DNA from: the human T2T-CHM13v2.0 reference genome, Homo sapiens
Direction: 5' to 3' (one strand)
DNA length: 64,000 nucleotides
Assembly: GCF_009914755.1 (NCBI RefSeq)
Contig: NC_060930.1
This document shows positions 1-64,000 of this stretch, in pieces. A program made the translations under genes and the position numbers. Within the stretch, counting starts at the first letter, position 1. Every line of letters begins with the position of its first letter. The notes below the pieces were generated by a model. The model searched no databases. It was not told the DNA's origin and saw only the letters and a program-made list of their open reading frames with translations.

Positions 1-677
1 ACCTCTATTCCCAGGTGTAGCTACCTAGAGACTCAGTGCCCTCGAGCAGTGAATTGGCCTATAAAAGGTTACTTTTAGAATCACAAACATTTTACAAACT
101 TAAAATATCACATATGATTTTCAAATAGATACCAAGGCACTTCCAAGACATAGGGCAACTGTCTAGAAGTAGAACTGAGGGAATAGTGGTAGGGGTAAAA
201 ATATGAAAGTCATAAAATATTGATGCCATTATTATGAAAGTGATAAAATAGAAATATATAATGTTTATGTTTTAACCAAATATAAAACTAGAGACATTAA
301 AATAGCATACCATGCACCAAAATAAACAGGGAAAACAATAAGAAACTACAAATTTGACTGCAAAAATGACTTAAGTTTTTATGGCCGTAAAGGATGCCAG
401 CACAGGATAATGTACTGGAACAAAATAAATACTCTGCTCTTTCTGGAATTAGGTCCCTGTTTGGTCAATGTGGCTTTTTCCAGTGTGTGAATTTGTGGAA
501 TATTGTTCCTATGAAATGCTCCATTAAAAAAAATATTCTATGCCCAAATAAGTTTGAGAAATGTTGCAAAACATATTTCTCCTTTGGTATTTGATAATGC
601 ACACAAGCACATTAAGAGCTCTGAGAAGTCCTACAGTAAAAAAATGTTTATCTTATTTTACAACCAGAGTTAACTAT

Positions 678-1710
<1,033 letters not shown>

Positions 1711-2768
1711 TACTATACATGTTTGAGCTCCCCCAGCCCCCAACCCCCAAACACATGCCTTTTTGCAAACACCAATTAAAACTGTGCACATTTTGAGAAA
1801 CAATGATTTATAGTATTCTATTTAAGGTTTTATAAGATGGTTTCAAATATTTTTAAGATTCTAATTATCTTAAGAATGAGAATTAAGAAAATTTGACTGA
1901 AAAAGAGACAAAATAACAAGTTTCTTTAGGCATGCAAGCAACATTTCTCATTTGCACTTCCTCATCAGCACCTCAGAGAACGCACAAAAAATGATTCATC
2001 AATTCTCTCAAGGATGCTCCATAACCAGTACTGTTTTGTACATATAAGATATAACTTAATTTATTAGATACAAGAGATGTTTTAAGGCAAGCAGGCTTAA
2101 CTCTATTGTGAAACTCCAGTTGAGAAGACTGGCTGATCATCAGCTCCTCTACGAACAGAGCAGTCTATAAGCTGATAACAATTCTTCTGAACTTTGGACT
2201 CATACGTGCAATTGCTGACTTGACATTTCTACTTGGATGTCTAATAAAAATCCCAGCTTGATATGTCCAGTACTAAATTTGATCTTTCTCCATAAACCTG
2301 CTCCTCAAACTATCTCCTCTATTTCACTTGACGGCAACTCAATTCTTCCAGTTGTCAGGTACAAAAACCTTGGAGTCATCCTTGACCTCTCTTTTTTACC
2401 TATAGTAAAGAAATCTTGCTGGGTCTATCTTCTAAACATGTCTAGAACTGGCCACTCCTCATCTCCTCTGCTATCACTCAGGAGTGGGAAATCATAATCT
2501 CCTACTTGTTATTCCAATAGTCGTTTACTAGTCTCCCTGCTTTTACCATTGGTCCCTCTCTTGTCCTGCCATCTTTAGAAGGGCAGTCAAACTGTTCTTT
2601 TAATAGTTCTCTCTCTGACCTCATCCAGGCACACTCTCTTCCTTGCTGTTCATATATGCTAGGCACCTTTCACCTTAGGGTCACTGCTCCCTCTGTGATA
2701 TTCCCCCACATGGCTGCATTCCTCACGTTCTTCAAGACTTTGCCTAAACGTCAGCTTCTCAATGAGGC

Positions 2769-3185
2769 TGTATTGGTCCGTTCTCAGGCTGCTAATAAAG
2801 ACATACCTGAGACTGGATAATTTATAAAGGAAAGAGGTTTATTTATAAAGGTAATTTATAAAGGAAAGAGGTAATTTATAAAGGAAAGACTCACAGTTCA
2901 GCATGGCTGGGGAGACCTCAGGAAACTTACAATCAGGCAGAAGGGGAAGCAAACATGTCCTTCTTTACATGGTGGCAGCAAGAGGTGCTGAGCAAAAGGG
3001 AGAAAAGCCCCTTATAAAACCATCAGATCTGTGAGAAATCACTCACTATCACAAGAATAGCAGCATGGGGGCAGCTGCCCCCATGATTCAATTACCTCCC
3101 ACCGGGTCTCTCCCATGACACATGGGGAGTATGAGAACTACAATTCAAGATGAGATTTGGGTGGGGACACAGCCAAATCACATCA
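2769..3185 (-). mobile_element. THE1 (THE1C-like) MaLR solo LTR
   Basis: TGTATT...CATCA termini, THE1 consensus text, perfect 5-bp TSD GAGGC at 2764-2768 and 3186-3190. Confidence 0.93.
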
Positions 3186-3253
3186 GAGGCTATCTTGACC
3201 ACCCTATTTAAAACTGCAACCTCTACAAAAAAGTTTAAAAAAAAATTTCAAAA

Positions 3254-3388
3254 GGCCGGGGAAAATGAGTCACACCTGTAATCCTAGCACTTTGAGAGGT
3301 TGAGGAGCAGGGTTGCTTGAGACCAGGCGTTTGACACTAGCCTGGGCAACATAGCCAAGACCTCGTCTCTATAAAAAATTTTTAAAAA
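3254..3388 (+). mobile_element. FLAM (free left Alu monomer)
   Basis: Single Alu left arm ending in an A-rich tail. Confidence 0.8.
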
Positions 3389-4249
3389 TCCTGCAACCCC
3401 ATTCTCCAATCCTTGGTCCTCCTGACCCCACTTATCCTGCTGCCTTCCTCCCATTGTACTGTTTTCTAATATACTCATTAATTTTCCTGTTGTATTTATT
3501 GCTATTTTCTGATTATCTTCTCCCCTCCCCTCTAAAATATAAGTACCATGAAGGCAGGAATCTTTGTATCTCAAGTGCCCAGAGAGTTCCTGTTACATAG
3601 AAATAGTCAATGAATATTTGAACAAATTAAACAAGTGGAGTTTGAAACTAGCAGCAGGTGAGACTAGGGTTTGATGCATGGAAAATTAAAATCTCAATAG
3701 GTTGGCTGTCAGGTTCATTTACAGGTAAATGAGCAAAGTCACAAAATCCTCTCTTAGGAAATCATGAGCCTAGAGCACATTCCTACATAGTCTAGAATAG
3801 TTAGGGGAAGCCAGCCTGGAGGAAGAGTAATGAAGCAGACATTTGGTAGATTCAGAGAGCTCTATTGTTCTATAAATAATTTAGAAGAAAAGAGAAAAAT
3901 TTGAGGGCTATGCTTTTTATTTCAAAATAAATATGAGAGTAATATACTCACTAAAATTTGATTAACTCTCCTCAAATGAAAACTGAAGTCATAATTCCCT
4001 TCTGACAAAATGGTGTTGCAAATAATTTAAATTTTGAACATTATCTTCTAGGCTTTCAGGCGATAACTTCAAAAATTTTAACCAAAAACAGAATAGTTGA
4101 GGCATGGCCAACTCTCTTGTTTTGTAATCAGAACTGGTGGTTAGTTAACTGCGAAAGTGGCTAAAGTGGGAAATTGACAATTAATACTTTGTACATTTGT
4201 ACATTTCACGTTAACTTAAAACATGTACATTTCACGTTAACTTAAAAGA

Positions 4250-5459
4250 TGTAGGGGCCAAGGGAAACCTCCCCTTTTCCCTCTGAAGGCTTGCTGAACT
4301 CACAAAAGACAGATTAACTGTGAAACTGCCTTTGTAGTTTTAAAAATTATAACAGTGACAGAAATCTAACCTAAGGGACTCCATCTGGCTTCTAACCTCA
4401 CAAGCTATCTGCCTTGGTTAGCTTTAACACAAAGATGGTAACAGTTCCTTCCTGAAATTAACTCCCTCCTTGCTTGGAGACTGAACCGCCTTTGTAAGAC
4501 TGATGAAAGGCCACAAGGTTAGGATTATGTGGGAACCCTGAATTCTACTAAGATGTAGGCATAATTAGATGATGATGGCCATCTTCGGGAGGTCACAAGA
4601 TTTGTAACTTCCCCAGTCGCTCCTATAGATAACATCATTATTGTCAAATAGTGTCTAAGATTGGTCTTTGAGATATTTTTCAGACTTTTGCATTCTGATG
4701 ACAGCCCAAATGCACAGCAAGGAACTAAGTCATACCAAGGAATGAAGTCAACTGGTCCTGTGACTACTCCCCCTCCCCTGAAACTGACTCAGCACACAAA
4801 GACAGTTTAAACACTCTTCTGATTTCATCCCCAACCATCAACTGCACCCATTCCCTAGCCTCTCTCTGCCAAATTATCCTTACAAATCCTAGGCTCCGAG
4901 CTTTTGGGAGGCAGATTTGAGAAATGTCTCCTGTCCTGCATGGCTGGCTTAGCAATAATTAAATGTTTTCTCTACCACAACACCACTGTCTTAGTGTGAT
5001 TGGATTTTCTGTGCAGCAGGCAAGAGGAACCCATTGGGCAGTTACAATTAAAGAAAAGGCATACAAATTTATTAATGTGTACATAGGGAGAACCACAGAG
5101 TGATTCCCTACCCTCCAACAGGGTTCGGAAGCGTGTATACCATCCTGGCAAAATAGGTTATGGCCATGGAGAGAAGAGGAATTCTGTGGAAGGAATTACT
5201 AGGGAGAATGAATGCATCAGGGAACAGAGATTAGCTTGTACATTTTCCTGTGAAAAGCTTTGTTCAGGTGTGGTTACATTCTTGGTCTTACAGGGAAGGG
5301 AAAAATAACAATTGTTCCTTTTCATAGGTCTGGATCTGAGGCAGATAAGGGCTTTGGGAGAGACAGTGGTGGGATAGAAGGTCAGAATGACCTTGAGGCT
5401 TCTTCAGTTCAGCATGTCAAAATGCCACACTTTGAGGTATCAGTTTCTAGGTCCCAACA
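4250..5459 (-). mobile_element. ERV1 LTR (MER31-like), host of a nested LTR8
   Basis: TG...CA ends; the minus strand starts TGTTGGGACCTAGAAACTGATACCTCAAAGTGTGGCATTTTGACATGCTGAACTGAAGAAGCCTCAAGGTC, resembling MER31. Confidence 0.65.
4321..5046 (+). mobile_element. LTR8-family (LTR8A/B-like) ERV1 solo LTR nested in the MER31-like LTR
   Basis: Begins TGAAACTGCCTTTG, ends GGGCAGTTACA; LTR8-like internal text. Confidence 0.75.
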
Positions 5460-6145
5460 TGCATTATGAAATCATCTTTTAAAGGAAAATCAAGGCCTTT
5501 TCTTTGAATGTAGGACTGGTGATTGGTACTCTTTTATTTTCTTCCTTACTAAGTCACAACCTATATTTTACCATCTACAAATTCCAGTTTCATATCTTCA
5601 AAATAATACTATAGACATCTCTGACGAATTTTTAGGGTTGATGCATTTTTTAAATCTAAAACTTCTGTACTGGTAATTCATATTTACATATATTTTTAAA
5701 AAGCTCTAAGTATGTTTTAAAGTATTTTTTTGGGTAATTTTACACTATAAGATTTACTTTTATAGTATAAAACACACACTTTATTTTTAAACTTTCCAGA
5801 ATTATTTTTTCTTTAATATTTGAGTTGTCTTGTCCACTTTGATAGAATTTTTTTGTAACTTGCCTTTATTGAGTCTTTCCAAAGAATTTACTTGATTTTC
5901 ATAGAAACTACCCTTTCATTTTGTACTTATATTTCTAAAACCTGTTAAACATTTAACTAAAATATACAGCTATCCCGAGAATACTATTGGCACAAATAGT
6001 TTGGGACCAAATTCTACCAGCTCTTGATAAGTACACAACATGCCTGGTAGAAACATGAATACATGGTAATCAAAAGGGTATCATACTGGCCATGCACACT
6101 CCATATGCCTTGAACCATGCTCACGGCCTTTTCTTGAGGGCATAG

Positions 6146-7318
6146 TGAACACTGCCGTTTGTTTTTTCCAAACAACACCCAATTCTACAGTTTTCTAACA
6201 CAAACTAGGTTTCCAACAATTTAATTCAATTTTGATACTAACTACGTAGAATTCGTGCAGATCCCACACGTTAAGGGCTCAGTTCCACAAGGATGTCCCA
6301 CTTCAGATGCAGTTTCAAGTCCTGGGTCCTCTGGCTACCTAGATTTCTGTCTGACTTGGTTACAAATTTAGAGGTTCCAATAACCAGCCTATTAGGTATA
6401 ATTATTTGCTAGAATGACTCATGGAACTCAGGAAAACACTACACTGTACTTACAATAACCAGCCTATTATTAAGGATGCAACTCAGGAGACACCAAATGG
6501 AAGAGAGGCATAGGGGAAGATATAGGGAGTTAGGGAGCACAGAGCTTCCATTCCCTCTCCAGTTACTCTGCCCTCCCAATGTATCAACATGTCCACCATT
6601 CTGGAAGGACTCTTAGTCTTGAAGTCTCAAAGTTTTTAATTGAAGTTACATTTCATAGGCATGATTGATGAGATCATTGGTCATTGATGATTTAACTCAA
6701 TCACCAGCCCTTCCCCGCTCCCTGGACATCAACTGGTGGGGCTGAAAGGGTTAACTCTCTAGTTTGGTAGTCCTCAACCTTTTTGGCAGCAGGGACCTCT
6801 TTTGTGAAAAGGACCAATTTTTTTATGGACTCGGGGTAGTGGTTGGGGATGGTTTTGGGATGAAACTGTTCTACTTCAGATCATCAGGCATTAGATTCTC
6901 ATACAGAACAGGCAACTTAGATCCCTCACACGTGCAGTTCACAATAGTGTTCATGCTTCTATAAGAATCTAATGCTGCCACTGATCTGACAGGAGGTGGA
7001 GCTCAGGAGGTAATGTTCACTTTCCCACCCCAAACCCCCAACCCTACGATTCACCTCCTGCTGTGTGGCCTGGTTTGTAACAGGCTATGGACCAGTACCA
7101 GGGGGTTGGGGACCCCTGCTCTAATTCCTGCATTTATTTCTGGGTTCTCTATTTCTATTCCATTTTTCTAGACCTTCCTGCTCCCTCTTCACTCTTGAGT
7201 CATCTAATTAACAGACGAAAAGACACCCTTATCACTCAGGAAATTTGAACAGTTTTTAGGAGCTTTATTGGGGGTGGAGGAAGGACAAAGACCAAATGTA
7301 TTTTTTATTGTACTACAC
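6146..7318. mobile_element. MER21-like LTR interrupted by MER1B
   Basis: MER21-like motifs (aattcaattttgatactaactac, ttaagggctcagttccacaag, ggaactcaggaaaacact). Confidence 0.65.
6765..7118 (-). mobile_element. MER1B-like hAT-Charlie DNA transposon
   Basis: Terminal inverted repeats ending GTTGGGGACCCCTG; 8-bp TSD CTCTAGTT/CTCTAATT; MER1 internal text. Confidence 0.85.
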
Positions 7319-7609
7319 AAATTGTTATGGTATTGCAGTGAACACATTTATTTATTTGCTTCCCCTCTAGACTGTAAACTCCTTGAGGGCAGTTTTTGTA
7401 TCTCTTTTTCTTTTTTCCTCCTGATGCACAAAACAGATAGATACTCACATTTTTAAAATAAGTGAGAAACTGTCTGAATGAAGCTAGCAAATTGCATCTT
7501 ATTCATCTATAACATTGCTCAGTAATAAAAATATGGTATAACTAGACATTTCAGCAGAAATAAAACTATCATAAATTATAATCATTCACATGAAAAAATT
7601 CTTATTAAC

Positions 7610-7800
7610 TCAGTTTTGGGATGCAGAAACCAGATATCTGGCCCCAGATTGGCCACTTACTTGCTACATATGATTGAGCAAGTCACATAACACTCTAAGC
7701 CTGAATGTTCTCAACTGTAAACATGCAAGAAAAATAATACTCTCTTTTAGCTCACAGCAATACTGTGAGGGTTGAATAAGAAAATGTTCTAAAGTGGTCA
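7610..7800 (+). mobile_element. MIR SINE
   Basis: Core-like gccacttac...gcaagtcacataacactctaagcct...ctgtaaa. Confidence 0.65.
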
Positions 7801-8844
7801 TACCTTTAAAACATTAGTCGAATAAGAGAAATTAAAATGTTACTAAACATACAGTATTTATAAACATAGAATGGCTTCTGAACAACAAAATGAAAGGAAC
7901 AGAGAAAAACATTTTCTATAAGTTTTATTTAATCCTGAAAGAGGCCAAAAAGCCTGGAGTTGCATACATAGATTAACCTGACCTTCTAACTCATCAAGTT
8001 TGAGAAGGTTGTGGCAGGGAACAGAAGGGACATTGTGGAGTACATTAAAAATTGCCCCATCTTCAGTCTACTTGAGTCTGATGCTGCAATCAATGAGAAA
8101 TTTTCATGTATTAAGGCTAGAGGATACAGTATATCACATTCAACTGTTTCCAATAAGGTTATTTATTGCTATTCAATTCACATTTCCCTTAGGTTTTGGC
8201 AAGATTATAGAATTTATTCCTCCTACATGGTAGCCAGCCAAGTAAATCACATTGCATACTTCCATTGTCACACATTTTTCTTACCCAGCATCAGTGGCTT
8301 TATTTCTTTGTCCCTCAGAGTATCTTAAAATTTAGCTGTATAAGCTGCCCTTTTGTAATTCTGCAATTTAGTATTATTGCTTCCTTCCAAATATTTTCTT
8401 AATAAAAAATGTTGAAAAGAAAAGGAGCGCAAGTCAGGTGGTTTTCAACAATAAAACCAGAGACGAGGTGATATATATTATGGACAAAACATTTTTCATT
8501 GTAGAGAAAAAGTACCAGTTGATATTGAAACAAAAAACAATACTATCTCTGCTACAGGGTCTCACAGCACTTCATTATAAATAGAGAAGCATAAAGAGCA
8601 GCATTAAAGCAGCCTAGTGGATTCCCCTAAAGACAGTCATGGTGAAGAAGGCTCATCCCTACTGTTTCATGCCAAGCATTCTCAGCGAGAAGTCCAAACT
8701 CAGATTATCCTGCTCTATAACTCAGGCTCTCTCTCTCACTCTCTCTCCTTTAACTGACTTTGGTTGGACAAAAGACTCCCCTGCCTCCACCACCCATTTG
8801 TCTTTTACACCTTTCCAATGAAAAAAAATCTTGGTGATACATAA

Positions 8845-9008
8845 TACCTTACTAACTATATTATACTGTTGCTGTATTATATTGTACTATCTATAGTACT
8901 ATTATACTATTAACATACCTTACTACTATGTAATACAATTATACCATTCTATACCATATGTCTTATACTGTGCTGTACTATACTACTCTATATCATACTA
9001 TGCTGTGT
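8845..9008. repeat. Degenerate (TACTA)n-type low-complexity repeat
   Basis: Repeated tacta/tatta/tgctg units. Confidence 0.7.
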
Positions 9009-9457
9009 AATTCTGAGGGAAGTTTGTGCATATATCTACTCTAGTGATGGAAGTATGAGGGATCCCTCTTTGAACCACAATACATCCCATGTCTTACTAC
9101 AGTATAGTTACTCTAAGTTAGGCCAAAAATATCACTCACAAAAGTAGGGATCACTAAATACTTCACGGTTAACCAAATAATTCATAATAACCTAAGTAGA
9201 TAATGATGAATTAAAACTAGAAATAGTAGCAATTAAAAACCCTAGCCAACTGAAAACTTAATCATTGAGACACTGATAATGCTTCTTCTAAAAACTGGGG
9301 ACACCCCAATGTTTTGTGTGGATGTGCGGGGGCTTCTGAGTGTTGGTGGCCCATTCTTAGGCACATTCTCAATAAATTCTGATAATCATCAATTTTAGTT
9401 TATGAGGGCCTAATTTTTAAAAACACATCATAATTCACTATTTGTAATTCACCTCTA

Positions 9458-9670
9458 ACATGCTTTCAACATAGGCACTGTCCACATTTGGGGTTGAAGA
9501 ACTCTTCATTGTGGGCACTGGTCATTCACCCAGACAATTATTGTCCCTTGACCCTGAGTACTAAATGCCAATGGTATCATTTAATCTTCATGACCACCAA
9601 TAAGATCAAGGCCAAATGCTTCCTAGCTGGGGGAGAATAGTACAAAGAATCATATTGCTTATGAGAACTG
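9458..9670. mobile_element. MER3/MER20-like hAT element
   Basis: Degenerate ...tcaacataggcactgt...gagaactg ends. Confidence 0.4.
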
Positions 9671-11999
9671 AAGAGAGGATCATTGCAGGGGCGAGTGTGC
9701 AACCCACCAGGAGACCCCATCCTTTCAAATTGCCGTGTTGACTCTGAATCTGACTGGTCCATAGACTAATAAAAGCTATAGATACGTTTGTTGGTATTGC
9801 ATTGTAGGAAAGAAACATTCTTGTCTCCTTTACTTACTCAGTGACCCTGGATGAGTCTTTTGATGTCTCTAAGCTTTAGCTCTCTCAATTTTGAGAAGGC
9901 GATGATAATGCCTGCTTTAACTAGTCTTTATACAATTTTATGCAAGGTGTTTTGTTCATTGTAAATCATGATGCAGCTATTTTAAAGTTTAGGGTTTGTC
10001 TTGGGTTATGTGTTTATTCCCAAATATAGTGCTTATAGGGCTATACTATAAGCTCACTAAATACTCCTGGACAATGAATACAATGAATGTAGCCAAAGCC
10101 AAACAAGAAGGATAGGAATTAAATCCACAAGGGATCATAACAATTGCTGGCATGTAAAGAACAGATTTTAGTTTAGTTAAATTGGAATTATGAGGTGTGG
10201 GGGCTGTGGAATCTGGGCTGTACAGGTTTTCAGAATCACTTCATCATTGCCAAACTAAAATGGGTATAATGTTCTTTTTTACATTCTGCATTGCCAGTGA
10301 GACTGTACATTCTCTACAGTCAATTCAATTCAATTAAGCAAAGTTTCATTAAGTATATGCTAAATTTTGGCACTGTTTTTGTTTTGGAAATTACTAATTA
10401 TATATTTTAAATTTTTAAAAAATGTGCATTTTGAATTCCTTTTTTATTACTGAAAAAAAAACTTGTGTATTTTTTATACCTTCTTTTTTTAACAATGTTC
10501 CTGTGCATAATTTTCAAGATTATTTTCCTCTGACCCAATTTTCTCTTTTTTTTAAAGTTTCTTCTTCCTACATTTTTGCTTCCTGTATTCTTTCAGCTTT
10601 TCTATTGAGTATTGCTTATCTTCTCACCAACTCATTAAGCAGTGTTAGAATAAATGATTTGGTATTCAAATTCTGGATGCTTATTTTAATAAAAAGAAAG
10701 CCATTAAGCAGAAGATGAAAATTACTTGTAACTGTTCCAATTTTTATTTTGCTATCCCTTATAGTAGAAACTGGCATGCAATTATTAATTTAAGTTGGTT
10801 AGAAATAAATAGCCCATATCAGTTAAAGAATACAACCTCAAATATCTTGGGTGAATGACTGGAAGTCAGAAGGGGGAAAAAAGAAATGGGAGAAGGAGGA
10901 GAGGGAAGAAAGGGAGTGAAAATACAAACACACACATATGAATGCTTGTGTATGTTGCTGCACAGTAGCATAAACTTCAAGTTTGTTCTCCTTTCAGGGT
11001 AATATAGAAAGAGAAAATTCTCAGGCAATAGCATAAGGTGAACTTTCAATGTATCTTGGGCTTTTTAAAAAAATCTATTAAAATTATTACTCAAATAGAA
11101 TTTTGACACCATACCAGGTTGTTCATAGCCTTTGATTTTTCTGTCAAAGGCCAAAGTAACAAAATTGATATGTCATCCAAGGCAAAAAATGTAAATACTC
11201 TATTGTAAATCAACCAGATGAAATAAAATGGAAATGTTGCAAAAACACTTAGACAAAATATTCATTATTAGTAGTAATTACAAACTGAAATTAGGAAATA
11301 AAAATTCCATATGAGCAGTAGTGATTTTGTAGCTCCATTCATCTGTGTGCCCCTCTAGGTATATTCTACATTTTCATTACATAATTTGAAAGCAAAAGCC
11401 TCTTGTAGACTTGCACCTCAATTATATGAACAAAAAATGCATTAAAAAATCTGTGATCACAATTCATGTCTTAAGGGATTTTAGCTTATTTTAGCTATTG
11501 TAGCAGCTGCTCTGGTTTCTGAAAAAAATGGACAAGAAAACTGTTAGCAATTCTCCAGCTTAAGCAGCGGCAATGTGAACATCAACTAATATGAACTGGA
11601 TTAACAGGGGCTGCATTAAATGGCTTACTATGAACGCGAAACTGATATTTTGTTACAATTCCAAGAGACAAATGGACCATAACAGCATTATAGTCCATAA
11701 GAGCATGTACTATACCCAGTTAACGTCTGGGACACTTCTGTGTCATTCACATCTAGGTTTAGAAGGTACCAAGGACAAGGCGCTCTGTTCCCTCAGACCA
11801 ACTGCATTTAGATATAGCTCGCTCAGCATTTGCAATGAGCAGTGATTGGCCTTTGCCCAATTCAGGGACAACTGCTACTTGCCAGACATCTTGGTCATAG
11901 TTATAAAATTTCTACGTAAATTGAGACAAGATTTACATACCATTCCACACTTTCCTCCCTCTTTTATCCTATGTCTAAATTCCATATTCTCCAAGTCAG

Positions 12000-12535
12000 C
12001 CTTCAAATATTGAAGACAGTTTTCAGTCCCGCACTATATCTTACCTCCTCCAGGCCAAAGGTTCCCATTCCTTCAGGTTACTCCTCAACCCTTTTATAAT
12101 CCTAGGTGTCGTACTCTGAACACATTTTGTCTCTGCTTTAGTAAAGTGCAGCTTTCAAAACATAATGTACTATTTTAGGCATGGCTGCAGATGTGACCAA
12201 CCTAGAGTAAGACAGGTTGTCATGCTGGACACATTCTTATTACAAATATAATCTAATATCATATGAGCTTTTAGGCAATTACATCACATCTCTAACTCAT
12301 ACTGAGTTAATTATTAAATGAATGCCCAGAATCTTTCATATATGTTTTTCTTTCTAAGTTCCTCCCAATTTACTTTTTAAATTTTTAATTGGAGAATGGG
12401 ACTTTACATTTATTTCCACTTCATCTTATTTCCTCGGATTTAGCCCAGTTTTGTAGACAATACAGATCTTTCTCAGTCTTGATCCTAACTTCCATTGTGT
12501 GAGTTATTCCTCAGTTTCATGACATCTGTAAGTTT
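12000..12535 (-). mobile_element. L3/CR1 fragment
   Basis: ttcaaatattgaagacag...ctccaggc motif typical of L3. Confidence 0.5.
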
Positions 12536-13587
12536 TATTTCCAGAGAGCCACTGGTTCCTATGACTCATTCTAAAAGCCATTTCAAAATAATAAAATTAA
12601 AGATGAAATTATACAAACATTTTATATGATGGCTATATAAATGATTTTTCTTTTTAGTAACTTTAGGAATTTTTTATGAGACTCATGAATATATTTCCTA
12701 AAATTATGCCATATTCTATTAATATAAAGACTCCATTTACTAAGACAAGCATTTAACTTTATAAATATCAGGGAAAAATGTATTAAAACCAGCTTTCATT
12801 AATATATTCCTGAATTACACAGAAGGACCAGAAAATTGTTTCCACTTATGATACTATAGTGGAACAGAAAATACTTGGCATAACAGACTAAGCAAGAAGA
12901 ATCAAATAGAATTCAAAATAGACTCTGAATACTCAGAAGCTTTGGAATTATTGAAAGATCATGTAAGGTAATTGCTAATGCCTAAAACATAATGAATGGG
13001 AAAAATATCCTCAAGTAACATAACATGTGCACATGTTATGTGCCCCACATTGTTCTGCAACAGCGTGGGAAATATGATAGAAAGACATATTGTCACACTT
13101 TGGAATGATTTTGTGAGAACTGGCAACCAGAGTCCAATATTTCAAGCATGGCTGTGGGTGTGGTCTATAACGGCCTCTCCTGGATCCCCGATTAAAGGGG
13201 TTTGTGTTAATGGAGTCCCTGCTTGCTAACAGATAATGCTGTTCACTTATAACCAGGCTCCTTAGTAGACACTGACTGGGAGTTAATAGGATCATTATCA
13301 CCACAGGGAGTCTCCTCTCTAGGATACACAGAGCTTTCTTCAACAAGGGCAGGCTGGCCTTCTGCAAAGTTGTAGTCATAGTGATGATGGATATTCCAAA
13401 TTCCTAATATATTTTCTCTACAGAGAGCTTCTACCATTCAGTTGGGAGATGTATGGATACATGGTGATGTTGATGTTTCATTGCTCTTTTCTCACTTGCT
13501 GCCCCAGAGTAATGAGCACTCCTCCAATTTATCATTCCTCCTTTTGAACCCTAACACCATGATGCCAACATTCATATTCTATAGATC
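12520..13587 (-). other. Candidate terminal exon of a minus-strand (probably non-coding) transcript
   Basis: Acceptor ctgatgttttgttttctccaccag|GATC before 13587; unique moderate-GC block then an AT-rich tail; AATAAA at 12534-12539 (minus). Confidence 0.3.
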
Positions 13588-13889
13588 CTGGTGGAGAAAA
13601 CAAAACATCAGTTGCAGTTTACTATTCCCTACTAAAAAAAGCATTAATTAGACCATAAATGCTTTTATATATTTAGATAATTCCCAGTATTATTTAGCAT
13701 TTTAATAGTCCTCTTTTTAACTTAGACATATTTACTTTTGCAATTCTATCAAAGAAAGCTCTCTCCATTTTATCTCTTGAAAACATTTAAAGCAGTTAAC
13801 TCTAAATATATTGCCTGTGTTTACAACACTCTTAACTTGCCTGTTTCAGTAGGTTAGTAAGAGCCTTCACTCTAGTTAGTAAGTTCTTT

Positions 13890-14629
13890 TGAAATGGGAT
13901 AGCTCCCTTGACCCCTTCAAGGGACTCGAGAAAGGGGTGGTTTGTGTACTCAGCCTGCAACCCTCAACCCCTCATGGGAGGGGGAGAATGCAGGTGAGTG
14001 GATGCAGGGGCTAGGTCGAGTGCTTCTGGGTGCTGACAGGACTTTTAGCTTTGCTGTCTGCAAATGGCTTAAGTGTTTAACAGCTCAATGTGACAGCCTT
14101 CTGTATCCTGAGCTCTCGTTCAGCATACAGGAAGAATCAGGTCACACGAATGAATTGAAGATGGTAAATGCAGAGGATTTTATTGCCGATGAAAGTGGCT
14201 CTCAGCGGGATGGAGAGCTAGAAAGGGGATGGATTGGGAATGTGGCCTTCCCCTGGAGTTCGGCCATCCCTGGTTGAACTCTTCTTCGAAGTCCTGCCGT
14301 CAAGCCATCCTTCTGAAGTCAAGCTGTTTCTTCTTTCTGACATCCGGCTGCTTCTCTTCTCCTCTCCTCTCCTTTCCTCTCCTCTCCTCTTCTCTCCTTC
14401 TTTGCTGCTCTGCTGCCAGTAGAGCCTGGGGTTTTTATGGGTACAGGATGGCGGCGGGGGTGGGGGGGTGGGCAGGGCAGGCAAAGCTAGTTTTGGAAAG
14501 GGCAACATTGGGCAGGAAAACAGGAATGCATGTTCTCACTCTGGGCTGTGGGTCCAGACTTGAGGGTGGGCTTCACCAGGGACTCTGCCTTTCTCGGTCT
14601 AGTATTTCCCTTCCTCCTGTCTGTTATCA
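13890..14629 (-). mobile_element. ERV1 solo LTR of the LTR1/LTR27/LTR28/MER52 group
   Basis: TG...CA termini, 4-bp TSD CTTT, GC-rich family motifs (ggccgaactccagggg), internal (CTCCT)n tract. Confidence 0.8.
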
Positions 14630-16138
14630 CTTTTAACCTTTCTCCCAGGTACAGTATTGTCTTCTGGCTTTCAGATTAAAGCATTCTCTGCAGCTTCCTC
14701 CCTTTTCTTTGTAACATTCCAATTTAAGATATTTCCTCCTGTATACCTGTCCCCAGGTATCTCAAGATAAGGTACAATCCCAGTTTTATCATACTCATCC
14801 ATAGTCTCCTAGAGGACAAGGTAAAACACGTGCAGGGATATCTTGCTGCATAGGAGAGGCATGAAAAACTCCTAACTTGGTATTCAAAATCTTTCACTAT
14901 TTTATCTCTACGATCCCCAGTCCATCTTTGATCCCCACTCAGTCTCAGTTCACATATGGTGAACTCTAGCAAATCAAATTGCTTACTAATCTTTCTACAT
15001 GTTCTCGCCTCTCTCTATACCTATAAATTGTATCTTAAGTTCTTCCTCAAGGCCTACAATGCTCTTCATTTTACTTATTCTGTTTTTCTTTCCTAGAGAA
15101 GTTCTCCCTTTTCCTGATTTTAAGCCTTCATTCACTCTGTTTTCTGTCCCAGGAAATGTCTCTTATCTTACCTTTGGATATCTAACTGCCTCTTTATGAA
15201 GCTTTATTTCGCCAACTGAAGTAAAGCTTTCTTTCTCAAACATCCAAAGATAGTCATCTGCATCTTCCCTATAGCATTTATCACTTTTCAAACTTTTAAT
15301 CTGAAATAAATGTAGACTTACAGACAAGTTGCAGAGTTCCTGTTATACCCTTTAACTAGCTTCTCCCAATGTTAGTATCTTGCATAACTTTTAACTAAAC
15401 ATTCCAGTTTATTTGAATTTCCCCAGTTTTTCCAGCAACGTACTTTTTCTCGTCCAGGAGCCAATTCAGGATCCCACATTGCATTTAATTGTCACATCTC
15501 CTTAGTCTCCTTCAAACTGTATCAGTTCCCCAGCCTTTTTTACTCTTTCATGACCTTGACAACTTTTTAACTTATAATAGCCTTACATTTGGACATGTAT
15601 ATTTCCTCACTCTGTTGTAAGTTTCCCGTAAGATTTGTAACTGAGACACGTTTTTAATTCCCAATGTGTCCAGCACATGATAGGAGCTCATAATTACTCC
15701 TTAACTGCACGTCAGAAACAATTAGAAAGGACAGTAACAAAATCTGCATAATTAAATACTGAGTTGTATGCCACGCAGAATTTTAGCTGTTACAAAAGGT
15801 AGAGAGCAAGACTGAGAAATTATAAAATAGACAGCTCTCTTTTCAGACACTATTTCTGAGCCCAATTTCTCTAGGCCCCAGAACAAGAATCACTGATGCT
15901 TCCAACTCTTAAGCTAATCATGGCACACGGAAACCTGGTGGCCAATAGAAAGGGCAGATACAGCCTCAGTCCCAGCATCTAGCATGACTTGCTGTTGGAC
16001 CTCACTACCAATAGACCTCATGTATCCTGTGACAGGGATAGGTCCTGGACACTTGCACAGACTGCTGAGATAGAGTAATTACTCCCTATTATTTCTAAAC
16101 CTTAGTTTCTGTCCTGTAGTTTCCTGATAAAAACTCAG

Positions 16139-16454
16139 GGCCAGGCGCGGTGGCTCATGCCTGTAATCCCAGCAGTTTGGGAGGCCGAGGCGGGCGGATC
16201 ACGAGGTCAGGAGATCGAGACCATCCTGGCTAACATGGTGAAACCCCGTCTCTACTAAAAAATACAAAAAATTAGCCAGGCGTCGTGGCGGGCCCCTGTA
16301 GTCTCAGCTTCTCGGGAGGCTGAGGCAGGAGAATGGCATGAATCCGGGAGGCGGAGCTTCCAGTGAGCCGAGGTCACGCCACTGCACTCCAGCCTGGGTG
16401 ACAGAGCGAGACTCTGTCTCAAAAACAAACAAACAAACAAGAAACAACAGCAAC
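16139..16454 (+). mobile_element. AluY
   Basis: Y diagnostics GAGACCATCCTGGCTAAC, GGAGAATGGC, GAGCTT; TSD AAAAACTCAG. Confidence 0.95.
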
Positions 16455-18699
16455 AAAAAACTCAGGACAGAGAAATCGAGTCTTCTTGCATGGGACCCCG
16501 AACCCTGGCTGGTTCCATTTCTGGTTCTCCCTACAAGTGATTGATGAGTGTGTCATGATGCCTTAAACCAGGGTGTCAACACTCACCTACCCTTTTATAT
16601 CCCCCTGCTGCCTGGATTTCCCCATGGATATGACCCTTCTGCCCTTATTGAGTCCCACCCCTCCCCCAGGAAGCCAGGAGAATCCTCAGCTGACAGTTCC
16701 ATGCCTTTTGCCTTTTGTATGTTGTCATACCCACTGGTTGTCCTCCTGGCCATCAAGGCTTCCTCTCCTTTCCCACAGGCCCCTGCTGCTATATGCCAGC
16801 AGACTCGGTGGTATATTCAGAATAGAGTCTATTGCCCCTATGCCACAGCTGTGTTTAGTTATTTCACATTGTTATTAATCTCAAATCACTATGATATCTG
16901 CATAAGCCTATACCTCCTCATTACTGTTGTACAGACTGCATCTGTACTTTTCACCTCCTGTTGAATTTGTTAGCTGTGACCGCTGATGAGTCCACTCATC
17001 TTCTGGGGCCACAGAAGCTTTGTTTCATTTTGGTGGGATCTAATTACTGACATCTAAAGGAGCGGACTCTTTAATTTCAGTTCCATACTGCATCATATTC
17101 TGATCTTTCACAAAGATTCAGAAATACCATCTGACAGGATCAAGGACAATTGAACTGGTATCTATTGGGTTTTAACTGCGGCTCTGCTGCATAATTTTTC
17201 ATTTTCTTTGGAAGACCTTACCACAAAGAGGAAACATGCCTAGTAGGGTCCCAGAGAGGTGTTTTGACATTAGGTTTAATAAAGCATGAAGAACTCATTA
17301 ATAAATAATGTTCTGCTAGGTTAACAAATAAAGCTGAATGCACTGGCTAGACCCTGGAGTAAATCAAATCATTCAGGCAGCCCTGTGACTTGTTAACTTG
17401 CAGCAGTCTCTTCTCAGCAATCTGGCAAAGCCCATTGCAACAATGCACAAATAAAACCAGCATATCATAAATGCATGCAACTTCAGTTATGATACAGGCT
17501 GTTAATTTTTTTATACTCTGTGGTCCCAAAATAGTAAACAAAGCTTCATTGCTGGCAATCAGGAGGCATTCTAGTGATACTTTTAATCTTTGCTAAAAGA
17601 ACAATTCCACTCATCAACATGTTTACACTACAGTAGACATACATATAGACACACATATCCTCTCATTGCATATTCATTGCTTTACTATCTACAGGAAGTT
17701 GAAAAAAGTGAACTAGAGAATGAGCTAATGTGTGAAGGCATGCTAGTTTATTCCATCAAAATGGTTTCTGATGAACTTCTTATTCTGACTCAGAAAACCT
17801 TCAGGAAAAAAACCCAGAGATAGAGAACAGAATCGTCCTCCTTAAAAAAAAAAAAAAAAAAAAAAAAGGAAAAGAAAACTGAAAGTGCAGGACACCTAAA
17901 GAATACCTTCCTTGATGGAAGGTTGCATGGTTTTAGTTGGGGAAGGACTTCATGGCTGGCCACAGTAGGTTAAAGCTCTCTCAGGGTAGGCAAGGATGGG
18001 AGGAAAGTTTGGGTTATTTCAGGCAGTTGCATTTCTCTGATGATGCTGCAGTGCTGAAGCCAGCTGCTTTTTCATAAAGCTCTTCTCATGATTATGAGCT
18101 GACGGACAGCTGTCCAGTGTCAGTTGAACATGACTCACTTGCTCCAGCTGCTCAACAATTTGGATGAACCGAATCTCCTGCTTCATACTATTCTAACTGG
18201 CCACATTCTCCATTTACTAACGGATTTAGCTAGAAAGCCAACCACCATGTAGTAAGATAAAAACATTTCCAGGCAATGTTTTGATGAAACAACTTGTTGG
18301 GTGAGTTCAATTTCAACTCAAAGGTCTTGCCAACCATGCCCATATGGCCAAATTTACACATCTTGCCAGATCTTTTATGTGGTTATGATGACAAAGTCAT
18401 TAGGTTGCCATTTAAATCCTTTTCCAAAGCTGCAGGTTTAAAGCAACCACTATCCTGAGAATAAAAGTATTCTATTAAACAATCTCACTTGAATATTTTC
18501 ACAACTCAATATATGCATATGCATATGTATATACTATTCATATATAGTTATATAATTATATAAAGTTGTATATTAACAGTTTCTTCATTTTCAAGTCAAT
18601 GAAAACAATGAAAATGAAGCAGCAATCGGAGTTCAAAGTGTTCATGGCAAGATTTCCGTTTTGGAACAACAAGAGAGACCATTTGGAATAGCACAAATG

Positions 18700-18940
18700 A
18701 GAACAGTCTATATCTACTGAGCCTTACAATGTAGTTTACAATGTAAAGTACATCTCTTTTAATTCCAATAGTCCTAAGATGTTGGCAATGTTATCATCTG
18801 CATTTTACAGATGAGGAAATTGAGACTTAGCAAACTGAAGGTGTCCAAGGTCACGCAGCTAGTAAGTAGCAGAAGTGGGGACTTGAATTTAGGCCATCCA
18901 ATTCCAGAGCTCACATTCATAATCACTATTCTATACTGCC
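18700..18940 (-). mobile_element. MIR SINE
   Basis: cattttacagatgaggaaattgag...ccaaggtcacgcagctagtaagt. Confidence 0.8.
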
Positions 18941-19107
18941 TTGTATGTTATCAGAAAACTCAGCCACAGATGGCTCTACCACTAACCTGGAAAAAGTAGG
19001 ACTCACTTCCCTCACTCTCCTTGCATTAAAATGAGTTTAGTGTTAGCCTAAATATTTAAGTTACCATCTTGTATGATTCTAACAAACACTAAACTACATA
19101 CGTATTT

Positions 19108-19414
19108 CTTCTTTTCTTTTCTTCTTTTTTTTGAGACAGAGTGTCGCTCTGTCACCCAGGCTGGAGGGCAGTGGCATGATCTCGGCTCACCGCAACCTCC
19201 ACCTCCCAGGTTCAAGTGATTTTCCTGCCTCAGCCTCCTGAGTAGCTGGGATTACAGGTGCCTGCTACCATGCCCAGTTAAGTTTTGTATTTTTAGAAGA
19301 GACAGCGTTTCGTCATGTCGGCCAGGCTGGTCTCAAACCCCTGACCTCAGATGATCTGTCCACCTTGGCCTCCCAAAGTGCTGGGATTACAGGAGTGAGC
19401 CGCCGTGCCCGGTC
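19108..19414 (-). mobile_element. AluS
   Basis: Full antisense Alu with a T-rich tail; TSD TACATAC..ATTT. Confidence 0.95.
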
Positions 19415-21816
19415 TACATACAAATTTAAATATATTGTTTCCTGTAAGTGATGACTCTCAGTGCTAAGGTGCAAAACAAAATGGAAAAGAATGTTTTCAT
19501 TTTGTTACCTGAACAACTAAGCAGTTCCGGTTTCAATGACAAAGGTCTTTGATATTTACACAAACATATATTGGTATGAATAATTCTCTTCAGAAACTAA
19601 ACAACACTCAAAACCTCAATGTTAAAAATTTTGCTTCTTTTGGAAAACTGAAAAACTTAGTTGAAAGGTTACTAAGCTCATCAGTAGGTGCGAGGTTTCG
19701 AAGGAATGATGTGGTTTTATGATGAGCTGGGAGTGAACTGGTATTTAAACAGCTGGTATTTAAACAGCATAGCCTAAAGAAATGAAAAATGCCATTCCCT
19801 GAGTAGGCCTAGAATCAGAGTTGTATTACTTGGTCCCTGTTCAGAATCAAACACGTAACTTTTTTATGTCCAAAGTCTAAATCATTAGGAAATATACTCT
19901 TGCTGTTAAATCATGAATAAAACTTTTTAAATCTATTTTTTTTTGCTTAAACTTCTGCACACACTGAATTTATTTAGATATGAAATATAGAAGGATAATT
20001 TATAACGGTCATGTCAATCCATACAGAAATTTCTATTTATTATTAACTCTTGTGTAATGTGACTTCTTGTGCCTCTGTACTTTACTTCCCAAATTAGATT
20101 GAAACTGGATTTGGCATTTCTTTGTTACCCGTAGAGTGGTTAAGCAGAATGTTTTAAAAACAGTTCTACTTTCCCACAGCAATTTAGTATGCAATCTAAA
20201 CCATAGAGAAAAATGTGTAAATGCAAATCCTCATTCACAATAAATGTGGTGCCCCAAGGCACTATTGCTACCTCATAAGTATTTGGATATTATATTACAC
20301 TATATTGTCTGTCAAGCTGTACTTCCAATCACATTATTTTTATTCTTACCAATTTACATAATGTGTGAAAAAACAACGAAAGGCAAAGGTAGGTTCGATT
20401 TTACTCAGCCCAAGAGGCAAAATACAACACTCTTGGACCATATAGGTTTACGTAGAGGGGACGTGTGGCCCACTAATCCCCTTGTTGATCAGAGGACAAT
20501 TCAACTATGAAGTGATTAAAAATGAAAAATAAAGTTCCTTTGGGAAAAGCATATGCAAAAAAAATGTTGCCTTCTAAATCACATACATATTCATGGGGGA
20601 AGGGGTAGAGGGAAAGGAGAGGGATAAACATTTCCAAGGACATCACTAAGGGCTTCAGACAAAATGAATTCAGGCCATCAAAAATAAGCATAAATTAGTT
20701 ATTTTCACAGTTTTTCTTTCATTGGTAAGGTGAAATATATTAGCTTTGTATTTTTTAAGCATTTTTTGTTATTATTGAAAATAATAAACAATTAGTCTAA
20801 AATGCCTAATGCGAGAATGCTAATAATTGGGCATCACATTAATAAGAATCAGATGTAGTTTTAAACTGTGATTTTCAATGAGCTTTACTTATCAATAGAA
20901 GACTTTAATTGAATGGTACCATGTGTACTGGAACAGGTAGAAGATCCAGTTTTTAGCTTCTTAATTTTATATGATTCAAAAATGTACAACAATCAAAGTA
21001 AAAGCTGGTTGAATTATTTATTTTTCTATTTCATTCACTACCAGAAAAACCATGAAAACCTTGAAAAGTTCATAAAGTACTTATTAAGTCTTCAGGACTT
21101 TAGTTGTTTACAGCTTCTTCCATAATCATTCTTTATCAAACCATTTAGAGCCCTGTCTCTAAAGTTATACATATTTTTAAATTTTCTTACAATTTAAATT
21201 ATATTGGTTTAATAAATGGTATGCCTGGAAATACATACGAAAATTCTATTCTGTGCAATGAGAAAGCCTCATTTTGCCATTATATAAAGCCATGGTTTTA
21301 TCTTTCATTTCAAGGAAATTTAGAATCCGTTTATAAGCACCAAATGCATAATTTTTTATGATGTATTATAATGCTTAAACTCAGAACTGTCTTTGAAAAT
21401 AACTGATGTTGCTTTAATTATTTAATTTTTTGCATATGAAACTCCCTAGGCTTAGCAGACAGTCTTTTATACTTTTCTTTGTGTTTTGAATATATTAACT
21501 TTCTGCTCTATTAAATCTACTGAAATTTTCCAGTGAGTTATGTAATTTTCCCATATGAGGTTTCAAAGAGTTTTCAAATGACTCTGTATCACTTCCTAAG
21601 GACTCGGAGGAACCCAGGGCACAGACGTTACTTAAGTTATTTTCCAAGCTCAGCACTTTACTACTTAGTATTTTCTTCTTTCATAATTCATTGAAAAATA
21701 ATACAGTTGTATTTTATTTGTGCCATATATTGATAAATATATGGTAAGTCATTTCATGGCTTCATAAATAATTTCATTTATTTTTCAAAGAAAAAAAAAT
21801 CTCCAGAGATCATTCT

Positions 21817-21903
21817 TCTGTCCAAATACTAAACAGCTCCGACCCTGCTTAGCTTCTGAGATCTGATGAGATTGGACACGTTCAGGGTGGTGTGGCTGTA
21901 GAT
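21817..21903 (-). pseudogene. 5S rRNA retropseudogene, 3'-truncated and tailless
   Basis: Reverse complement ATCTACAGCCACACCACCCTGAACGTGTCCAATCTCATCAGATCTCAGAAGCTAAGCAGGGTCGG matches the 5' part of 5S rRNA; TSD AGATCATTCT at 21807-21816 and 21905-21914. Confidence 0.93.
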
Positions 21904-22109
21904 AAGATCATTCTCATTTTTTTAAAAGTCTAATTCCAGTTGTGCTGAAGAGGTTTTTAAACAACTGAGGCTATTTCAGGGAGCTTAGGCACACTCAATA
22001 ATTAGATAACTTTAAGAAATGCAAAGATATGGTCAATTCTCCTTAATTTTAAGGGAAACATTATTTTGATAATAGGCAATGAAAAATCTCAAGTAGAGTC
22101 AATTACAAA

Positions 22110-22310
22110 AAAACATACTAGGTTGGGATTTAAAAGAATAGGTTTCCTTTCCAACTCAGTTCTATTATTAACTGGCACAGGGACTTGCACACACCATCTA
22201 ACCTGGACAAATTACTTTCCCTCTCTGGAACTCAGTTTTCACACACCTGTCAAACAAAGGCAGTTGGACTAGAAATTCTGAAATTACTTCCAGCTCAATC
22301 AGTCTGTGAT
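22110..22310 (+). mobile_element. MIR3/MIR fragment
   Basis: ggacaaattactttccctctctggaactcagtttt...ttggactaga. Confidence 0.6.
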
Positions 22311-22394
22311 GCTACAGGACTGGTAGGTAAGAATTTACATGGTAATTAACATAAAAATAAGTCTAAAAGTGGCATCATTTTACTATAATTACCT

Positions 22395-22996
22395 ACATTT
22401 TTAATAAAATTACCTATAAAAATTACTATAGGTGATTAAAAAATACATATAGTACATAAAAATATGTATTCGAATTTAAAGTTCAGTCCTCATTTTTCTG
22501 ATAATCAAGTAACAATTTTATCTAATGGTTCCATAATGACATACCTTCAAAATCAAGGTAAATTCTAAAAGTTAACATACTCTTACCTGACATTTGAATC
22601 TTTTTGAACTAATTAGGCTTTGCTTAACATCACTGACCAGGATTACAGTTATAGTGATACTATAATAGTTTAAAATTATTCCATGGGTTCTAAATTTACT
22701 AAATTTTACTGAAAAGTACTTATAAAATGGATAATTTTAAAAAGATACATAAAATATTTAAAAATATATATTCAAATGTAAAGTTCAGTCCTCATTTTTC
22801 TGATAATCAAGTAAGAATTTTATCTAATGGTTCCATAATGACATACCTTTAAAATCCGGGTAGATTCTAAAAGTTAACATACTCTTAGCTGATGTTTGCA
22901 TCTTTTTAAACTAATTAGGCTTTGCTTAACATCACTGACAAGAATTACAGTTATAGTGATACTATAATAATTTAAAATTACTCCATGGGTTCTAAA
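22395..22996. repeat. Two-copy tandem duplication, period 302 bp
   Basis: 22477-22694 aligns without gaps to 22779-22996 with about 14 mismatches by hand count; left boundary approximate. Confidence 0.92.
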
Positions 22997-23369
22997 CTAT
23001 CGGGAAAAAGAAAATAAATTTAAATTTAATATTCTTCATTGTTTGACCCTTTTGGAAATCCCACAGTATTGCTTGGGGAGAGCTTGTAAGTATCTCAAGT
23101 ATGAATATCAATGTAGAGAAGCTGATTATTAAACAAAGAAAATTTGCGCAACACTCATTTAATAAAGACTCCACTCTCCAAATCTAATTCACATATTCTG
23201 ATTTTAAGACAACAAGAATGAACATTGAAAAACATCAGCCAGAAGAACTGGAACAAAGTATAGGATCCGATCTCACGTCTCATATCTTGTCATATTGTTT
23301 CTTATCCATTTTATGTTTTATTTAGGTTTTCTTTCTTTTATACCTTATTGTAGTCCATAATGCCACATA

Positions 23370-23540
23370 ATTCATTTACTTGTTATAATTGTTTTTTATT
23401 GCCTGCCATGCCTCAACAAGGCCATGAAAATAGAGCTTGTCGTCTGCTTCATTCAATGATGTATCTCAAGTCTTAGAACAGCCTACCACAAAGTAGTTAT
23501 TAACCAAATGCTTGTTGAATGAATGAAGAAATGAAGAATG
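23370..23540 (+). mobile_element. L2 3' end
   Basis: Ends aaatgcttgttgaatgaatgaa. Confidence 0.65.
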
Positions 23541-25149
23541 CATTGAATTACAATGTATATAGGAATGGGTCTTGATTCTCAGCTGAAATCACTGTACAAT
23601 GCACAACTCTCCTGCATCAGAACACTCACATCAAGCCACTATCATTTATAAAGTTCATATTGAGCTTGGCTGGAAACTTACTTTTTCTATTATTAAAATC
23701 AGTCATTAAATTTGGCTATGTTGATGACGCACGATAGAAATGTGGTTGCTATGGCACAGTGTATATGTACCCTGCTCGTGAAGGAAGAGCAAGGAATGGA
23801 AGAACAAAGTGAGTTACCTGAGCAAGGAATGAAGATAGAATGGTTTGTGGCTGTAAAATGTTAGCTAAGACACTCATCTTATCAAATATGATTTTAGCTA
23901 ACCTGAGGAAACTACCATCTAGAATTTACTCATTTGAAGGATAAGTCCAATGTCTTAGTGACCTACTCTGTAGTAATGTGTGGTTTAGATAGTTTAAGTT
24001 GCATTTATACAGAAAAGATTATTCTTGTATCAGCAGACAAAAGATGTATTTGAGCAATCTTTACTTTCCTAAACAAGGAAATTTTGGGCCACGTGGTTGA
24101 GATCTAGTAGAAGGAAAGAAATTAAACTAGAGAAACTTCATTTAAATTAGAAAGAATGTGCAAGGTAGGAAAAATGTTACTGTGAAATATAATAGTTCGA
24201 TTTAATTTTTTTTTTGCTGAGGTATATATAATAAAGGCCAAGTGTTAAATTTTCATTTTTGAATATTTTTTTCATTTTAATAGGAGTATCCCATGCCAAC
24301 ATATATGACATTTCTTCATAATTTTAGGTTAGAAAATATAAGCTTCTTTTCTCATAAGTTTTCATGCTCTACAAAATTTGCCATCATAAACCACTTTGCA
24401 TTTATCACAAATGGGTATTACATTAGAAAGGCAATTCAACTGTATTCCATTTCACTAGTGAAGCTAAGCGGCTTTGCATGATAACTAAGTTGGGTTAATG
24501 GGACTATGTTTGAAGAATGTGTTACCTGGAACTGAAATTCCCTATTTGTTTTTAACTGAGCTTAGGAGTCTGCAAAATGAAGGCAGGAAACCTGCTGCGA
24601 GAAGGATAGGAAAATTATTATCATCTGCATTCCTAAATTGAAGAATTATTTCTGCTCAGCAGAAACCTCTTGACTGCAGAAACTCTGGAATTATATCCTG
24701 CTGTTTAGAATAGCTGTTTAGGGTAGGGGGAGTCCAAACATTCCATTTTTCTTCAAATCAAAAAAGTTTTATGCATACGTTTACAGCCTTATTGGAAGCT
24801 TGCTTGCTTTCTTTTCAAAAAGAGAAGCTACGTGGAACCTCTTTTTGTTGATAATGAAAAAAATTTAGTGACTGGTTAAGTACCTAATTTTTGGTTAATG
24901 AGTAGTTTTAATTATCTTTGATATAGAAATATTTTGTCTTGAAAATAAATTTCAATATAAATATTTGGCTTCATAATACAGGAGCTGAATTTTTAAACTT
25001 AGTCTACCACCTAAAAAATGGGTTATTTCTATTTCTTGGGATGTTTTCAGAAGTTTATTTGCTGAACAAACTTCTATGGTAGCTCTTAAAGCTATTACTT
25101 ATTCAAGATCATATACCTTCATTATGTATTATACCCATCAGCATTTATT

Positions 25150-25803
25150 ATAGAGTCCCTCTTTTGTGTTAGTAAATGCTTTTGGGCCCTGAAATTTTAT
25201 GTTTTCTGATACTAAGATTTTTAATTCCTAATTTCTTTAGATAGCATTTTCCCAGTACACCTTTGCCTATCCTTTCATTTTCAAAGTTTTGAATTAGCTT
25301 CTATTGGTTGTATACTTGTATAACTTAGAATTGGGTTTTATGCTACGATACAATTTGAAAATATTTTAAAGAAATAAGTGTATTTTTTATATTTATTGAT
25401 GTGAAAGATATGACAGAAACATACTGTCACAAAGGATTTGAGAAAATCTTTCATGATATGGTCTATTTTGGGTAACTTCAAAATATAAATTTTCTTCTAA
25501 TTCATAATGTTTATAGGCTCACATAATAAATTATATCATTTCTATAATCTCATAACCTTGATAATTTATCTCTTTAGAATGTTTACTATTTTCCTATTAT
25601 GTGTGAGAGGAAAAGTTCTCTCTCTGTTTCCATTTTTTACCAGCTATTTCTGGGCAATAACAATAGCTCCTTTATATCTTTTTTTGTACTCTTAAATCTG
25701 CTTATACTTCTATAGTTTGATTGTGAGTTTGAAAAATATTCATTGATTCCTTGATATTGAGAATAAAGTAATCAAATAACTTATTTTATACATATATATA
25801 TAC

Positions 25804-25841
<38 letters not shown>

Positions 25842-26200
25842 CGACTTCTTTCTGTTGTGTCTTTCCTAATTTTTGTTAGTTGTTTTAGTTTTACATTGTC
25901 AGGACATTATACTTTTATGTTCTATTACATCACCCTAATCTCTATATTTATCTTAGATTTAGTGCTAGAGTTAAATATTCAATGCTTGCAATCAGTTTTT
26001 TTGCAGTAATTTCTATAGTCACTTATTGGCTGGATAGATAATAGTTGCTTCAAGAAGGGCTCTAATAGTTGCTAATGGTTGTTTCAAGATGGACTCTTGA
26101 TAACAATATTTCCTAAGTTCCAGTATGTTCAGAAAATTTGCCTCTAGCCTTTACACCTTGAAGGGCAGTTGGGCAGGTCATAAAACCTTTGGTACCATAA
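25150..26200 (-). mobile_element. Old L1 (L1ME-type) fragments
   Basis: T-rich degenerate antisense L1-like text. Confidence 0.45.
25788..25841. repeat. (TA)n(CA)n microsatellite
   Basis: Read directly from the sequence. Confidence 0.95.
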
Positions 26201-29200
26201 GGGATGGTGAATTCATTATCTACCATGGCATCCTATTCATTGTTGGGTATCTCAACTGTTACTAGTTTTGTAAGTTTTTTCAAATTTTGCCAAAATTCAT
26301 CTCCTTGAAACTTCCAATAGCATGACTTATAGTCTCTTCTACATAAAACCCTTCAAATATTTCTCTACTCCAGGATAAAAGTAACAAGGCGTTGAAGGAA
26401 AGTTTGTAAGGCCAAAATATCCCCATGTACCTTCTAGTAGTAGACTTGCTGTTTTGTTTGTTCAGTCAGCTCAAGTCATTGCATCTTCCCTACCATCCTT
26501 TTATAGTGCTCTTTTAAAGCAAGTTAGACTTATCATTTTAGGGCCAGTAAGACCCTCTGGGATCATCTGGTGTAAAAGTCTTATTTTAGGATGAAGAAAC
26601 AGGTTCAGGCAAAGGTGAAAATATTTTCTTAGGGTCATGCCGCTACTAGGAAGCTGAGTCAGACTTTGAACCCTAGTGACTCCCAGGCAAGGATTCTTTC
26701 CACTTCACTAAGTCCTTCAAAAATACAATGATCAAAACTGTTGCACTGCACTTTAAAAACTCAGTGTGTGTCCTGTCACATAAAAGAATGTATCTAAAGC
26801 CTGTTTGATAATTGTCATTGTGTTCCATATTCTAGCTATAGAATAACACATGCAGGATAGCTGTATCAGGGAACTTTCAGTGGGTTTGCTGTTCATCTAC
26901 ATAAACTGTCACTTTTATTTTCTGCTTCTTGAAAATGAGAAACTTCAGACAAATGCACATTTAGTTTTCCTACCCCAAACTCTGTAAACCATCATCTTGA
27001 AGTAAAATTACACAGCTTATGCTTACAACATAAGGGCCAGGTTTTATCTTCAAATATACCACCCACTCTCGAACAGCAGAATTTGGCCCTAAAAACCCAT
27101 TAACAAATATTGTCATTAAACTAAAGAGCTAATTACTTTGGATTCAGACAGAATGAACAAAATCGTAGGCCAACCGCAGCTGGTTGTAATAATGGTGAAA
27201 CTAACCGTATGTTACACCAGAGAATTAAGACATATTAACACTAATGGAACCAAACATATAACATTATCCTCCAAATGGAACTATTATAGTTAGAGAATTC
27301 TTGAAAGTACATTGTCTTATTTGATACAAGAAATAAAGAATCTTTCCAAGGAATTAATTGTCATAATTTGAAATTATCAGTGTTTAATGAAGAAGAAAAC
27401 ATGGAGAATTTCATACCACTACAATATTCCACAAATGAAGAATTATACCTAAAAATTATTTCGATCTAATTGGACACAAATTATTTTAAATTCAATTTTA
27501 AGTACTTAGGTATCTATAAATCTTCAATGTTCATCTTGGAGGAAAAATTTCCCCTTAGTTTTCTTATTGAAGAAATCATTATTGAAAAACACCCACTTAA
27601 CTTCCCCTTGTTGATGTCATCCCTAACCAGATTGTTGTTTACTACTCATTGTGTTAGACTTTTATATGAGAAACTTTTATATGAAGAGACTTTTATATGA
27701 AGAGAAAATGTGATTATACATGAGGGGACAGACTAGAAGATCAAAATGGTCCATTTCTGCTCTAAAACTTTATGTTTCTATGATTCTATAAAGTTTCTGT
27801 AATTTATTCTTCTGTTGCATGTTTTGCTTCCTGCGTATTGAGACTGTCTTGCTCAGGTTCCCTGAAACTACATTGTAAGTTTTCTTTAAGAAACTGCAAC
27901 TTAAAAACATAGTCTGATAAATACACCAATGATAATGAACATGATTCACTTCAAGACACAATTCATTCTTTCTCTACCTGTTCCTTTTTCCAGAAAAAAT
28001 AAGTAATAAGAAAAAAAGAAAGAAAGAGAGAGATGAGTAAAGGTATGCTTCTCTGAAATTGAAATAGTGCAGATGATTTACACTAAAAGCTTTATGAAAT
28101 TTTATTTGGAGATTTTATCCAATGATAAACTTGTGAACTACAAATTTTAGGCTATGTTCAGGTATGACAATCTTACTAGTGAGCACAATTCTAATAACAA
28201 GTGCATGTGAAACTTCATTATTATAGTTAATCCAATACTGCAAATTTTTAATTTTGATTACTTGAAAAAAGTACTCTATTATTTTATGCAAATGACTATA
28301 TTCAATTCTCTACATGTAAAACTAATAGCTAATATGTGCTAATTGGCACTATTAAGATATACTTCTTTTTGATGAAAGGTTTATTGTTGCCTTTTGATAC
28401 GTTATGGATAAAAAATTCTACATAATGTGAACAAGTGTACACAAAGACTAATAGAGACAAAAAATGTCTATAAGCCTGAAATCCAATAAAAGGATTTTGA
28501 TTAAAAACTTCAGCCTTCACTATAAAAATAATATCTTATTGAACCTTTAACATCACAATTTAAGATCTGAATATGCCCCTACTAAACACTTTCACTGAAA
28601 TAAAAAAAACCTTTTGTAAACTTAAAATTACAAATTATAAAAATGAAGTTGCTAAATGACATATAGGAAACAGAAATACAATAAAGTGATATTCACCAAA
28701 TGTACATGTAAACTTCCGTAAATGTATCACATGATTTATAAGTTCTTATTTGCTAAGAAAAAAAGTAATGGAAAGAGGTATTAAGCAGATTTGTTCTTTT
28801 AAAATCTAAGGCTGAGCTTTCAAAATGAAGAGAAAAAGACACAATCCTCAAAATTTAGAAATACTTCACCAAACCTAGTAACAACTCATTATTTTCATCT
28901 TTTAGAAATTTCTTATAATTAGATACAATAACCCTAAATATCTAAATAATTGAAACATTACACGAAACAGAGCAATAGCTACAGAGAACAATGACAGGGC
29001 TATCACTCTGAAAGAGAGATAGTGACACCTGGGAATTAGCCCATCATACTGAACTTTAAAAAGGAATAACTCAAATTAGGGGAGTCAAAAAGGGAGCATC
29101 AATTTAGCACTTCTGTAACAAAATTACCCCTTCCTTATTTATTCTTATGACTATAGGAAACAACCAACATAAAAGCTCAGGTTTAGCATAAGGTTTGAAA

Positions 29201-29231
29201 ATGGGAACTAGATTGTATTGAATGTCACTTT

Positions 29232-29430
29232 CAGTGTTTCTCAAAGGCCTCAGACTCACAGGCATCAGGATAACTTGTGAGTGGGTAAATGTAAAAATAC
29301 ACATTCTTACGCCACATCCCATTCCTAGTGGATCTACGTTTCTGTGAAATATCCCCAGGGATTAGCATTTTAAGGATCCCTCCTCCCAATTTCATGTGAC
29401 TCCTATGCACATTAAACTTTGAGAACCACA
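29232..29430. mobile_element. MER5-family hAT element
   Basis: TIRs CAGTGTTTCTCAAA...TTTGAGAACCACAG. Confidence 0.75.
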
Positions 29431-29799
29431 GTATGTTAATGCTTTGTAATGTGATACTGATTATCAAATATCAAGGTTTCTACTCTGCCCTTCTTATATT
29501 TACATTTACATGACAGATAACAATTTTTAAACATTATGTTTTATTTATTTCCCCTTTTTGCTGTGGAACTACACATACATGGATAGTTTTCTTACATTTA
29601 ATAGTTTCTTTTCCTTTCTTATATTTTATTAAAATATATAATTACTTTTGATGCCATTAAGAGTTATGCAAATATGTGTGGTGGTACCCCCTAAATTTGC
29701 TTACCTTCAAATCCTTGTGCTCATTCAGCAATTTTTGAACATATATGGTGGAAACTTTCAAAGGAATATATGTAGTGGATTCTCTCCTTAATTTCCAAG

Positions 29800-29880
29800 G
29801 GTTTTAAAACAGGTCAGGGAGACTCCTGGGGTGGCCACCAGAAATGCCGTTGAGAATAGAAGACACCAATGCTGAAGACA
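29800..29880 (+). other. Candidate short non-coding exon
   Basis: Acceptor ttctctccttaatttccaag| and donor ACA|GTGAGT; all three frames closed from this acceptor. Confidence 0.25.
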
Positions 29881-30639
29881 GTGAGTATCTGATTATCTCT
29901 AAACAGAACAGAAAAAGAAGTGGTCGGTCACCTGTAATTCATAGAGAATCTGCTATGGAGAAAGTTATTTTCAGTGTTACTAAATTTAAACTTGGCCAGG
30001 GTTTGCTGCTCCCTGATTTAGCAGAGTTGTCATTTAAAATTTCATGTCATTGTGAAGTCAGAATTACATGATGCTGCCTGCAGGGCATTCTGGTTGAATT
30101 CCTATTGCTTTAATTGACTATTTTTTTCTACACATTGCATCAGGTGATATCATTACTAATTTTATTTTTGATATGCAGGTGCTACATTTTGCAGCTGAAT
30201 TTCTAAGTCAGGTTGATGAGGTCTCTTGGAAATATTTCTTTACATGAGGCTCTATCACCCCCGTAAAAGATAAAATGGGATACTTTAAATCCCCATGGAA
30301 TCATCTGGTAATTTTGCTATATTTCCTTTCACATGGGTAGTACTTGCCAAGATAATTAGGTATAAACAAGAAAATATTCTTTTTAGTCAAAATGTGTTGC
30401 CTATTCGGGAAAACCAAAATTCTAGAATCTTTGTTGGATGAGTTAAGCAGAAGTTGGTAGTGGCTGATAGAAAAAGAGAAGAAAACATCTATTTTTAAAA
30501 TTGGTAATCAACCATGCAAGTACTCTCCTAAAGAACAGAGGAAATGAAATGTACAGATAAATACATGGTCAAAACTAAGATGACAAGAGCATACACACAT
30601 GCAAACCCAGAGTACACTGCATAACAATAGTTCTCAGAG

Positions 30640-31110
30640 AAGGTTCTATTGCTTGGCCAACCACCGCGCCCAGCTCTCTTCTTTCTTGCTACACCTCTCA
30701 CAAATAGAGAACAGAAAATCAAGTGTTCACTTTCTGATTCTTCCTTACTGCTAAGAGTGGTCATGTGACCCCACTTTGGCTCCCCATTTGGGCTCATAAG
30801 CTATAAGAAGTATGCTGGGTAAGAAATCCTGCCAGAATATTGTTTTATTGATAAACAGATTCCTGCTTCTCTTCTCTCTTTCACACATTTGCTTGCCTTG
30901 AATGACGACATGATGCTTTCGGGATAGAGCAGCTGTCTTGTCCCCATGATGTAAAAGACAATGGAAGTCCAGAGAAACACAAAGATATAGGGCCTGTGAA
31001 GGATGAGCAACTTAACAAATAGCACTAATGGCTTTCCCTGAAATTCTACCTGTGTAAACCATTCAGTTGTCGTTTCTTGCTGATAGAGGCATTTCTGGTT
31101 GACAAAATGT
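30640..31110. mobile_element. Old ERVL LTR (LTR33/LTR16-like)
   Basis: ggtcatgtgac and gcagctgtcttg motifs; heavily decayed. Confidence 0.45.
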
Positions 31111-31716
31111 ACAAAAAATGTGTTAAAAAGTAAGTGCCACTGAAACGGTTGCAATGATAGCTACTGTTTAACTCCAATAAGGAGAAGGTTTCATGATGCA
31201 GAGTCAAAAACAGCCTTCATTCTGACAGAGGTTGGAACTTGCCTTTTTTTTTTTTTTTTTTTTTTTTGACTCCTAGGAGATTTGGGCATGTGGAGAATAA
31301 TGGGACAGGAGATGACGGTAATGAATTAAAACAGAATGGAATGGAATGGAAAGCCTAGCGCAGGGCTTGGTTTGGAAGGAGACGGTCCAGTATTATAGCA
31401 GGAAAAAGGAAGACTCTCATCTTTGCCTCGGTGACAAAGCTATGTATGACATTACTCAAAATCTCAGTAAGAGACTTAAGTTTCACCTCAAAGTTCATTA
31501 TTCTTATCTCACAAAGTCTTGTGGATTCTTTTTTACTGAACTATTTTTCACATTTAGCACTTCACTACTATCTTCCCTTCATAAATATTTCTTCCTTAAC
31601 TACAGTTCAGGCTTTCACCATCTTTTTCCTAAAGTATTGGCAGAGACTCTTTAATAGATTTCTCTATTTCTTTTTTCTTAGATGCTATAGTATGTTCTGT
31701 AATTGCCTTAAGACTC

Positions 31717-32009
<293 letters not shown>

Positions 32010-32094
32010 TAAGACGTACTTCTTAAAGCACTGATCTCATTGGATCCCTATTCTTTTCAAAACAAAGAGCTCTCTTTGTCTATTGAATTAAGTT

Positions 32095-32635
32095 TGATGT
32101 AGTTTGTATATTTGTTCCTGCCCAAATCCTATGGTGAACTGTAATCCCCAATGTTGGAGGTGGGGCCTGGTGGGAGGTGACTGGATCATGGGGGTGGGTT
32201 TCTCATAAATGGTTTTAGCACCATCCCCTTGGTACTGTTCTTGTGATAGTTCTCATGAGGTATGGTCATTTAAAAGTGTGTGGCATCTTTTATGGGTTCA
32301 TAACTAAACCCATAAAAACCTTCCTCTTAAACACAGCCTTCTTCCAGTGCTCTCATTTTGTAAATAGCACTATCAGTCATCAGCTGAATAAGCCAAAAAC
32401 CAAGATCTTCGAGCTTTGAAAAAGGTTGCTCCTGCTTTCACCATGTGATGTGCCTGCTCCCCTTTGCCTTCTGCCATGACTGTAAGCTTCCTGAGGCCTC
32501 CCTAGAAGCCCAGCAGATGCCAGCACCATGCTTATGGAAAAGCCTGAAGAACTATGAACCAGTTAAGCCTCTCTTCTTTATAAGTTACCCAGTCTCAGGC
32601 ATTTCTTTATAGCAATGCAAGAATGGTCTAATACA
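32095..32635 (+). mobile_element. MSTA-like MaLR solo LTR with a foreign ~138-bp insert
   Basis: TGAT...TAATACA termini, TSD AAGTT/AAGTC, MST text interrupted at 32288-32425. Confidence 0.9.
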
Positions 32636-33464
32636 AAGTCCAAGGTCCTTAACCTGGCATTTAATTCTCCCCATAATATGAAAGCTTCCAGATTTCCTAT
32701 CCCTTTCTGAACCCTCTAGGTGGTTTGCTGGGTGGATTTATCCCCACTCCAAAGTTGCACTCTAATTTTCTTAAGATAATCAGTGTATCTCAACCTCTTC
32801 CTGCAATGATAGGAATGAGCACATAACCTTATTAGGTCAATTGGTCTCCACTCTGAGGCTTTGGTTGCCCTATTCTATTTAAAAAAAAAAAAAAAAAGCT
32901 CTGTTTTTCTTACTGGACATAAGCATGTAAAATGCAGCCTCTGGAACTACTGGCAGCCATCTTGGGATCATGAGAGGAAAACCTGCATGAAATTAGGTGA
33001 ACAACAAGGAAACAGAGCTGAGAAACAGAAAAAGAAGAACTGGGTTCTGTTATTGTTTCACTCCTGGAGAGAGATTTGCTTGCAGTAGGAATACCCTAAA
33101 CATTTCAGTTATATGTGAATCTAGGGATTCCTTTTTTGATTAAGCCACTTTGGCTTAGTATTTTCATTACTTTCAATTAAAAATATCTTTTCTATTTATT
33201 TCTATTTTTATCGTGTGCCTACCAATTTCATTCATTTTACTCATCTCTCGTATTATCCATATTCTATAGTTTTTCATGATTCAGCTCACCTCCCCCATTA
33301 AACCTTTCCAGATTCTTCTAATTCATAATGAGAGAATCCTAAATCGAAACCACTTTATTATCCACTGTATATACTAATAAGAAAGCTCATGAAGGTCTAT
33401 GACCAATCATTTGGTGATGATTCTCAAATTTTATCTTTAGCTTAACATTTTTTCCCTTATTTCC

Positions 33465-33610
33465 ATATTTATTTATTTATTGCAGTTTTAGCAGAGATGA
33501 GGTTTCTCTATCTTGCCCAGGCTGGTCTCAAACTCCTGGACAAAAGCAATCCACCCACCTCAGCCTCTCACAGTGCCAGGATTACAGACATAAGCCACCA
33601 TGCTTGACCC
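33465..33610 (-). mobile_element. FLAM
   Basis: Single antisense Alu monomer. Confidence 0.8.
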
Positions 33611-33619
33611 ATATTTTAT

Positions 33620-34268
33620 TTCTAATTGAATAGTTGACATGTGAACTTCAACGTTTTGAAGACTCTCCAAACTGAATGTGTTTATAACTAAATCCATAAA
33701 AACCTTCCTCTTAAATCAGCCTTCATCCAGTGTTCTCTTTTTGTAAACAGCCCCATCAGTCATCAGTTGAATGAGCCAAAATCCCAAGTCTTCAACCCTT
33801 TAAAAAGGAATCAGAGCAGATTTGTTCCTTCTTTTCTTCTTTAGGTTCATTATCTAATCATCAGATCCTTTTGATTTTACTTCCTAAATAATTTTCAAAC
33901 CTACTTCACTACTTTTCTCTGTGTATCCTCCTCTTCTTTTTCTCCTCCTCTACCACCATCATAACCTTGTCTGTTTCCCTCCAGTATATTTTCCACATGG
34001 CATCTATCTAGAGTGATCTTTTAAAAAAACACAATTAATTGTGCCAATCCCTTGTGTAAAAACTTTTAATACCTTTCCACAGTTCTCAGGCTAAAGAAAG
34101 ATAACACTTTACTGTGACCTCATATCATCTGATCCCTGTCTAACTCTCTAGCCTCATCTCCCTAGATGACAGACACTCTTTTTTTTTTTTTCATTTTTAG
34201 ATACCCAACATTCAGCAGAGTCTTTAATACATAGTAGGCACTCAACAAATATTTGTTGAATGAATGAA
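33620..34268 (+). mobile_element. L2 3' fragment
   Basis: Ends atagtaggcactcaacaaatatttgttgaatgaatgaa. Confidence 0.75.
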
Positions 34269-35984
34269 CAATTACTTTGCAGTAACTCTTAAATCATGAA
34301 GCACCTTGTGTTAAAAATGTTTCCTTTATATATTATTGTCTGAATTACTTATAAGTATATTGAAGATAAGGATATGTCTTACATTACTTCATACCCTATA
34401 ATAGAATGCCATGCAAATAGTATGGGTTCAGAAGGTATTTGATTTTATCAATATTAATAATTCAACTCTGAATATTTTTCAAAAGCTTGAAGTTGATTCT
34501 CTCTCTCTCACAATGGCTAGTTTACCACTTTTCTATAAGATTAGAAATGACCCAGAAGAAATATATTATTACTCTGCCAAAAAAAGGTAGTAAAAAATAG
34601 AACATTTGTGTCTGATCAGAATTCTACAGAATTTACACAGATTAACTATAAAGAAGCTGCTTTTCTACATGACAAGAAAAACCCTCAGCTAAACCTTGAG
34701 TTCTGTGGACAAACACTCAAGCATGTTTGCTATTTTCATGGTCATATTTTCAAATATTTTATATTTCTCTTTAGACATCATTTATCCTTGAAAAATAGAA
34801 AAAAATACATTTAATAACTAAGAGCTGAAGTCTTTTGAGTTAGAGACTGATTATTTTGGAAAACAGTTACCCCAAGTTCAAATTAATTCCTAGTTAGTGG
34901 ACATTTACCTGAAAAGAACAAAAGGATCTTCAGAGATTCAAAAGTAGGTATGAAATTCTAGCCTATTTTATATACTAATATCATTCCAAATAAGAGAAAT
35001 ATTTCCCAGAGTAGCCTAAATTGAAAACATGCATAGGGAACATAAAAGCAATGAAAACAGTTGGGCTGGGAATGTATTTTGTTAAACAGGAAGACACAGG
35101 GATACCTGCTTCTCCAGGGCTTCTAACAGTGTTAGCTGTAGCCAGATAATGTTTTCCAAGTTGGAGAACGGTAGGCAGAATTGGGATTGAAGAGATACAA
35201 AAGGAAGAGAGGCAGGAAATGTAAGGGTAGACGATGCAAATTTTGTGCCTGAATAAAATTCCTGAGTAGGCTTAATCTTCGGGCTCTAAAAAACAACTTG
35301 AAGCTTGCCTAAGGCATAGTTATACAAGAAGTAATTGCCTTTGGGTTTCTATATACCTGTTATTCAGTTATAAATACTTTCTAGTTTTCACAGGGTATTA
35401 AATCTGTTAGGATATTAGTAAAATTAATATATATAATATATATATATATGAAAAAGAAAAGAAAAAGAGCCCTCTTGCATGAAATGCATTTTGAGAATGA
35501 CTACACATAGTTCTCTTAAAAATCTGAGAGTGAGCTATTTTACACTTTTCCCCTAGAGTACTAAAAGATATTTTAGGAAACTAGTGAATCATGATTTAAT
35601 ATTCAATTGCTTTTCAAGCAAAATAAGAAATTCCACCAAAGTGTCAGTCATGATTTCATTTTTCCTGAAACATAAACTCCAACGGGTAGGTTGAAGCTGC
35701 ACTGTTTATTTTGCTCTTCTGTATATAAATAAAAAATAAGATTAACGGAATGATGGAAGAATAACTTCTTATGCTGTGCCTTTTCTGACATGCTTCTTTT
35801 CTGTACTTGGGGGAAAAAGCAAATTTTCATGTGTAGGATATTTTATTTGCTAAACTTTTTTTGTTTTATTTAATAATTTCTGGATCTTTTGACAAAATTG
35901 TGTTTATTCCATGCATGAAAATTGATATATGTTCTAAAATTATAGCACAAACCTTTTATATTTCTTTTAAAATTCTTTTTCTGG

Positions 35985-36393
<409 letters not shown>

Positions 36394-38590
36394 TTAGAAT
36401 ACGCTATGATACCTCCTATTAATACAAAGTAAAATTATTCCTCATAATTTAAAAAATTTCCCAAGGAAACAAAAGAAATAATATTGTATGATAAGAACTA
36501 AACAAGTAAAAAAAAAAATACACGTACATTGTAACCCCTAGATGATCAGCTTTCTGTGATTTTCTCAACAAATGAGTGACAGAAGAGTCTGAGAACTCCC
36601 AATACTCCATTAAAGAGATCTAAAAAGAATGTCATTACAAGGATACAGAACTAGAATATGATTAGAGAAGCTAAAATTGTTAATACAGGAAGGGGAGGGC
36701 TAGATGAGAGTAGCACTTAAAATTTTGGATTTTTTTTCTTCTTAAGAGGATGCACCTCCAACAAAACAATTCTTACATGGAATCCTAGAGTCTTTGGAAC
36801 GTGGTTTGAACACCACCAGCTTTGAGAAGGAAGAGAAAATCCAGAAGTCAGAAGTGGACCATGTTGATCAGGATCCTACACCTTCCAGGTAATGGCAGAA
36901 GTCACTTATTCAGATGATTCCACAAATTTCCCTTTGTCTGGATGGTGTATCCCTTGCAATCATCCATGTTTACTGATCAGTTCACAGGACAGAAAAGGTG
37001 GTCCAGGTAGGGGACACAAAGAACATCAATGTTTTGGCAACAGTAGTGGTCAGGAGTGGTCCCCATTCATGAATCAACCTTGCAGTTCAGAAACTTCAGC
37101 TCCTAATGAGTCTGACCAGAATGAGAGTGCCTCCTTGAGCCAGACTCTCAGGTTGGTAATTCAGACATCTGTACCCTAAACTGTGGTACCTTCCACAAGG
37201 GCAGATTTATTATGGGGTTCATTATAGAGAGCCACCTGGTCTACTTTGTTCAACACCCTGATCTTCCTCACTCTGTGGTCCTACTATGGGCATTTTTTTC
37301 AGGTCTTCTAAAAAAGTGCTCATTAAGACATCTGCCATTTATGAATTTCTCTATGTTTTGTACTATAGTGATAATTAGTACAAATCATATGCAACTCACA
37401 TAAGATAACATCAACTTATACATAGGTACACTCAGGTCAACTATCCAATTAGGTAAATATATCGTTATTGAATAATTGTAATAGGCTGAAAAATTGAGTG
37501 AATGGATATAGCTTTACTCATAATTCACAGAATATCCTCATACTTATATGTTTTTTCTCATTTAAATGTTTCTTCTTTACTCCCAACTCCTTTAAAGTAC
37601 ACTTGTTTATTTTGTTTTTGATTAATAACAGGTGAATTTTTCTGTGCTGTTTTTGGTGGGGAGGAGTCTGTTGCAGGTACATTTCTCTGCTGATAATAGA
37701 ATGTTTGGCTTATAGTGGATGCTTAAAGCATGATGATGATCACTATACACAATATTTTGTGTGTGTGCAAAAGAGAAAAATACTTCTAGTCTTTATCTAC
37801 TATCGTTTTCATTTATTTCTGGTACCAGCATGACAGAAGATTTGCATTACTTCTGAGCATAGGCATGATGCATTTAGATACACTTTTCCATCTCTCCACA
37901 AGATAAAACCTATGCCATGTAACAATCGGTACTGCAATTGTATACTCTATTGAAATATTTTAGACTTTGATAGGCTCAATAGATATAAACATACAGAAAA
38001 GATAGATGTCAAAGAACTGGAAAATGTTGAACTATCTACATCTTCAGTACTGCCGACGCCGGGCCCATGTTATCAGTTCCACTTTCTCAGAATGTTACAC
38101 TGAAAGTGAGCTACCCATACTTTTTATGATGACTTTAAAAATGAGTCTACATATGCTAAAATGATTTGCGACATCTTCTTGACTTACATAAAATGAAAGT
38201 TAAAAATATGTTTTGAAACTCTTTACAACAATCAAAGACTAATGTATTTTTGATGAAAGGCAAGGAGGTAAACAATACTGGGAAATGTAGAACATCCATG
38301 TGTTAATTTATGCTATTGTACAGCATCATTTCTCTAGTTGACAAAAATATCCATTTCACAGAAAAGTTAAGAAACAGAATTCTTCTGTTAATGTTAATAC
38401 CAAGGGAAAGTTCAAATAAGTCAAAAATAAAACAAGATACGAGTACTTTTTTTTTTTTAATGAAAATAGCTCTTAACTGGGGCTAGGTGATGTGGCTTCT
38501 AATCTAGGCTCTACTATGGCCTGAGATAAGTTATTTCTTCCTCCTCAATTTTTATTTTGTCTATTCATATAAAAAGCGGTTGGATTAAAC

Positions 38591-38760
38591 CAGAGGTTTT
38601 TAAAGTTTGGCTGCACTTTAGACTATACCTGGGTGTAAAGAAATACCAATGCCCAGTCCCCATCCTCACAGATTCTGGTTCCACTGGTCTGGGGTGGAGA
38701 AACTGAGCCTCCGAAGTTCCCCATGTGATTTTAATATGGAACCTGAGCTGAGAGTCACTG
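38591..38760. mobile_element. MER5A1-like hAT element
   Basis: CAGAGGTTTTTAAA...GAGAGTCACTG ends; cagattctggttcc..ggtctggggtgg core. Confidence 0.7.
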
Positions 38761-39597
38761 AATACATGTCCTCCAAGCACCTTCAGTGCCTAAGAGTGTA
38801 TGATTCTGGAATTTCTGGGAAAAGTTCCTTAACAGACACACACAGAAACAGGCAAAGTTTGTTCATTAATCTGGATTCTCATTTAGAATCTAATAGTAGT
38901 TTTCTACGTAAGTCAGGTCTATATTTTTAATGAAAACCACGATACCTTTTGTGCAAATTAGATAAAGTATTAATAAAGAAGATTGGTAGAGGAAAGAGAA
39001 GCAGAGAAATAAAATATAAGCACTGTCAGAATATACACTTTCTAAAAGCAATTTTGTATCTTCTCATCAATATTTAATTACAATGTTATTAGGTGCTTAT
39101 TTACACATAGCAATTTAGAATCCTAAGCTTTTAAAAATTCATCTACTTTAAACATACAAAATACAAAAAGATAATCATGATAGTGGGAACACAAAGTTCA
39201 CTGCTACAGAAATGTTGAGACTTAGTCTGCTTAAAGGAGACAAAGATTTATTTTACTGAAGACGCTGCTTGATGATTATTTATTAGATGACTAAAACTCT
39301 CCCATGAGTAAATGTAGACCTATGTCTATCGAATTATTGGAAAAGAGCTTTCCTAGGAAACAGTTGGTGGCTCTTGCTTTTCTACAGAAAGGTCCAGAAA
39401 TTGCTCAATAGTGTCTCTATGGACCACACAAACTCAGCCCAGCAGAACTTCTGGTGGTTTGGCCAAAGGAAAGAGCATCAGTGTAGAAGATTGGCTGTGG
39501 CATAGTTTGCTTACTTGGCTAGAGGATCACTTTACCAGTATGTGATAAGTTAAAAAGAAGAATAGGAAAAAAATATTTTTTGTGTGTCTTTAAAAAG

Positions 39598-39726
39598 ATT
39601 TTTTTTTGTTATAGTTTCAGGATGTACACGTACAGATTTGCTACATGGATATATTGCATAATGGTAGGGTGTGGGCTTCTAGTATACCCATCACCTGAAT
39701 AGTAAACATTGTACCCAATATGTAAT
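39598..39726 (-). mobile_element. L1PB-type 3' end fragment
   Basis: gtatacccatcacctgaatagtaaacattgtacccaata. Confidence 0.75.
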
Positions 39727-41116
39727 AGAAGAAAGAAGGTTTAAGAAAGTGTAAAGGAATCATTGGGAGAGGGCTGGTCTAATACTTTGCATTTTCTGAC
39801 TAAATATCCTGAGATGTCACCAACTACTCATTTTGCGAGATGGATAATAGACAAGGTTGAATATTATAGACCTGTACCCTGAAGAAAAGAGAGAGGACCA
39901 AGTTTGTTCCCCACAGCCCCCGCCACCATATTAATAGGTTATTCTACATAATGTTGTTTTTCAACTCCATGCTCTGCCAGTGCTCCTCTGTACCACTGTT
40001 TGGCTGAATAATATATAAAATCTAGGTTTGTTGTCAGTTTCAAATTAGTAATTATCCCTTGTGCATTTCTGTTTCTAAATATTTTTTACTTTCTCCACTG
40101 TTAGGCTTGAGAGCTCTCCAAAGACAGATCATACTTTTCTAAGCACTCCGTATATTGGACATAAAGAAATGCTGAAGGTAATCAGAGATTAAATTAAGAT
40201 TATTTTTAAAACTCACAGGCAAGCTTTCAACTATAAACTTCAAATTTGTGAGCTTTTACACTTTCTTGAGTGACTTCAATTTGCAAAGTTGTTTAATCTC
40301 ATTATACACATAAAAATATCCTCCTTGATTTGGATTCTGTTATCATTAATTTTCAGTTAGCAAAAGGCATAGAAACAGGCCTGCTCATGTACCAGGGTAC
40401 CTAGTGGAGAGGATGATTTTTCAGCAGCTCGAATCAAACATGCGTTTTGCTTGCCATCCATCACCCTGATATGAGCTGCATCCACCAGGAGGGAGAGATA
40501 CATTTTAACAATTTGCATAAAAGCGCCAAATGGGGCTAAAAGTGGCCCTGCCCCTAATCTTGAAATTGTGATGGGGTTTCCTTGGGGAGGGAAAGATGTA
40601 TGAGGTAAACAATAAGCATACAAGGGTTAGACCTCTGTCTCCTCTCTTTTGCACTTTTCTGTTCAGCCACAGTTAGGAGACAGGAGTTGCGTTTGAAACT
40701 AGGAGATGAGAACTACAGACCTGTTTTGCCATCTATACTTAACTCTAGCCTCGTTTTCTGCAGTTGGATGCAGTTGGCCTCCATCTGGTCTATGAGACAC
40801 TGCAGCAGGCACAGGTGAAATCCCCACAGACAGGATGCTGAGAGCTGTATCTGAAAGACTGCCTAACTCTGAGATCCCCCTTTCTGTTTGGAGGGGCTTA
40901 ATATCCAGAAATAGGTGAACCATATTCTCTGGGTCAGCATCAATTAAAATTTGTTTAATTAGGAACATTCATGCATTTGTTCATCCAACAAAAACGTATA
41001 GCATAACTTCCTTGTTCTAAGCCATGGGGGATATAAAGATTCTTAGATACTTTGCCAGCACAAAGCTCATCACTGAATTCAGCTTAAATTGTTTTACGTC
41101 AATTCTTGAGCTTCAG

Positions 41117-41118
41117 CA

Positions 41119-41157
<39 letters not shown>
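41117..41157. repeat. (CA)n microsatellite
   Basis: Read directly from the sequence. Confidence 0.95.
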
Positions 41158-41158
<1 letters not shown>

Positions 41159-43214
41159 GCTTACTCTCTATTACACTGGCAATCTTTTTAGTCTTTACTA
41201 AATGACTTTAACTACTATTTAACGAAGGCTCTCCCTTTTCACAGGACCATTCTCTGTCTCTGAGTTAATGATGATGTCTCTGTTGCCAAACTTCCCATTC
41301 TATAACTTTAATCAAAGTCCCCTGCACGCTTCCTGACCTGGGGCAAAGGGTGGTGGTAGTAGTGGTGGTAGTTTTCAGCCTTCATCATGGCCTCCCTATT
41401 ACAGCTGCTTTTCATTCATAAAGCACCAATTCATAAAGCACTGGTTTGGCATTAGCTGTACTACTGCTTGACTCTTTTCAATTTGTTTTTAATCCCATCT
41501 AAAAATATCTCAATGAAATGAAATGACCCAAAACATCTCAATGTTAAAATCCAGAATGTCAGATGTAGTATGTGGAAGGAGAGGAGAGGAGCTATCTGGT
41601 ATTTATCCACTGGTGGAAAAAAAATATTATTTGGAAAAGTTAACTCGAAGGGGTCCTTTGTTGCTAAACACGAAGCTGGTGTTGCTGTTCTGATGTAAAT
41701 CCTTCATGAAAAACTGCAGTAGATGCACAAATATATTTTTGTAATTTAAAGTGTAAAAAAGCTCGCCATGTAATCTGGACTCTCTTCTCTATGTAATTAA
41801 AGTCATTTTCTAAAGTGTCTAGTATGAAAACACAGAGCCGTAACTGTAGTTTTCAGCAATATCTTGTGAAAACAGCATCTCGGAGCTTAAAATTCAGTAT
41901 GCTGCTTTTTGTACCATATCACCCCAAAACTATTTAAACTGTTTGCTATTTAGATGTGAGTACTGATCACACCAGAAATAAAAGTCAAAGGGGCTCTGGG
42001 TTCGCTGACAGTGTTATTCCAAGTGCCATCCCTGGGACCTGCCATTTTGCCCAAGGAACAATGAAGCATGAGGACACCGAGCAAGGTAGTTTTGATATCA
42101 ATGGGTTACACAACGAAAGCAATGACTCACTAATGAAAAGGCATGTAATAAACTGAACAGGATTAAAAAATGACATCACAAGGTGATTCATACCTTTTAA
42201 AAGAAAGCTCTTTCAGTTCTTTAAGCTATGTTTATATATTTAAAGAAAAATCAGTTTTTTTTTTTTTTTTTTTTACTATAATACAAAGAAATACCTTATC
42301 TCCCTATTCTTGCCAGGACGCTTTCAAATTCAATAGACAATAATTGCTTTAGTAAAATTACCCTCTTTGATAAAACTTGCTTGGATAGTTTAGCATGGAA
42401 AAGTCAGAACTTTCTCTTGGGCAGTTCCAAGTTTAATCAGGTTAAGAACAGATTAATACGGTTAATGTTTCCTTTTTTTCTCACACCTTTTCCATTCTCT
42501 GCTTCTGTTAGTCCTTGTATTACTTCTGAAGCAATGTTCTCCCTTTTATCTACATTCATTATGTATTTTCTCTATTACCACTCACGTTTTTTATAAAGGA
42601 GATAAACACAGAGAAAAACAACTTTTCCATTCAACTTTTTTATCATAAAATGTTGGGCTCTTATCAGGCAAAGTCATAATGAGGAAATTTATCCACTTGG
42701 TAATAAGATCTCAGGTAATATCCCTTTGCTATATTGGTTTTGCAACAAACTGCATCTTCGTTTCCAGACTTAGGAGCATAGTGATGACTTTTTATAAGAG
42801 ATTTTGAAAAGGTATGTTGAAATGTCTCCAACTAAACCCGGCTAGGAGATTGGAAAATTTGATGAGTTTTGTGGTGGGGGTGTATAATAGAGAACTGTTA
42901 GAATAAGGAGAAGTGATGCTGTACAGTGGCATGACAAGATCTAAGAGATGTAAACACAAAAATCTTCCCAAAGATCTTCATTAAGATGTGAACTTCTCAG
43001 AAAGATATATAATGACTATGCAATTTAAATTAATTCTCCTTCTGTCATTCTCCATAGTACCATCCTGTTTGGTTCCATCATAACATCAGCAACAATTGTT
43101 TACAGCTTTGGGTCATTTTTTTCTGTCTTTATGTCTAGACTGTACTATCCATAGGGCAAGTGTCGGGTATCTTCAGCACCAAATTCAATTCGTAGTCTAT
43201 AATTTCACTAATAC

Positions 43215-43500
43215 AATAGTTACTAGCTGTTTTTGGTTCAGCACTTGAAATGTGACTAGTCCAAACTGAGAGGTGTTGGATCTGATTGAATTTTTAGGAC
43301 AGTAGGGAAAAATAATGTAAAGTCTGATTAATGACTTTTATATTGATTACATATTGAAATAATAATATTTTGGATTTATTTAATTAAGCATATTATTAAA
43401 TTTAATTTTATCAGTTTCTTTTTACCTTTTCTAAATGTGGCTATTAGAAATATTAAAATTTCATGTGACTCATGATGTATTTCCATTAAACAGCACTTGT
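43215..43500. mobile_element. MER33-like hAT element
   Basis: agcacttgaaatgtgactagtccaaactgag...aatgtggctattagaaa. Confidence 0.65.
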
Positions 43501-43631
43501 GTAAAAAATTATTATTATATGTTAAATGAATAATGAGTAAATGAATGGATGGTACCTGCATCTAGAGCTGACACTACCTAAATGTATACTATATAACTTT
43601 TAGAGGAGGATACTCAAGAAAAATAAGTCAA

Positions 43632-44420
<789 letters not shown>

Positions 44421-44780
44421 GAAGTGAAATCATCAGAACTGAACTGAGTGGACAGTATAGGAGATCTCAGCATCATACTTAAAATTCTCCCTTTCTCTGA
44501 CTTCTTAAATAAAATATTTTTGGCCACCATGACACATATGAGAACTAGGGAAGATACTCTAGCAAGAGCTGGACAAATTCAACCTACAAGTATAACTCAT
44601 TGGTTATCATGGGGGTTTTTAAAGTAAGCAGCAGCAGGGATTCTAGGACTTAAGTGGAATTGAATAGCACAGCACAGTTCTTAATTTTCCAAGCAAGTGC
44701 TGGATTTGTTAAATCCAGATGTAGGTGTTCCTAGATTTTGTTTTTGTTGTTGTTGTTGTTGAGGGAAAGCTGTTGACATA

Positions 44781-44912
44781 TGTCCCCAATTCTTTACCTC
44801 TTCCAGTATCCATGTCCACTGCTATGTGCCTTTTAGTTTGACCCAATAAGAAGGTGGGATGTCTTTCTCTACCCCTTTTCTTTGTATTTGACCATGTGAC
44901 TTGTGTTGTTCA
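44781..44912 (+). repeat. 132-bp local copy of the pre-Alu sequence 43651-43734 + 44015-44062
   Basis: 126/132 identity by hand alignment; a single copy of the TSD and no Alu. Confidence 0.93.
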
Positions 44913-45434
44913 ACTCCCAGGTTTGTCTTATTACACTGACTACTGAAGAGGGTACTGGCTTTGCCCACTTGGGTCATCCCCCTATGCTGTCCCCAATACA
45001 CTCCTAGGAGGGTCCTTCTACTGCCTGATTCTTTGGGCTTTTGTGATGCCAAATTAGAATAGTGAGAATGCGATAGAAGTGGAATTATAGGTAGAATAGT
45101 AGAGGGTAAGATGAGGAGAATACTATCCTTTTGTAGAAGACAGAAAAGCTCCAACAGGGACAGAGGAGTCTGTGAAAGAGTTTTAAGTGAGAGGACTCAG
45201 ATAAAGTGAGGTTATAGAGAGCAGGGATAGAGAAGGAAAGAAGGTTTTAACAAACGTTTCTGCAGGTTTTGCTATCTGAATTCCCTTTACAAGACTGGAA
45301 ACTGTAGGTAGAAAACTTGAGTTAATTTAATTCACTATTATTTTTTAGCAATACCATCTCTCTTAGATTGGTGTTTGTGGATCGCAGCTTTATGGTAATG
45401 ATTTTGTACAAATAAATTTAATATGGAATGAAGT

Positions 45435-45660
45435 GATGGCATGGTGGCTAGAGTGGACAGAATGTTCAGGACCTATAAGGTTATTCACTGCCCATATCAC
45501 TTACTAGCTGTGTAATTGGACAGTTAACTAAACCATTCTGAGGCTCATTTTCTTCATTTATACCATGGAGAAAATAATGTATTTCATAGGTTCTTCTCAG
45601 GATTAAATAATACGGTGGATGTTAAAATATCTAGCTCATTTTTAGACATAAATGTTAGGT
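45435..45660 (+). mobile_element. MIR SINE
   Basis: cacttactagctgtgta...cattttcttcatttata...ggattaaat. Confidence 0.7.
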
Positions 45661-48600
45661 GAAATATTTGAGCACGATGTTTTCTTTATGAAAATTCAAG
45701 GTTTGGCCTAAAGTCACTGTCCCTGTATCTGTACCTTCAAGCTGTGCTCCAAAGTTAGTAGCTGCAGCTGACTACTTAAGCAGTTGCTAATTGACAAAGA
45801 CATCTCTGTTTCCCTTATAGTTATTTTTGTGGAAGACCAAAAAAAGAAAAAAATCTGTTCCTTACCATCTATAACTGATAAGGAGCTTCCCCAGGTAGAG
45901 AGAACTCAAATGCTGGGAAACTCGGCCAATAAAGAAGTGACCACTTATGAGGGCTTTTAAATTAAAAGGCTGAAAGATCACCTTACATTTGCTTCCATTA
46001 TTATCTTAAGTTTACTTCAAGGAGGAGACAGCAGATGTATACCCACAATCAAAACAGTATTTGATCTCATGATAACATATTACCTTCAGTAGTAAAATTT
46101 GAAAACATACATTGTTACTGTATGGAAATTGACTAGGAACTTACAGAATTCCAGTTTTAATTAGCAATACAACCAGTGAATCACAAGGTGGCATCTAGGT
46201 TTTAGATACTATTCAGTGTAGAAGATCTATATTGAAAAAGCATCAGTAATTACATATCTACAGTTTGCAATTACAACATGAAATGAATAGCTGATGCTAT
46301 GTAGGCAGCATCTTGCCTAAGACTGCACAGAACAAATACAAGAAGAAAGTAGATTAAAAAGATAAATATGCTTTTCTGGAAATTGGAAAGTCCCCATACA
46401 GCATCATGCTTCTGACATAAAATGAAGGTTTAGAGAGATAGGACGGTAATGCACATCCTAACCCACAGTTATGAGACAGAAACAGGTTAGAAAAACATCT
46501 GGTTTTCCTATGTACTTGTGATGTTAATGCTTAGCATTAAATGGAAAGTCAGGATCATCATCAAGAATAATGTCTTGGTATGTGGCCAGCCTACTTGCAT
46601 GGATTGTCACACTGGAACACCAGAGGTGAGAAGAATAGACAACAACAGGACAACCAAGCAGAAGTGGTTTGGGGAGCTGGTGTGGGGACAGCCACAAGCT
46701 GTGAGGACAGATACAGTCCTACAAGGACATTGAAGCATAATTTCAACGGACACTGTGGAGAGCAGTAGACTGCTGAGAAGCTAGAAAGCCTGATAGATTG
46801 CTCTGACACATAGAAATCAGGGACAGTGACTTGTTTTCAAGGCAAAATATCAAGCAAACCTCATACAAACAGCAGACTCCCAGAGTCCTAGGCTTTGCCC
46901 ACACCAGCAGAAGCCACCAACAAACTAGACAGGCGTTATGCATACAGGTGGGAAAGAAAAGCTGCATACATGTGGGACCCAAACCCGGTTAGTAAAACTA
47001 GTGCCAAATCTTCTGGAAAAACACTATGCTTTATACTGACATAAAGGTAAAAATTTTCGTGGAAAGGGTTCAGGCAAGATGTTTCAATCAAATCTCATGA
47101 CGCCACTGAAACTGAAGCTTAAATGGTGGAGCAGGATACATCTTCAGGCTTTGAATGCAGGCAAACTGAATAAGATTTTTCATACACTGACCTAGCCTGG
47201 AAATTCTCAGCAGCTATAACCCAGGATACAGCACTCTACACACATAATGCTTGTATATGAGCTATATTATATTCTCTGTGAATAAAACATCTTAATATAA
47301 CATTGTAGGAACAGTGCTTGTCCAGCATTCAACTATTTCCATGATTACTAACAAAGGGAAATGTGACACAGAGCCATGTTCCATGAACCAAATTACCCAG
47401 GGAAATTACTGGAAACTTGCAGGCATTGCTGAGGCACATGAGTTTTGTAATTTGTCAGATAGCATCCTTGCTTAAGTCACAGTGTTTTTTTGAGGATCGA
47501 AAGTGATAATAGATATAGATGTGGTTTTGTAATCCATCAAGCACTATACATACATTTTGCAAGCTTTAACGTATAATCAAGAGGGCTTCAACAACAATGT
47601 TCAAAGCAGACCTATTACAACTGGCTCTTGTACTCGGTTCAGCTTTAAAAGACAATAAGCTTGTCTGCCAGTCGTTTAAGCTAAGGCAAATAAAAAGTGG
47701 CTTTAATGATACCTTAGGCAACGCTTATACAGCAGTGTTCCTATTAAGAGAAGAAAAGAACAAAATCTCCTCCTCTTCTTAATAGTTATAGGAAATCCGT
47801 CTTCTACTCAAAATCAAGTTTTATATTGGCGCGTTTGTTTAGACCTTACACAACTTCTGAATGTAAGGGTGAGCACTGTTTACCAACTTGTAGTCACCGA
47901 AAAGAATATGGGTTTCGTTCTGCTTTACCAACATAATAAGGAGAATCTTCAAAGAGAAAAGATTTCTCCTTTAGCCAAACTGTTACTTTATCTACACAGA
48001 CAAAACAAAGAAACAAACAGAAAAAACCAACTTTGAGTGAGAAAGTAAACTCTATTCTTCCACCACTCCTGGTTTCATTTATTACGGTAACAGGAAAAAG
48101 AATGAAAAGAAGAGATTAAACAAAACTTACTTCTTTTCTAATATTCTTTTCTTTTCAATGAAAGTTCCCAACCCAAATGAAGTCATTTTTGTAATGCCAC
48201 TTAATGTTGTTTATTTTGCCATCATGGTGGAACTGGTAATTCACTCAACTGTGGGTTATTGTTTCTTATCTTTCTAACTATCCTTCTGAGGTTAAGCTTA
48301 CACTGTTGTTAATCTTGTTGCAACACGGTGGTTCTTCAGCTTTCATGAATTTAACACAAGGAATCATGAGGGAGGTGCTCAGTAATTGTGTAGAGGTGTC
48401 AATTTGAATTGGGAATACCAGCCACTCAAGCAATGAAAGAGTTAACCCAATGGCTGTCAACATATTAGGCTGGTCTTTACTTGTACCTTAGTGATGAAAA
48501 CCGGAAAATTGCATCTTTATGAGAAATGAGAGAGAAACCAAGAATAAGATAAACTCCAAAAAGCAGAAAATGCATGAATTTGAGGTTTGAGACTAGTCCA

Positions 48601-49036
48601 AGAAACAAGAGTGATTGGCAGAAATGTTATTTGGCAGAAAGCACTAGATCTTCTACAATCAATTTATAAATCACAAATTTGTCTGTTTCAAGGTACCAGG
48701 GCATTTCTTATAAATATAAAAAGCTATTCCTTCATGTTTAAAAGTCTGCTGTTAAACACAAATTTAAGAGACTCCATGGGGTTAAGCATTCTGTTTTCTA
48801 GTCATCATTCAGCTTTCTCCATGCCTCTGAGCATTGCTGCATCTCATATTTGCATTTCTAGTCCTTATTTAATATCCGTATTTTTTCTGTTCTACATACT
48901 AGATATCCCAGTCTATGTAAGCATGAATAATATTGAGTAGGGTTAGAAACTTGAATTTTTTTTAAGTCAACAGAAAATTATTTTTCTAATGAAATTTAAA
49001 AGCCTAAACTTATTTTATTAAAAATAATAATATATA

Positions 49037-49343
49037 AGCCAGGCGCAGTGGCTCACACCTATAATCCCAGCACTTTGGGAGGCTGAGGCAGGTGGGTCAC
49101 CTGAGGTCAGGAGTTCGAGACCAGCCCAGCCAACATGGCAAAACCCCGTCTTTACTAAAAATACAAAAATTAGCCAGGCATGGTGGTGCATGCCTGTAAG
49201 TCCCTGCTACTCAGGAGGCTGAGGCAGGAGACTCACTTGAACCTAGGAGACGGAAGTTGCAGTGAGCTGAGATGGTGCCACTGCACTCCAGCCTGGGTGA
49301 CAGAGCGAGATTCCATCTCAAAAAATGAAAAAAAAAAAAAAAA
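49037..49343 (+). mobile_element. AluS (Sx-like)
   Basis: Full Alu with an A/(AT)n tail. Confidence 0.95.
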
Positions 49344-50616
49344 TATATATATATATAAAATATTCACTATGGGCTCCACTAATTATACATACATATGAAT
49401 GTGAATCCTTTTGGGAACTAGATCTATAGTAATTAGTTGGAAATAAGAGAACAACTAATCTTTGTTTAGAATACAATATTATGAAAGATTGCTATAAAAT
49501 TATGCATCTCTAAATAAGAAGCAAACACTAACAGTTTCTTACATAAAGTTATGTTAGTTTTGCTAAATTTACCCAGGTTGTATAATTGATAAGTAATAGA
49601 AAAAAATAAAAAATAAAATTAAAATAAAAAAATTTCATCTGGCAATAATTCAGATATTTACCAGACAGTCATGGGCACCAGGCTGCTGCTATACAATTAC
49701 TTCCTTTGGTTGATGGTTCTGCCGTTCATTCATCAAATATTTATTGCATGTCTGCTGTGGGACCAGTCACTGTATTAGGCTATAGGGATAAAATTAATCA
49801 GTCAAAACAGACAAGGTCTCTTCTTTCATGAAGTTACAGTCTAATGATTCAGACAACTTAATTATTTTCAAGATAGAAGCATAATTTTAGGAAAATAAAA
49901 GTTACAATAATTGAAATAAAAGTTAACAAGATGGTCCTTACATTCTGTGGTTTCAATATATACCAGTTTCAGTTAACACAGCAGTGAGCAAAAGCAAGGA
50001 TTGCCTATAGTATCATATTATTACTGGCTGTTTCAGTCTGGTAGCAGACACTTTAGGTGGAAGACATTGTTTATACCAACTATCTATCCCTATTTGATTT
50101 TTAATGCTTTTCTGTTTATATGCTATTTGAAGATATCCGTGATACTTTTGGTTGTTTCTGCTGATAACAAAAGTGCTACCCAGTTTCTCAGAGTTTTGCC
50201 AAGACTAGGCAATTTAACCAATGAAATACTTGAAATAATTTCCTTGTGATTTCCTCTTTTCTCCCCTACTTAAGAAAGAGACTACATACCTAAAAAAGTC
50301 AACCTCCAGAAATTCATGGCCTGTCCATGTTTCTTTTATTAATAGAGATTCAGCACATATGCACTAATTAATAATTAATCTTTTAGGCCCTTACATGTTT
50401 TTCTTATTCGATTTACCATTTATTACTTGTACTTTAATTGTGTCAACAAATGTCTTTTACCTTACTCAATCATGCATTTAAAGTTACTAGAAATAACTTG
50501 TGTGAATGGCAAACAAGGCATGAGAGAGAATAGAACCCCTTGGAAATCCTGGGATACATAACTATCATTCTACACCTCAAGGCTCCTCTCTGGGTATGAA
50601 GATGGGGACCCTGCAC

Positions 50617-51015
50617 TGTAATGGATGCCCCTCCTCTTTAGAACTGAGGAGCTAATTTCCTCAAGTGCTAAGAGTGCTGGTTGCAGACAAGAGTGTTGCC
50701 CTTGGCTGAAGGAAACTGCCTTGCTCAGGGTACGACCCCTCCCCAGGGGTGTTGTGCATCCAGTGATTGGTCAGTGTGGGATACAAAGGCCAAGCCCCTT
50801 TGCCTCCATTTGGGACAGCTCTGGGGAGCCAGCTAAGTCAAGAGTTCCCATGATAACCTGGGGCCTCTGTCATGACAGTGTTACAGATGAGCCTCTCCAT
50901 CTGTCCAAAATTTTTTTTTCATTTCCTTTCAGCTGTTGTTATCAAAACACTTCCCAAAATTCCAGACACACAAATTTCTCATGGAGTCTATTTCCAAGGA
51001 ACTTAAATGGGGATA
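50617..51015 (+). mobile_element. LTR16A-like ERVL LTR
   Basis: ggctgaaggaaactgccttgc, gcccctttgcctc..tttgggaca motifs. Confidence 0.6.
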
Positions 51016-51418
51016 TTGCACCAAATGAAAAACAAAGATAACTAATGTAAAAATAAATCCATACCGATCTGAAATATTTGTGCATTTGTATCTATTTTCA
51101 TGCTTTTTAATCATTTGCTTTTTAAGTGGGTAAATAACTATTGATATAATAGACTCACTACACAAAGTTATGATATGCATTGCTTAAGACTGAATTTTAG
51201 GGGACAGTCTGAATTCTCTAAGTACTTCTCTGAAAGTACTTAGAGGGATTAAAAAATTTTTATAAACCAATTATCCCATGATGGTGAAATGGGATGGGAG
51301 GAAATTGAATACAAATAGAGATCTGAATTCTTTGAGAGCTAATGACAAATGTGATAGATTTAAAAATTTATATTTTCATTGACTAGAATATGAAAGAGAT
51401 TTTAAAAAAATTATCAGA

Positions 51419-51839
<421 letters not shown>

Positions 51840-53934
51840 TTAATATTCATACTATCAGCTATAACTGTATTCCAGATAAACAGTGAGATTATTGGAAGGA
51901 CAGTCATACTATACTTGCTTAGTGTCTACACTAATGCACCTCACTGGTACATAGTCACTTGCTTATTAAAAAATTTCACTTGCTTACTCATGACTAAAAA
52001 GTTGAGTGTTTAGAAGTCTTACAGATACAGAAATCATTCTCAAGTGTTTTGAGTAAGTAAATGAAGGAGAAAATGGGAAGAAAGTCTATCTACAAAATGA
52101 CTACTATCAGCAAAATATCAGAAGCATGAGAAAACCCCTGAAATGAAATTTTCAGCACTAAAACCTAAGTTCCAGGAAATGCCTCCATGACATTCTGATT
52201 CCATTAAATTAGCATGGGAAAAGCCAATACAGAAATAGGGGTAAATTCTTGAATCAAAGAAAAAGTAACGTATAAAAAGAAATGTAGGTGACTTTGGTGT
52301 TGCAACAGTATTATGTGTAGGAGAGCAGCTTTCCACTGTACTTCAGCAGTGAGGCACTTTCTTCAAATAAAATCTCATATGGAAGCCCAATATGTCGAAC
52401 AGATGAAAGAGGGCTAGCTCTGTTAAAGTTGGAGGTAATGGGCTGGAGGCTATAGTGATGCATATCCCCTCAAATCCTGAGATGCCACTAGAGAACATCT
52501 AGGGCTCCATGACACAGAGTGTAAAAACCAACAGGAGAATTGGAAAGCTCTCAAGTGTGAGCACTTGAGGGAAAGAATTATATTTTATTTTTTTGTTGCT
52601 TCTCAGCATTTACATTCCCTTTCCCCCTTCCTTACAGTATTCAAAATTCCAAGCATGTGGTTTGGATGGAATTCACTCCGTTCTTGTCTTTGGTAGTGGG
52701 CCCTGATTGGCTTAAGCCAGTAGGCATATCTAATCTCCAGGCCACACCAATTGGTTCAGGGTTGAACACACAACCCAATTTGGGCAAATTAGAGCTGCAA
52801 GAATAAATTTCAAATTGTTTTGTGCTTGACTGGTATCTGAAAACACATAACCCCAGGAGCTGCTGATGGTTATATTGTGACAATAATGGAGGAGACCCAC
52901 AGAAATGGAGCCAGCACTGAAGAAGTGGCAATGAGAACCGAAGGCAGTCATCCCATCATTTGAGCCACTGTATCAAGAGTAGTCTGATGCTAGCCTAACT
53001 TCTCAGTTACATGACAATAAATTGTCTTTACTCTTCAAGTCAACTTTTCCTTGTGTCTTCTGTTATAACAGGAAAGCACTGTAACTGGTATCTATTGTAT
53101 CCCAGCACCTAGGAGGGTACCTCACACACAGTGGGTAGCTCAGCATTTGTTGACTGAAAGAGTTAAGAGCCATAAATTATAATTATTTCCTTAGCCCTAA
53201 CTGGCAATTCACTTAACTACTCCAGGTCTTATTTCCTCTATCTTTTAAAACCAGAAAGTTGTTCAGGCTCATCTAAAAAAAAAAAAATCCATTAGTACTC
53301 TAACACTGTAAGTGTCTCTATGCCTTCATGCAGATTATTGCTTAGGTGTTTGTGTCTCAGACAACCTGCAGAGGTTTTAGAGTTAATGTACTGATTCAAT
53401 TCTGTACGAATTTAGCCCACTGAGAATTTTTCATTAGCTGAAGGTTAAGGTGGCTCTGTTCCTCCCTCAGCTGACTGCCTGACTGTGAAATTATGGTGAC
53501 CCTCAAAAGAGAAGCTATACATTGGAGGACTGGGAATGTATAATTCACAGGAATAAAAGCAGGATTATCACTATTTGTTTAAGAATATCCTGAACATCTG
53601 TGGAGGGGGAATGAGCAAAAGTTCTAGATGGTTGCAAGAGAAACTTATGTTATTTGAGGATAATTGTGGGGGTACCTAGAATTCTTAATCAAACTTTCAA
53701 GATGTTTAAGGGCCTCTGAACAGAATGTGTTTAAAAATGAAAAGCAATGCCTTCTTTTGAAAAAAAAAAAAGTCATCTACCTATAAAGTCACTCCAATTT
53801 AAGGCTGATCCTATCTGAGGCTTATGTCAAAGCACCATCATCTTTGGGTCTTCAGAGGACAGGATGGGAACAGAAGTTCTGCCCTTTATGTATTTTCATA
53901 GATCAGGTTGTCTTCCTGCGTAGTCGCAATTTGG

Positions 53935-54500
53935 AGCAATGCTATGCAAGAGAATTATAATGCAAGTGAGCCACATACACAATTTTAAATTTCCTGGTAA
54001 CCACATTTTTTTTTTTAAGTTAAAAGAAACAGGTAGCTGGGCATGATGGCTCATGCCTGTAATCCTAGCACTTTGGGAATTGCTTGAGCCCAGGAATTCA
54101 AGACCAGCCTGGGCAACACAGGAGATGAGACCCCATCTCCACAAAAAATTAAAACTTAGGTGGGTGGGTATTGTAGTGTATGTCTGTAGTCCCAGCTACT
54201 CTGAAGCTGAGGCAGGAGGACCTCCTGAGCCTAGGAGTTTGGAGTTCAAGGCTGCAGTGAGCTATTGTGGTGCCAGTGTACCTTAGCTTAGGCAAGACAA
54301 TGAGACCCTATCTCAAAAGAAACACATGAAATTAATGTTAATTTACTTGCTTTAACCCAATATATGAAACACATTATTTCAACATGTAATCATAAAAATA
54401 TTAATAAGATATTTTGCGTATTTGGATAGTAAGTCTTCAAAATCTGAAGTTACGGCACATTTCAGGTGTTTAGTAGACACAGGTACTTTGTATTGGTCAA
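53935..54500. mobile_element. MER33-like hAT element interrupted by an AluJ
   Basis: gagccacata...ttttaaatttcctggtaaccacatt / tttaacccaatatat...ttcaacatgtaatca. Confidence 0.65.
54035..54314 (+). mobile_element. AluJ with a left-arm deletion
   Basis: TTGAGCCCAGGA and TTCAAGGCTGCAGTGAGCTAT J diagnostics; TSD AAAAGAAACA. Confidence 0.9.
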
Positions 54501-55664
54501 CAAAGATCCAAAGAATCGCTGTTTCCTACTGAGTTTTGCTTAGTTTTGTTTTGTTTGGAGTGGGGTAGGGAGAATCTTAAGAATGCAAATACTATCAAAC
54601 ACTGTAATTTAAATCTGAAGAGCTACCATATTCCTTCTCAGAAGGGCTGTAAGTTTTAATATGGCCCAACACTGGGAAAAAGAAAGAGAATGACAGGAGA
54701 GCAGAGGAGGCTGTGGGCTTGCAATGACTTGCCTCAACTTGTACACTAGGTCTCCAAGTTCAGACATGACACTCAGCACAATTAGAAGCCACCGAAAATG
54801 TTCACACAAGGGAATAACGAGATTCAATTAGTGTTTTAGGTCTTGCAGCCAGTCTGCTTGGCTTCTGTATATTGAATGCATGGTGAGATAGTATTTCAGA
54901 TATTCATCTATTTTTTTCTCCCTGTGTTTCGTTTTTCTCCCCTATTCTCTATTTAAGCAGACAACAGGCCCTCTGCTCATTGCCTCAGGTAAGGAATATG
55001 GCAAGGTGAAAAACAGAAATGTTCTCTCTGGCTCTTTTGATCCAAAATTGCCTTAGAGCAATTTAGAGATTGTGTGCAATGGGTAACAGGAAGAGAATGT
55101 GGAGGTGTGAGAAAATGCAAGGCAGGAAGGGCAGTCCTCCAGGCAGAAAAGAGAGAGGCCTAAAAGGAGAGGAGAAAAGAGAGAGAAGAGAAAAATAAGA
55201 GAAAGGAGAGAGGGTTCTGAATTATGGTGCAGAGGCTCTCTGAGCTCTGTGTCCTGGAAAACAGGATGAAGCGCACTGCAGTGGTGGAGCCTCCTGGCAG
55301 CCAGTGTTCATCAAGGATCAGATTTTCTATTGTCCCTGCCCCACCTGAGATTTGGCACTGTGGAAGACCCTGAACCTCCCAAATGAATGTGTTTAAATTT
55401 CTGGCCATCCTGGCAGGTTCAACATGGCTTCAAAATAGTAAATAGCTGGGGCTATGGAAAATAGTATTAATATAATCTGTTCTGGACACTTGAGTTGTGG
55501 ATTGGGATTCATACCCGTAGGGGTGCTAGGCTGAGGCTATAAAGTCCAATGAAAAGGCTATTGCAAGTCAAGAAAGAGAGTTGAGTCTCTTGAGTAGGGT
55601 AGCAGACCTTCCAGAGAGAGAAATAGATGGTGTCAAGTTCTGCTTAGGAGGCAGAATTGGCAGT

Positions 55665-58324
<2,660 letters not shown>

Positions 58325-58419
58325 GCAGTGTTTGTTAAATGGAGGCAGTAGGCTAAGGAAAGAGGGGATGCAGGGCATAGCCCAGGTTTTTAACGTAGAA
58401 AAATAAGAAAAATTTTGAA

Positions 58420-58660
58420 AAAAATTTACACTTCTGAGGCACTTTCCAAATAGTAGATACTATTCTAAGCTCTTGACAAATAGCAACTCATTAATCCATA
58501 TGATAACCCTATGATGTAGGTACTATTATTTTCCTCCCTATTTTACAGAGAAGAACACTAAGGTTCAGGGAGGTTAAATAACTTATACAAAGTTAGAAGT
58601 AGAACCAGCATTTGAACCTAGAAAATCTGGGTTCACCATTTGGCTTGTACATCTCTACTC
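58420..58660 (-). mobile_element. MIR SINE
   Basis: accctatgatgtaggtactattatt...ttttacaga...gaggttaaataactt. Confidence 0.8.
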
Positions 58661-58844
58661 CTGTTAGATAACAGGCTAAATGAAACTCAAGAATTGATTA
58701 AAACTAACAAGAAACTTATACTAAGAATACCCTGGTTGAGGCAACCCTGTATTTTTGTTATCATGGTCCTGGACATTCAATAACTTTTGTCCACACTCCA
58801 CATCTGTCTTTAATCCCTTTATTTGTATATGTCACGTATATTAG

Positions 58845-59190
<346 letters not shown>

Positions 59191-59295
59191 TAATAAGTTA
59201 TTAAGAACCTGAAATCCAAATATAAATGGTCTGTCTTTCAGTAAATTTATCAAATGAGTCACTAAATGCAGAGACTCCCAACTGCCTTTCCTTAT

Positions 59296-59661
59296 TCACA
59301 AATAAAAGATGGTGTCTGGGGTGATTGTTGTTACCCACATATGCCCTCCTCTGGAGAGCTGATCTGACTCTGTGGGGAGTGCGTGACGATTCCCTTCTTG
59401 TTTCAGGTCTTGAAGACTCAGGATTTCCCTGCTGGGATCCTATGTCTCTACCAGTTCTCACATAAATCTACATTTAGATTGAAAAAAAGAAAACCCAGAT
59501 TCCATTCAGAGTATCAACTTCACAGCCATCAGCAGCAGTGTGATGACAAACAGCAGCATAGTGACAAACACTAGCAGGGCCAGCCCAATGCTGTGCAACA
59601 CGTTTGGGGTAGGAGTGAGACCCAAGGAAGGCAAAGAAATGACAGAGGTGTTTGCAGCCAT
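59296..59661 (-). pseudogene. Candidate decayed small single-pass membrane protein gene (or intact 51-66 aa TM micro-ORF)
   Basis: ATG 4 nt after a putative acceptor; N-T-S sequon; ~26-aa hydrophobic run rich in CTG codons; the same frame continues through 3 stops to ...TPDTIFYL*. Confidence 0.4.
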
Positions 59662-61839
59662 GGGCCTGGGGGTGAGTGACAGTGTCTTGTCCTCAGGCTT
59701 CAGCATTTGCCGGCCACTTGGGGCCAGAGCACCTCTTAGGAATGTGTCCCTCTCCCTTTAATTGAAGCTCTTTTTGCCCCTTCTCCTTGTCCTGCTCTTG
59801 ATCTTTGCCTCCAGGTAATTTTCTCCCAATTTAAAAACTGTTGGGTATTCTGACCTCTTGCTATATTCTTTTAACTACCTGGAGTCCCTGGTTTTGATCT
59901 TCTAAGGTCTGATCTCTCCTACTCATGTTGATTTCTATTTGATAAGGCTCTTTGTTTCCAACTGAATTGCTAGCTCCAGGTTATTTGAAATTATAGAGAC
60001 AATAAAGGAAATAAAGACATGGAGTTTGAAGAGGAGATGATATGGAAAACAAACATTAATACAGAGGCTTTGGGCAAGGAACTTTATGATTCCTTGGCTC
60101 AGATTCTCATTTTGAGACACTAAAAAGTTTTTTCTCCTTGTATAAGACATGCATGGGCCATATCACAGTGTCTGACCAGTAGTAATGGTTAATGTTAGCT
60201 ATTAATATTGTTGTTATTGATTTGTACCTTCAGATTAGCTTCAGTTTCCCCAGATTCTCCTCAGTACCCTTTATAAACTAGAGACTATTACATGTTATTG
60301 ACCAATTAGCCATCAGTTCTAGGTAACATGGGAATCATTTCCTGTAGCCAGTAAAAACATGAGCAATTAATCATTTCACATAGGATTTCTCAGAATGAGT
60401 TTTTGTGTTCATAATTGATGACACTTGCCTTTCCAACAATCTCTTCCTCTATATAATAAATTAAATTAAATTCTTTTAATACTCATGTGGCATCATTGTA
60501 ATGTTGATTTTTTATAAATATACATCATGTTTCCCTTCCTAGACTGTAAATACATAACACAGGGCTATCTCTCGCTGTTTGGTGTCTCCACAGATCATCC
60601 TGTTTTACACATGGTAGGAATTCAATTAAAATCTATTGACTGATCCTTTTAAGCAAACGAGAGGACACGTGTACCCCACACAGGGTGAAATGGGTTCTCT
60701 TTTGAAACTAAGCAGTTGTTTTATAGAGATAACACTTTGGTGGTTATGCTGTTAAACACTCAAGTTAAAATCAATGTGGTACGTCAATGTATTCATTTTT
60801 GTTTATTGGAAAGTGTAGTGCTAAGATTTTTAGATGCTTTTGATGAAGTCCCTAAATACATATATACAGATACAGAAGAGATATAGATGTAGACATAGAA
60901 ATATGTCTGAGGAACACGTGCATCAATCCACAATGCACAGGTTTCATGAAACATCTGAAAAAGGAAGCTAATATTATAACTAACCAAGAGCAACTAATGG
61001 CAAAAAATTCCACTAATAAATTGTTTTTATATTTTTAAAATGGAATTTTTTATTTCTATTTAACTTATGCTATGTCACAATAAAAATGCAAAAATAAGTT
61101 ATCAAGTTGAGTTATTCCAATGTGTATTATGGTTTTTACACATAAGAATTCAGCCTAATTAATAATCCAAAATGCCACATACAGATAAATTATGATAGTT
61201 CATGTAACAAAATTATATTTTGTTGACATATATTTTGATACTAAGAATCTTAATAAATTCAATATCATAATGTTTCTCTTATTGAATAAAAACTGCAAAA
61301 TTGAGTATTATTTGGTCATAAATCTTATATCATCTATTCTAATATGGCAAACTATATATCGCTTTGATGAACATAACAACAGTTATAAAAACTTTAGGAA
61401 TGTTTTGGATTTTTTGAAACTAATTTTTAACACACATTTTCCTCAGAGATATGGACTATAAAAATTACTGTATAAAAATTACAAAATCGCTAAAATTCTT
61501 CAATGAGTTTAACTATAAATAATGCTTAAAATAATTATAAGACTTCGTAAACAACTCTTTCACTTTGCTCTTTTAACAGTAAGATACTAGTTTAAAGATG
61601 TGATATTTATAATCAATATAAAAAGGTAGCAATCGATTTTTAAGAGAGAAGTCAGGGTATTAACTAGAACGCACAGTTTTCTTTGGCAGTTGTAGACAAA
61701 GGTCATAGGGTCCTAGTAACCATAGCTATCATTGTCATTTCCAGAATTTTAAATAATCTAAGTGATCAGACCCCAGATTATTTTAATCTAAAAGATAAAA
61801 ACAAATACTTGAAGCCATCCTCTACGCTAAATGCTAGGT

Positions 61840-62620
61840 TGACCTGAGAAGGCAGGTGTTCTAGGCAAAAGGGCCAGCACCTGCAAAGGGACAGAGTTGA
61901 GAAAGCATGATCTGTTCAAGAAGCCTAAAGTGGTTTTTTGTTTTTGTTTTTTGGCTGGAATATAAAATGGCAAAAAAGGAAGCTGGAGAGGAGTGCAACA
62001 TTAGGTAGGTCCTAAACTGTTTAAAAATAGGCATGATGGCATGATGACATTAGTGTTTTAGAACTCCACTCTAGATGCAATATGTGAGACTGATTTGAGG
62101 GAGACAACAATGGCTGCAGTGACATCAGTCTAATGATGATGGCTGTGACGATGACAATAGTGACAGCAGCTATCTGAGCAACTCATCGAGTATGACAGGG
62201 GCAGAAACCAAGTTCAGTGGCTTGAATAATGCCTAAGATGAGGAGTGCGCAACAGTGCAGACTCTTATTCAAGAATTTGGGTAGGAAAAAAAATGAGGGG
62301 TTAGAGCAGTAGGTATGAAAGATAGGACTGAGAGAAGGCTGTTCTTTAGAATGGGAAAAGTTCAGGGTTTTGGTAAAAGACAGGAGATTTTTAAGAAAAA
62401 ACAATTGAAGAAAAGATGAGAATTAACTAATGAGATGCTATCATGGGAAGTTGAGGGATTGGGTACAATCACACAAATAGAAGAGTTAACTGGGCAAGAG
62501 ACTAAGAATCTCTTGTTTAAGGGGTAAGCAGGAAGGTAATTTTAGATGCATGAGAGGGAAGCTGGCTGAGTATATACTTGATGGTTTCTATTTTTTTCTG
62601 TAAGTATGGTCTGAATATTA
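61840..62620 (-). mobile_element. L2 fragments
   Basis: agcacctgcaaaggg, tgttcaagaa, actccactct and ggagattttt purine-rich antisense L2 text. Confidence 0.5.
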
Positions 62621-63390
62621 AAGAGAGTGGTGACAATTAGTCATATGAACGAACTGAAGTTGATATTTATACTATTTTTCACAGAGAGAGGAGAAGAGAG
62701 AAGTAGGGTTTAATAATTTGTATACTACAAACACAGAGGAAATACACCCATGTCTTACTTAACAATAAGCATTTTCCCCAAATCCATTTACAGTATAGTT
62801 TATTGCTAAATGAGTGTAAATTCTTAACTATTGATTAATATTCTTACATTAGATATGTCCTCCAACATTTTTGCTTTTTGCAGTGCTTCAGAAGGACAAA
62901 GCCTCCTCCAGGCCCCATGTGCTTCTTCCATGTTAAAAATCTGCAGGAGAGTGTTTCTGCCTCCATATTTATTCATTTGTCAAGTAGTTATGGAGGGCCT
63001 CAGTACAGGCATGATGCTGAATGAGGAAGACAGTCTGTGTCCTCGTGGAACTTACTGTCTACTGGACCCTCTCTTTTCAGCAAGCCCTCTTCTCACACAA
63101 TTTCTCTACCAGCAGCAGAAAATAATGAGTATTGTTTTCAATGCAATTTCATTAAGTGAGGTTCGTGCATCATTAATTTGTGTAGTAAGACAAAGCATTG
63201 AAATTTCTCTATTTTGCACATCCTACTTTGCAGATTATTCATCTGAATAATGAGGCCACAGATCACCTAAAGAATCTTTTCATAATATTGAATCTATGAA
63301 TTGAACTGGAATTCTGCTCTAAGAAATGACAACTTTGTATCTCGTCTCAGGAAAAGACTATTATAACATCTTATAAAAATATTTCATAGC

Positions 63391-63733
<343 letters not shown>

Positions 63734-64000
63734 TCACTTTAAAATGAAATGAAAATGTCTTAGAATATTGCAAATATATTTATTTTTTCATATTATACAT
63801 ATATTTACCTTTAAAAATGTATTAATAAAACAGCAATAATATTTAACAATAAAGATAAAAGCAAAAGGAACTTAAAAACTCAATTATTTGGAATGCATGG
63901 GAGACTATGAACTATGAAATTTTTGATTCAGAAATCTCTTTGTTGAATGAGTTTTTATTGGAGATGTGGTATCAAAAACCACCTTTCTCCTTTGGAAATA

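What the first reader, a model, noticed from the sequence alone, without database searches (positions are those of the whole stretch)
59296..59706. Possible unitary pseudogene or microprotein: small single-pass membrane protein frame
Seen: this unique, GC-richer block reads on the minus strand from ATG 59661 without frameshift: MAANTSVISLPSLGLTPTPNVLHSIGLALLVFVTMLLFVITLLLMAVKLIL*MESGFSFFQSKCRFM*ELVET*DPSREILSLQDLKQEGNRHALPTESDQLSRGGHMWVTTITPDTIFYL*. It has an N-terminal N-T-S sequon, a Ser/Thr/Pro-rich ectodomain, one hydrophobic segment rich in CTG codons, and a hydrophobic C-terminus. A plausible acceptor (ctgtcactcacccccag|GCCCATGG) sits 4 nt before the ATG. ATTAAA (59189-59194) and AATAAA (58818-58823) lie downstream on the minus strand. 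Inference: this is the layout of type III single-coding-exon membrane proteins. The two internal TGA stops could be CGA(Arg)>TGA changes, and the first would restore a basic residue right after the TM segment. I do not recognise the family. Three stops in about 120 codons is by itself only weak evidence.
Basis: partly seen in the sequence, partly recalled or inferred. Interest (0 to 1): 0.7.

Follow-up and report, generated by a model that had tools for sequence, protein, structure and literature searches.

The report
Old SMIM13 processed pseudogene, HS3ST5 intron
The "membrane-protein frame" is the decayed, intron-less copy of the messenger RNA of the small membrane protein gene SMIM13, pasted long ago into an intron of HS3ST5; it is an ordinary dead retrocopy, not a lost gene or a new microprotein.

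Summary

- **What it is.** Window about 59750-59201, minus strand, is an intron-less copy of the SMIM13 mRNA. A short tail piece at 58831-58814 lies behind an inserted Alu.
- **The parent gene.** SMIM13 sits 104 Mb away on the same chromosome. It has two coding exons 40 kb apart and an intact 91-codon frame.
- **The copy joins the exons.** The two exons abut at window 59519|59518.
- **How decayed it is.** Identity to the parent is 205 of 272 coding bases, K2P 0.30. ATG has become GTG. There are 8 indels, 6 of them frame-shifting, and 4 stops in parent-aligned codons. Of 25 parental CpGs, 0 survive. Differences show no codon-position bias (24/16/27).
The transmembrane segment is real SMIM13 homology.
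- **What is artefact.** The "N-T-S ectodomain", the ATG at 59661 and the "acceptor" all lie in former 5'UTR. The C-terminal half is read out of the parental frame.
- **Age.** Three exact eutherian-specific residues and the eutherian two-codon deletion place the insertion after the marsupial split.

This is an ordinary feature. It has no row in the RefSeq table supplied. Interest is low.

The parts
58800..59750 (-). Whole SMIM13 retrocopy, including the Alu that later split it. Both ends are approximate.
   Evidence: The 5' limit rests on the three-way alignment, where invariant columns begin at window 59730 and likeness to the chr3 copy runs to about 59755. The 3' limit rests on the last matched piece, 58831-58814.
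59602..59750 (-). Segment derived from the parental 5'UTR, which is a CpG island.
   Evidence: Searches align it with SMIM13 sequence upstream of the start codon and with the chr3 copy. Only 41 of 77 aligned bases are identical in the last 80 nt. The parental stretch has GC 0.759 and 31 CpG; here GC is 0.542 and 2 CpG remain.
59599..59601 (-). Former start codon, now GTG.
   Evidence: the parental ATG maps to window 59601.
59519..59601 (-). Coding part derived from exon 1: the SMIM13 transmembrane helix, with a 6-nt in-frame insertion and a 1-nt insertion.
   Evidence: 74% identity over 95 nt to chr6:10962220-10962307, E 1e-5 genome-wide; 73.7%; indel list; tblastn match 59595-59449.
59518..59519 (-). 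Exon 1 | exon 2 junction. The 40-kb parental intron is absent.
   Evidence: maps the last base of exon 1 to 59519 and the first base of exon 2 to 59518. In the parent these lie at chr6:10962309 and chr6:11002323.
59310..59518 (-). Coding part derived from exon 2, broken by indels of +9, +2, -1, -2, +2 and -1 nt. The parental stop codon maps to 59312-59310.
   Evidence: 71% over 293 columns, E 5e-39; second tblastn match 59446-59315 in another frame.
59201..59309 (-). Segment derived from the proximal 3'UTR.
   Evidence: 81 of 106 aligned bases identical (76.4%), K2P 0.284.
58866..59179 (-). Alu element inserted later into the A-rich part of the retrocopy's 3'UTR. It is in sense orientation on the minus strand. 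A-rich flanks resembling a target-site duplication were seen by eye only.
   Evidence: flanks read directly; this stretch matches many Alu copies in the other loci. The table supplied with the finding lists 58841-59060 as masked.
58814..58831 (-). Tail piece of the retrocopy behind the Alu, carrying the inherited AATAAA (58818-58823). Tentative.
   Evidence: 17 of 18 bases identical to parental L009 859-876, collinear with the rest. 9 of 1000 shuffles reach the score. Alone it scores E 0.45.

Best explanation
Window about 58800-59750, minus strand, is an ancient processed pseudogene (retrocopy) of SMIM13, small integral membrane protein 13 (Pfam DUF4750).

A spliced SMIM13 mRNA, probably a short form ending at a proximal AATAAA, was reverse-transcribed and inserted into what is now an intron of HS3ST5, in the same orientation as that gene. 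This is inferred to have happened through the LINE-1 machinery.

The insertion took place in the eutherian lineage after its split from marsupials. By its divergence it probably came before or around the eutherian radiation.

The copy then decayed neutrally. It lost its start codon (ATG to GTG), its CpGs were lost, it acquired eight indels and several stops, and an Alu landed in its A-rich 3'UTR.

It contains a chance ATG in the former 5'UTR, then the true transmembrane helix in the parental frame, then out-of-frame readings of the tail. It has no function of its own.

Shown here: homology, intron loss, disablements, lack of codon-position bias, and eutherian-type residues. Inferred: the LINE-1 mechanism, the date, and the lack of function.
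For: 1. **The parent is identified.** Exon 1 at chr6:10962220-10962307 matches the window at 74% identity and is followed by a GTGAGT donor. Exon 2 lies at chr6:11002323 onward. The joined frame is 91 codons and open. In one search, 76 of 77 candidates had E <= 0.001, and most rows that carry a source name are called small integral membrane protein 13. Almost all rows carry PF15938.

2. **The copy has no intron.** Exon 1 maps to window 59615-59521 and exon 2 to 59490-59207. The global alignment runs through the junction at 59519|59518 at the same identity as elsewhere.

3. **Protein-level significance.** tblastn of SMIM13 against the whole window gives two collinear matches in different frames, E 1.5e-12.

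4. **Decay.**
- Coding part: 205 of 272 identical, K2P 0.302.
- 3'UTR: 81 of 106 identical, K2P 0.284. The coding part is therefore no better kept than the UTR.
- 8 indels in the coding part.
- Differences by codon position: 24, 16 and 27 out of 91, 91 and 90 sites.
- Of 25 parental CpGs, 0 are kept and 11 are now TG or CA.
- Parent-aligned codons are 49 of 91 identical, with stops at codons 25, 27, 42 and 85.

5. **Independent origin.** The window copy is nearer to the parent (72% overall) than to the chr3 copy (66-67%).

6. **Date.** Six residues are fixed-different between 8 eutherians and 7 other amniotes.
- The window has the eutherian state at 3 of them (H3, F12, L22).
- It is nearer the eutherian state at 2 more: TCT is one step from TTT at site 29, and GT- at site 45 is Val-like.
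- It has the other state at 1 (Q52).
- It also lacks the two codons that eutherians lack: there is no insertion near coding nt 225.

7. **Not a repeat family.** Only the parent and copies on chr3 and chr13 were found in the genome.
Against: - No poly(A) run is visible at the expected 3' end.
- No target-site duplication of 10 nt or more (at most 1 mismatch) was found between the flanks.
- The 3' piece behind the Alu is short: 18 nt, with 9 of 1000 shuffles reaching its score.
- The 5'UTR-derived part is only 41 of 77 identical to the parent. Its homology rests largely on the three-way alignment with the chr3 copy.
- None of the three raw frames hits Pfam DUF4750, even at E <= 10.
- The own-genome search started from parental exon 2 did not return the window copy. 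The protein search with the chr3 copy did not return it either. This shows how degraded the copy is, and that those searches are lower bounds.
- Q52 is the non-eutherian state.
- Presence or absence in other mammals, transcription and translation could not be tested with the tools at hand.
Confidence: 0.93

Rival explanations
1. A formerly functional SMIM13 retrogene that coded for a time in early eutherians and was later lost in the line to humans.
For: - The transmembrane segment still reads as a helix in the parental frame.
- The copy lies in sense orientation in a transcribed intron, according to the table supplied with the finding.
- Other mammals carry proteins annotated "SMIM13-like", so coding retrocopies of this gene may exist elsewhere. 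Their loci were not examined.
Against: - Coding K2P (0.302) is not lower than 3'UTR K2P (0.284).
- Differences show no third-position excess (24/16/27).
- The start codon is lost, there are 8 indels, and there are 4 stops in parent-aligned codons.
- Nothing suggests a past period of constraint, although a short one cannot be excluded.
Confidence: 0.04
2. The 66-aa frame (59706-59506), or the 51-aa frame from ATG 59661, is translated today into a new single-pass microprotein. It would be built from former 5'UTR plus the inherited SMIM13 helix, and reached through the acceptor-like site at 59665.
For: - The frame is open and ends just after a hydrophobic helix.
- The acceptor-like tract has 12 of 16 pyrimidines.
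- It has the same orientation as HS3ST5.
Against: - The window holds 49 ATG-ORFs of 66 aa or more and 128 acceptor-like sites, so neither feature is unusual.
- The RefSeq table supplied shows no exon here among 12 HS3ST5 transcripts.
- The N-terminal part is decayed UTR.
- The frame ends 3 codons after the 1-nt insertion that leaves the parental frame.
- No expression data could be consulted.
Confidence: 0.02
3. A fragment of a transposable element or other dispersed repeat, or a chance frame.
For: - The region is surrounded by Alus.
- The own-genome searches give only lower bounds on copy number.
Against: - Only 3 places matched and 3, and all are explained by SMIM13 and its copies.
- The homology follows the spliced mRNA of a single-copy gene from 5'UTR to 3'UTR.
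- 59201-59750 is not in the list of masked repeats supplied with the finding.
Confidence: 0.01

Closest known systems
SMIM13 (small integral membrane protein 13; Pfam PF15938, DUF4750), the parent gene at chr6:10.96-11.00 Mb of this assembly
   Same: The window copy is collinear with the spliced mRNA through 5'UTR, the 91-codon coding part and the proximal 3'UTR. Identity is 75% in the coding part. It has the same transmembrane helix and the same AATAAA.
   Different: The copy has no intron and lies 104 Mb away. Its start codon is lost and its frame is broken 6 times. Its CpG island has decayed, with 0 of 25 CpGs kept. It gives no Pfam hit.
The SMIM13 retrocopy on chr3:37414726-37415143 (-) of the same genome
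   Same: It is also intron-less, reaches about as far into the 5'UTR, and ends near the same proximal AATAAA.
   Different: It is younger or better kept: 83.8% identity overall, K2P 0.185, with 69 of 91 codons identical and a 155-codon stop-free stretch. At the exon junction it carries about 14 extra bases, which match the first bases of intron 1. This suggests another donor site was used. It gives a weak Pfam hit, E 0.0062, below the cut-off.
Mammalian processed pseudogenes in general, made by LINE-1-mediated retroposition of mRNAs (established knowledge, recalled)
   Same: A spliced copy of an mRNA at an unrelated locus that shows neutral decay.
   Different: The usual end marks, a poly(A) tail and target-site duplications, are no longer recognisable here. 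That is expected at about 0.3 substitutions per site.

Membership tests
Processed pseudogene (retrocopy) | Homology to the mature mRNA of a multi-exon gene elsewhere in the genome | tested here: met
   the 5'UTR, both coding exons and the 3'UTR of SMIM13 are collinear with the copy. tblastn gives E 1.5e-12.
Processed pseudogene (retrocopy) | Parental intron absent, with exons joined exactly at the splice junction | tested here: met
   the exons are 40 kb apart in the parent and abut at window 59519|59518.
Processed pseudogene (retrocopy) | Poly(A) tail at the 3' end | tested here: not met
   no A-run follows the inherited AATAAA at 58818-58823. The only A-run, 58866-58874, belongs to the inserted Alu. 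Loss is plausible at this age.
Processed pseudogene (retrocopy) | Flanking target-site duplications | tested here: not met
   no match of 10-15 nt with at most 1 mismatch between the 5' flank 59730-59810 and the 3' flank 58690-58812.
Processed pseudogene (retrocopy) | Disabled frame and neutral pattern of change | tested here: met
   ATG to GTG, 8 indels, 4 stops, codon-position differences 24/16/27, and coding K2P 0.302 against 3'UTR K2P 0.284.
SMIM13 / DUF4750 (PF15938) protein family | Match to the Pfam model above its cut-off of 27 bits | tested here: not met
Parental exon 2 scores 40 bits and the chr3 copy 16.7 bits. The copy descends from the family but no longer encodes a member.
Unitary pseudogene | No intact parent or paralogue in the same genome | tested here: not met
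   an intact 91-codon SMIM13 is present on chr6.
Unitary pseudogene | Intact syntenic orthologue in other species | not testable with these tools
   No mammalian genomes other than the window's own are held.
Transposable element / dispersed repeat | Many dispersed copies and a match to a repeat family | tested here: not met
   3 places each, all SMIM13-related. These counts are lower bounds, and no repeat library was available.

The most novel reading that the evidence does not exclude
The retrocopy has been partly re-used. The 66-aa open frame (59706-59506) joins former 5'UTR to the inherited SMIM13 transmembrane helix. It might be spliced into an HS3ST5-sense transcript through the acceptor-like site at 59665 and translated as a primate membrane microprotein.
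Probability: 0.02. Interest if true: 0.45.

Novelty: new member of a known kind. Interest (0 to 1): 0.1.

Why it matters
It matters little in itself. It adds one unlisted, very old SMIM13 processed pseudogene to the annotation of an HS3ST5 intron. It also explains a GC-rich "unique" block that could otherwise be mistaken for a lost gene or a microprotein.

It has two small side values:
- It is a worked example of how a retrocopy's 5'UTR plus a surviving helix can imitate a type III membrane protein.
- This copy and the chr3 copy hint that SMIM13 has used a proximal poly(A) site. The chr3 copy also hints at an alternative donor site in the germ line.

Tried and rejected
- **Own-genome search from parental exon 2.** It missed the window copy and so could not serve as a copy count. 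It did reveal a chr13 copy.
- **Protein search with the chr3 copy.** It also missed the window copy. Its two weak extra hits, on chr1 (E 1.36) and chr4 (E 7.3), were not followed and are taken as chance.
- **Looking for the retrocopy beyond 58800.** Only Alu matches and scattered weak hits turned up, so no long-3'UTR continuation was found.
- **Search for target-site duplications.** Nothing was found.
- **Shared splice variant.** I considered that the window copy carries the same about 14 extra junction bases as the chr3 copy. I rejected this because the canonical junction aligns at the usual identity and the window's 9-nt insertion lies further downstream.
- **One copy derived from the other.** I considered that the window copy was duplicated from the chr3 copy. 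I rejected this because it is closer to the parent than to chr3.
- **Literature.** There were 0 papers for "SMIM13P1" or "SMIM13 pseudogene"; the 2 hits were for the old name C6orf228 only. There were 0 papers holding both SMIM13 and retrocop*. Of the 49 papers mentioning SMIM13, I saw only the search listing of 15 and opened none.

Full report
**1. The observation.** With an upstream ATG, the open frame is 59706..59506, 66 aa. The block is GC-richer than its surroundings: 0.52-0.535 at 59500-59799 against 0.30-0.45 in the flanks.

As bare statistics none of this is remarkable:
- The 64-kb window holds 98 ATG-ORFs of 51 aa or more, and 49 of 66 aa or more.
- 8.3% of all 121-codon windows have 3 stops or fewer.
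- A crude filter finds 128 acceptor-like sites.

Pfam finds nothing in the read-through peptide.

**2. What it is.** I searched the window's own genome with window 59230-59780 (minus strand). Besides the window itself, this gave two places:
- chr3:37414756-37415143, 67% identity over 386 nt.
- chr6:10962220-10962307, 74% identity over 95 nt, E 1e-5.

The second place is a GC-rich stretch. It starts with an ATG, encodes a 26-residue hydrophobic N-terminus and ends at a GTGAGT donor. In other words, it is a first coding exon.

The chr3 place carries the same helix and then continues, without interruption, into a further acidic tail. A search with that chr3 translation found the tail's source at chr6:11002319-11002462, 40 kb downstream of the first exon. 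There a polypyrimidine tract and AG precede the match.

The two exons together give an open 91-codon frame. The exon 2 peptide matched 76 of 77 database candidates at E <= 0.001. Most rows that carry a source name are called small integral membrane protein 13, and almost all rows carry PF15938, DUF4750. The parent is therefore SMIM13. I had first recalled that name from memory.

**3. The window copy is intron-less.**
- blastn maps parental exon 1 to window 59615-59521 (73.7% identity) and exon 2 plus proximal 3'UTR to window 59490-59207 (71% over 293 columns, E 5e-39 in that small search).
- A global alignment of the spliced parent with the window runs straight through the junction. The last base of exon 1 falls at 59519 and the first base of exon 2 at 59518.
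- tblastn of a full-length SMIM13 protein against all 64 kb gives two collinear minus-strand matches, 59595-59449 and 59446-59315. They lie in different frames, with summed E 1.5e-12. The next best hit in the window has E 1.3.

This is the anatomy of a processed pseudogene. It lies 104 Mb from its parent, inside an intron of HS3ST5 and in that gene's orientation, according to the annotation table supplied with the finding.

**4. State of decay.**
- Coding part: 205 of 272 aligned bases identical (75.4%), K2P 0.302.
- First 115 nt of 3'UTR: 81 of 106 identical (76.4%), K2P 0.284.
- Last 80 nt of 5'UTR: 41 of 77 identical.
- The parental ATG is GTG at 59601-59599.
- The coding part has 8 indels: +6, +1, +9, +2, -1, -2, +2 and -1. 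Six of them shift the frame.
- Read codon by codon along the parent, 49 of 91 residues are identical, and stops stand at codons 25, 27, 42 and 85.
- Differences fall on codon positions 1, 2 and 3 as 24, 16 and 27 out of 91, 91 and 90 sites. My own chi-square from these counts is about 2.9 with 2 df, which is not significant.
- The coding part is no better kept than the UTR.
- Of 25 parental CpGs in the aligned stretch, none survives, and 11 are now TG or CA.

The parental 5'UTR plus exon 1 has GC 0.759 and 31 CpGs. The corresponding window stretch has GC 0.542 and 2 CpGs. Everything points to neutral decay.

**5.
- The transmembrane segment is genuine. It is read in the parental frame, because 59661 and 59601 are 60 nt apart.
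- Everything upstream of 59601 aligns with the 5'UTR of SMIM13 and of the chr3 copy. That includes the ATG at 59661, the N-T-S sequon, the Ser/Thr/Pro-rich "ectodomain" and the "acceptor" at 59665. These are chance features of former untranslated sequence.
The first TGA is therefore not a parental codon.
- The +9 and +2 insertions restore the frame briefly.
It resembles the +1 frame of parental exon 2 listed.
- The AATAAA at 58818-58823 aligns with an AATAAA in the SMIM13 3'UTR: 17 of 18 bases identical around it, collinear with the rest. 9 of 1000 shuffles reach that score.
- An Alu at about 58866-59179 separates this piece from the rest. It has A-rich flanks that look like its own target duplication.
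- The ATTAAA at 59189-59194 lies in the A-rich stretch next to the Alu and has no parental counterpart.

**6. Ends.** The 5' limit is approximate, at about 59750. Three-way invariant columns begin at 59730, and likeness to the chr3 copy reaches about 59755. At the 3' end nothing beyond about 58800 matches the long SMIM13 3'UTR. No poly(A) run remains, and no target-site duplication of 10 nt or more was found. These two classical marks are therefore not met. At about 0.3 substitutions per site that is unsurprising, but it remains a gap.

**7. Age and independence.** The window copy is closer to the parent (72% overall) than to the chr3 copy (66-67%). The chr3 copy is itself 83.8% identical to the parent. 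They are therefore separate insertions, and the window copy is the older.

Six residues are fixed-different between 8 eutherian SMIM13 proteins (human included) and 7 other amniotes: 2 marsupials, 1 monotreme, 2 turtles, 1 bird and 1 lizard. At these sites:
- The window copy has the eutherian state at H3, F12 and L22.
- It is one step from the eutherian state at 29 (TCT against TTT).
- It keeps GT- (valine-type) at 45.
- It has the non-eutherian Q at 52.

It also shows no insertion where eutherians lack two codons. The source mRNA was therefore of eutherian type, and the insertion post-dates the split from marsupials. Q52 is either a back-change or a sign of insertion on the eutherian stem before Q52E.

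A K2P of about 0.3 is in the range I recall for repeats older than the eutherian radiation. Presence in other mammals could not be tested, because only the window's own genome is held.

**8. Comparison and novelty.** This is a standard processed pseudogene. The RefSeq table supplied has no row for it, and 59201-59750 is not in that table's list of masked repeats. The paper library returned nothing for SMIM13 pseudogenes or retrocopies (search listings only). Pseudogene catalogues such as GENCODE and retrocopy databases could not be consulted, and it may well be listed there. I file it as a new member of a known kind, of low interest.

**9. Rivals.**
- *A once-functional retrogene* cannot be excluded for a short early period. 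Nothing supports it: there is no coding-versus-UTR difference and no third-position excess.
- *A present-day microprotein from the 66-aa frame* is the most novel reading left. No exon is annotated here, and such frames and acceptor-like sites are common in the window. I put it at about 2%.
The searches found 3 places each, and all are SMIM13-related.

Noticed in passing
L002/L011 = chr3:37414726-37415143 (-) of the window's genome: A second, better-kept SMIM13 retrocopy. It is 83.8% identical to the parent, has a 155-codon stop-free stretch, and its ATG is followed directly by TAG. At the exon junction it carries about 14 extra bases that match the first bases of SMIM13 intron 1. This suggests it came from an mRNA spliced at a donor about 13 nt downstream.
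   Followed up: partly
L014 = chr13:103644381-103645249 (-) of the window's genome: A third SMIM13-derived copy, 65% identical over 905 columns to parental exon 2 from inside the coding part onward. It runs well past the proximal AATAAA and does not match exon 1. It therefore looks like a 5'-truncated copy of the long-3'UTR mRNA.
   Followed up: partly
Parent gene, L009 785-795 (chr6:11002584-11002594), compared with chr3 and window copies: Most eutherian SMIM13 proteins end at residue 87 or 88 (...EGH), and the chr3 copy has TGA at the aligned codon 88. Human has AGA there and runs 4 codons further. The human and anthropoid C-terminal extension therefore looks like a stop-codon loss in primates.
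   Followed up: no
window 58866-59179 (-): An Alu whose usual A-rich middle linker is replaced by an ATCA/ATCT-type short tandem repeat (about 59036-59065). It is inserted in the retrocopy's A-rich 3'UTR.
   Followed up: no
One search hit list (P0016, P0021, P0024, P0059): Several mammals carry predicted proteins named "SMIM13-like", or uncharacterised proteins with an SMIM13 tail. They include elephant seal, elephant shrew, rabbit and muntjac. These may be annotated retrocopies in those genomes.
   Followed up: no
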